Assembly: GCA_965287045.1 (NCBI GenBank)
Contig: OZ336876.1
Coordinates: forward strand, 57,288,001-57,352,000
Direction of reading: 5' to 3'
DNA length: 64,000 nucleotides
Origin: Carcharhinus amblyrhynchos
Taxonomy: Eukaryota
The stretch's first letter is position 1. Every line of letters begins with the position of its first letter. Below are positions 1-64,000 of the stretch, in pieces. The notes under the pieces are model-generated. The model had not been told where the DNA came from. It saw only the letters and a program-made list of their open reading frames with translations, and made no database searches. Position numbers and translations under genes: made by a program.

Positions 1-245
1 ACATACAAACTGACTCAAGGACAGCTTCTTCCCTGCTGCAATCAGACTTTTGAATGAACCTATCATATATTAAGCTGATCTTTCTCCTCACCTCCGTCAG
101 TAGCTACAACACTATATTCTGCATCCTATCCTTTCCTTCTCCCCTATGTACTCTATGAACAGTATGTTTTGTCTGTATGTTCACAAGAAACAGTGTTTTT
201 CACTGTATCCCAATACATGTGATACTAATAAATCGATCAATTTAA
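1..245 (+). mobile_element. Rex1/Babar-type LINE 3' end
   Basis: Encodes the LKDSFFPAAIRLLN C-terminal motif followed by a 3' UTR. Homologous to the copies at 27.6, 36.8 and 62.7 kb. Confidence 0.7.
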
Positions 246-539
246 ACAAAAGTTATAGAGTTTAATTTTGTTTCGTACTCATATGATAGTGCCGATGGGC
301 TAAATCTTAAAACACCGATTGTATGTATTTTACTTAATGGCACAAGACATAACCTAATCCACAGATACTAAAAGCTAGATTTGTAAATTATTCTCGGTAT
401 ATTTTCATGTCAGTGTGCCAGATGCATAACCAGTCACCGACATTACCTAGAGCACATGTATCCATTTGAGTCACTACTATGGAAATAAAATTACTCTCAC
501 TCAAATTTATTGCCAACATAACACGTTCAGAAGAAAATT

Positions 540-775
540 CATGTTTGCACAAGCTCCCCGTGTCTGTGTGGGTTTCCTCCGGGTGCTCCAGTTTCCTCCC
601 ACAGTCCAAAGATGTGTGGGTTAGGTGGATTGGCCATGTTGAATTGCCTGTTAGTGTCAGGGCGACTAGCTAGGAGTTATACATAGAGTTATGGAGATAA
701 AGTCTGGGTGGGATTGTGGTCGGTGCAGACTCGATGGGCTGAATGGCCTCCTTCTGCACTGTAGAATTCTATGAT
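540..775 (+). mobile_element. HE1/V-SINE-like tRNA SINE, 5'-truncated, CR1-type tail
   Basis: V-domain core gtgggtttcctccgggtgctccagtttcctcccacagtccaaagatgtg; tail gggctgaatggcctccttctgcactgta. Confidence 0.8.
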
Positions 776-1059
776 CCTACTCCTTACTGCCAACTTTATT
801 GACCAAGTTAATTTGTGCGACTGACAATCAGGGGTTCAGGAAGCTGAGTTCCTTTTCACAAATAAACTGACAGAAAATAGACAATGCATAGAGAAGTAAC
901 AGCAGAGTCTGCTCAATCACTCTGATGGTGACAGAGCATTTCATTGACCACAGCTGGAATCTTCAGTCTTGTCAGAATGACAAAGCAGAAAAAAAAACAA
1001 GTGATACCAGTATAAGATCACTAATTATAAACTGACCAAGGAAAAAATACTATTTCTTA

Positions 1060-1348
1060 AGGATGGAATGCTGGTACAGTGGTTAGCACTACTGCCTCAC
1101 AGCACCAGGGATCCAGGTTCAATTCCAGCCTTGGGTCACTGTCTGTATGGAGTCGGCACGTGTCCCCATATCTGCATGCTTTTCTCTGGTTTCCTCACAG
1201 TCCAAAGATGTGCAGGTTAGACGGATTGGCCATGATAAATTGTCCCTTAATGTCAGAGGGATGAGCAGGATAAATATGGTGATAGGGCCTGGTGGGATTG
1301 TTGTTGATGCAGGCCTCTTTCTGCACTGTAGGAATTCTATTTTATGAC
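1060..1348 (+). mobile_element. HE1/V-SINE-like tRNA SINE
   Basis: A box gtggttagcact, B box ggttcaattcc, V-domain core and CR1-type tail. Confidence 0.85.
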
Positions 1349-2042
1349 TATTTCTTGAGTACAACAATGTAATCCCATATATAACAGGCACCATTTTACT
1401 GGAAGTTTATATTTTCCATGGACTTGGAAAGGAAAAAGTCAATTCCCAAATCATTTAATGTATGACTCTCATTGTTTGTCAATTCACTTAAGAGCTTTAC
1501 CCTGTGAAATTGCACTGCAAGTGGATTAAATGCTTAGGAGGATTGCGGGCTTTGTTTATTATTTCATCACAGCAATTTAATTCTTTCTCAATACCTTTCC
1601 TGATGTCTGATTATTCTCAGGAACCACAGAGAGTGTAGGAATGAGAAGAAATGTCTCTGTCCATTTGGGGTTCATCATTTTGCAATCCAGATCTTTGAAG
1701 CAATGTTTTGACTTGTCATTAAAGCTCTGTCTCTCATGTCTAACTACAACATTGCTACCTAGCTCTCAATTTACAACTTATTATTTTGGCATAAGTCTGC
1801 TTCAATTTCCTACCAACTCAAATCAATATTGCTGCTGTTTGACATTTTTAAAAATAAAATTACTGATCTCAAGCCACTGGAGGACCGAGAGTCAATTTAA
1901 GTAAGTGAGCACATGGGTGATTGGTGTCAGAGAAAATGAAGTTTACAGCAAGTGGAGAGTGGGAATCCTGCCAGGAGGCAGTTAGAATAGATGAGTCTGG
2001 CCAAAGGGTAAGCCCAATGTGTAAAATGGAAATCCTTTGTAA

Positions 2043-3192
2043 GAACATAAGAACTCGGAGCAAGAGTAGGCCATCTGGCCGCTTGAGCCTGCTCCATTAT
2101 TCAATAAGACCATAGCTGATTTTTTCATGAACTCAGCTCCACTTCACTGCCACTCACCATAACCCTTAATTCCTTTACTGTTCAAAAATCTATCTTTGCC
2201 TTAAAAAACATTGAATGAGGTAGCCTCAACTGCTTCACTGGGCAGGAAGTTCCAGATTCACAATCCTTTGGGTGAAGAAATTCCTTCTCAGTTCAGTCCA
2301 AAATCTGCTCCCATTTATTTTGAGGCTATGTCCCCTAGTTCTAGTTTCACTCGCCAGTGGAAACAACCACACTGTTTTTATCTTATCTATTCCCTTCATA
2401 ATTTTATGCTTCTTTAAGACCCCCCTCATTCTTCTCAATTCCAATCAGTATATTCCAAGTCTACTCAGTCTCTCTTCATAAGCCAACCCTCTCAACTCCA
2501 GAATCAACCTAGTGAATCTCCTCTGCACCCCCTTCAATGCCAATTCATCCTTTCTCAAGTAAGGAGACCACAACTATACACAGTACGCCAGGTGTGGCCT
2601 CAACAGTGCCATACACAGCTGCAACATAACTTCTCTATTTTTAAACTCCATTCCTCTAGCAATGAAGGAGAAAATTCCATTTTCTGCACCTGCAAACCAA
2701 CATTTTGTGATTCATGAACAAGGAAGTCCAGGTCCCTTTGAACATGCTGCAATTTTTTACCAATTAAAAAATAGTCCATTTTGCTGTTATTCCTACCAAA
2801 ATGGATGACCTCACATTTGCCAACATTCTACTCCATCTGTCAGATCCTTGTCCATTCACTTAAACGATCTATATTACTTTGCAGATGTTCAGTGTTCCCT
2901 GCACACTTGGCTTTACCACTCATCTTAGTGACATCTGCGAACTTTGACACACTACACTTGGTCCCCAACTCCAAATCATCTATGTAAATTGGAAACAATT
3001 GCAATCCCTGAGGCACACTGATCGCCAAACAGAAAAACAGCTGTTTACTCTCACTCTTTGCTTTCTGTTAGTTAACCAATCTTCTATCTATGCCAATACA
3101 ATACCTATAATGCCGTGCACCTTTAGCTTATGCACTAGCTTTCTGTGCAGCACTCTGCTGAATGACTTCTGGAAATCCAGATACACCACATC
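2043..3192 (-). mobile_element. CR1 LINE 3' fragment (degenerate RT)
   Basis: ORF fragments with YIDDLE..SKFADVTK and TRGHSLKI..RRNFFTQR; aacataagaa tail. Confidence 0.9.
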
Positions 3193-4029
3193 GTAATGCA
3201 TGTACTCTAGAATACATTTAAAATAAGAAAAGGTGTCCTTATGACTTCTAGATATCAGTTGTTATTTTAACCGCTGGTCTACCTATTCAATGTGCTACCT
3301 AATTTTGAAATCTAAATAGCCAAATACATAATGGGAGATTTATGCCACTTTCTTTGCCCTTATTTAGTTTTCTTCCACATCCATGCTATTTTCAGGATTT
3401 TAACAATGGAACAATATCAGGCAAGTTAGTTTGACTCAACTTTAGGAAAGACAGGGTCATTTTTCTCTGCTTTAGGTTTGACAGAAAAACTAGGCACGTT
3501 GAATTAATCCAAATGTTTGAATTAATATAGTACTGTAGTTAACCAGGAGTTGTACATATCAACAGATCTGTCATTTCATTTTGAATGTAGGTGATCAGAC
3601 CATATAATGCACTTAACATGATAAGAGCAGGGGTTGGAAAAAATATCTGACATTTAATCAGAATAGTCATCATGACAATATCTGGAACAAATTTGACCTC
3701 CTTTAATAGTTACTTTTTGCTTCAGTCTTTTAAATTCAAGTTACTGAGCTCTTGCACTCTGAGTAATGCCACGCACTGTGGCATTGGTTCTAATAAAATC
3801 TCTGAAAGACAAAGGATTAAGAGGATGCCGTTGAAGTTGTCATGGAACTGCTAGCATTTAGATGATTTAAAACTGTATAATGAGTGCCTCACTGTTTTGA
3901 GCTGGATTTAATCATCTGCAAACAATGACATCGTATGAAACGAAAAAATGGCAATATACACAGAGACTATTATTGAAGATTATGTTTTTTCTGTGAAACA
4001 GAAAAATCATATTTCTAATGAAATCCCTG

Positions 4030-4440
4030 TTTTTCCTTCAGTCTTTTGAGGGATGTGTGGGTGTCACAGGCAAGGTCAATAATTTGCTGCCCATTCTTAA
4101 TTGCCCTTGAACTAAGTGGCTTGCTAAACCATTTTAGATGGCAGTTAAGAGTCAACCATATTGCTGTGGATCTGGACTCTCAAGTACACCAGACAGGCAA
4201 GTATGGCATGATTTCCTTTCCTAAAGGGCATTAGTGGACCAGATGAGTTTTCACAATAATTAATGATAGTTTTATGGTCATTATTACTGAAACTAGCTTT
4301 TTATTCCAGATTTATTTATTGAATTTAAATTCCAATGGTTACCACAGTGGAATTCAAATTCATATCCCCCTAGAATAAAAATGATCCTGGGCCTCAATTA
4401 CTAATCCAGTGACATTTCCACTACACCACCATCTCTCCCA
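4030..4440 (-). mobile_element. SacSINE1/DeuSINE-like tRNA SINE
   Basis: Reverse complement of the element at 43700-44050 (head, Deu-like core and LINE-type tail). Confidence 0.75.
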
Positions 4441-4714
4441 AAATTTAAAAACTTTGCATCAGGAAACGATAATGGGACAACAGAACACACTATCTGATTG
4501 GCCCAGTTAGCAGCATGCAAATAACGGCCCAAATCTTGCAACTGTACTCATGGTAAAATTGTTAGCATTAACCACAGAAATAAAAAAAATAAATACAGTC
4601 ACTGATACCCACTCCTCCACAGAGTGTGATGTTTCACTACTCTCAGGTGGAAATCAATAACAATCTACTGAACTGACGTGAACTTTCACATTTTATCACT
4701 GCAAAAATGTTCAT

Positions 4715-5210
4715 AAAAGCAGAGTACTGCAAATGCTGGAAATCCGAAAGAAACAGCAAATGCTGGAAATGTTCTGATAGCATCCATACAGAGAGAAACA
4801 AAGTTAACATCAAGTCTATCTCAGTCTTCTTCAGAATGAAAGAGAAGGAGAACTGTGATAGATTCTGTACTGTTTAAGAGGGTGTGGAACAGATGGAGAA
4901 AAATGGGTCAGGAAAGGTAGGAGCTAAGAGAGATTTGACAGAGATATTATGGGAACTAGGCCAGGTGTGTTAATAGTAGTATTAAAGACTAAAGAATGTG
5001 CTGATAGTGGCATAAAGGTTAACCTAGCAGAATGTCTTAATTGCAGAACAAGGGGCAAAACTGTAAAAACAGTATTTAAGAAAAAGTTGGAGATGGCCCC
5101 GTGGGGAAAGGGGATTTAAAAAATGGATTAAAAAAGGTTAAGATGATATTAAGAGTTTATGATCGTAAATTGTTGAACGCAGTGTTAAGTCCAGAAAGCT
5201 ACAAGTGCCT
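4715..5210 (-). mobile_element. Penelope-like element 3' end/pLTR, interrupted by CR1 (resumes about 7660-7690)
   Basis: Starts aaaagcagagtactgcaaatgctggaaatc, like the PLE terminus at 59780. The end of the ORF is similar to 60640-60700. Confidence 0.6.
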
Positions 5211-7658
5211 AGAACAAAGAAAATTACAGCACAGAAACAGGCCCTTCGGCCCTCCAAGCCTGCACCGACCATGCTGCCCGACTTAACTAAAACTCCCTAA
5301 CCTTCTGGCTGCCATATCCCTCTACTCCCATCTTATTCATGCACTTGTCAAGACGCCTCTTAAAAATTACTACCGTATCCATTTCCACTACCTCTGCCAG
5401 CAACGAGTTCCAGGCACCCACTAGTCTGCGTAAAAAATCTGCCTTGTACATCTCCTTTAAACCTTGCCCCCTCACACCTTAAACCTTTGCCCCTTAGTAA
5501 TTGACTCTTCCCCCCTGGGAAAAAGCTTCTGACTATCCACTCTGTCCATGTCTCTCATAATCTTGTAGACTTCTATCAGGTCGTCCCTCAACCTCCATCG
5601 CTCCAGCGAGAACAAACCAAGTTTCTCCAACCTCTCCTCATAGCTAATGCTCTCCATACCAGGCAACATCCTGGTAAATCTTTTCTGTACCCTCTCCAAA
5701 GTCTCCAACTCCTTCTGGTAGTGTGGCAACTAGAATTGAACACTTTATTCCAAGTACAGCCTAACTAAAGTTCTATAAAGCTGCAACACGGACGATGAAG
5801 GCAAGCATGCCGTATGCCTTCTTGACTAACTTCTCCACCTGCATTGCCACTTTCAGTGACCTATATACCTGTACACTCAGGTCCTTTCGCCTATCAATAC
5901 TCTTAAGGGTTCTACCATTTACTGTGTATTTCCAATCTGTGTTAGACCTTCCGAAATGCATTACCTCACATTTGCCCGGATTAAACTCCATCTGCCATCT
6001 CTCAGCCCAAGTCTCCAACTGATCTATATCCTGCTGTATCCTGATAGTCCTCATTGCTATCCGCAAATCCACCGACCTTTGTGTCGTCCCAAACTTACTA
6101 ATCAATCCAGTTACATTTTCCTCTAAATCATTTATATATTACAAACAGCAAAGATCCCAGCACTCATCCCTGAGGAACACCATTTGTCACAGCCCTCCAT
6201 TCAGAAACACACCCTTCCACTGCTACCCTCTGTCTTCTATGACTGAGCCAGTGTTGTATCCACCTTGCCAGCTCACCTCTGATCCCATGCAACTTCACCT
6301 TCTGCACCAGTCAGCTACGAGGGACCTTGTCAAAGGCCTTACTGAAGTCTATGTAGACAACATCCACTGCCCTACCCTCATCAATCTTCGTCACTTCCTC
6401 GAAAAACTCAATCATGCTCGTGAGACATGACCTTCCCTTCACAAAACCATGTTGCCTCTCACTAATATGCCCACTTACTTCCAAATGGGAACAAATCATG
6501 TCTCAAGGAATCCTCTCCAATAATTTCCCTACCACTGATGTAAGGCTTACCGGCCTGCATGGATTATTCTTGCTACCCTTCTTAAACAAAGGAACAACGT
6601 TGACTATTCTCCAATTCCTGACCTCCCCAGTAGCCAGTGAGGATAAAAAGATTTCTCTCAATGCCCCAGCAATTTCCTCCCTTGCCTCTCTCAATATTCT
6701 AGCGTATATCCCATCAGGCCCTGGGGGCTTGTCTACCTTAATGTTTGTCAGGAGCCCCAATATCTCCTTTTTGATCTCAACATGACTCAACCTATGTACA
6801 CATCCTTTCCCAGACTCATGATCCACCAAGTCCTTGTCTTTGGTGAATATGACGTAATGTACTCATTTAATACTTTGCCCATTTCCTCTGGCTCCACGCA
6901 TAGATTCCCTTCCTTGTCCTTGACTGGACCAACCCTCTCCCTGGCTACCCTCTTCTTTATATATGTATAAAAAGCCTTGGGATTCTCCTTAATCCTGCTG
7001 GCCAATGCTTTTTCATTACCCATTTTAGCCCTTCTTATTCCTTGTTCAAGTTTCTTTCTACTTTCCTTGTATTTCACACTTGCTTCGTGTGTTCCCAGCC
7101 TCTTAACTTTGACAAATGCTTCCTTTTTCTCTTTGACGAGGCTCACAATACCTCTCGTTACCCAGGTTCCCAAAACTTGCCATACTTAGTCTTCATCTTT
7201 CCAGGAATGTACCGGTCCTGAATCCCTATCAACTTACACTCGAAAGCCTCCCACACACCAGATGTTGATTTGTCCTCAAATATCTGTGCCCAATCTACAT
7301 TCTTCAGTTCCTGCCTAATATTGTTATAATTAGCATTCCCCAATTTAACACCTTAACTTGAGGGCTACACTAATCTTTATCCATCAGTACCTTAAAGCTT
7401 ACTGAATTGTGGTCACTATTCCCGAACTGCTCCCCTACTGAAACACTGACCACCTGGCCAGGCTCATTCGCCAATACCAGGTCCAATATCGCCCTTTCCC
7501 TAGTTGGACTATTGGACTATCTACATACTGTTTCAGGAAGCCCTTCTGGATGCTCCTTACAAACTCTGCCCCACCCACGCCCCTGGCACTGTCAGTTCCA
7601 GTCAATGTAGGGAAAATTAAAATCTCCCACCACAACAACCCTGTTACTTTTACACCTT
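5211..7658 (-). mobile_element. CR1 LINE, 5'-truncated, degenerate ORF2
   Basis: Frameshifted fragments: QHGFVKGRSCLT, IDFSKAFDKVP, KPPGPDGIYARILRE, WQMEFNPGKCEVMHFG, LERVQKRFTRMLPG. Confidence 0.95.
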
Positions 7659-7944
7659 GATCAAAAGATGAGGTGCTGTTCCAGTTTTAAAAAGTTAAGC
7701 CTTTTTGAGCACAGTATAAGGGGGATTTTTTGAAACAGTACACAATGTCACAATTACTGCTGAACAACTAAATGTCCTAAATTTCTCCATCCTGTGATAA
7801 AATTCTAGATTTTTAAAATAAAAATAATTTTCAAAATGTTTATGATATTTTAGCTTTTACTCTAGTCCCTTGTGCAAAAACTAATCTTTATTTTGCTTTC
7901 TCTGAAATTATAAAAAATGAAGCCTTAAACTTGTTTGTTACTTC

Positions 7945-8145
7945 AGAAAACATTGAACATATTCAGCAGATCAGGCAACATCTGTGGAGAGAAACAGAGT
8001 ATTTTTCAGGTTGATGATGACCCTTTATCAGAACCCCGACCTGAAACATTAACTCTGTTCCTCACTCCACAGATGCTGTTTGACCTGTTGACTATGCCCA
8101 GCATTTTCAGGTTTTAATACAAATTTCCAGCAGGATTTTGTTTTC
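7945..8145. mobile_element. Short inverted (fold-back) PLE pLTR remnant
   Basis: cagcagatcaggcaacatctgtggagagaaacagagt (7963-8000) pairs with actctgttcctcactccacagatgctgtttgacctgttg (8052-8090). Confidence 0.65.
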
Positions 8146-10349
8146 ATATTCCCTGGCTTTTCCCTGAGTGAGTTATTCAGTGCTATTGGCTTCTTTGCTT
8201 GCTTGATGACATTACCGTTATGTCATACCAGACACACCCTACAGCTGGTGCCAAAATGAAAATACATTTGCGAAAGGTGAAGTCTATGCCACAAACCTAA
8301 TTAGAATCATTTTTGGGCATCTTTCTTTGACGTCAGTGGCAAGTGTCTCCACTCACAACAAAATCCTCACTCCCGTCCTAAATACAAAGATCCATTCCGT
8401 CTACTTAAATAACGCTTACTATGTATATCAAATTCTTCAGAAGCATAGATAACATGCAAGCCCACAAGTGAAGAGTCAAAACAAGCTTAAGTTGGAGCTG
8501 GCATTAGAATGAATACACGTTGATTTGGAAGAAAAATATCACCATGTTTCATAAATTTGCAAAAACCACACATCATGTTTGCTATTCATGCTATGTGAGC
8601 AAGGACGGAATTAGCAGGCACTAAACTTCTTAGTTAACTCAAAACAGAACCAACAGCCCTGTTGTTTTATTGGCTGAAATATTGCACCTGGTTACAAAAA
8701 TCAAATTGGACAGCTAAACCAACTGCTTCAAAACAGATGCAGGAAATGATGACCAGCTGAGCTTTTGTTTTATTGCTGTGCTTGCATAACATTGGTCAAA
8801 CTCAGGAAACAAAAATAAATTAGATGCATTATAATAATTGTTTCAAATTATGGGTGAGGCAAGAAAAACCCTCGTTGACAAGTTTTCTTTTGGAAGTCAG
8901 GCATTGCAACTGGGTAAGAAGCTAGACCGTCTATTGCTATTTGTATTACATTGCTTAACACAGATGAAAGATTAGGTCTTTTGAAAGAACAGCAAAATGA
9001 TTTGCTTCTTTTGGGCATTGATACACTAATGCTACACCTCACTGCTGTTTAAGCAAACGGACTTTATGAGGTTATGAACATGTGCTGCACTGTCTATGCA
9101 GATTTGAGCATAATTATGTAACTTTGGTCCCTGAAGTACAATCCAACTTAGTACACTGTCTGTGCATTGAAAATGTTTGCAAATGATGAGGTGTTGGCAC
9201 TATGTTGTAACTGTGTTGGCAGAAATCACAAAGAGTTGACACCTGTCTGTGGTCTTACAATTGATTATGATATACAAGTGATAATGTTATACAGGTGACT
9301 GTGAGTGTAGTCTGCATTATATTGGTAATCAGATTGTAGAATTAGCATCTATACTATTTCATTCTGTTGCAGTTTATCCAGCTTCTACCCCAAAGCATCC
9401 TTGAATACAAGTTATGAAAAAACTGATTGGTGCTATTTCCCCAATGTGTTAAATTGTAATCATAAAATGATAACTTGTGCAAAAAAATTCTCCCAAATCC
9501 TTCCAATTTCAGCTAAGTTGTCAATGGAGGCTCGATAACTCACTGTAGCATTTTGTAAATAGTATATAGATGCATTATCCATCTACATACATTTTGTTAG
9601 AAGAATATAAGCCCGTTTATTTCCTCGTGGAGCTGAATTTTCTTGGATGTGTCCGGGTCACTTCAATAAAATTCGACTGGTTTTTGAAAATATTGCGCAG
9701 GGATAAGCAGCAGCCATGTCCAATAAATTATTAGCATACATCACTTCAATTTCTTCAGTGGTCAATTTTAATTTGCAAGGGCACAAAGGTTTTGGGGTAG
9801 ATGGTTATTAGAAGCACGACAATTGACAACGCATCAGAAAGCGGGCGTCATTCTGCCAACTTCTACATTTAACGATTAGCATTAGGCTGCATGCAAGCAA
9901 CCCTTTCAGAGATGGCAGGGTGGTAATTTCAATATATTAGTCGTTCAATTGCAGCAATATTAATGTGGCTTTTGGAATATAACTGAGTGCAGATTTCCTG
10001 GGCGTCTTGGAATGTGGCATTGAAAGTAACGTGATAACACAGCAGCAAGTAGGGGAAGACACGACAGGGAAGGATTGCATGGAACACTGAAACTTCAAGC
10101 TGATTTCTTGCCTGATTGGAAGGCTTTACTCACACCACTTAGGCTGTGGTGTTACTGTGTCACCTTTGAATGTTTGGATGTCGGATCTTCACTTTAGAAC
10201 GGTCATTCCTATCAAGTCAGCATGGTGTCTGGACCTCAAATGTGAATCAACATGACCAGCATCAGTAGGATCAGCAACAGTCTGCTCTTTAGAGAACTGT
10301 CTCTCCATAGCAGAGAGGGATTAAGCAGACAAGTGGAGGCCATATTGAC

Positions 10350-11300
10350 AATATAGGACCTACAGGCAGAGGATAAGCTTCCCCAATATGTTGGGCCACC
10401 AGTGTCTCAGGAGTCTCATGTTCTCAAGACAGCTGGTGACAAATATTTGCCATCTGCTGAACAAACTCAGCTGCAAAGTGGGCCTGGTGACTACACTTTA
10501 CCAGCGGCTGTCAAGGTCACTACCACTCTCTGTTTATTTGCTCATGGCTCCAGCAGAGGTCTGACGGAGACAACTGCAGGATCCCAGTTGACAGCTACAA
10601 ATGGTAACTGATGGCTTGTTTGCCAGGGCATCAATTATACTACCCTTTCCATCAATGATGCCAGTTATAACATGTAGGTGGTTGGGTTTGCATTTCTGTC
10701 TGTTTTCCCACAGGTGCACCACATCATCAAATGCATGCATGGTGAAATAAAGGAACCCCAGGTCACCCAAGAGTTCGCTAACTGCAAGAGTTCCATTCTG
10801 TCAATTTGTAGCTGGAGTGCAGCCACAAAAAGATGTTTATACAATGGTGCATGAGATTCATAAGCAGCTGCTTTTGACATCTGGCACTTTGCACTCCCTG
10901 ATCTCTTCAGGTTTCTAAAGAAGTTTACCAAACGACTGCTTGGAGACAGGGAAACCCGGGAAAATGTGCCTTATGATACCTGTGAGGAATCCGAGCAATA
11001 AAGCCTGTAAGTAATACAGTAAAAGTCATAAGACAACTGGATGCGTGTTAATGATGTGGTTCAGGTGCCTGGATAGGTCGTGAGACATCCTTCAGTAAGC
11101 ACCAGTCAGGGTCTCCAGAATGGTTTTGCTCTGCTGCATTCTGCGCAACATTGTACAGCAATGAGGTTTAGACCTGTGGGAAGAAATAGGCACAGAGCAC
11201 CTTCAAATGATTCTGAGGAAGAGGAATTGGCAACACAGATACAGCCATGACACCAGCAGCAGCAGATGCCACTGTCAGGGATGCCTCTTATTGCAAGCTT
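10350..11300 (+). pseudogene. PIF/Harbinger (HARBI1-like) DDE transposase fossil
   Basis: Collinear broken motifs: LPAAVKVTTTL, VTDGLFARA, FPQVHHIIKCMH (for FPxVxGxIDCTH), FHSVNL, LLGDR, WFRCLDRS, RVSRMVLLCCILRN. Confidence 0.8.
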
Positions 11301-11629
11301 CAGTTAGGTTCCACGAGTCCACCCACCTGATAGCAATACGCAAAAGCTAATCCGACCCATTCCCTCAACATTAGTCAGTCTTGCAAACAACGAAGCATCC
11401 CTTTCAGTGACCTGCCACCACCATCCCTGTCCCTGTCCACTGTTCAACATCAACTCTTGTCTTATCATTTATTAAAAGTGAAAAAGCCAAGTAGGAATCA
11501 AAAATGGGCAAGATGGAAAAATCCTGCAAACAAATAATATTTATGGTTCAAAAATTAACCAATAACTTAATGTATGTAACATATTCATGCAAAAGCACAA
11601 CTAATTTCTACTCTTTCTATTACTAGCAC

Positions 11630-12170
11630 TTTTTTATTCATTTGTGAGGCAGACATCGCTGACTGGCCAGTATTTATTACCCATCTCTAGTTGTCCTTAA
11701 CAAGGTGATGGCGAATTGCCTTCTTGAATTGCTGCAGTCCATGTACTGTGGGTTGACTCACAATGCTGTAGGGAAGGAATTTCAGGATTTTGACCTAGCA
11801 ACAGTGAAGGAACGGCAACATATTGCCAAGTCAGGATGGTGAGTGATGTGGAGGGGAACTTGTAGGTGGTGGTGGTCCCATGCATCTATTGCCCTAGATG
11901 TAAGTGGATGTGGTTTTGGAAGGTGCTGTCTAAAGATCATTGGTGAGTTGTTGCAGTGCATCTTGTAGATAGGACACACTGCTACTACTGAGCATCAGTG
12001 GTGGACAGAGCGGATGCTTGTAGATATGGTACCATTCAAGCTTGCTGCTTTGTCCTGGATGGTGTCGAGCTTCTTGAGTGTTGTTGGAGCTGCATCCATC
12101 TAGGCAAGTATTCCATCACACTCCTGGTTTGTGCCTTGTACATGGTGGACAGGCTTTGGGGAGTCATTTG
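11630..12170 (-). mobile_element. CR1/L2-group LINE 3' fragment, tail shared with the SacSINE1-like SINE
   Basis: IYKMHCNNSP..RQHLPKP motif; 3' tail matches 43990-44050 and 59030-59530. Confidence 0.75.
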
Positions 12171-12952
12171 ATGTTCCACTCAGGTAGCTAAAGGCCTGTA
12201 GCATCATCCCACTCATGTTCGTGAAGGGCTTTTCCAATCTCTGTGCAATTGTATGGTGTGGCCGAGAAGCTTTACTATATTTCACGCACACTATTTACTC
12301 TGGTTTCAATATTCTCTTCATCATTGGCCCTCTAAAACCCAACAGCTGCATCAATCGCAGCAGCACCTAGTATATCTTAAGCCTCTGATATGGGCACTGA
12401 TTGTTGTTTTTGTCTCCACAACAAGCTCTTGCTCATTTGTGATGTGCGACTTACCAAGTGAAAAAAACAACTATCTTTCTTACCAGTTTTACTGAAATGA
12501 AACTATCTGAGGGGGGGCACAGCTTTCATGAGTCCTGATACAGTCCACCCTCAGACAGAGTGACCACATTTGAGGAGTTGTTGTTGTCATCTTCTTACAC
12601 CACCTGTTAGAAATACCTTGTTCATCGTAATGTTTAGTAGACATCCTGCTCCTACAATATTGCAAAATTAATATCCAGTCCAATATGTCTGACATGGTGC
12701 AACAGCAGAATTAATTTCTCCTTTGGATTTAGATGCTTGCAGAATTCTTGGAGCCAAATGCTTTCCACTCTCTCTGGCAACGTTACATCTTGTGAGGTGA
12801 TGGGCTGTACCTTGCTGTTTAACTCTGATAGCCCGGTGTGGTTCAGGAGCTCTATACTGCATGGCACTCTCTGCTGCAGATGAAGGCAATTAGAGTTTCT
12901 ACTGCTAGAATGAGAACTATTTTCTGTTGCCATTAAGAAAGTGAAAATACTT

Positions 12953-13226
12953 GGACCTGAATTTTACTCTTCAGGTGCATCTGAAGTCAGTGCAGGCAGA
13001 AGCAGATGTGAAACCCGCCCACCCAGCATACTGAGTATCTGCCCGCTGGGCTCACACAGAGCAGGGGTGGGAATCCCAGGTCAAATGGGGTCCCGGCAAT
13101 GGGGTTTAAAACATTGGAGGCAATCCCCTGAATGCTGCCAGGAGTTGAGGAGGAGATTGAGAGAGCTACATCCAAACCCTAGAAGAATGTAGCCATTCTC
13201 AGGCAAAGGCATCAGTTCCCAGTGGT
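12953..13226 (+). mobile_element. Probable Harbinger element left end, interrupted by CR1
   Basis: Begins ggacctgaattttac, resembling the MITE terminus at 51697. A Myb/SANT fossil follows beyond the CR1 at 15674. Confidence 0.4.
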
Positions 13227-15535
13227 CATAAGAACATAAGGAATAGGAGCAGGAGTAGGCCATCTAGCCCTTCGAGCCTGCCCCGCCATTCAATAAGATC
13301 ATGGCTAATCTGCAGTGGATCAGTTCCATTTTCCCACTTTCTCCCCATAACCCTTAATTCCCCTGTCTATCAGAAACCTATCTATCCGTGACTTAAATAT
13401 ATTTAGCGAGGTAGCCTCCACCACTTCAACGGGCAGAGAATTCCAGAGATTCACCACCCTTTGAGTGAAGAAGTTCCTCCTCAACTCTGATCTAAACTGC
13501 GCACCCCCCTTATCTTGAGGCTGTGCCCTCTAGTCCTGCTACCCTTTCTGAGCGGGAAGAATCTCTCTACCTCTACCCTATTCATCACCTTCATTATTTT
13601 ATACGTCTCTATAAGATCCCCCCTCATCCTTCTAAACTCCAAGTACAGACCCAGTCTATTTAGTCTCTCTTCATAGGCCAACCCCCTCATCTCTGGTATC
13701 AGCCTAGTGAACCTCCTCTGCACTCCCTCCAAGGCCAATATATCCTTGCGCAAGTGCGGCAACCAAAACTGCACACAGTACTCTAGCTGCGGCCTCACCA
13801 GTACCCTGTACAGTTGCAGCAAGACCTCCCTACTTTTATATTCTATCCCCCTCGCTATAGAGGCCAACATTCCATTCACCTTCTTGATCACCTGCTGCAC
13901 CTGCAGACTGGGTTTTTACGACTCATGCACAAGGACCCCCAGGTCCCTCTGCACCGTAGTATGCTGCAGCTTTTTGCCTTTTAAATAATAATCCTCCTAC
14001 TATTATTTCTGCCAAAGTGGATAACCTCACACTTGCTAACATTATACTCCATCTGCCAGGTCCTTGCCCACTCGCTCAGCCTATCCAGATCCCTCTGCAG
14101 ACTTTCCACACCCTCCACGCAATTTGCTTTTCCACTCATCTTCGTGTCATCAGCAAATTTCGTCACCCTACACTCAGCCCCCTCCTCCAGATCATCTATA
14201 TAAATGGTAAATAGTTGAAGCCCCAGCACCAATCTCTGCGGCACTCCACTAGTCACCAACTGCCAACCACAATAGTACCCATTGATACCAACTCTCTGCT
14301 TCCTATTAGACAGCCAATCCTCTATCCACGCTAACACCTTACCCACAATTCCGTGCAACCTAACCTTCTGCAGCAACCTTTTGTGAGGCACCTTATCAAA
14401 CACCTTTTGGGAATCTAAAAACACCACATCCACCGGTTCCCCTCTGTCTACCGCACTAGTCACATCCTCATAGAAATCCAATAAATTTGTGAAACACGAC
14501 TTCCCCTTAACGAATCTGTGCTGCATCTGCTCGAACAAACCATTCTTTTCTAGGTGCCTTGCTATTTCTTCTTTGATGACGGATTCAAGCATTTTCCCAA
14601 CTACAGATGTTAAACTAACCGGCCTATAATTCCCTGCCTTTTGGCTGCTACCTTTTTTAAACAGCAGTGTAACATTAGCTGTTTTTCAATCTTCTGGCAC
14701 TTCCCCAGAGTCCAGCGAATTTTGATAAATAATTACTAAGGCATCCACTATGATCTCTGCCATTTCTTTCAGAACCCTGGGGTGCGTTCCATCTGGTCCT
14801 GGGGACTCGCCCACCTTTAGTGCCAGTAGTCTATCAAGCACTTCCTCTCTAGTGATAGTAATCACATTTAGGCCCTCAACTCCTACCATCCTTCTATCTT
14901 TAGTATCCGGCAAACTATTCACGTCCTTCTCCGTGAAGACCGAGGCAAAAAACTTATTTAAAGCCTCAGCCATCTCCTCATCGCCCACTGCTAAATCCCC
15001 CCTCTCATCCTCCAAGGGTCCAACATTCACTCTAGCCAGCCTCCTCCTCTTTATATATTTGTAAAAATTTTTACTGTCACTTTTTATATTTAGTGCTAGT
15101 TTAGCTTCATACTCTATCTTTCCTTTCTTTATCACCTTCTTTGTCATTCTTTGTTGATTTTTAAATCTTTCCTAATCTTCTAATCGCCCACTATTTTTAG
15201 CCACTCTGAACGCATCAGCTTTTAACTTAATACTCTCCTTTATTTCCTTCAATAACCACGGCTGGTTATCCCTTCTCCGACCGTCCTTCTTTACCATCGG
15301 AATATATTTCTGCTGAGTACCGAAAAAGATCTCCTTAAAAATCCTCCACTGTTCCTCAGCCGTCCTACCAACCAATCTGCGCCCCCAATCTACATTTGCC
15401 AATTCCGCTCTCATCCTATCATACTCCCCCCTGTTCAAACAGAGGACACAGGTTCAGGACCCTACTTTCTCATCCTCCATCTGCATCAGAAATTCAACCA
15501 TACTATGGTCACTCGTCCCAAGAAGATCCCTAATT
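13227..15535 (-). mobile_element. Relatively young CR1 LINE, 5'-truncated (about 2.3 kb)
   Basis: Long ORF2 pieces (88, 153, 203 and 139 aa) with SPGPDGTHPRVLKE, FDKVPHKRLL, KFADDTK; cataagaacataag tail. Closely similar to the copy at 40.6-42.2 kb. Confidence 0.97.
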
Positions 15536-15673
15536 CTACCTGTAGTAACACAGTTTAGCATGACAATAAGAATGGAATCCAAGCCCCGAGGTTCATTTCT
15601 AAGGGAATATATATTTTATATTATTCTTTTATATTATTCTCATGGAAGGTGAGTCGGGCAAGCCAGGTGGACC

Positions 15674-15862
15674 ATGTGCCCCCACACCCCCTGCCAACAA
15701 GTGATTCAGGTGGTCAATGCAAGGCGACACATTCTCATGTCCAGGGCCAGCAAGAGAATGCTACCCCACCTGACCAAAAATGACTGGGCACAATGTGATG
15801 TGTCAAATTTTGCTTCAGTGATGCAAAAAGTTCAATGGTCTTCTGTGGATGGCAAGGGTAAG
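15674..15862 (+). pseudogene. Harbinger Myb/SANT-like gene fragment
   Basis: VIQVVNARRHIL..LTKNDWAQ..Q*CKKFNGLLWMAR followed by a gtaagt donor; Myb_DNA-bind_5-like pattern. Confidence 0.55.
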
Positions 15863-16005
15863 TGCAGAGACGGCATGGACTTGTGCAGAGAAGTGTAGCC
15901 AGGTGCCCATTTCCCTGTGTGATGAGGGGTCTAAGTGTGTGTGTTAACTGGCACTGAAGACTCCTCTCCAAGGTGGAAATGTCAGCACAGTAATCGTCAT
16001 TTGTT

Positions 16006-16028
16006 TGGGGGGGGGGGGGGGGGGGGGA
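16006..16028 (+). repeat. Poly-G tract
   Basis: Uninterrupted run of about 22 G. Confidence 0.95.
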
Positions 16029-17126
16029 GGAGGTGGTAGCACCACAGTGAAATGGCCCACTTAATGTCCAAACACAGCAGTAATTGAAAGTGAACATTTT
16101 GCCATACTTCGTTTCTCGTTTAGAAAAATAATTATTCAATCTCACTTTAAATGACAGTTCTGCTTTCTCACCACAAGTTATATAGTTTGAATTACAGCTG
16201 CAAGTTCTAAATATATAGGACACAACATTATGATGATGCTGCTTTAAAATGCAAATACATTTGTGCCAGTGGCACAGAAGGTTATGGCAACTGTTAGCTT
16301 TTATAAAACCCTACAAATGCAGTAGCAGCACAGTTACCAGATAACACTTTACAAACATTCACTGGAGATGAAAACATCCTTTTCTGTAAATAAGAGCAAC
16401 ATTGGGCTCTTCCTGGATTCCCAAACAGTTTGGCTCAGTGGTTGTATACTTAAGTCCCACTCCTGAGTGCATAGTCTAGGTTAACCACTTGGGAAGAAGA
16501 ACAGGCCATTCAAGCCAAATGAGATATTCAATAATGGATCCACCTGCCTATTTAGGTAGACATCAAACATTCTATAGATATTATGGTACAAAAACAAGGA
16601 TTCCCTTGATTGACATCCAGACCAACATTCAGCCCTAAAACTACCACCACCGAAGCAGGTTAACTTACATATTTCTTCAAACACAAGTATCATAAATTAT
16701 AAACAATTAATTTTAAAAGCAATTTCAAGATTGTTGTTGAAATGTGGTAAGTGATGAAGCAATGCGGGTGAGGATTATTTACTTGCAAGGTTATTTTCAT
16801 TTTTGGAAAAAAGTTAATTTTAGTTGAGTGATTTCATATGTTGTTGTTCCTAGACAGGAACCATACCACGTGGTACAAAGAGCTGACTTCAGCTTTCCCA
16901 TTTATTCAGTAGACGGAATCAGTTTAAAAACAAAACACTTGTTGTTCTAAGCAGTAATCAGACTAATTATTAGGTTTGGGATACATTGATAGAAATGCCA
17001 GATTGCTGAAATAAGTACAGAGAATGCTGTCAATGCTCAACATGGTGTGAAACACAAAGACAAGTAGACATTTTATCTTTCATTAGATGGTACTAGGCCT
17101 CATCATTAATTATTGATTCTCCCAAA

Positions 17127-17392
17127 GGCAGTACGGTGGCATAGTGCCTCACAGCACCAGGGACTTGGGTTCGGATCACTGTGTAAAGTTTGTACGTTCT
17201 CCTTGTTTCTGCGTGGGATTCATCCAATTTCCACCCACAGTACGAAAGACATACTGGCTAGATGCATCAGCCATGCTAAATTCTCTCTCAGTGTACACGG
17301 GTAGGCACTGGAGTGTGGCGACTAGAGGATTTTCACAGTAACTTCACTGCAATATTAAGCCTACTTGTGACACTAGTAAGTCAACTTTAAAA
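17127..17392 (+). mobile_element. V-SINE-like SINE with alternative tail
   Basis: tRNA head and V core, then tail gtgtggcgactagaggattttcacagtaacttcactgca..gcctacttgtgacact. Confidence 0.8.
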
Positions 17393-17512
17393 GTTTCTCT
17401 CATATCTGGATGCATTTGGCTCTTTCGGTATTGATATTCCGAGAGAAATTTGCTGTTTTATCCCTTCACCTTACGCTACTATGGACTGGGAGGTATGCAG
17501 CTCAATTCACTG

Positions 17513-17840
17513 GACAGCACAGTGACACAATAGTTAGCACTGCTACCTCACAAGCACCTGGGTTCAATTCCAGCCTCGGATGACTGTGTGGAGTTTGCAC
17601 ATTCTCCCTGTGTCTGTGTAGATTTCCTCCAGGTGCTCCGATTTCCTTCCACTGTCCAAAGATGTGCAGGTTAGGTTTACTGGTCATGCTAATTTTCCCC
17701 TTAGTATAAAGGGGTTTAGCAGATTAAATACATGGGCTTACAGGGATACGGCCTGTAGGGGATTGTTGTCAATGCAGGTCCGACATGCCAAATGGCTTCC
17801 TTCTGCACTGTAGGGATTCTATGCTTTTATGATTCTATGC
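17513..17840 (+). mobile_element. HE1/V-SINE-like SINE, CR1-type tail
   Basis: A and B boxes, V core, (attctatg)n end. Confidence 0.85.
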
Positions 17841-18029
17841 GATGAATGTCCTACTAAAGAAAAATATCAAACACCAGTAATTCTCTAAAAGATGAAAAAT
17901 CAGAGGTTGTTTCACCCAGATTGACCTCGAACACTTTGTCTGTTTCAAGAGTGATACTGTTAAGTATGGCATTTACCCATGCAGCATACATTATATCTTC
18001 TGACTCACTGATATGCCATTGTGCTTTCG

Positions 18030-19430
18030 CATCACTGGGATTATGCTACATTATTATTTTACTTAATAAGGAATAGTCAACATAGATTTCAAAAGAGAAG
18101 GTCGTGCTTGACCAACTTTATTGAATTATTTGAAGAACTGGCAAGTAGTGCCGATAAGAGCAGGGTAACAGATGTAACATGGATTTTCAAAGGCCACAGT
18201 AGACACACAACTAAGATCAGAGCATGTGGATTCAAGGGTCAAATAACAGATTGTAACAGAATAGGGTAGAAGCAGAAGCAACAGAATGCAAGCTGGCAAT
18301 CAAGCAAAAAACAACATAGGGAGTTAAAAGTAATTTCTCAGACTGGCGGAAGGCAGGAAGTGCTGTTAAACAGGGATTGTTCCTTGAACCACTGCTGTTC
18401 ATTATTCACTTAAGCAGTTCGGACTTTGGAATCTGAAGGACAATTTCAGGGAGGATACCAAACCTAGCCACTGGCGCAGGCAAAACAGCATGTATCTTTG
18501 TTGTTCTCTAGCCCGAGACAGCCAGTGGCAGGCAGGACATATGATTGTAAAACCACTCACCAAATACAAAAATGATGATTGATGTGAAGTTGATCCCATG
18601 TAACATGGGAAAAGCCCCCGCAAGAGGAAGAGAGAGACAGAAGAACAGAGGACACTATGTTAGTGGGTATGGTTAATACTGAGGAAGAGTGTGACAAAAC
18701 AATAAGTCAATAAATGTGTAAAAATGGGCAGAAAATGGATCATTAATTTTAATACCGATATGTGTGTGGTAGAACAAATAAGGAGGCCGCATAATATTTG
18801 GAAAGAGTCTAAATTGATCAAAGGGGTCTGGGGATTCACATTTACAAATCATTAAAAGTAGTAACACAGTTTAGCATGAAATCCAAGCCCTGAGGTTCAT
18901 TTCTAAGGGAATATATATTTTACATTATTCTTTCATGGGATGTAAGCATTTTGCCAAGTTCAGCATTTGTTCCCTCATCCCAGGACTGAAAAACCAAAAA
19001 GTTAAATTAAGCTTGCACAGAACCTTGCTTGGACCACATTTGGAGCAATATGTACAATTCTGCTCATCATATTTCAAATGTACTTACAAACACTGGAAAG
19101 GGTGCAAAAATGAGCTACAAATGTGATGTTCTAACTGAGAGGTTACAAATTTAAAGAAAAACTGAAAAGATTGGGGCTGCCACATATAGAGTATGTCTTT
19201 CCATTTGTGCGGAAGTCCAGAACTAGAGGACATAAAGATAAGCTAGTTACTAATAACCTTTATATCCACAATGCAGTTATAATGTGGAATTTGCGACCAC
19301 ACAGAGTAGTTGAGACAAATAACACAGGTCATGAGAGAGAAAGGAACAAAAGGCTATGCCAAGAGGAATTAGGGTGGGAGGATACTCATGGAGAATAAGC
19401 ACAATCCTGTACCAGTTAACCTATTTCTGT
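18030..19430 (+). mobile_element. Old, fragmented CR1 LINE with nested insertions
   Basis: SQHRFQKRRSCLTNFIELFEE; LGPHLEQYVQF; KSRTRGHK. Confidence 0.75.
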
Positions 19431-19591
19431 TCTGTAAGTGCCTTGAAATGTCAGCAACCTGTATTTATTCAGCCATTATTTGCCAATGCAAATAATCAAA
19501 CTTTGTGATATTGTTGCTGGGATATTATTGACCTACATCAGAAAGGTAGACAGCAAAGGCTGGTAGAGCTAGAGGTGATGTCAGAATGAAA

Positions 19592-19751
19592 TGATGCGGA
19601 GATGCCGGTGTTGGACTGTGGTAAAACAGAAAGAAATCCCACAACTCCAGTTTAAAGTCCAAACAGAAGGGACAGGCTGTCCCAAAAGCTTGTGGCTTTT
19701 GCTACAGATAAACCTGTTTGGACTTTAAACTGGTGTTGTGGGATTTCTTTC
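19592..19751. mobile_element. Mini Penelope-like insertion: inverted pLTR with 13-bp TSD
   Basis: TSD tgtcagaatgaaa at 19579-19591 and 19752-19764. Arms 19627-19666 and 19714-19753 are near-perfect reverse complements. A partial hammerhead lies in the spacer. Confidence 0.85.
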
Positions 19752-20339
19752 TGTCAGAATGAAAACCAGTTGTTATCTCGACCCCATAGGGTCTACTTTT
19801 AGGCTACTGTTGTTTTTAATTCAATCAATGACTTGCAGGAATGAATATCCTCCACCAAGTTTAAGTTTTCAGATATCAAATTCAGATGGCACCAACGGTG
19901 CTAGCTAATCTAAAGGATATGGACAAGCATGGTCATTGACTAAAAAGGCAGATAAACGTCATAAAATTAGATTACACATCTGGCAATGTATTTCATGTGA
20001 TAAAACAGAGAAGAGCTCGAGGAATTTGGTGGGTACGTCATTAAAGATTTAATATTTGCAGTCAAAACGAAACCAATTGTCAAGATATAAAGGTAGGGTA
20101 TGATTTATAAATCAAAAGATATAAAATTGTACCTGGCCTTGGTTTGACCACATCTGGAGCACCTGGATTCAACTTTGACCATGCACTATGAAGTAAATAG
20201 TTTTTTTGCTGCATGGCAAGGTGCAAATTTGGCTCTGGCCAAACTGATTTACAAGAATAAAAATCTAAATAAATGGAAATATTCATTACTAGAGAAGGGT
20301 ATTGGTTCTGTTTCTTAAATATAGAACTGGAGTGAACCA

Positions 20340-20820
20340 TCCAGCGCCTCTTGAGCTTATTTTGTCATTCAATTAGATCAAAGCTAATCTGCATCGCAAC
20401 TTCCATGTACCAATCTTTGCTTTATATCTCAGGATACTTTCACCAATAAAAATGTAACATCTCAGCTTCAAAGATTTCAATTGCTCTCTGGTGTTCTCAG
20501 CACTTTGAGAGAGGATTGTTCCAGATTTCTACTATCCTTTGTGTGAGCAAGTACTTCCTGGTTTCATTCCTAAATGGCTTAGCTCTAATTTTTAGATTAT
20601 GACTTCTAGTTCTGAAATCCTCCAGCAGAGGAAACAGTTTATCCGTATCTACCCGAAAGAGTCCCATTTTGAACATCTCAATTAGGGCACCCCTCAATCT
20701 TTCAAATTAATAAAAATTGTAAGGCAACTTTATTCAAACTTTTCTTGCAAACCACTTTAACATTCTGGTTAATCTATGCTGTACACATTTTAAGGCCAAT
20801 ATCTTTCTCATGGGACTGAT
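20340..20820 (-). mobile_element. Old CR1 3' fragment
   Basis: MRGALIEMFK..RTRSHNLKIR..TQRIVEIWN. Confidence 0.75.
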
Positions 20821-20829
20821 GCCCACAAT

Positions 20830-21320
20830 TGAGGGTACAGTGAAGATTTACCAGGATGTTGCTTGGTATGGGGGGCATTAGCAATGAGCGAAGGTTGGAG
20901 AAATTTAGTTTGTTCTCACTGAATGATGAATGTTGAGGGAACGACCTGATAGAAGTCTACAAGATTACGAGGGGCATGGAGAGAGTGGATAGTCAGAAGC
21001 TTTTTCCCCAGGGTGGAAGAGTCAATTACTCGGGACATAAGTTTAAGGTGTGAGGGGCAAGGTTTAAAGGAAATGTGCGAGGCAAGTTTTTTTTTACACA
21101 AAGGGTGGTGGGTGCCTGGAACTCGCTGCTGGGGAGGTAGTGGAAGCGGATATGATAGTGACTTTCAAGGGGCATCTGGACAAATGCATGAATAAGATGG
21201 GAATAGAGAGATATGGTCCCTGGGAGAGTAGGGGGTTTTAGTTCAGTCAGGCAGTATGGTTGGTGCAGGCTTGGAGAGCCGAAGGGCCTGTTCCTGTGCT
21301 GTAATTTTCTTTGTTCTTTG
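20830..21320 (+). mobile_element. CR1 3' end, same subfamily as 5211-7658
   Basis: Highly similar to the reverse complement of 5211-5700. Confidence 0.9.
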
Positions 21321-22269
21321 ACTGCAGTGTTCCAGGTAGTGTCTGATCAAGACTCTGTACAACTGAAGCATTACTTCCTCATTTTTATAATTCAATCACT
21401 TGAGATAAAGACCAGAATTCCATTACTTTTTTTTAACCTTTGCACTAGCTTTTAGTCTTACGTGCAGGGAAACCTAAATTCCTGTTTTTTCACAACTTGC
21501 TCCATTACGAAAATATTCCAATTTGTTTGTCTCAGTTCCAACATGAATGACTCATATTTCTAACCGTAACCAAATATTTTAACCAAATATTTATAACCTA
21601 ACATGATAGAATAGAAAGCTTGCTCTTCCTTATGAGTTTAATTTTCCTCACTAATACGTGTCAAAACTTCCTGAAAAAAGAGATCTGTCAAAATAATAAA
21701 AGATCGCAACCATAACTTGAGAAAATAGAAATCTCTCCTAAAAAGTGTGCCTTTTAAAAAAAGAACAAGGACACTTGGTCCGTATGTATGCAAATATTTC
21801 CCAGTCTCTCACCATTCAAAAAAAAATTCTGCTTTATTTATTTTTCCTTGGATAACTTGATACTTTGCCAAATTGTTCTTTCCCATTCACTCCTACTGAT
21901 TTTCTTTCTCTTTGTCTTGGCCTCTCCCCTTGCCTTAGTTCTACTCATTCTTTATCCTTTAATTCTATAGGACCCAAGACGCAGATGCTTGCCCTCACTA
22001 ACAGCACAACATCAGCAGCCCTAAAGTAAAAGTTTGTTCAAGGAATTGACAGCTAAGTTTGGGGAAACATCTGAAACTGAGGCTGCTGCCTGAGTTCACC
22101 AAATACATGGCTAGTCATTCAGGACTGAGATGAAAGAAATTCTCTCAAAATGTTGTGAATCTTTGGGATCCCTAGCTCAGACAGCTATGATTGTTCAACC
22201 ATTGAGTATATTCAAAAGAGATGTCTTAGGGGATAGAGTCAGAGGATGAAATCAAGGGAGAACATCAGC

Positions 22270-23390
22270 AATACGAACATACAGAATAGGCGAACTAGGC
22301 CATTCGACCGCTTGAGCCGGCTCCATTATTCAATAAGATCATGGCTGATCTGATTATGTTGAGCTCTACATTCCTGATCTACTCCCAATAACCTCTTCCT
22401 TTAAAATATTCAGTGATGCTGCTTCCACCGCCTTCTGAGGCAGATCCTTCCGAAGTTGCACCATCCTGCAGAGAACATATCTTTCCACGTCCTCTTAAAC
22501 AAGGAGACCAAAGCTTCACACAGTATTTGAGACACAGTCTCAACAATGCCCTGTATAACTGAAGCATAGCATCCTTTCACGTTCAATTCTCTTGCTATAA
22601 AGATAGAATGATCCTGGCAGACAAAAGACATGTTGGATTTTCTGACCTCAACCATAACACAAGAATGAAGTGCATCAGGATCCGGAGACTTGTCAGGCGC
22701 AGCCTTATCAGTTTGCTCAATACCGTATCTCTCATGATTGTAATTTCACAGAGTTCCTCTCTCCCTTCCACCTCCTGATTTCTAGTATTACCAGAATATT
22801 TATTCTATCCTCCATAATAAATACAGAAGCAAAATATCTGTACACTTCATCCACCATTTCCTTATTGCCTACTATTAACTCCCCATTCTCACTTTCTAGA
22901 GGACTAACAATTATCTACTCTTTTCCTGTTTAAATAAATTTTCGCTATTTACTTTTATAATCCTAGCTAGATTTCTTTCTCCCAATTAAGCTTTTAGTTG
23001 TTGTCTGCTGTTCTTTATTTTCTGACCAATGATATGACCTGCCATTTGTGCAGTTATATATTTTTTCTTCAATTTGATGATTTCCTTCTTTGGTTAACCA
23101 TGGACGGTGGCTCTTCCCTTTAAGAATTTTTGATTACGGTAAGGATATACTTGTTCTGAGTATTCTGAAATATCTCTTAAATATCGACCACTGCTTCTCT
23201 ATTAATCTATCCTTAGCCTAGTATCGCAGTTTATTTCACCAAGCTCAGCTTTCATGCGTACATAGTAGCTCTTACTTAAGTTTAAAATACCAATTTTAGA
23301 CCCACTCTTCTTCCTTTCAAATGAGATGGTTTTGTTAAATGGTAGATCAGGCTCGAAGGGCCAAATGGCCTCCTCAAACTCCTATTTCTT
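22270..23390 (-). mobile_element. Degenerate CR1 fragments
   Basis: MLQLYRALLRLCLKYCVKLWSP; CR1 tail at 22270-22350. Confidence 0.65.
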
Positions 23391-23729
23391 AACAGCCCTA
23401 ATCCAGACAGACTCAGGAGCATTCAAAAACAATATCCAAAAGATCTCTCCACACAAACAGATTTAGTAATCTCCTAGTACGTGTCGACACATATGGAGAA
23501 CGAAGTTTATTTTGAATTAATATTGCTTCAAATTATCTAATAATTCATTTTCTATGGTGATAAATTCCTACTTTTACTATTTTTGATGTTCAATTCAAAT
23601 CATTTTACCACAAAAATAATTTTTGTTAGGTGGAAAAGTGGCTCGCACAGCTGTCTCACAGTGCCAGAGACCCAGGTTCGATTCCCAATTTGGATCATTG
23701 TTTGTGCAGAGTCTGTTAGTCATTCAAAA

Positions 23730-24955
23730 TTAAATCTTAAGTTTATTTATTACTGTCACAAGTAGGCTTATGTTAACACTGCAATGAAGTTACTGTGAAA
23801 ATCCCCAAGCTGCCACACCACAGCGCTTGTTCGGATACACTGAGGGAGAATTTAGCATGGCCAATGCACCTAACCAACACGTCTTTCAGACTGTGGGAGG
23901 AAACCAGAGCTCCTGGGGAAACCCAAGCATGATGTGGGTATGCCGGCGTTGGATTGGCGTAAACACAGTAAAAAGTCTGACAACACCAGGTTTTAGTCCA
24001 ACCGATTTATTTGATAATAGACTCACAAGCTTTCGGGGTTAGTCCCTTTGTCAGGTGAATGGAGAGTTCTGGCCTCAGACAGAGCATATAAAGCACAGAC
24101 AGTTTAGAGATTACTGATTAGAATGTGAATCCTTACACCTAACCTGCTGTTCAAGACCTGAAGTGGCTGACAATGTGAGTGGAAGGAGCACTGATCACAG
24201 GTTAAAGAGATGTGTATTGTCTCCAGACAGTACAGTAAAGTGAGGTTTTGCAAACCCAGGCAAGTCACGGGGGTTACAGATAGTGCGACATGAACCCAAG
24301 ATCCCTGTTGAGACCGTCCTCATGTGTGCGGAACTTGGCTATCAGTCTCTTCGCTATCCCTTCGCCAACAGGAAGGGGTTGGCGAACACTTCAGTGGTCA
24401 CGGGCATTCAGCCTCTGACCTTCGGGTAAGCATTCTCCAAGGCGGCCTTCACGACACACGACAGCGCAGAGTCGCTGAACAGAGACTGATAGCCAAGTTC
24501 CGCACGCACGAGGACGGTCTCAACAGGGATCTTGGGTTCATGTCGCACTACCTGTAACCCCCGTGACTTGCCTGGGTTTGCAAAACCTCACTTACTGTAC
24601 TGTCTGGAGACAATACACATTTCTTTAACCTGTGATCAGTGCTCCTTCCACTCACATTGTCAGCCACTTCAGGTCTTGAACAGCAGGTTAGGTGTAAGGA
24701 TTCGCATTCTAATCAGTAATCTCTAAACTGTCTGTGCTTTATATGCTCTGTCTGAGGCCAGAACTCTCCATTCACCTGACAAAGGGACTAACCCAAAAGC
24801 TTGTGAGTCTATTATCAAATAAATCGGTTGGACTGAAACCCAAGCAGACAGGGCCAAACATGCAGACTCCACACAGACAGTGACCAAGCCGGAGTTGAAC
24901 TTGGCTTCCTGGCACTATGAGGCAGCAGTGCTAACTCCTATTCCAACATGCCGCG
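23730..24955 (-). mobile_element. V-SINE-like SINE (alternative tail) split by a PLE insertion
   Basis: SINE halves 23730-23929 and 24835-24955 rejoin at gaaacccaagca. Confidence 0.8.
23930..24840. mobile_element. Penelope-like element: about 360-bp inverted arms around a GIY-YIG C-terminal fragment, 12-bp TSD
   Basis: Arms 23989-24350 and 24481-24840 are near-identical reverse complements. ORF 24324-24557 reads VGEHFSGHGHSASDLRVSILQGGLHDTRQRRVAEQRLIAKFRTHEDGLNRDLGFMSHY. TSD gaaacccaagca at 23918-23929 and 24835-24846. Confidence 0.92.
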
Positions 24956-25454
24956 CAATTAAAAACTACATATCAGACTAACTGCACATCAGAATGCCCA
25001 TTAATGCTGGATTCACAGAGGAGCTTGAGGATGTACTTGGTACAAATGCAGAAACTCTCAGTGAGTAAAAGACAGTTTACATGGTCATTACATTACAAAA
25101 CTGACCATCTCCGGCAATGTTTCTAATTGTGGTTATGTTCTCTATTCATAAGGTCGGCACTCCCTAGTTTTTGTTTCTGGCATAAAATGAAGATACGCCA
25201 CTTCTAAAACTTTACAAAGCTTTTATTCTTTGTATAAGTGAAGAAAAATGGTTGGATCAAACATTAATAATTCACATGAAGGTACGACTGAAGAAAAAAA
25301 TGATATGTAGGTATCAGTTTGCAACCTTCAGTTTAGGATTAAAGACATTGGGAAGGTAGGCTTGGGGCTAGGTATATTCTGATAAGTCTCCCAGGATGCT
25401 TTCTGTAATAGAAGTTTCTGTAAAATATCATTGTGAAATTAATTTCTGATCACA

Positions 25455-25597
25455 AACTCCCCACTCACCTGACGAAGGAGCAGCGCTCCGAAAGCTAGTG
25501 GCATTTACTGCCAAATAAACCTGTTGTACTTTAACCTAGTGTTGTGAGACTTCTTACTGTGTTTACCCCAGTCCAACGCTTGCATCTCCACATCATG
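25455..25597 (+). mobile_element. Solo PLE pLTR / 3' terminus
   Basis: Ends tttaccccagtccaacgcttgcatctccacatca, the reverse complement of the termini at 19592, 23930 and 59932. Confidence 0.8.
25466..25500 (+). ncRNA. Minimal type I hammerhead ribozyme motif, core intact
   Basis: CAC-CTGACGA-A-GGAGC-AGC-GCTCC-GAAA-GCTA-GTG: CUGANGA and GAAA cores, 5-bp helix II, palindromic AGCU helix III, CUA cleavage triplet, CAC/GUG helix I. Confidence 0.8.
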
Positions 25598-25719
25598 TTC
25601 ATATAGGTGCCAGGGATGGAAAATTTCGACGTTTGAAGTAGCACAGGTGAGGTGATGAAAATATTTCTATACAGGGAGTGAGGGAGATATAGACAGAACT
25701 ACTTATAGTGTCAGGGGAA

Positions 25720-26445
25720 ACATAGAAACTAGAAGCAGGAATAGGCCATTTGGCCCTTTGAGCCTGCTTTGCCATTCATTTTGATCATGGCTAATCATCA
25801 AATTCAATACCCTGATCCCCCCTGCCCCGCTCCCCCGTCCCTTGCTCCATGTCCCTTTAGCCTCATGAGCTATATCCAATTTCTTCTTGAAATCAGACAA
25901 CATTTTGACCTCAACTACATTCTGTGGTGGTGAATGCCACATTTTCACCATCCTCTGGGTGAAGAAATTTCTCCTCACCTCAGTTCTGAAACGTTTACCC
26001 CTTATCCTCAAACTATGACCTCTAATTCTGAACTCCCTCACAATCGGGAGCTTTCTTTCTGAATCCACCCTGTCTAACCCTGTTCAAATTACATAAATTT
26101 CTACGAGATCCCCTTTCGTTCTTTTAAACTCCAGTAAATATAAACCTAACCAACTTAGTCTCTCCCCATATGACAGACCCGCCATCCCAGGAATCAGTGT
26201 GGTAAATCTTTGCTGTATTCCCTCTATAGCAAGGACATCTTTCCTCAGATAAGGATGCAAAACTGCACACAATACTCCAAGTGTGGCCTCAGCAATGCCC
26301 TCTCAAATTGCAGTAAAACATCCCTATCCCTATACTCAAATCCTATCAATACGAAGGCCAACATATCATTTACCTTCTTCACTGCCTGCTGTACCAGCAT
26401 GCTTACTTTCAGCGACTGATGCACAAGGACTCCAAGGTCTCGTTG
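25720..26445 (-). mobile_element. CR1 3' fragment
   Basis: LRPHLEYCVQF; RGHSLRIRG..RRNFFTQRMV. Confidence 0.9.
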
Positions 26446-26659
26446 AGAATGCCAGCAGAAAGTCGGCAGAGACCAGTAGGACAATTCTGTCCCCAATTTC
26501 TTATTAGTTTTGATTAAATTTGAATTCATAATTTGGCCAACAAAGAGCTGGAAATCTAAACTAGTAGACTGAAATTGGAGTCACAAAAATTGTAGCCAGG
26601 TATTCTAAAAAGCACCTATTCTCAGTTGACAAAATAATGGAAATAATCTTGGAGGAAAC

Positions 26660-28330
26660 AAGCATGAACATAGGAACAGGAGCAGGCTATTCAGCCAGTT
26701 GAGCCTCATCCTTCATCATTCAATTAATCCTAGCTGACCTACCTCAATGCCATTTACCTGCACTATCTCCATATCCTTTGATGTTATTATTCTCCAGATA
26801 TCTATCAATCTCTATCTTGAATCAATCTCTATCCAATGATAGAGCTTTCACATCCCTCTGGGGAAGAATTCCAAAGATTCACCCCATCTGAATGAAGAAA
26901 TTCCTCCTCATCTCAGTCTTAAATGGCTTGACCCTTATTTTGAGATTATGTCTCCTGGTTGTAGATTCAGCAGCCAGGGGAAACATCCTATTTATATACA
27001 TCCGTCATGTAAGAACTTTGTAAGTTTCAATGAGATCACCTCTCAATCTGTGAAACTCTAGGGAACAGAGGCCCAGTTTCCTCAATCCCTTCTCATAAGG
27101 CAATCCAGCCATCTCCAGAATTGGTGAACCTCCATTTCTCTACCGTTTTGGCAAGTATATCTTTCCATAGATAAGGAGACCAGAACTGTGCACAATACTC
27201 AAGATGCAGTGTCACTAATCGCAGCAAGACACTGCTACTTCTGCACTTAAATCTCCTTGTGATGAAGGCCAATATACCATTTGCCTTCCTTATTGAATGT
27301 TGTATCTGCATGCTAGCATTTAGTGACTAATGAATAAGGAAACCCAGGTCCCTTTGGGCACCAACACTTCCCAATCTCTCACCACTGAAGAAATCTTGGT
27401 GTTTTTTTCTTCCAAAGCAGATAACTTCACACTTATTCACAGTATTCCATTAACTATGTCCTTGCCCATTCAGTTAACCTATCCTGAGGGCTCTTCTTAC
27501 CCTCCTCACAATTTAACATTTCCACCTTGCGTTTTTCAATCAGAAATTATGGAAATGATACAATTCATTTGATTTGATTTATTGTCACATGTATTAGTGT
27601 ACAATGAAAAGCATTGTTTCTTACATGCTATACAAAACGTACTGTTCATAGAGAAGTAAAGGACAGAGTGCAGAATGTAGTGTTACAGTCATAGCTAGGG
27701 TGTAAAGATCAACTTAATGTGAGATAGGCCCATTCAAAAGTCTGATGGTGGCAGGGAAGAAGCTGTCTTGAGTTGGTCGGCATGTGACCTCAGACTTGCA
27801 TTTCTTTCCCCAATGGAAGAAGGTGGAAGAGAGAATGTCCAGAGTGCATGGGGTTCTTAACCATGTTGGCTGCTTTTCCAAGGCAGCAGGGAGTGTCGAA
27901 AGAGTCAATGAGTGGGAGGCTGGTTTGCATGAGGGACTGGGCTACATTCAGGACCTTTTGTAGTTTCTTGCAGTCTTGGGCAGTGCAGGAGCTATACCAA
28001 GCTGTGATACAACCAGAAAAATGCTTTTTATGGAGGCTATTTGGTCCCCAGATCCAAATCATTTATATAGACTGCAAACAGCAGTGGCCCCAGCAATGAT
28101 TCTTGTGGTACATGATTAGTAACAGCCTGCCATTCTGAGAATGATCCATTTATTCCTACTCCCTGTATGTTAACCAATTCTTAATCCAAACTAGTACATT
28201 ATCCTCCAATCCCACATGCTTTAATTTTGTTCACTAACATCCTGTGTGGGATATTATCAAAAGCCTTTTGAAAATCCACAAGTGTCAAATCCATTGGTTC
28301 TCCTTTATCTATCCTCAAAAAACTCCCTCA
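26660..28330 (-). mobile_element. Older CR1 fragment split by a Rex1-type LINE
   Basis: KANGILAFITR..HLEYCAQFWSPYL; CR1 sequence resumes at about 28035. Confidence 0.75.
27568..28032 (-). mobile_element. Rex1-type LINE 3' end
   Basis: GCITAWYSSCTAQDCKKLQKV..HSLFHLLP..DSFFPATIRLLNGP; (tttga)n tail. Confidence 0.85.
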
Positions 28331-29788
28331 GAATGAACCGGATAACTCTTTCCTCCTCCATGCTGAGTGAGGGGGGGGGGGATGGCAGGAAGGGCTTTTG
28401 AGTGAATGGAGAAGGGGAAGTTGGGGAGAGAGGATTCTGAATGAATGTGGGCAAAGCTGACTTGGGAAGAAGGCTGCTAATTGAGCAGGTGAAAAAGGTG
28501 TTGGGGAAAGCAGCTGCTAAGTAAATGGGAATTTGAGGAAAGGGGCTTATGAGTATGTCTGTTGGGGGAGGCAATTTCAGCAGAGGTACATATGTGCTTG
28601 TTTTTTGGGGAGCTGCGTGGAGTACTTGTGGTGCAACACTGAGCTTTGGCAGAGTGGCATACACAGTGTTAATGGGGTTGAGGTGGCAGGTTGTAAGTAT
28701 TTTATATGTGGAATGTTGTGAAAGACTTTTTGTTTGAGCAGCTCATTTGGTTCCCTGATCCCCTCAGCCCTCCCCACCTCTCATCTCAGTCCTCCATTCT
28801 CAATGTCCTTTCCCCCGTCATGGTGTCCAATCAGCACCTCTCCCCCAGGGTCCTCCTGCCTCATTAGCAAGCAAACCCCACCCTTCCTGCTGAAGAGTCT
28901 GTGTTTTTTTTCCAAATTGGTCACTCTGCAAATATCCCACCCACTGTAAAAGAAACACTGTGCAGTGGGGTGATTACAATAAATAATCCGTCTCCAATTT
29001 CAAGCTAATCAGTGTACTTTCTGTTTCACTGCCCTGCAAAAGTCTGTAAGGATCTCGAGAAGAGGGTCTTGCTACAGAGATTGTACACACAGATTAACCT
29101 TTAACCACGTCAGACTGGATAGTGCTTCTTGATGTTAATTTTGACAGCTTTACTAATCCTTATGTTACAATAATTTCCTAGCTGACAAGCAGGCCCACCA
29201 AGCAAATCCTCTGACGTCGCTGCAGCGAGAGAGTACTGTGAGCAGCTGGTAAGGTCTTGTGCCCTTTGTATTTTTAACTAAAGCCTCACTACACAGGAAA
29301 ACACTCATTCTGCAAATAAATAGTCAAACTTGCACAAAATGATCTATTGCAGATTACCCCCAAGTCTACTTAACACCACACAAAATATTTCTGTCCTTTC
29401 TTCATTTGAAATAAGTGCACCGAAACTCTTCCCAATTCAAAAAAGTAGATGAAATAATTAATTCAATTCTAGGAGCTAAAATATGAATAAAGTCCATTAG
29501 CAGACCAATGCCTAATTATTACAATACCTAATTATCCCTTCCCTGACAGAAGTGACACAGACAAGCACAAACACTTTGTGCTATCTGTTTATCTCCATGA
29601 CCACGACATGCAGCTCAGCATTCAACTTGCTGCTGTGTAGCTGCATGCTCAAGAGGGGAACTGGGTTAGTGCAAGGAAAGCATCAATGAAAGCCCGTCTG
29701 CATTTCTTAAACCTCTTAAACAGGAGGAGCATTCTCACTGTGTTAAGCGCTGAAATTGGCTGAGCAGACATTCAAAGAACTCAGAGCA

Positions 29789-30008
29789 ATGGAGCAGATT
29801 GCAAGAGAAAGAATTCTCAGGTTTTCAGATGCAGCGTTGGAAGCCTTGATGACGAAGGTGGAAAGGAGAAGAAAGCTGAACTTTCCATAGACCCGGCTGA
29901 TGAGCACTTAGAGGGGAATGGGAGTAAAGAACCACAGAGGTCAATGACAGTCGTCTGGCCCCAAGAATCTGGATACAGTGCCAGCAGAAGTACAGTGACC
30001 TCACACTG
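29789..30008 (+). pseudogene. Harbinger Myb/SANT-like gene fragment
   Basis: MEQIARERILRFSDAALEALMTKVERRR..(frameshifts)..EVNDSRLAPRIWIQCQQKYSDLT. Confidence 0.7.
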
Positions 30009-30373
30009 TTAATACATTCTGAGGCCAGATGCTGAAGTAGGAGGCTAGACAGCAATCTTTTTACTTAGTACTCGATTCATTTACAGAATGCAACATTATA
30101 TATGTCTGCCTCTTACCTAACCAACACCCAGTGTGCCCTAAGTCTTTCTTTATACTCTTTTTGTGTACATTAATGGAACAAATTAACTAACTGATAGCCC
30201 CTTCAGGTGATTAACTAATCCCCGTTTAAAAGCCTTCTTTGAATCTGCCTTCACCAGCCTTTCAGGCAGTGCTCTCTCATATACAACCTCTCTCTGGTAA
30301 AGAGGTTTTTCTTCACGTTGCCTTTGGCCTCAAAACTGCGTCCTCTAGTTCTCCACCCTTCCACTGTAGAATC

Positions 30374-30805
30374 TGCACATCCAGATTACATCTCTTCTCA
30401 GTGGCCTGTTCTGTAATAAACACTGGTTTAATTTTAAGAATTCCTGTCCATTACTGGCATTTGGAAGTCAGAGTTCACTTTATGATCTTTTCCTGGTATT
30501 CTGAATTATAAATAATGTTAACATTTCAAGTGTGGACTTACCAATAGGTTACACGATTCACATTTTGGCACAACCTAATTCCTTTAAAATTGTACCCCAA
30601 TTCTTCATTATCTTTATCAATAATGACCTGAATCTAACTGTAAACTAAAACTCTGCTAACAGATCCTCATCCACATACACATTCCAAATTTGTTGCACAC
30701 CAATATTCTTCACATTCTACTTATCCACATTAAATTCCCTTCATCTCTTTGCTCATTTTAAAATTTTTTTTAGATCCATTTTGAATGCTATCAATTTTCT
30801 CTGCA
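30374..30805 (+). repeat. Copy 1 of an approximately 430-bp local direct duplication, inside a CR1 3' remnant
   Basis: Near-identical to 32118-32543. Confidence 0.95.
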
Positions 30806-32117
30806 CTTCTCTCTACTTTGTCAAAACTCATGTTTTTGAACACCTCCATCAAATCTCCTCTCCACCTTCTTTTCACCAAAGGAAACAACCACAATTTCTT
30901 CTATTCACAAAACTAATGTCCTTATCCTTGGAACAAATCTGGTAAACATTTCTGCACCCTCCCTAAAACTGTCATATCAATCTTGTGCTTTCCTTCCTAT
31001 ATATGGAAATATTAGCTTGGCTTATCTTTGGTAACTCAGAAGTAAATTCTTATTTGTAACTCCATGACAAGGACTCTACAACCACCAGCAAGGATAGATT
31101 AAAAAAAAGTCAAATAAATAGTCTGACAATTGAAAACTGGGAACACGTTCTCAAATATTAGTTTTATTTTTTTAAAAGATTTAATGGCCCTCTTCTTACA
31201 CAGATTATTTTCAACAAAATCATAAATTACTTAATTATAAATTCATTCTGTATCCCATCTGAAACATTTCCCTGGGCTGGAACTCTTAAAACGAGTTAAG
31301 CAAACAGTTAGGTAGTCTTGCGTTTCTGGATACTGTCTTTTAATTTCAATAGCTATACATCCAAATTCCTAATCACAACCATAGTTTTACTTAATGAAAT
31401 GTATCCCTTCCCAATCCACACAAGCACATCTGTTGCTTATAATATAAATTATGCGTAAATTTTACCAAAAAGCTTGTATTTTCTCAGTTGCCGTATACTT
31501 GAGGATTTTGGAACAAGTGCACTGTGCATTTTTCAGCAGTAACATCTGCTGGTGAAATTTAGAACAGCACATCAAACAAAAAATTAAATACATTTTTAAA
31601 CATACTTTATTAAGTTACTTCAGGGTTCATCAAGGTGGTAATGAAGTGGATCTTACACTTAGAATTTCAAAGCTGTTACATGGTTAAGAGTACACATGGA
31701 ACAGAACCTATACCATTTGAGCCCAATGGACACTCCCAAATTTAATTATTCTGCTGAAGCAAATAAATCACCCATCATGCAAGGTACTCTCTAAATTAAT
31801 ATACCATTGACACTTTTCAAACTGATTTAAGACACAGTTCATTCGAAGGACTGTCAGTTCAAATTCACAACAGGATTGTAACCACTGGATTGCATTCAGT
31901 AATTAAATATCTGGGTGTCTGTACTCACCCTCACTGATCTCACTCTTAGCTATTTATCTGGCATCTTTCCAAAGCCAAAAAGGTTCATGCAGCATTGATT
32001 AGCAAGTGAAAGTATACTGCAAAAACCTGTTCACTGGTTGCAATTGAGTATTTGACCTCTACTTGAGATCGTAAAAACTAACAGCTTTTAACCAAATTAT
32101 TTTTTTCCTTGCTGCAT

Positions 32118-32543
32118 TGCACATCCAGATTACATCTCTTCTCAGTGGCCTATTCTGTAATAAACACTGGTTTAATTTTAAGAATTCCTGTCCATTACTG
32201 GCATTTGGATGTCAGAGTTCACTTTATGAACTTTTCCTGGTATTCTGAATTATAAATAATGTTAATATTGGACTTACCAATATGTTACATGATTCACATT
32301 TTGGCACAACCTAATTCCTTTAAAATTGTACCCCAATTCTTCATTATCTTTATCAATAATGACCTGAATCTAACTGTAAACTAAAAACTCTGCTAACAGA
32401 TCCTCACCCACATATTCATTCCAAATTTGTTGCACACCAATATTCTTCACATTCTACTTATCCACATTAAATTCCCTGTCATCTCTTAGCTCATTTTTAA
32501 ATTTTTTTTAGATCCATTTTGAATGCTATCAATTTTCTCTGCA
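32118..32543 (+). repeat. Copy 2 (probable donor) of the approximately 430-bp duplication
   Basis: tgcacatccagattacatctc...caattttctctgca shared with 30374-30805. Confidence 0.95.
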
Positions 32544-33999
32544 GTTTGATCCACAATTCTTGATGTTCTTTGACAACATAAAACCATCATCTTCTTCCAT
32601 TCGGGCTCAGAACAAATTGGTGTGGAACTCTCTTATCTGTTGCCTCCAAACCATGTTCCATGTATTGTGACTTTCTACATGTTTTGCATTACATATGAAT
32701 CCTTAAGGACTGAAAATTTACTGATGTTGGTTTCAAATCATCTTAACATGAAAGTGCAACAAAGTAGCCACCAAACTAGACAAAATGAGTTGTCATGCCC
32801 AACTACAGGCCTTCCACAGACAATTAGCTCCTTATCTCGCTGACGTGTGATGTAACGTTCCACATATTTTGGACTGACCATTTTGGTGGCAGAAGGAAAT
32901 GAGAAAGAACTCAGCTTGGCATCAGTGGCCAGCCTGAGAAGTTTTACTTTCTGTGATCCACTGCCAAGACAAACTGACAATAAACAATCAAGCTGCAAAA
33001 GTACTGGTGGGATGGAAAACAAACATGAAGGAATAGCAAGGGGATGACTAAGGGCAGAGAAAGCAAACAAATACGATGGGGACAAGAAACAGGCATATCA
33101 CAGTTTCAGGAAAATTCATGACCAGGATTACGAATTTACACAAATAAATAAAGACTGAAGATGTACTTCAGTATAAAGCCCTATCATAAATGATCTATGA
33201 TTTCATGGGTGCGCCAAAAAAAAAACGAACTGGCGGCACTTGACAGCAAATCACACACAAAGTCAAAGACAGAAATTATGAACACTGGTGACATCCCAAT
33301 AGTAAGCAGTCACAGCAAGCATTCAGTCACTAAATTAAATAAGGTCACTTGGAACAATACAGCATCTACAAAGATTTCATAATGCTGCAGACATCATGCA
33401 GTGAATGCCAGGGTGTGGTACATGTTCTTTAAATAATACAATTTTAGATGACTTGAGAGGAAAGGAAATAGCGACTGTTGCTTCATTCCACTGCGATGAT
33501 GCTGAGAGTCTGAATTGTGAAGATGGATGGACCTTTTTACAACCAGTTTACTGATTCTCAGCAGGACAAGCGTGTGAGACAAAGGAGCAAAACACATAGG
33601 GGGTTGGAGGGTTTTTTTTTACAAAGAGAGATGTGAGGGACAGTGAACAGTGCTGACAGACAAATAAGCAACAGTGGGAGCCTGAGGAGGGGGGTTGGCG
33701 GTATGGGGAAGGGTAGCTGGTGGCGCGGGGGACAGGGGGGGGTTGGCATGGAGGGATCAGCGTGTGGGAGAGGGTGTCAGCACAGGGCATGAGGGGGTCA
33801 TGCATGGGGGAAGGGGGGGTTGGCGCTGGGGAGGGGGTCGGCGCGGGGGAGAGGGGGTCAGTTTGGGGACAGGCGGTCGGCATGGGGGAAGATGGCGCAA
33901 TGGAGGCATCAAGAGAGGGTGTCACAAGTGTTAGGGTATGAGAGTGAGACAAGGGAGGAAATTATGAGAAAGACTGCTCGGATGAGTGAGGAGGCCTAG

Positions 34000-34167
<168 letters not shown>

Positions 34168-36087
34168 TGATGGTGAGGGAGGTGGTCGCCTGTGGGAGAG
34201 GTGCCTCCCAAAGAAGGGAAGCATCAGTTGGATCAGATAAAACTAAAATATAATTTGATAACCTCAGTAAAGCAAACACTTGAAGGGGAATAAAAGGAAA
34301 ACTTTTATTTGCTAGTTGAAAACCACAAGACAAATGCATGAGTTAGTTAAGGCATTACTTGGGTCACATTTGATTTCTCCCAGGTTAGAATAATGAGTCT
34401 TTACAGGCACATTCACATCTTCAATAATAACTGTCTTAAGCCACAAAGTCAAAGGTTATAATGTCAGCTAGTCACCATGCTTTACTCCTCCTCCTAACAC
34501 TCTCGAGTACATTGACAGATATTAAAAGCATTTTCTTTCAAATCAGTCACCTTAGGACAACAAAAAATACTTAATGCTGCAAGATGTTGAGTGTAGTTAT
34601 AAAAGTCTTATTAAGATATTCATGGTCTTAAGTAGTTCAACAGCAAGTACTTATTAACTACTCGATGCTATAAACATAGAGTAATGATCTAAGCTGGGAG
34701 CTGTCTCCAAGCTTGGACTCAGCTCTGTGTAACATCATACTAGCCCATAGGTGCAGGTCATGTGTTCTTTTACATCACTGTGTGGTTGGTACTGTACTCA
34801 GTAACCCCTTATGTGCCAAACCCTTACACTACACTCAAGGCAATGGAGGCAACATTTCAAAATATCAGTGATCTGCTCTATCATATTTCATGGGACAGCA
34901 TGGCTTTTATTGTATGCACGTTGTCCAGGCATGCACGTGTTGCACATTAGAGTGATTGGCATGGTGTCAGTGTAAAGTCCTCATTACCCAGTGGTCACAC
35001 TCCACGTTGTCGTGGTTGCTCAAATGCAGGTGACACAGTGGACTGCCAGAGAATAAAGGCATCATGTCTACTTCCATGATACCAGCCATTGGCCTGCATG
35101 ACCCGCTGCCTAAGGTTGCATACCAGCTGCACACTGCGTGGAAGAGCTCAGAATTGGCATGTGACACTCAGAAACTGACACAATTAAAGTCAATGGCTTC
35201 ATGGGGATGCCTGCAAGCCTCACAAAGCTTCCTTTTCATTCCACCTGCTGCTCTCAAACAAGACAGCATGAAATATTACCAACTCGCTTTGAATAAAACG
35301 CTTCAGCAGCATCTCTCAAGCAATGGCGGATGGCAAACTGCAGCGTGTTAAAATAGCTTCGGACTACAGCAAGCCTAATGCAAAGACATCCGTGCACAGT
35401 AGTATTCATAGTCACTGGGATTTCAATCCTTACACATGCTCTGAGGTTGTGATTGTGGCTGCAGCTGGTAACAGATTTCACTCAAATTCCTTTATCAAGT
35501 GTAGGTGACAAACTGTTCCTCAGTGACACTGAATGAGGACCGTTGCTCCATGAACACCCTGAGCAGACATGGTCTCCTGCTTAATCCTTTGCCCCATACA
35601 GGTATGGTAAACAGTGGCTCCATTACTGAACTAATAGTCTGTCAGCCTGACTTCAAATTCCACCATGACTTTGGGGTATTTAAATTTAATTATTAGTTTA
35701 TTTGATTTTACTCAGAAGGATATAAAGAGACATTAATTGTCACTGGTGGTGAAGTGTGGAGTTAGAGTTATACATCAAAAAGTGTCATTTTGTGAATAAA
35801 TCAAAAACTGAGTAAAGCTAAACTTCTGATCTCCTTCTTCACCCACTGGCTATAGGAAGTTCAACAAAGGTCATTTATCATCCTCAAAGAACTATATTAC
35901 ACATCAGAATTGTGTGCAAATAAAATAGAAATTATTAAAATATAATCAACTCAAACAAAAATAATATTGCAAGTCCTTGAAGATAATCACAATTTTTTGC
36001 CAAGTATTTAAATTAATAAGACGGTGAGAATCCAGCTTGAGGCATTATCTAATGGCATCTATAGATAAAGCACTTCAGAAAGATGTT

Positions 36088-36290
36088 GGGAGAGATTTTC
36101 CAGCTGTGTGTTTCCGGATGGTGGAAAGCAGCACATCGTTCACTAGTGGTGGGATTCTCTGGTCCCACTGATGTCAATGAGATTTACCACTGATGTCATC
36201 CCACACCGTCACAAAACCTGCAGACAGGGATGCGCTGCTGGCAGGACTGGAGAATCCCACTGGCGTGAATAGCCAGAGAATTCTGGTCCT
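36088..36290. mobile_element. Small MITE with internal inverted repeats (probably Harbinger-type)
   Basis: ttcactagtggtgggattctctggtccc versus ggactggagaatcccactggcgtgaa; degenerate terminal inverted repeats. Confidence 0.55.
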
Positions 36291-36618
36291 TATCAGCTTA
36301 CCAACTCAGGCGATGTAGCTCAGCTGTAAAACTAGAGAATTTTGACTCAAAAACAAAACACATTTCACTAAATTTCTTAACAAATGGCTTCATATAAATG
36401 CAAAGACTTGCATTTATATAATAAAATTCAGCTCCCTGGAATGTTCCAATGCTGATAAATTATTTTATCAAGGGTAGCCACTGGTGTTATGGATGTTTTA
36501 TGGATGGCTGCAACAATGTGGCTCAAACAACAATGAGATAAAATTGTCATTAGAACATTGATTGAAGGATAAATGTTGGAAGACCATCCCTGTCTCATTT
36601 CAATAAAAAGAAATCCTC

Positions 36619-36695
36619 CAAACAGGTTTATTTGTAGCAAAAGCTGCAAGCTTTCAGGACAGGCTGTCCCTTCGTCAGGTGGCTGGGAGTTCTTT
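36619..36695 (-). ncRNA. PLE pLTR fragment with hammerhead motif (core intact, helix I mutated)
   Basis: Reverse complement of 36644-36683: GCCAC-CTGACGA-AGGGACAGCCTGTCCT-GAAA-GCTT-GCAGC. Same subfamily as the copy at 19667-19720. Confidence 0.7.
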
Positions 36696-36791
36696 CAATA
36701 GAGCCAGAGAATTATTTTTATTTTACATCTACCATGCTGTTATTTAACACCTTATCTGAAAAATGGTATCTCTGGTGTTCCAGCACTCCTT

Positions 36792-37705
36792 TTGATTTGA
36801 TTTGTTGTCACATGTATTAGTATACAGTGAAAAGTATTCTTTATTGTGCGTTATACAGACAAAACATACCGTTCATAGAGAAGGAAACGAGAGTGCAGAA
36901 TGTTAGTCATAGTCATGAGGGTTACAGTCATAACTAGGATGTAGAGAAAGATCAACTTAATGCGAGATAGGTCCATTCAAAAGTCTGATGGCAGCGCGGA
37001 AGAAGCTGTTCTTGAGTCAGTTGAGACTTTTTCTCGACAGAGGAAGGTGACAAAGAGTATGCATGGGGTGCGTGGGGTCCTTGGTTATGCTGGCTGCTTT
37101 TCTGAGGTAGCGGGATGTATAGACAGTGTCAATGGGTGTGAGGCTTGTTTGAGTGATGGACTAGCTTAGTTCACGACCTTTTGTAGTATCTTGCAGTCTT
37201 GGGTAGATCAGGAGCCATACCAAGCAGTGATACAACCAAAAAGAATGCTTTCTATGGTACATTGGTAAAAGTTAGTGGGCTTTCTTAACTATAGCGTCGG
37301 CATGGAGGGGCTAGAACAGATTGTTGGTGATCTGGACACCTAAAACATTGAAGCTCTCGTTCATTTCTACTTTGTCCCTATTGATGCGGACAGGGGCAGG
37401 TCCTCCACTACACATCCTGAAGTCGATAACTATCTCCTTTGTTTTGTTGACGTTGAGGGAGAGATTACTGTCATTGCACCAGTTTACCAGATTCTCTATC
37501 TCTTTTCTGTACTCTGTCTCGTCATTGTTTGAGATCCGACGCTCTACGATGGTGTCATCAACAAACTTGAAAATTGAGTTGGAGAGGAATTTGGCCACAC
37601 AGTCATAAGTAGTAAGGGGCTGAGGACACAGTCTTATGTTGAGGATGATCATAGAGGTGGTGTTGTTGCCTATCCTTACTGACTGTGGTCTGTGGATTAG
37701 GAAAT
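36792..37705 (-). mobile_element. Rex1-type LINE 3' fragment with RT
   Basis: TYDCVAKF..IFKFVDDT..DETEYRKEIENLVNWC..LSLNVNKTKEIVIDFR. Confidence 0.9.
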
Positions 37706-38504
37706 TGACAATTCCCTTATAATTACATTCAAGTGCTAACCTACATTGTCCGCTTGAGACCTAGTGTGGAGGTCGAATTCACAGCTTTCTGAAAGTGTTA
37801 CAAAATGAGCCAAGCTGACCAAAAATTCAGACCATATATTTTAGACAAGGAGAGAAGCTATGGTGCACATCTGAGCCTAGTAAATGGAACCACAGCCGCA
37901 TTTCTGCTGAAAACAGTAACATATTTTATTCTGCATAACTATAGATTGCTACACAGTAAAAATAACATTTTTTATCCCACATACATTGAAGTCTCAAGGT
38001 TAAAATTATCCTTTAATATTTTGTTTCCATGCTTTAATAAATGTTTTTTGCGTTCTTAAGGAATGCTCTACATTTTATATCCTGATCTGATATCACTCCT
38101 GAATGCTTGAGTTATATATATAATACACAGCAGTGGTCCCAGAACAGGTCCTTGTGGGACACTACACCAATCTGAGAAATTTTGCGTAATTCATACGCTT
38201 TTTTCTCGGTTTAGTAGCCATTCTTCAATTCTTACTGCTACTAACAGCCCTTGGCTCCATACTCCTTGACCTCTGTTATGTGTCTTTTCTGTGACACCTT
38301 ATCAAAGGCCTTGTGAAATTCCTGCATATTGCATTCACTGCACTGACCTCACTTATTTCTTGCGTTGTTTTTCTATAAAATTCACTAAGTGGAGGAAACA
38401 TGACTCCAACGCAAAGTTGAATGCACCAAAAGGGCTTGCTTCATTGCATCTTTCAAATGAACGGTAAACCAAGTCTCAATGCTGGGTTCTTTAGTAAGCC
38501 TTAC

Positions 38505-38589
38505 CATGTTAATCAATTGCGAATGCACAATATCTTCAACCAACACAGCAGTTTCTGGGAGAGTTCGGCGCGCATCCCCGAAAGCATAC
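38505..38589 (-). CDS. SUPT3H: Internal coding exon of SUPT3H (SPT3 homolog, SAGA/STAGA subunit), equivalent to human exon 3
   Basis: Minus strand reads ttgtgttccag|G TAT GCT TTC GGG GAT ... AAC ATG|gtaagg, 85 nt. Translation (M)[28 protein letters not shown] matches recalled human SUPT3[30 protein letters not shown]. No neighbouring exon was found in the window. Confidence 0.95.
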
Positions 38590-38689
38590 CTGGAACACAA
38601 AGGACAGATTTAAAATTCCATGAATTGTTAGAAATAATTGAATACAGAACATGAGCAGCAGATACCGGAGAAAACCACCTGGACCTTTC

Positions 38690-39205
38690 CCTCCAAATTG
38701 CTCATCATTCTGAAATATATTGCTTTCCTTCATTGTTGGTAGGTCATAAACCTGGAATTCCCTCTGTAACAGCACCACAACTCCAGTGTCTGCAGCAGTT
38801 CAAGAACGCAGCTCGCCACCACCTTCTGAATCATAAAATTCCTATTGCGGACGGAGGTGCTTCAGCCCATCGAGTCTGCACCGACTTCAAGGGCTAACCT
38901 TGTAACCCTATGTATTCATCCCGCTAATTCCCCGAACCTATATAGCTTGGAACACCAAGATTTAACATGATCAATCCACCCAAACTGCGCATCTTTTGAC
39001 TGTGGGAGGAAACCAGAGCACCCTGGCGAAACCCATGTAGACACAGGGAGGACGTGGAAATTCCATACACTCACCCAAGGCTGGAACTGAACCCGGGTCC
39101 CTGATGTTGTGAGGTAGCAATGCTAACCACTGTTAAGGGCAATTAGGGATGAGCAATAAATGCTGGCCTAGCCAGTGATGCCCATATTGCATAAATGAAT
39201 AAAAG
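38690..39205 (+). mobile_element. CR1/L2-group LINE tail split by a minus-strand HE1-like SINE (about 38830-39132)
   Basis: ctcgccaccaccttc...[SINE]...aagggcaattagggatgagcaataaatgctggcc. Confidence 0.7.
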
Positions 39206-39227
39206 AAAGTTATATATACACGCAAGA

Positions 39228-40060
39228 CCATAAGAAATAGAAATAGGGGTAAGCATTCAGTCCATCAAGACTCCCTCGCCATTTAAGAAGATCATGGCTG
39301 ATCATTCCTGCTTTACCTCCCCATAATCCATAGTTCCCCTCCTGATTAAAAACCTATTGATTTCAGACTTGAAAATGTTCAAGGACACCACAGCTTCCTG
39401 GGGTAAAGAATTCCAAAGATTCTTTCCTCTTCCTCAAATCCATCTTAAATGGGCATTCCCTTATTCTGCAACTATGCCCTTTGGTCCTACACTCTCCCAG
39501 GAATGAAAAATCCTCTCAAAATTTGCCCTGTCTCACCCTCTAAAAATCTTGTATCTCTCAATCATATCATCTCTCTCTTCAGAATTCCAGGGAATACAGG
39601 GAGTTCTTTCCTCACATGACAGTTCCTCCATCCCAGGATCATCTTGTAAACCTTTACAGCCTCCAATATCTTTCCTTAAATAAGGAAACCAAAACTGTAC
39701 ACAGTATTCTAAATGTGGTCTCACTAGTACCTTGTTTATTTTTATATTCCTGTCCCCTTGAAATAAAAGCCAGCATTCTATTTGCCTTCCATGTTACCTT
39801 TTGCATCAAAATGCTAACTTCCTGGGTTTCATGAACAAGGTCCCCAAATCCCTTCATGCTACAGCTTCCTGCAGTCTCTCCCTATTTAAGTAATAATCTG
39901 CCTTCTTATTCTTTCTTCCAAAATGAACAATCTCATTTTCCCATATTGAAATCCATTTGCCAATCTTCTGCCCACTCATTTTAACCTGTCAATATTTCTC
40001 TATAGCTAATTATATCCTTCTTACAACCTGCCTTCCCTGCCACTTCTGTATGATCTGAAA
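39228..40060 (-). mobile_element. CR1 3' fragment
   Basis: RPHLEYCVQFWFPYLRKDI; KANRMLAFISRG. Confidence 0.85.
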
Positions 40061-40579
40061 ATATATTGTTTCTGAAAAAGAATGTCCATTATTGTTTGTG
40101 GGGAATCAAAAGCATTACACAATATATTGCTAAGACACTACTTTGTTCATATATTAATTAATGGATGTTGAGTAGCATTGCAGATTGGTGTTTGAATAAA
40201 CGTGTCCAGCTGGGAAATATATTCAAATTATAAATTTAGGAATAAGGGATTTCAATTAATATTTTTCCATTACAAGATCTCCCATCTTCTACCACATAAA
40301 TGTGGGACAACCAAAACCATGACCTCCTGCATCACTGATGAGTGTAGTTTCGCAGTTCTTTTGGAAACAAGACGTGCTGTTGCTGTCCAACCATTAGGTT
40401 TTCATATGATTGCTACTACTAGTGTGAACAGTTGACAATTATGCTTTGGATTTGAATTCAAATCTTACTGGTTGGAAGTAAATGATTTACTACTACAGTG
40501 ATCATTCCATCGTCATAATAATACTACAAATAATAACTCTAATTTTATTAATTTGGGGCGGCATGATGGTTAGCTGATG

Positions 40580-42171
40580 GTCCACTGATTGTGGACAAGT
40601 CCCCAGGACCAGATGGAATGCATCCAAGGGTTCTGAAAGAAATGGCGGAGGTGATAGTGGATGCCTTGGTGATTATTTTCCAAACGTCGCTGGATTCCGG
40701 AGAAGTGCCGGAAGATTGGAAAACAGCTAATGTTACGCCGTTGAGGGTGGCAGGCAAAAGGCAGGGAATTATAGGCCGGTTAGTTTAACGTCTGTTGTAG
40801 GTAAAACGTCAGAATCTGTGATCAAGGAGAAAATAGCGAGGCATCTTGAGGAGAATTGTTTGATACAGCAGACGCAGCACGGTTTCGTTAAGGGGTAGTC
40901 GTGTCTGACGAATTTATTGGAGTTCTATGAGGATGTGTCTAGGGCAGTGGATAGAAGAGAGCCGGTAGATGTGGTGTTTCTTGATTTTCAGAAGGCGTTT
41001 GATAAGGCGCCTCACAAGAGGTTATTACAGAAGGTCAGGGGGCATGGAGTTGGGGGTAGGGTGTTGGCGTGGATAGGGGATTGGCTGTCAAATAGGAGGC
41101 AGAGAGTGGGGGTCAATGGATGCTATTCGGATTGGCGGTTGGTGACTAGTGGAGTGCCCCAGGGGTCGGTACTGGGGCCGCAGCTATTTACCATTTATAT
41201 AGATGATCTGGAGGAGGGAACCGAGTGTAGGGTGTCGAAATTTGCTGATGACACCAAGATTGGTGGAACGACAAATTGTGCGGAGGGTGTGGAGAGTCTG
41301 CAGAAGGATCTAGATAGGCTGGGCAAATGGGCCAGGAACTGGCAAATGGAATTTAATGTTGACAAATGTGAAGTTGTCCACTTTGGTAGGAATAATGGTA
41401 GGAAGGACTATTACTTACATGGCGAAAAACTGCAGCATACAACGGTGCAGAGGGACCTCGGGGTCCTTGTGCATGAGTTGCAAAAACCCAGCCTGCAGGT
41501 GCAGCAGGTGGTCAGGAAGGCAAATGGGATGCCGGCCTTCATAGCGAGGGGGATTGAATATAAAAGTAGGGAGGTCTTGTTGCAGCTGTATAGGGCACTA
41601 GTGAGGCCGCAGCTGGAGTACTGTGTGCAGTTTTGGTCACCGCACTTACGCAAGGATATTTTGGCCTTGGAGGGAGTGCAGAGGAGGTTTACTAGGCTGA
41701 TACTGGAGTTGAGGGGGTTGAACTATGAGGAGAGGCTGAATAAATCATGCTTGTACTCGTTAGAGTTTAGAAGAATGAGGGGAGATCTCACTGAGACGTA
41801 TAAGATGATGAATGGGATGGATAGGATAGAGGTGGAGAGGCTCTTCCCGCTCAGGAAGGACAGTAGGACTAGAGGGCACAGCCTCAAGATAAAGGGGGGG
41901 CGGTTTAGAATGGAGGTGAGGAGGAACTTCTTCACTCAAAGGGTGGTGAATCTCTGGAATTCTCTGCCTGTTGAAGTGGTGGAGGCTGCCTCGCTAAATA
42001 TATTTAAGACACGGGTTGATAGGTTTTTGATAGGCAAGGGGATTAAGGGTTATGGGGAGAGGGCGGGAATGTGGAACTGAGACACGACAGATCAGCCATG
42101 ATCTTATTGAATGGTGGGGCAGGCTCGAGGGGCTAGATGGCCTACTCCTGCTCCTATTTCTTATGTTCTTA
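40580..42171 (+). mobile_element. Young 5'-truncated CR1 LINE with a 387-aa open RT/C-terminal frame (40917-42080)
   Basis: FLDFQKAFDK, SGVPQGSVLGPQLF, KFADDTK, RRNFFTQRVVNLWNSLP; 3' stem-loop and ttcttatgttctt tail; upstream stops and frameshift. Confidence 0.97.
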
Positions 42172-42460
42172 TTAGCACTGCTGCCACACAGCACCAGGAA
42201 CCCAAGTTTGATTCTGGCCTTGTATGGTTGTCTGTTTGGAGTTACACATTCTCACCGAATCTGTGATGGTTTCTTCTGGGTGCTCCGGTTTCCTTCTACA
42301 GTCCAAAGATGTGCAAGTTAGGTGGATTAGCCATGGTAAAAGCGCAGGGTTATAGAGATAGGGTGGAGGGGAAGGCCTTGGTGGGATGCTCTTTCAAAGA
42401 GTTGGTGAAGATCCGATGGGTTGGATAGTCTCTTTCTGCACTGTAGGGCTTCTATGATTC
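42172..42460 (+). mobile_element. HE1-like SINE body (head at 40555-40574, separated by the CR1)
   Basis: ggggcggcatgatggttagc ... ttagcactgctgccacacagcacc; ttagc is duplicated. Confidence 0.8.
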
Positions 42461-43699
42461 AGTGGTTAAAAGACTCAGTACTGGCACCTGGTTAACAAAC
42501 AGCTAATATCCAAACGAGCTCAGTACTGTTTGGATAAGCCTTCAAGCAGTTTACACACCTGTTGTAAAACCAACACCTTTAAAACATGTTTTCTGCACTG
42601 GATTCAGTTTATTATCCCAGCGATGTTCAAATTTTTTGGTGAATATGAAAATCAGGTACAGCAAGCTGTTTTAATGCAGCAGCTTGTTGGAATACGGAGA
42701 ACGCCCAAATCGCCACTAAAATAGAACAGCTGATGGCGCACTTCTATCGTGTTGCCGTATCTCCAAAAAAGCTTATGGTCAGTTTCTATCTTAATGTGCT
42801 TTTTTCACATCTTTTCCATAGACTGTCTGCTAATTTATTTCTCACACAGTGAGCTCTATATCATCACAGCAGATGCTGAGAAAGAGGAAGGAACCCAACA
42901 TGTTAATAAGCCACAGCTACTTCCTTTACATCAATGATTATTTTAGGCCACTGGAAACATCAGGCTTAAACTGAAGGTTTGAACAATTCAAGTAATTCAG
43001 GTCTGTGATTTCTGGCATTTGCACCCAGCACCAATTTATTTTGTTACAGAAAAACATTTTAATACAGATTGTCACATTCCCAAGCTGTCGCCTGCTTCAT
43101 TATTTGTATTGGCTAGAATTCAACAACTTTTCAACAATTGCAATCTTCAGAAGATATTTAGTATTTACAATGTTAAAACATAGAATGATGGAATCATACA
43201 GGACATAAACCAGCCATCCGGCTCACTGTACCGGTGTTAACTCTAAAAGAGACGTTTGCTTAATTCCATTCTGCAGCTATTTCTCTGCATCTTCCTTTTC
43301 AAATATTTATTTAATTTGCTTTAAAACTCTTATGGAATGTACTTTCACCACTGTTTCTGGGGTGTATTAAAAGTAAGTCTTAACCATTCCATTCCTTCTT
43401 TTAAATAAATGTACACTATCCACTTACTGACCCACCAGCTGGTGGCAACTGGTTTTCCTGACTTTGTTAAAACAAAGGTTTAAACTACTTCTATTAGGTG
43501 ACCTGTTAGCATTTCCTGTTCTAATGAATGTCTTCTTGTACTCCAACGCTCCTGGGAATCTATCAGAATCAGAAACAATCTCCCAGTAGCTAAAGAAAAC
43601 ATTCTGGGACATTTAAATAAATCAATCCCATGATTCATCATCATCCAATCACCAAAAAGGGGGGCGGGAAAAAAACAACAGATTCCAGTATTATGTGGA

Positions 43700-44052
43700 G
43701 AGATGGTGGCCTAGTGGCATTTTTGCTGGACTATTAATCCATAAACTCAGCTAATGTTCTGGGGACTCAAGTTCGAATCCCACATGGCAGATGGTGGAAT
43801 TTGAACTTAATAAAAAAAATCTGGAATTAAGAATCTATTGAGACAATGAAACCATTGTTAATTGCCAGAAAAAAACCATCAGATTCACCAATGTCCTTTA
43901 TTGAAGGAAATCTGCCATCCTTACCTGGTCTGGCTTATGTCTGACTCCAGAGCCATGGCAACATGGTTGACTCTCAACTGCTCTCTGAGGGCAACTAGGG
44001 ATGGGTAATAAATGCTGGCCAGCCAGCGATGCCCATGTCCCAAGAATAAATA
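43700..44052 (+). mobile_element. SacSINE1/DeuSINE-like tRNA SINE
   Basis: A box tggcctagtgg, B box gttcgaatcc, Deu-like gaaggaaatctgccatccttacctggtctggc, LINE-type tail. Confidence 0.8.
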
Positions 44053-46959
44053 ATAACATTTAAAAAACATGAGACATTGTCACATGATGACATCATATCC
44101 AGCGCAATGCTGCCCAATCAAATACAAGCTTTAAATCAAAAGAAAAGCCAGGAGGACTACAACTGGCTGGGATGCTGGAAAAGTGCAATGGGATTGGTGG
44201 GGTTGAATTTCATTGACAGTTTGGGGGCAAGCATCAAGCTTAAGTCTGAGTGTGATGGGTGCGAGCAGGCATTCTAATCACTTCATTTCATTCAAAACAC
44301 AGATGTGGAGAGAGGGAAAAAAAACTTAAGAGTGAATAAAACTTTGTTTCCTTCTAAACTTTAATCATTATTCACCCTTGCTGAAAATTTATGTTGTTTG
44401 CCTCAAGGTTGGTTTGCTTTCCTCTCACATGTTCCTTTAGAACCCATTCGTACCACACCACTGAATTTTCATAACGTCACATCTGCCAACATCTCTTGGA
44501 ATATGTTAAGCCAGAGCTGACAGCATTACTTCAATTCTAATAGGGCAAGGAGTGTAATAATAAAATTTGTCAAAGACCTGGACCAGATCTCTTGCATTAT
44601 CCTTCAATCTCTCCAAAAGTTAACACTAGGTGAGACGAAGTTTATAGCATGAATTGTAAGTTGCTTTGTTCCACAGTAAGACAAATTGAGCAACGCAAGT
44701 AGTATGATCATAGTCAAATAGTTCAAATAAATACAATTTATATTTGTGTAATGATGCAAAACAGAGAAAGTGCAATATTGTTAACATTGGCTCACACAAA
44801 CATATGCGAAGTGTAACGCTGGTCACTAGTATCCCTAATCATATTTTAAGATGTGGGTACAATTTTCAACAAGACAGTTTGATTTAAGGTAAGGAAAAAG
44901 TTCCACTCATCCATAATCTAATGAAATTACATGGCATCTTAGGGCTCATTATCACTGAAGCTCTGTTCTGATTTCCAGGGAATTGATTTAATAGCCATAA
45001 TGAACACTTTTTCTGGCATTTCTCAAAGGATTTTTTTTGTTTAATTTTAATTATTTCTGAAAAAAATCAACCTTTTAATCTTGACGTTGTGGTAACTGAT
45101 TACAAGTTGAGATCCATTCCTGTTGCTTATGCAGAAAAGTAAAATATGAAGTACAAACTATCACCAGAAGGCATATTTTGGTTTGGTCTCGGTCAATTCG
45201 TAACATCACAGGCTGTTTGCACTTCATAGCAATCAGATATTCCGTGTGAACTTTCTATTAAGCTTCTCTAGTTCAGCTCTGAGTAATTACAACAATGTGG
45301 TCTCTGAAAACAAAATCTGTGATCACTGTGAGTTATCATTAATTCCAATAACCTACAACTTATCTGAGGCACATCTGGTCATCCATCTTGTACAGCCTCT
45401 TGGAGAAGCTGCAAATCTTTGTCCTTAAAAACCTCCTGCCTAAGTTATTCAAGTATGTGTTCCAGTATCAGTGCCGATGCTAACAAACTGTACATCCACT
45501 GTTACCTCATCACTACTGACAATCTTTATTGGGGACATGTGACATGCAATGAATTACATAATATATTCCAAGAATAATTGTCATATGTAGTGCATATTTT
45601 TTAAATTGTAGCAATAAACTTTATATTAGCAATGGACAATCATTGCTTGATGCCTTTAGAAGATAAAACATTTGTAGCGCAAAAGGAACCATTTAGCCCA
45701 ACACATCAATGCTTGCACTTCTGACATTGCAATGGAATCCTTTACATTCCATCATTCCTAAAAAAACATAAGCAGCAATACTGAATTGTCTGTCTAATAC
45801 TCAAGCCACATCTCTGGTAATAATTACTAGTCTACCCCTTTGTTTTGAATCCTTTGGTCATTTATATATGTTACACACAACCTCTCAGCTCTACTTATTT
45901 GAAATCTTTTCCTTGGTTTTCTTATTTAACTTTTGATGTCTTTGCCACTGGTATCACAGCGTTTCCATGTTTCTCAACTTCAACACTTTCCATTTTTTCT
46001 CTACTAAATCTTTCTCTATTTGTTTCCATTAGGTTTTCTTTTCTTTACAGCGTAATGCACCCGGCTCTACTTCAACTATTCCAAGCCAAGCCAATCCTTC
46101 CCCTGTCACATTAATTTGAATTTTTCCTCAATGCTCTCTTTACCTACTCTGCAAAAATGTGCACCCTCTTTCTGATTCAGGTGAAAGTCATTCTTTCTAC
46201 ATAACCTTCACTTGTTCTAAAGCACACAACAATACATCTTTTGTCTTGCATCAGCTCTACAACTACATGTTGACTGGTCTAATTTTAATCATCAGCTTAA
46301 GTTCTACAATGCAAGCTCCCAAGCAAATGTCATAGTTAGCATTTCCTTCCGTACTTGACCTTGGTACGTGGTTGTGTTCACTACTGATTTCCAATTGTAT
46401 TTATAGAGAAGTACAGCACCTAACCCCCATTAACTCATGTCTGCCCTGTTTGCATTATGTACAAAATTGAATGGTGTTGAAATGCAAAACTCTATCATCA
46501 TCAAGGAATAATAGTTTGGCTTCCTTATGTTTCACTAAATTTTGAACACAGCTTGCAAACATACACTTTCCAGGCAATCGCATTATTGGTTTCCAATCGA
46601 CATCCTCACACCATGGTTAGCTTTAGTAGCCAGAATGCATACTTTTCCTCAAGATGAGGCACGTTCATTTGCATGGGAACACTTCTTCTGCCATTTCTTT
46701 ATCTCAACTTCATTGCTTGAGAAGCTATATTCAAATACGTTACAGGATTCCCAGATTATTAACTAGTCTAGATTTGAAATTGCAGATGACTCCACCTAGA
46801 TAAATTGGAACATCTTCAACAGGGTTGAACAAGAATCTGGTTAGATCGAATCATCACAGTGCCACTTACTTAATGTGTCAATTTAGATCCTACCCACCCA
46901 TTCTTTCTGAAGCAACTGTCAAAAGCATAAGGAATTGTAGAAGGCAAGTGCCACTTGAC

Positions 46960-47130
46960 CTTCTCAGTCTTTTGGCCAAGATCAAGCATCAGATCAAGCC
47001 CAAGATGGGGAGCAATGCCTTATCTTAGCTTTGACCCTGTTTGTCTCTCTTGTGGGGAACATGAATTGGATTCAATTGGAATTTGCTTTTGGAGCAAGCA
47101 AAGAATGGATTTGGGTTTGCCTGGTCTTTT
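46960..47130 (+). pseudogene. U2 snRNA-derived chimeric element
   Basis: 46960-46986 matches the U2 5' end (CTTCTCGGCCTTTTGGCTAAGATCAAG) at 24/27. 47087-47126 resembles the U2 Sm-site/stem III region. The middle is not U2-like. Confidence 0.7.
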
Positions 47131-48654
47131 CTGAATACTGGCTCTGTAACTTTACAAATGGAGTACTTTTTTTAAATAAAGGTAAGTACTACTCAATCAA
47201 CTGCATTCTTCTGCTAGCAACTCCCAAATTAGTAAACATGACCATATTTGAGTTATAGACTGAGACATACTCTATCTTTTCTCCCTTTAGACTTTAAGGA
47301 ACTACACATCGCTCCACCCTTCTGTTATTCTTGAGGGAAAACAAAATACTTACCTGCCTACATTTATTATGCTTATATGAAATATAGACACAATATGGTA
47401 ATAGAGGAAATTGGAGCACTATTCAAATTTTCACATTCGTTGAATAGTGTAAACAGCATCCAAATTTGAATATTTCCACTCCATAATTTTATACAAACTT
47501 TGTTCACTACAACTTAAATATGACAACATTAATGCTGGAAATTCCACCCATTCTTTCAACATGTAATTCATTATTGAGCAGTGAATAAAAACTACATTTT
47601 ACAGCACAATGCATCATAAAACTGCAGAATTAAATATTCTATAGATGTGTCGACCAATTTTAAGAACACTCAAGGTTTAGAAAATGTTTGATATTTTTCA
47701 TATTACTGAAACATGCGACATGGTGTGGAAATGTCAAAGCACTGGAAAGTGTGTCACATAATTTAAAAAATACAGTAGCATCTCCATTGCCATTGCTCAC
47801 AATAATCCGCAAGTTTTATAAGAACAAGGAGTTATGCCAAGTATCATTACCAGGGATTCTGACTTATCAACAGTACAAAAGAATAATGCTTAACGCACAA
47901 GTGAGTTTGCTGACTTGCAGATTTTAATAAAACTAAATACCATAAAAGAAAACAACCTCAAACGGCTCAAAATTTTGTTTATTCGATTTCCAACCTGTTA
48001 TGTATTTGAAATAAATTTATTTTATCCTTAAAAATGGTTTGGAATGGATTGCTAACTGGATTGTCAACAGCAATAAGTTCCACACCATTCTCTATACAAT
48101 TTGCATTTCAAATGATCAGAAAAACCCATAATCTGTTAACACATACTGTACCTAGGCATCGGCTGTTAATAGCTTTAAATAAATGACATACTTGTGAAAA
48201 TTTGATAATTTAATCTTCAATCTTTCAAAGTTTTTTGGAAAAAACAAAGAAACTCTCAAATCCTCACAGGATGAAGTAGACACACTCTTTATCCTTCAAC
48301 TCCTTTTGCTTTAAGGATAAATATGTAATTGAATTAAGATTGAAATAACATTGCGTTTAGGCAGTCTTCTGTAACATGTGTCTTAAAACTACCATGTTGC
48401 TAACCAACTCACAATTTTAGATCCCATTGCAACCTTCGAAAACTATGCCTTTAGTGATGGAGCAATCATTTACCTCGAGTTCTCGAATTTCTAACTGCTT
48501 TCTGTTCCAACCTTTCTTCCACCCTTCAACATTGTCCTTCAAGCTCCCCATGCCTTTGCTCACCTTCTGATTTGTCTGTCCTACTTTTGTCTGGTGTCCT
48601 ATGGGACACCATCCTATGAGGTGTTTTATTGTAGGAAAGTTACTATAAATATTA

Positions 48655-48775
48655 GGATAACGGCACAGCATTGCAGATGCTGGAATCTGAAACAAAAACA
48701 GAAAATGCTGGAAAATCTCAGTCAGTCTGACAGCATCTGTGGAGAGGGAATAGAGCTAACGTTTAGAGTCTGGTC
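48655..48775 (-). mobile_element. PLE pLTR terminal fragment
   Basis: gatgctggaatctgaaacaaaaacagaaaatgctg...gacagcatctgtggagag is shared with 59780-59880. Confidence 0.8.
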
Positions 48776-50424
48776 ACTATAATAATTCTAGTATTAGGAC
48801 TAATCAAACATTTATTGATTTTCAGTTAGCATGTCTAATTCTGATATTCAAATTGGTATCATTGCATCTGAAAGTGGTTTGCAGTTTAAAGCACAAATTA
48901 TTCTGGTTGAGTAAATTATGCTGGCTGGGCAATGAAGAAAGTGTTGATTATACATACCAAACTGCTGATCAATACAGGGTACATTCTAATATATTAAAAC
49001 GGCCGAACTGATGATTCTTAAACGGTTTTAATGTGTTTAAAATAAACACACCTATTAACAGTAATCAAATAAACTTTCACAACTTTTCATTTCTAATTTA
49101 CATTTACTGTAAATTACAACAAATTCGTAGCACCACATTAATGAAGCAACACGCTGAGGTTAAAAATTCAGATACAACCCTGAGCTTGATACCCCTCTCA
49201 AGTAAGTTTTGAATATTTTCTTAACTGGGCTGTATAAGGATATGTCAAACAGATATGAGACCTATCGCCAAAAAAAAGACAGAAAGAAGGAGGATTGATT
49301 AATCCATTAAAATGCACTTACATCAGAGCAGAAAAGCAAATGCACAGGTCAACTTCCACAGGAAAATAGCAGGTGGTATGGTGGATAGGGGAAAGAAAAG
49401 GAAATAAAACTATATGTTATTTATACATTTTTTTTGATGCCTCTTCACCTGGTGTATGAATTGTGCCTTGGCTCATAGTTGAGAAAGGAAAATGGTTTAG
49501 TAAAGAACTAGTTGAGAAAAGAAAATCTCTATCTGGGTGTGTACAAGTCAGACAAGTAATTTACTGTATACCATTCTGGAACATTTCTGACTGCAAAGCT
49601 TTACTTATCAAGCATGGTGCCATGTTGTCTGTTTAATAAATGCAAGAGGCTTTCAGTAAGTGATACTGTTAGTTTGGAAGAAGGCCTGAAATACAATTTC
49701 AGCTTGTATATCGCTGATCAGCCCTTTTAAGTTGCATATGCCAAAAATATGTGAAATGACAGAAACACAAATTCCAAAATAAAGCCTATACTCTTTCACA
49801 TTTCATTCCACGATTTGCGTTTAAACATGGTATTTTCCCTCTTCAAAGATATTAAGAATCTTGATAAACATAGAAGTAAAGATGAAGGAGAACAATATGA
49901 AGAAATAAACATTTAGTTAGGAAAACCACTGGTGAAAATCTGATTATTTGGAAAAAAAAGTTAATATTGGAGTATTTCTAGATCACAATCCAAACAGCAT
50001 ATGATTGTACTCGGTTTTTAGTTTTAAGGTCCAGTAAAATAATTTTCCACAAATAAAAATGCAATTAGGTCAATCAACAACCGTATAGATCACCATGTTT
50101 GGGGGCAGTTTGAAAAATATGCAAACCGTTTTCCTCTTAAGAAAGAAAACTTGCTCCAGGTTAATTTTTAGCAGAACAACCAGCAGTTTCTAACATTGGT
50201 CACTTAGACTTTGCACTGTAAATCACTATCTACCTTCAAAATAATGCATGAAAGAGAGCATGAGAAGACCTATACAACAGATCTCTGAGCATTTTTCTTC
50301 AACATCTCTTTCTATTCCAATTCAATTTGTTATTACCTAATTATTTTGAGCTTTAATTTTTTTAATTGTCATCAGAACTTCAATAGATGCTTTCTCCAAA
50401 AATCCAAGTGCACTATATTCCGAA

Positions 50425-50610
50425 GGTGCCCAAGGACCACAAGGCTGCTCTCCCCTTTGATGTAATTTAATCTGAGGATCATCACACCTCGGATGAGGGG
50501 CAAAGTTGCGAAGATGGGGCCTTTGTGACTAACCTCAGCTGATACAAGAATTGAACTAGTGCTGTTGGTATCGCTCTGTATTACGAACCAGCTGTCAAGT
50601 CGACTGAGCT
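50425..50610 (-). mobile_element. tRNA-derived SINE, third family
   Basis: Reverse complement begins AGCTCAGTCGAC (A-box-like) and has GTTCAATTCT (B-box-like). The body is unrelated to the other SINEs here. Confidence 0.55.
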
Positions 50611-51696
50611 CTTCTCAAAAGATTGCCACTAGATCTGAGACACACAACCCTTTACCTCCAATATCCACAGTAATTATTCCTCATGATGTCCACATGGAAA
50701 GTTATTGGTGTGATGTATAATGCTGTTCAGCATTTTAATCACCATGTAGTTGGTGATTAAAATCCTAAGGTGCTTTAGTTCATGCTTCATTCCTCTTTCA
50801 TGCATTGAGATTGCATTTATGATCTCGTAATAATCATATGAAACTCACAGAAAATAAACTAGACATTCACAGATTTCCTCTGCTAGTTCCTTTCATTTAT
50901 ATGCCATTTGGTTCAAATACTTCGCAGACATTTAACTGCTTGTATATTTTTTCATAACATCAGATTTAATTATGTTTACTTGTTGTATATTTCTAAGCCA
51001 AAACAAATGAATCCAAAACTTAAGACAAAGTCTTTACTTGCAGAGAACCAATTCAAAAATCCTGATCAAATTGTACCTCTGTCCAACTATCTGTCTGGTC
51101 TTTGTCCCCTGTATGCTACAAACTAGCTTAAATAAAACTGGATCATCAATATAATTTACAATTCAACTTTCTATTGTGCTCTTACCACATCAGACAACTG
51201 AACTTACTAAAATTTATTTCTGATCATTCTACATTCTAGTATGCTAAATTCATAATTATGTGCAATATGCACAATATAAAAACAAGTACATTATAAGCCT
51301 GAATATCAACCTCAATCCAAATGTAGCAACCAAGCACAAAAGCACAAATCATGCATCATTTCCAAAGTAAATTTGGCTTATTTTTCTTGTTTGCAGGCAA
51401 CTATTAGACTATGGTAACTACATTTCAATAAAAATAATCACGGTTGTACTAAAGTGATCACTATATTCTACTGAACTGTATCTTTCCAAGCTTGAATACA
51501 TTTTAGGAGAAATTATTTTGTATGTTTTTGTTAGAGCAAATACATTACAAATAATATAGTATTAAACAAGGAGGCACCTAGCACTACATTCAACTTAAAT
51601 TTAGACAGAAATGGCAAGGCTTAGGTTCAGTGCATTAAAGACAAATAGGGTGAAAATTTGTCTTCAGCTCTAAGGATTATCCAGACTTGAAACATT

Positions 51697-52508
51697 AGGC
51701 CCGATTTTACCATCCAGTTGTGCCCGTTTTCGGGAGTGAAAACTTGGTAAAGTTGAGTGTGAGGCGAGTAGCGTGATCCGCACCCACCTCCACGCTGGTT
51801 CCCCCCTTTAGCAAGGCCCAAAAATGGCCGCAATTAGGACGACGTCTGAAACGAGCGTGCATTTAAATTGATTTAATGGGCTGCATGCCCAACCTTATCG
51901 GCACTGTCCCCTTTACCACCACATTCGCCCATCTAGAATCGGCACAAAACAGACATGCTTCACAAAAGTTTGATTCAGGCGATCCACTTATGAGGAGGTA
52001 GGTGCCTAGCATCCGTCGGCTCTCTGCTTGAGATCAGTGAGAGGGGTGTGGTGGTCCTCTGCAACTCTGCCTGAAATCAGTGGCGGGGGGTGGAGGAGGG
52101 GGAGCCCGCTGTCACTCTGCCTGAGATCGGTGCAGGGGACCGTGATCAGTCTGGGTGACAGGAGGGGCGTTGGGAGGGATAAGGGGTCCAGTAATATTGT
52201 GGAGGTGAGCAATGTCTATGGAAGCCAGGCGGAAGGCAATATCTGGCCCGGGAGGGATGTGGCATGGGAGCAGCATTCTATCATTTTTTTGTCTGTGCAT
52301 GCGCAGTTGGAGATGCCAATCAGTGCAGCAGGGTTTTGCGTGTTGAGCCCCACCCTGAGGCTTCTGCAGCACGATTCAGACTTGCTGATATTTTTACAGG
52401 CAGAGTGCATATGGGGGTGCCCGAGAACAGGTCTAAAAGTCAAATCTGAAGCACTCCCAGTTTCAAGACTTCCCAGCAGACTTGAATCAAAATGGTCAAA
52501 TAGGGCCC
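51697..52508. mobile_element. 812-bp non-autonomous DNA transposon (Harbinger-type MITE)
   Basis: TIRs aggcccgattttaccat and atggtcaaatagggccc (14/17); 3-bp TSD att at 51694-51696 and 52509-52511; GC-rich, no transposase ORF. Confidence 0.8.
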
Positions 52509-52669
52509 ATTTGCTCTGTTCTCTCTCCACAGATACTGTCAGACCTGCAGAGATTTTTTAGCATTTTCTATTTTTGTCGGTTTTGTCATATTTGGTTCCC
52601 TCGTCTAAATCACTTATATAGACTGGAAATGGCAGAGCCCCAAGAATTGATCCTTGCAGCATTCTATTA

Positions 52670-52910
52670 GTTACGCCCTGCCATTCCAAAAATGACCCAT
52701 TTATTCCAACTCTGTTTTCTGTCCGTTAACATGGATTTAGGACTGATAAAATTAAGCTCAATTCCATAAGTCCTAATCTTGCATATCAACCTTCTGTGTA
52801 ACATCTTATTTAGGGCCTTCTCAGAATACAATATACTACATCCTCTGCTGTCTCTCATCTGCTGGTTAAACCATCAAAAACGTGAGAGATTTATCAAACA
52901 TTACTTTCTT
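52670..52910 (-). mobile_element. Old CR1 RT fragment
   Basis: KALNKMLHRRLICKIRTYGI..LTDRKQ. Confidence 0.65.
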
Positions 52911-54964
52911 GAATAATAGTATTGACAGCTTGTGCATATGGTGATCGCATCACGATAAGAAAGCGTAATGGTTAAAACATTCCTTTGCATATTACAATGT
53001 GCTTTGAAAGTTTCTTTCAACTTTTCCCTTTGCTCCAATAATCTTGTACAAATCTACTTCCTGTCAAATGCTTCAATGTAGAGAAAAAAAATCGAACTTG
53101 AAGTACAAGAAACCTCAAAAATGCAAAGCATTTTTAATATTGGTTGTTAAATTAAATACAGGACAATGGACAAAGTCAAGTAGTAAACAACATTTTTGTG
53201 GGGGTCTATTTTAAGCTGTTTTTAATGGGTTAAACTTATCAAAGTTGTAGAATCCAGCTGCAAAACATTTAAAACCTTTTTAAGAGCCATACTTCACTAA
53301 AACCACGAGTGGTAATGGTGATCTTAACAGTTTCAACAAATTCATACACGATGTATCACATATTTGATAGTTGTGTGTGTGTAGGATAATCATCAATAGA
53401 AGGAATAATGATGCACCTTAAACAGTTAAGTCTATTTAAAATCAGTGGACTCTTCTCCATGATCTATCGATTGATGACCAGTTTTTAAATTCATTACTAG
53501 CATCAGAGCTGCATGTAGTTGATTTCTGTGTTCCAATCCAAATTTAGAATAAAATGCCAATGTGGCAATTCTTCAGGATTAATCATTAGAAGAAATTTAA
53601 GCTAGGAGTACACTGCTTGGCATTTCATATCTAAAGTGAATATGAAAAAATAATAATTTCAGATCCTTAATGCCTTTCAAATAAATCTTTCCTGATAAAA
53701 CAAAATTAAAAACCTCAAGAAACATTACAGGTACACATCTCTGGTTCCACTCAATTCTTGTATCAGTCAGTGTCTTTCTATGTGCTTAAGTAACCATTGA
53801 ATCAATGCCCTCCACCTGCACATATTTAATGTCAATTGATATAATTAGCAACATGGAGTAATTGAGAAAAAAAACGATGGATTTAAGGGGAACCTAGGTA
53901 AGTACATGATGGAGGGAAAAACAGGTACTTAAGCTGACAGGATTAGAAGAGTAGGGTGGGAGGCTGGTCATGTTATGCACCAGCATAGACCTAAGTATTG
54001 TAAATTTTGCATAATGTAATTCTATGAAAGTTCAATGTATATATGAAATTTGCAATAATTTCTAACAAGCTAAAATAGAACTCCATTTTCATTATCTCAA
54101 GCTTTATCAAGTTTGTCACCCTACAAAGAAATTCAGCAAAAATGAGATCGGCTAATTGAGCATGTGATACTCTTTTTTTCCCAATTAAACTAAAGGTAAT
54201 GGTAACATTTTTTAGTGTAACAAGCAGCCTTACATTAATACTGCAATGAACTTACTGTGAAAATCCCCTTGTCACCACACTGTTGTGTTAGTTCTGTGTC
54301 AGGCCCGCATGATCACTAACATGAAATCTTGTAGTATCTGAATTTACCAAACACCCACAGTAAAGAAGGTCATGCTGGATACAATATTATTCCAGCTCAA
54401 TGTGATTTTTAAGTTCAATTTTAAGTTCCGTCCAAATGTCCAACCACACATGAATAAAACTTTCTTGCAAAGTCTAATATCAGCTGTATGCAGTAATATA
54501 ATTTGAGACTGTTGAATAAGTTTTGCATTCTCCAAATATTATTAGACCAGTATCTGTACTAAAACTGCATGCTATAAACAACTCCTGTTGTCATTAACTA
54601 TGTAAAAATTGTTATTATGGCTCAATATTTACTTGCTCGTGATTTCTGAAGGTGGGGAGAACCCAGAAACACTGTTGTCCTTGCATGCTGTGGAGTTTTA
54701 ATTTGAGGGAATGTGTGTTTCTTTTTTTTAAAATTGATTTGCTGCCCAACTGCCAACTTGAACGACTGGTTTGGTTATTTGTCAGTAGAAAATGCTCCAA
54801 AAAAAAAACAAGGAGTTGGTGATTTTGGGGGGCAGCAATCAAGGGGTGGGGATACAATGTGGTTAGGAAGTGGAGGTCAAAGATTGGTCAAAGATTAGGG
54901 GAGAAATGAGAAGTTGAGGGAAGAGTTGGAGGTCACAGGGGTTGGATATTGGGAGAGCTAAATT

Positions 54965-55267
54965 TTAAGTTTATTTATTAGTGTCATAAGTAGGCTTACA
55001 TTAACACTGCAATGAAATCACTGTGAAAATGCCCTAGTCACCACACTCCAGCATCTGTAGGAATACACTGAGGGAGAACTTAGCATGGCCAACGCACTTA
55101 ACCTGCACATCTTTGGACTGTGGGAGGAAACTGGAGCACCCAGAGGAAACCCATGCAGACACGGGGAGAATGTGCAGACGCCACGCTGACATTGACTCAA
55201 GCCAGGAATGGAACCCGGATCCCTGGCGCTGTAAGGCAGCATTGCTAACCACTGTGCCACCGTGCCG
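54965..55267 (-). mobile_element. Full-length V-SINE-like SINE with alternative tail
   Basis: Reverse complement ggcacggtggcacagtggttagc head, V core, and the same tail as 17127-17392. Confidence 0.9.
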
Positions 55268-57074
55268 ATTAATTCATGGGGAAAGGAGGAAGGAGAGATC
55301 GGGGAGATGAGTGGAATGCATGTATGTTAGCTTACTGTGGAATGACCACATTTTCTAACCCAAGTCCAGGGCTACGTTCCCTCACCCTCACAAACCAACT
55401 CAGGTCAAAGGGTGCTCTGATCGAGCTCCAGCTGCTGTTCATTAGTCCAGTTACCAGCAGCTTTGGTTATTTCAATATTTTGATTCCTGGTCTATTTTCT
55501 CTTCACTGCATTTCTCAGAAAAACGATGTGTAATCCTAGAGGGGTGGGGTGAGGTGAGGAAGGGCACTTACAGGGTATGTCTTTGATTAAAGTCTCCCAG
55601 TTAATCCAATGTTTCTATTGGTTGAAAACATGATATTGCCATCCATCTCACCAATCAGAATCTGCCCCAGAAATGTTATTAACTAGGCACTTCTAATTTG
55701 TACCAGCTTGGCCTTTAATAGGACATTCATTTGAGGACGATGCTCAAGGGGCTCTTCCAGAGGCAAAACACCTAATCTGGGACACTGTCCCCTGTAAATG
55801 AGAGTGTATAGTCCTAGCTTACTGAGCCTGGAGTAGTCTTCCTGATTCTCCTAGTCAACAAGCAATTCTGTAAAGGCACTTAACTAATAGATCCGCCCCT
55901 TCCTGTGTTCTTTTATCTACCCGGTTTTCTAAGGCTCGGGATATATAGCTAACTTGCTTCAAAACTGAAACCCTGTTAACTGAAGGAATTTAACATTTAA
56001 CAGATTTCAGTGAGCAACTCACCTTCTGGACAGAGATGGGTTGCCCACCCATAGTCCCAGCTTCATTAAAAAGGGAAGTGGAGAGGTTCAAGGTAGGCTT
56101 CAGATGTTTTTGAACACCTTAACTTCCCACCAGACCCGAAGCCATCCATTTTTGGGGGCTTAAAATTACCCCCAAATTATCTACCTATAATTCTTTACAA
56201 TGATTTTGCTTTATTTTCTAAACAGTTTTGTGACCAGTGACTGAATGCGTACTCGGAGCCCTAGACTTATATTTTTTTCTTTCCCAATAATAAAATTATA
56301 TTTTTCATCTCTACCATTGATCTGGTCATTATTTAGCATTTACTATAGTGAAAAGCCACATTGAAAAGTTTATCTTAATGCATCTTGCTTTTAAATTGAT
56401 TCAGAAAATACGGCTTATGCGGTTTGATAGAGTATACAAGGATTGGTAGTTTATAGAAAAATAAACCAACTGATGCTTCGTGTCATAATTCTAGCACTTC
56501 CAACTATACAAACGTCTTGCGCATGTTTCATACCACATTTGTTTATTTTTTGATTCAAGTCCATCATCTAATGGTTAGTGGAGTCCTTTGGCACATCATT
56601 TTTCATGTGCTCTACTAAGTTATGATTAATTATTAATTATCCAATGTAAAAAGTGATCAATTTGGTCATTTACATGGACATGACAATGTAAATCTGGTGC
56701 ACTAAATATTTTATTCTGCCAGCTTATCCTTTATATGCTGTGCAAAAGACAAATATAAAAAGGTTACAAGAAGGACATATTATTTACTGTTTACCAAAAT
56801 TTTGTTAAAAATCGACATTATTATAATCACTTTAAGCTGTGCAATATGTTTTTGTGGTTTGCATTGTGTGGTCCTCCCTTACTGCTTCTAGCCAAACCTT
56901 ACAACAGAACAGTGAATAATTTTGTTTCCATGTAATTTTGCAGAAATTGTAGGAGTAGAATAAACCTCTTCTGTGCTGCACTTAACAACTGGATCCCTAC
57001 TCTTCTTAACTCCACAAGATGTTTTTGAAACAACTTAATAATAATGTGGAAGAGGATAAATCTTTAATTGGTGC

Positions 57075-57320
57075 AATTTTTTCACCATTTAAATAATATT
57101 ACATTTTGCTGTTATTCCTACCAAAATGGATGACTTCACATTTACCAACATTGTACTCCATCTGCCCACTCACTTAGATTATCTATATCCCTTTGAGGAG
57201 TTTGTGTCTTCTGCACACTTCGTTCTGCCACTCATCTTAGTGTCATCTGAGAATTTTGACACACTACATTTGGTCCCTAACTCCAAATTATCCATGCAAA
57301 TAGTAAACAAGTGCAGTCCT
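57075..57320 (-). mobile_element. CR1 RT fragment
   Basis: Homologous to 2750-3000. Confidence 0.8.
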
Positions 57321-58784
57321 TTGTTCTGAACTTTTTAAAAATGCTAATCAACATTACCAATCCAATTTCCAAAACACTCAGTAGAATTTTTTCAGAACAT
57401 TTATTTGCTTTTGATATGTGATATAATCTATTTTCATTTATTGAGAATTCTGAGAAAAATGTAAAGGCATAGACTTTTACTAGTTGATTTTGTGGTCAGC
57501 GTGTTGTGGAGTGTTAGTGCTGGGGTTGATTTTTGCACTTTGCTGAACTGAGTGTTGAGTTGCACGGTGTCCAAATAGAGTAACGTTCTTTCGCCAAGAT
57601 ATTTGTGTATTCATACATCATCTAATCTTAGAGCCTCTAGGATTGAGGTTCCTAACTAGCAACAATTCATGGGCAGTCTGTTTTGCTGTGAACCAATCTC
57701 CAATAAAGGCCAGGGCACTCAAATTAAATACAAACATTCAAGCCTTGAAGTAATGGCTTGAGATTCCTATTTCTGATTAAATAATCCACTAAGGAGAATG
57801 AAATTTCAGATGAATGCCTCCAGTATTCTTAGATTAGTCATCCATAATATCATTCTAAGGCTTGAGATGAGTACTCAAACTTATTTTACTCGCAACGGCA
57901 ATAGATCCCTGTGTTTTCAGATGAGCTCCAAAACTTCGCAAATGACTGAAGTGGATATTGTTAATTACATGTACTAAATGCCCTCTTCTCATGTTCTCCA
58001 CCTCCAAATCACCTGCAACACCTGTCATAGTCTGTGCTCAATTTATGAATTTGTATTGTTAGATAGCATGGAGTAGAATCATACTTTCTGAGGAATACAA
58101 CTTCATTGTTGGAACATATCATTCATGATGCGCACTAGGTAACATTTGAGGAAACCTAACAAAATGCATCATTTAATAAAGTGGTCAAAGTGGTCAGAAC
58201 AGAATGCAAACATAAATGTCAACCTAAAAAAAAATCAAAAGCTGCTCCAACAGCTTCAAAAAACCTGACAGAGCTGCAGAAAGACTAATAGGGCATAAAC
58301 TGTAATGAATATCACCCACTTAATTTCTTCAATCAGATTTCTGCCCCTCTCACAACAATCATTCGAAGCAAAGTCATGAATGTAAAATGCACTGTGACTG
58401 TAAGTATGCTGCAATGCAACTTCTGACACATATTGTAGTCTTTGACGAAATAACTACATCACCCTCTAATGCCTCCTCTTCCTCTACTTCTCAACTTGCC
58501 TTCAATTGTTATTAAATTTTTAGTGTTACTATTCAATCTGCTTCTAGATGCTTAATGAGCATTCTGAAACACAAAGGAAGTGGAGAAGTTGAAAGAGGAA
58601 GCAGTGAAGAAGAGCTGGATGTTATCACCATGTATATATAATCTTGTTTTAGATCTTTGGTCTTTGGATAATTGTCACCAAGGGGAACTTGAAGAGGAAG
58701 GGGTAGATATTCTTAGATGAATGTACAGGTAATGAAGAAGGTGGGCAGAAAGCTGTTGCTGGAGATGCTCTGGGTGCTTGAGCT

Positions 58785-59530
58785 CACAAGTTGTATTCAT
58801 GCCACGCAACTGCCAGCCAATGGCCATCTCCAACAGTAGAGAATCTGACCATCTCCCCCAATATGCAATGTCATTACAATCCCTCAATTCCCCACTTTCA
58901 ACATTCTAAATTGACTAGCTATATAAAATACTGTAGCTACAAGAGGTTAGAGGGTAGGAATTCTGTGGTAACTCACCCCCCCCCCTCCCCCCGACTCTCC
59001 AAAGCTCATTCACTATCTACAGCGTGTAAGTCAGGAATATGATAGAATACCATCTACTTGACTGGATGAGTACAGCTCCAACAGTACACTAGGCTATCCA
59101 GGACAAGGCAGCCTGCTTGACTGGCACCCCATCCAGCATCTTCAATATTCACTCTCTCCATCACCAATACATAGTAGCAAGAGTGCATACGATCTACAAG
59201 ATGCATTGTAGCAATTCACTAAGGCTCAATCAACAGCATCTTCCAAATCCACAGGCTCTACTACCAAGAAGAACAAGTGCAAAAGATGCATGGGAACACC
59301 ACCACCTCCAAGTTTCCTTCCAAGCCACACACCATCCCGAGTTGAAACAATACTGTCATTCTCTCACCGTTGCTGGGTCAAAATCTTGAAACTATCTCCC
59401 TAACAGCAGTTGGTATACCTACATCACATGGACTGTATTGTTTCAAGAAGGCAGCTCATTACCCTCTTCTCATGGGTAACAAATGCTGGCCTAGCCAGTG
59501 ACGCCCACATCTTGACAGAGAATATAAAAG
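58785..59530 (+). mobile_element. CR1/L2-group LINE 3' fragment
   Basis: NIHSLHHQYIVARVHTIYKMHCSNSLR..QHLPNPQ; same family as 11630-12170. Confidence 0.75.
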
Positions 59531-59931
59531 AATACAAGGCAAAGTGAAACCAAGTGAGGACAACAACTAAGCTAAATAACAAAGGCATGGTGTTGGATGA
59601 TGATGGTATGGTTGAACATACCAAAGGCTGCAAAGAGAAAAAAGATGGATAATGCTTAAAAGTCACAGGCACAAAGAATACCTCTTATGACTCCCATTAT
59701 TGCTGTTTCAATACTGTGGGAGACTTAGAAACTTGATTGATGAGATTCAAATTTGAAGTGCCAATAAAGATGGATATATAAAAGCAAAATACTGCTGATG
59801 CTGGAATCTGAAACAAAAACAGAAAATGCTGCAAAATCTCAGCCGATCTGACAGCGTCTGTGGAGAGAGAATAGAGCCAACATTTTGACTCTGGGTGACC
59901 CGTCATCAGAGCTATGAGCAAAGAATCATCA

Positions 59932-60331
59932 CGTGGATGTGCCGGCGTTGGACTGGGGTAAACACAGTAAAAAGTCTGACAACGCCAGGTTTTAGTCCAA
60001 CCGATTTATTTGATCGTAAACTCACAAGCTTTCGAGGGGACTCCCTCTTCGTCAGGTGAATGGAGAGTTCTGGCCTCGGACAAAGCATATAAAGCACAGA
60101 CAGTTTAGAGATTACTGATTAGAATGCGAATCTTTACACCTAACCTGCTGTTCAAGTCCTAAAGTGGCTGACAATGTGTGTGGAAGGAGCACTGATCACA
60201 GGTTAAAGAGATGTGTATTGTCTCCAGACAGCACAGTGAGTGAGGTTTTGCAAACCCAGGCAAGTCACGGGGGTTACAGATAGTGCGACTTGAATCCAAG
60301 ATCCCTGTTGAGACCGTCCTCTGACTTTTTA
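59932..60331 (-). mobile_element. Young PLE 3' end (same family as 23930-24840) nested in the older PLE, 13-bp TSD
   Basis: TSD caaagaatcatca at 59919-59931 and 60332-60344; near-identical to 23930-24320. Confidence 0.9.
60022..60059 (-). ncRNA. Minimal type I hammerhead ribozyme motif, core intact
   Basis: Reverse complement TCAC-CTGACGA-A-GAGGG-AGTC-CCCTC-GAAA-GCTT-GTGA: both cores, 5-bp helix II, UCAC/GUGA helix I, palindromic AAGCUU. Confidence 0.82.
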
Positions 60332-62114
60332 CAAAGAATCATCAGCAGAGACTTAGGCCACGAGAGTGGGGGCTGCTATAATTGGACAAAGGGAATGTAA
60401 ATGAGGATGAAAAAGGTTGAGAAAGATGCTGAAAGAGTTAATTAAGTGATCAGAATGTGTGAATGGCAGGATAGAGGGACAGAGTTAAAGGACTGACTAA
60501 GAATATGGCAGCTGCCCTGAAGGGTTGGGGATGCAAAAATAAAAGTGAGAAAGAAGGATGATAAAAATAGATGATTGAGATGAAAAGAAATAAAATAAAT
60601 GGAAATGAGGTGAAAATGGAGAGTTCATGCTCTGAAGTTGTTGAACTCAATGTTCAGTCCGAAATGCTGTAAATCAAGGTGCTGTTCCTTCAGTTTGTGT
60701 TGGGGTTCACTGGAACATTGCAAAAGGCCAAGGACGGATATGTGGACAGGGGAGCAGGGTGGTGTGTTGAAGTGGCAAGCAATGGGAAGGTCTGGGTCCT
60801 GCTTGTGGACAGACCAAAGGTGTTCAGCAAAGCAGTTAACCAGTCTGCATTTGGTCTCTCCAATGTAGAATAAGCCATATTGGAAGCAACGAATGCATTA
60901 GACCAAATTGAAGGAGATGTATGTGAAGCGCTGCTTCACCTGAAAGAGGCGTTTCGGACCTGGGATGGTGAGCAGGTAGGAGGTAAAGGGGCAGGTGTTG
61001 CACCTTCTACGATTGCGTGGGAAGGTGTTGTGGGCAGGGAGTGAGGTGTTGAGTGTGATGGAGGAGTGGACCAGAGAGAATGTCCCTGCAGAATGCTGAC
61101 AGGGGAATGCAGGGAAGATGCGTTGAGTAATGGAATCATGCTGGAGTTGGCAGAAATGGTGGAGGATGATCCTTTGAATATGAAGACTGGTGAGGTGAAA
61201 AGTGAGGACAAGGGGAACCCTATCTTGGTTTGGAGGTAAGGGAGTGGGTGAGAGCAGTGGCTTGGGGAATGGGTTGGATGTGGTTGAGAGCCTGATCAAC
61301 CAAAATGGATAGAAAACCATGATTGAGAAGGAAGACATATCAGTAATGCTATTTTGGAAAGTGGCATCATCAGAATAGATACAGCGGAGGTGAAAGAAAT
61401 GAGAGAATGGGACAGAGTCTTTACATGATGTAGGGTGTGAAGAACTTAAGTCAAGGCAGCTGTGGGAGTCAGTGGGCTTGTAATAGATGCTGGTGGACAG
61501 TTTATTATCAGAAATGGAGACAGAAGTCAGGGAAGAGAAGAGAATTGTCAGAGATGGACCATGTGAAAGTGATAGGGGGGTGGAAATTGGAAGCAAAATT
61601 GATAAACTTTTCCAGGCGCGCCACACCTTGGAGGAAGTGAGACGGTTAAAGGATAAAGTGAGAGAAAAAGTTCAGCCAGATTGAAGAGTGGTGGTAGATG
61701 AGGATTGTCCAGACCTCTGTTCAAGAAAGTAGTAAAGAACTTCAAAGCCATTTGAGGGGGATGGAGGTGTAGAGGGATTGGATATCCACGGTGAGGAGCC
61801 GCCAATTGGGCCAGGGAACTGGAAGTTGTTGATATGGTATATGGCATCAGAAGAATCGTGGATGTAGGTGGGAAGGGACTGGACAAGAGAGAGAATGGAG
61901 TCAAGACAGGAGGAAATGTGTTTAGTGGGGCAGTAATAGGCTATGGCTGTTTCTTCTACATTTCTTCTTTTTGTCTCATCCATCCATTTTTATCATCCTT
62001 CTTTCTCACCTCCATGTTTCTGCTTCTCCATTCCCACTTTCCATTCTGCTCTCCTCCTCCCTCACTTCAGTGCAGCTGCTATATTCCTAGGCAGTCCCTT
62101 TACCATCTTAAAAG

Positions 62115-62440
62115 TTAATCTACCAGTCACAAATAGGCTTACATTAATACTGCAACAAATTTACTGTGAAAATCTCCTAGTTGCCACAGTCCAGCATCTG
62201 TTCGGGTATAGCGGGGGAGAATTTATCATGGCTAATCCACCTAACCAGCATGTCTTTGGACTACGGGAGAAAACCAGAGTATCCGGGAGAAACCCATGCA
62301 GAAGTGGGGAGAAAGTGCAAACTCCGCACAGACAGTGGCCCAAGCCAGGAATCGAACCTCAGTCCCTAGCGCTGTGGGGCAGCAGTGCTAACCACTGTGT
62401 CACTGTGTTGCCCTCAACACTGTGCCATTGTGCCACCCTC
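62115..62440 (-). mobile_element. V-SINE-like SINE (alternative tail) nested in the PLE arm
   Basis: Homologous to 54965-55267. Confidence 0.85.
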
Positions 62441-62699
62441 TGTACCTCCATTCTATCATTCACACATTCTTGTCACTTAATGGACACTTTTAGTACCTTT
62501 CTCAGCCTTCTTTGTTATTATTTACATTCCCGTTGTCTAATTAAAGACCCGTCCCTCTACCCTCATAGTATAAATCTCTGCTGATTTTCTTTGCTCTTAG
62601 CTTTAATGAAGGGTCATCCAGATTCAAAACATTGGCTCTATTCTCTCTACACAGATGCTGTCAGATCTGCAAAGATGGGTGTGTGTTTGGGAAGCAACG

Positions 62700-63292
62700 C
62701 AGCACCAGCAAAGTCCCTCAACGCAGAAGCTTTAATTAAGAAAGCCCTCAATGCCTCCCCTTTCTCAGGAGGGTAAGAAAATTTGGCATTTCTGCTACAA
62801 CTCTCACCAACTTTTATAGATGTACCATAGAAAACTTTCTTTCTGGTTGTATTACAGCTTGGTATGGCTCCTGCTCTGTCCAAGGCCGCAAAAAACTACA
62901 AAGGGTCATGAATGAAGCCCAGTCCATCACGCGAACCAGCCTCCCGTCCATTGACTCTGTCTACACATCCTGCTGCCTTGGAAAAGCAGCCAGCATAATC
63001 AAGGACCCCATGCACCTAGGACACACTCTCTTCCATCTTCATCCATCAGGAAAACTTATATAAGTCATGTACCAACCAACTCAAGAATAGCTTCTTCCCA
63101 GACTTTTGAGTGGACCTACCTCATATTAAGTTGATCTTTCTCTACACCCTAGCTATGATTGCAAAACTACATTCTGCACTCTCTCCTTTCCTTCTCTATG
63201 CACAATATGCATCATCTGTACACAGCGAAAGAAACAATGCTTTCACTGTATACTAATACATGCAACAAAAATAAATTAAATCAAAAATCAAA
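62700..63292 (+). mobile_element. Rex1-type LINE 3' fragment
   Basis: Homologous to the reverse complement of 27568-28032 and to 1-245. Confidence 0.85.
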
Positions 63293-64000
63293 ATAATTCC
63301 TTCTTGCAATTATGGCAAAGCTCATGAAAACTGTAATGAATATGAGCCTGTTGCAACAAGCAAGTAACAACTAAACTACAAGTCCAACAGTTTGACTCAG
63401 GGAATTACTCCATTCATAATCTTGTGGTGGACTATTATCATAAGCATTGCAATCACTCAATAGTCCAGTTTTTACTGCCAAAATAACTTTGTTAAATGAC
63501 ACTTGTGTAAATAATCCAGCAACTTGAGGTAAGGAAGATATTTAAGTTATGAAAAGCTGTTTGATCATTTGTGCCACTCCAATGCTAGCCTTGCAAAAAC
63601 ATCCCTCCATCAACCTCCAAACATTTCACAAAATTGCTGTATTTGCACATTAATTGAATAAATGTGGTACAGAAAGTTAGAAATACAATTTAATAGCACA
63701 AGTACCTTCTTAATAAGTAGATTTATAGTCATGCAATGTTACCAATGTGGGGGATAAACTAGGGATCAGAGGCATGGGAAATTGGGCTCGGGGGTTGGAG
63801 GAGCAGCAGGCTCGCAGCCTTGGCTGTTGTGTACAATTGTGGGTGCAGGGAGGATGATTGGTGTTGCACAATTAATCCAGAAAATAATGTGAAAGGCACT
63901 TAAGGATCCAGTAATCCTTTGGTTTTCCATGTCCAGAGAAACCCAACTGCCCAAAATTGAATTTGAAACAATGGATTAATTTGGATACCAGTATCATTAT

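What the first reader, a model, noticed from the sequence alone, without database searches (positions are those of the whole stretch)
25466..25500. Intact-core minimal hammerhead ribozyme in a solo Penelope pLTR
Seen: CAC-CUGACGA-helix II (GGAGC/GCUCC)-GAAA-GCUA|GUG, with all conserved core nucleotides present and a loop-less palindromic AGCU helix III. Established: Penelope-like elements carry minimal hammerheads thought to cleave as dimers through such palindromes. Inference: this roughly 140-bp pLTR-only copy may belong to a non-autonomous, ribozyme-bearing retroelement family in sharks. It lies antisense to SUPT3H.
Basis: partly seen in the sequence, partly recalled or inferred. Interest (0 to 1): 0.7.

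Follow-up and report, generated by a model that had tools for sequence, protein, structure and literature searches.

The report
Hammerhead stub of shark Penelope retroelement
This is a real copy of the small hammerhead RNA motif already known from Penelope-type jumping genes, sitting in a short, likely dead end-piece of a protein-coding element with thousands of copies in this genome, so it is ordinary apart from a hint that such pieces are likely copied from RNA the motif had not cut.

Summary
The motif is there as described (25466-25500, +): all core bases, a 5-bp helix II, palindromic AGCU, predicted cut after 25497. Helix I is 4 bp, not 3. It is no chance match: 184 exact copies, 16,380 core-intact relatives and compensatory changes in helix II. 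'Non-autonomous family' is not supported. The stub is the pLTR end of a coding Neptune-type Penelope-like element: two intact 893-aa RT-endonuclease ORFs exist in a sister subfamily, 26 of 99 sampled copies run into coding sequence, and the stub ends on the ORF's ATG, 97 nt past the cut. Copies decay at CpGs, and this one is predicted to misfold helix I. 5' ends do not pile up at the cut but do just upstream of the ribozyme, so templates were likely uncut. It lies antisense in a SUPT3H-like intron. The kind was described by Cervera and De la Pena 2014, and this scan has noted it many times before on other shark DNA and in this genome. No cleavage was tested.

The parts
25444..25457 (-). 14-nt remnant of an inverted pLTR arm, joined to the direct arm through a 3-nt overlap
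   Evidence: The same junction occurs 5 times in the genome; in the other 4 an inverted arm lies directly upstream. No target-site duplication was found for this copy.
25455..25597 (+). pLTR stub of a Neptune-type Penelope-like element, from just upstream of the ribozyme to the ORF start codon
   Evidence: Hits of 88-97% identity end at these bounds; differs from the position-wise majority of 99 copies at 7 places inside the stub, none in the 35-nt motif.
25465..25501 (+). Minimal type I hammerhead: helix I (UCAC/GUGG), core CUGACGA and GAAA, unpaired A, helix II, triplet CUA, predicted cut after 25497
   Evidence: Sequence; pair counts; matches the min-HHR description in PMC4209133.
25477..25489 (+). 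Helix II, 5 bp with 3-nt loop; covaries between subfamilies
   Evidence: 28 cells with a change on both sides against 8.8 shuffled, 0 of 500; 27 of 31 recurrent variants keep 4 or more pairs.
25493..25496 (+). Palindromic AGCU, a loop-less helix III that could pair only between two motifs
   Evidence: Sequence; AGCU duplex -2.5 kcal/mol. Dimer cleavage is inferred from PMC4209133, not tested.
25500..25512 (+). Competing hairpin GGCA/UGCC that is predicted to take the 3' strand of helix I in this copy
   Evidence: Pair probabilities 0.87-0.99; helix I probability 0.008-0.062 over four spans.
25559..25597 (+). PLE 'tail', about 39 nt, ending on the ATG of the element's ORF (25595-25597)
   Evidence: 36 of 99 copies carry it, 58 stop at its start, 5 other; 26 of 36 tailed copies end within -1..+4 of the ATG; the same letters run into the 893-aa ORF in L121 and L122.
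38505..38589 (-). Exon of the SUPT3H-like host gene; the stub lies in the intron downstream of it, on the opposite strand
   Evidence: PF02269 match, splice sites read, next exon in L316.

Best explanation
This is a minimal hammerhead motif in a 143-bp end-piece of a high-copy, protein-coding Penelope-like retrotransposon with Neptune-clade motifs, and this copy is likely dead and likely arose by reverse transcription of an RNA that the ribozyme had not cut. Shown: in full elements the motif sits 97 nt upstream of the ATG of an 893-aa RT plus GIY-YIG-type ORF and again about 250 nt after its stop; insertions end at the ATG (tailed) or about 39 nt earlier (tail-less), often as inverted pairs. 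Inferred: the element's RT starts inside the RNA near the ATG, as shown for the anole element (PMC11167929), passes through the uncut hammerhead and either falls off or runs off the RNA 5' end 11-14 nt upstream of helix I, which gives stubs of this size. Inferred: the ribozyme was kept by selection only in the active source elements, where two motifs 3 kb apart on a tandem transcript can pair through AGCU and cut weakly or with help from the element's protein; inserted copies then decay. This copy has no same-strand partner of its subfamily nearby, lies antisense in the host intron and is predicted to misfold, so it likely does nothing.
For: Coding parent: 41,357 candidates for the endonuclease piece, open frames of 931 and 917 aa among the 150 scored; 893-aa ORFs in L121 and L122 with RVT_1 at E 6e-10 and, read by eye, DKG, YIDD, a CX4CxxC linker and two Cys between the GIY-like and YIG motifs, the features PMC8557442 gives for Neptune/Nematis. 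L317 is pLTR-ORF-pLTR with the window-type pLTR. 26 of 99 copies extend more than 262 nt upstream of the cut, into the ORF end. Selection in source elements: helix II covaries while N7 and H17 vary as the chemistry allows (H17 A 182, U 91, C 18, G 4 of 295). Decay after insertion: G8 differs in 22% and G12 in 28% of copies, both at CpG, other core positions 0-5%. Uncut templates: every tailed or tail-less copy holding the motif carries sequence on both sides of the cut (83 of 99); 10 of 30 pLTR-to-ORF copies extend through the whole upstream motif and none starts at the cut. Preferred start: 13 starts in 4 positions (11-14 nt before helix I) against 17 in 22 flanking positions among 133 window-type copies, p 2.4e-4.
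Against: No cleavage, transcription or RT-start data exist for this family; only contigs of uncertain kind were available. The 11-14 bin was chosen after seeing the data, and short inverted repeats at that place could also draw template switches. The TATA-like motif lies only about 21 nt before that start. Pfam did not detect the GIY-YIG domain and no tree was built, so 'Neptune' rests on motifs read by eye. The intact ORFs belong to a younger sister subfamily whose pLTR is 76-80% identical to this one; no intact ORF with the window-type pLTR was seen. Helix I shows only one-sided changes, and the number of pairs with two-sided change (4) does not exceed shuffles (330 of 500); related rows inflate the cell counts. 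Samples are the first listed places, mostly on contig C1.
Confidence: 0.85

Rival explanations
1. A dedicated non-autonomous, ribozyme-bearing family (retrozyme- or SINE-like) of about 140-155 bp that is transcribed on its own and mobilised by the Penelope-like protein.
For: Short copies are common: 50 of 99 start within 60 nt upstream of the cut, and starts cluster. A 2026 preprint reports tandem retrozymes derived from pLTRs, also in one chondrichthyan. pLTR sequences can act in trans in rotifers.
Against: Lengths form a continuum up to full elements; this copy is not in a tandem; short copies share helix II variants with long ones; a stub starting at the RNA 5' end would have lost any upstream promoter.
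Confidence: 0.07
2. The ribozyme cuts the RT template in vivo and so sets the 5' end of a share of insertions; copies should pile up at the cut site.
For: 5 of 99 copies start at or just after the cut and 7 within 10 nt before it. Earlier scan notes report such a pile-up in other shark genomes.
Against: 475 copies start within -4..+7 of the cut; my by-eye tally of the 100 listed is flat (-4:14, -3:8, -2:9, -1:10, +1:5, +2:9, +3:3, +4:8, 34 later or internal deletions), and the scripted tally of 30 loci has 0 at +1 and 4 at -1. None of 30 pLTR-to-ORF copies starts at the cut. A small excess at -1/+1 cannot be excluded with this sample.
Confidence: 0.12
3. This copy was co-opted to act on the SUPT3H-like gene or on an antisense transcript.
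For: The 35-nt motif has no change from the family majority and lies inside a gene.
Against: A third of unselected copies have an intact core (32 of 99); the motif is on the strand opposite to the pre-mRNA; helix I is predicted to be blocked; the window holds at least five more fragments of the same family.
Confidence: 0.02

Closest known systems
Minimal hammerheads (min-HHR) in pLTRs of metazoan Penelope-like elements (Cervera and De la Pena 2014, PMC4209133; parts 1-2 of 4 read, one supplement searched)
   Same: Type I, no helix III loop, palindromic 15.2-16.2, unpaired base before helix II, G10.1-C11.1 pair, 4-bp helix I, thousands of mostly single copies, opposite-strand pairs 100-700 bp apart, many sequence families with covariation.
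   Different: Helix II is 4-5 bp here, against 7-8 bp in Schistosoma. At least 16,380 core-intact copies of one spacing, above the 4,000 and 9,000 given for coelacanth and Xenopus. No shark is named in the parts I read or in the supplement searched (file 1 could not be searched).
EN+ PLEs of the Neptune clade (Arkhipova 2006 as summarised in Craig et al. 2021, PMC8557442; passages read)
   Same: Single ORF with RT and C-terminal GIY-YIG-type endonuclease, CCHH motif, CX2-5CxxC linker, heavy 5' truncation, inverted 5' copy, 30-40-bp tail at one end.
   Different: No tree was built, so Neptune versus Nematis is not settled here. The tail ends at the start codon.
Anole Poseidon element PAc (Frangieh et al. 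2024, PMC11167929; parts 1-2 of 4 read)
   Same: Two 3' ends about 40 nt apart that match two internal RT start sites; hammerhead at the pLTR-ORF junction; uncut RNA as the main template; no reads ending at the cut.
   Different: In PAc the ORF begins inside the ribozyme and RT starts 111-118 nt into the ORF; here the ribozyme lies wholly in the 5' leader and insertions end at or before the ATG.
Non-LTR retrozymes of animals (bioRxiv 10.64898/2026.07.22.740005; parts 1-3 of 5 read)
   Same: pLTR-derived, ORF-less units with type I hammerheads; monomers scattered over chromosomes.
   Different: Retrozymes are defined there as tandem repeats with two or more ribozyme-bearing units; this copy is single and its family is coding.

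Membership tests
min-HHR of metazoan PLEs | Intact core C3-U4-G5-A6-N7-G8-A9, G12-A13-A14, A15.1, U16.1, H17 | tested here: met
   H17 is G in only 4 of 295 parsed copies.
min-HHR of metazoan PLEs | Helix II with covariation, G10.1-C11.1 pair and an unpaired base between 9 and 10.1 | tested here: met
   unpaired A in 177 of 182 copies of this spacing.
min-HHR of metazoan PLEs | Helix I of 4-5 bp | tested here: inconclusive
   4 bp possible, 90.5% of cells paired, one-sided changes only; predicted to be outcompeted in this copy.
min-HHR of metazoan PLEs | Palindromic, loop-less helix III | tested here: met
   AGCU at 25493-25496; G and C kept in about 95% of unselected copies.
min-HHR of metazoan PLEs | Self-cleavage as a dimer | not testable with these tools
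   Needs in vitro transcription.
EN+ PLE, Neptune clade | pLTR flanking one ORF with PLE-type RT | tested here: met
   sister subfamily, intact; window-type pLTR, broken ORF, L317.
EN+ PLE, Neptune clade | C-terminal GIY-YIG endonuclease with CCHH, plus CX2-5CxxC linker | tested here: inconclusive
   Motifs seen by eye; Pfam gave no GIY-YIG match.
EN+ PLE, Neptune clade | Inverted 5' copy, optional tail, target-site duplication | tested here: met
   21 of 36 tailed and 26 of 63 other copies have an inverted arm within 1.5 kb; duplications seen by eye and found for the neighbour copy, not for this one.
EN+ PLE, Neptune clade | RT groups with Neptune in a phylogeny | not tested
   No reference PLE proteins were fetched.
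Non-LTR retrozyme | Head-to-tail tandem of two or more ribozyme-bearing units | tested here: not met
   Single unit; nearest fragments are 600 bp away, of another subfamily, in their own duplication-bounded insertion.
Non-LTR retrozyme | Family encodes no protein | tested here: not met
Non-LTR retrozyme | Circular RNA | not testable with these tools
   No raw RNA reads were offered.

The most novel reading that the evidence does not exclude
The thousands of stubs are a genomic record of the Penelope-like life cycle: each is a run-off cDNA of the uncut RNA leader, from transcription start to the ATG-proximal RT start. Only uncut RNA is copied, yet the ribozyme is held by selection 97 nt before the ATG, so cleavage acts as a switch that takes an RNA out of the template pool and commits it to another fate, such as cap-independent translation. 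Young, intact, well-folding members in this genome would make that testable.
Probability: 0.2. Interest if true: 0.6.

Novelty: new member of a known kind. Interest (0 to 1): 0.2.

Why it matters
The locus itself matters little. The family is a good place to ask what Penelope-like hammerheads are for, which is still open: at least 16,380 core-intact copies, several subfamilies with different helix II, young members with intact ORFs and inverted arms 99.7% alike, and enough insertion ends to map where the RNA starts and whether cut RNA is ever copied.

Tried and rejected
Rfam scan: no hammerhead model matched. Fold z-score of the 151-nt stretch: not significant. Pfam on three endonuclease-end fragments: nothing above cut-off. 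Cleavage footprint in 5' ends: looked for, not found. Target-site duplication for this copy: only a misplaced 6-nt chance match. Splice-acceptor reading of the start 11-14 nt before helix I: considered because AG lies there, dropped because in L152 and L218 the element begins directly after its target-site duplication (read by eye). Expression: no RNA holder listed; four runs laid on a young element were contigs of uncertain kind, with no start or end signal; no evidence either way. Lunse et al. 2017 (PMC5785218) is not held; I know it only through the review PMC6765202 (passages), so a shark example there or in its supplements cannot be excluded. Paper searches for penelope+hammerhead+shark (4 papers, none on shark PLEs by listing and one by passages), shark genome+Penelope+transposable elements (3 listed, not read), Penelope-like+Neptune+shark and Penelope+pLTR+solo+transcription start (1 listed, not read) found no description of this family; Repbase and Dfam were not available, and the preprint's supplements are closed.

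Full report
Observation. The motif is present as described on the + strand: CAC 25466-25468, CUGACGA 25469-25475, unpaired A, helix II GGAGC/GCUCC, GAAA, GCUA, GUG. By standard hammerhead numbering (recalled) the cut falls after A25497, and AGCU is positions 15.1-16.1 with no loop. Helix I can take a fourth pair (U25465-G25501). No hammerhead family was among the 5 Rfam matches over 23000-28000, and the surrounding 151 nt do not fold better than shuffles. The genome settles chance: 184 exact copies of the 35-mer and 16,380 matches to the core with this spacing, with 0 for the reversed controls.

Extent. A 301-bp query gave 2,418 candidates, 40 scored, matching window 25443-25597 at 88-97%. The direct arm is 25455-25597. 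The 14 letters at 25444-25457 match the opposite strand of the family's upstream sequence; this junction occurs 5 times in the genome and the other 4 sit at the centre of inverted insertions. So this copy likely lost, or barely made, an inverted arm; no target-site duplication survives. PF02269 exons on the minus strand at 38505-38589 and about 17 kb before the window place the stub antisense in an intron; the name SUPT3H is my recall of the protein.

The parent is a coding element. Upstream of the pLTR many copies continue into a shared body that translates to a cysteine- and histidine-bearing YIG domain. Searching with that piece gave 41,357 candidates, 150 scored. Of 10 long-frame loci fetched, two hold intact 893-aa ORFs with an RVT_1 match; Pfam missed the endonuclease. 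By eye they carry DKG, YIDD, a CX4CxxC linker and the CCHH layout, which PMC8557442 (passages) assigns to Neptune and Nematis. These intact ORFs go with a younger pLTR, 76-80% identical to ours; L317 shows the window-type pLTR on both sides of a broken ORF, motifs 2,982 bp apart. The last letters of our stub are the ORF's ATG, 97 nt after the cut. For an unbiased sample I took copies by a motif downstream of the ribozyme (9,480 matches; 99 of the 100 listed recovered; a few are segmental duplicates and were kept). 26 of 99 reach the coding region, 50 start within 60 nt upstream of the cut or later; 36 are tailed, 58 tail-less, 5 other. This is the truncated, inverted, tailed pattern described for EN+ PLEs.

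Selection acted on source elements, not on copies. Over 415 anchored copies from all loci then held, 295 could be parsed (the set is enriched for intact motifs). N7 and H17 vary, H17 avoiding G (4 of 295). 27 of 31 recurrent helix II variants keep 4 or more pairs, against 15.6 +/- 2.1 when halves are swapped (a crude control). On 74 distinct rows chosen for intact core and equal spacing, 91.0% of cells pair and 28 show a two-sided change against 8.8 shuffled (0 of 500), all in helix II; the count of pairs with two-sided change does not beat shuffles (330 of 500) and helix I has one-sided changes only. In the unselected 99, 83 hold the motif and 32 have an intact core; losses fall on the CpG guanines G8 (22%) and G12 (28%). 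An intact core in one copy is therefore unremarkable. In this copy a hairpin at 25500-25512 is predicted to take the 3' strand of helix I: helix I probability 0.008-0.062, against medians of 0.02-0.20 in 30 exact-motif copies and 0.30-0.98 in 24-36 young-subfamily copies.

Does the ribozyme cut the template? I looked for 5' ends at the cut. 475 copies start within -4..+7. My by-eye tally of the 100 listed is flat (-4:14, -3:8, -2:9, -1:10, +1:5, +2:9, +3:3, +4:8, 34 later or deleted), and a script on the first 30 found 0 at +1 and 4 at -1. Of 257 copies where the pLTR runs into the ORF, the 30 examined start 12 to 700 or more nt before the ATG, none at the cut, and 10 span the whole upstream motif. 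This goes against earlier scan notes from other genomes and agrees with the anole element, where uncut RNA is the main substrate and the ribozyme cuts only with protein (PMC11167929). Starts do cluster upstream of the ribozyme: after dropping duplicates (168 of 176 kept), 13 of 133 window-type copies start 11-14 nt before helix I, against 17 in 22 flanking positions (p 2.4e-4, bin chosen afterwards); 8 of 15 copies of a shorter-spaced subfamily start within 6 nt. A pattern for copies lacking the upstream block found 1,873, and many of the 100 listed begin at the first letters before helix I (by eye).

Mechanism. Shown: anatomy, coding parent, two 3' ends, covariation, decay, no peak at the cut, a peak upstream. 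Inferred: internal RT start near the ATG, copying through an uncut ribozyme, run-off or fall-off, inverted partner arm, later loss of that arm here; dimer cleavage through AGCU in tandem transcripts of source elements. What cleavage is for stays open. PMC13725137 (passages) reports that hammerhead cleavage in viral 5' leaders promotes cap-independent translation; a motif 97 nt before the ATG fits that, untested.

Comparison and verdict. The motif meets the sequence features of the min-HHR of metazoan PLEs (PMC4209133, parts 1-2 read), which already reports thousands of single and opposite-strand copies in fish, coelacanth and frog and low dimer activity. It fails two features of non-LTR retrozymes (tandem units, no ORF; preprint parts 1-3, which lists one chondrichthyan with retrozymes and found cleavage in 1 of 9 Xenopus dimers). 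Four paper searches found no description of this family, but repeat databases, the Lunse 2017 paper and some supplements could not be seen. The scan's index holds 446 notes with these words in at least 28 genomes and 22 in this genome; a look-up by sequence returned none. New member of a known kind; interest 0.2.

Noticed in passing
window 23928-24840: Fold-back insertion of the younger subfamily (arms 89% alike, tail at 23928) bounded by a 12-bp target-site duplication; independent of the finding, 600 bp away; both of its ribozyme cores look decayed.
   Followed up: partly
window 19586-19754, 36621-36693, 59927-60321: Further fragments of the same family: a tiny fold-back, an old stub with a 6-bp helix II, and a 395-bp minus-strand copy with an intact core and an apparent target-site duplication.
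   Followed up: partly
L123:1284-5000 and L127:2785-6164: Young insertions with inverted arms 99.7% identical over 1.2 kb and long open frames, pointing to recent activity.
   Followed up: partly
L122:1500-3345 and L030:880-1500: A LINE-like retrotransposon (RT-like frames) has landed inside the Penelope-like element, in L122 in the 3' UTR behind an intact ORF.
   Followed up: no
L314/L315, around 1500: Head-to-tail triplicate of a 51-nt unit holding the whole hammerhead, a natural multimer.
   Followed up: no
L095/L114/L140, L097/L109/L117, L131/L132/L135/L138: Copies with identical flanks on contig C1, 0.3-5 Mb: segmental duplications of larger units.
   Followed up: no
window about 25715-26450: Looks like the 3' part of a LINE on the minus strand just downstream of the stub; label recalled, no call tested it.
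   Followed up: no
L008:5-591 and L027:1694-2505: Tandem arrays with periods of 57 and 52 bp next to family copies.
   Followed up: no
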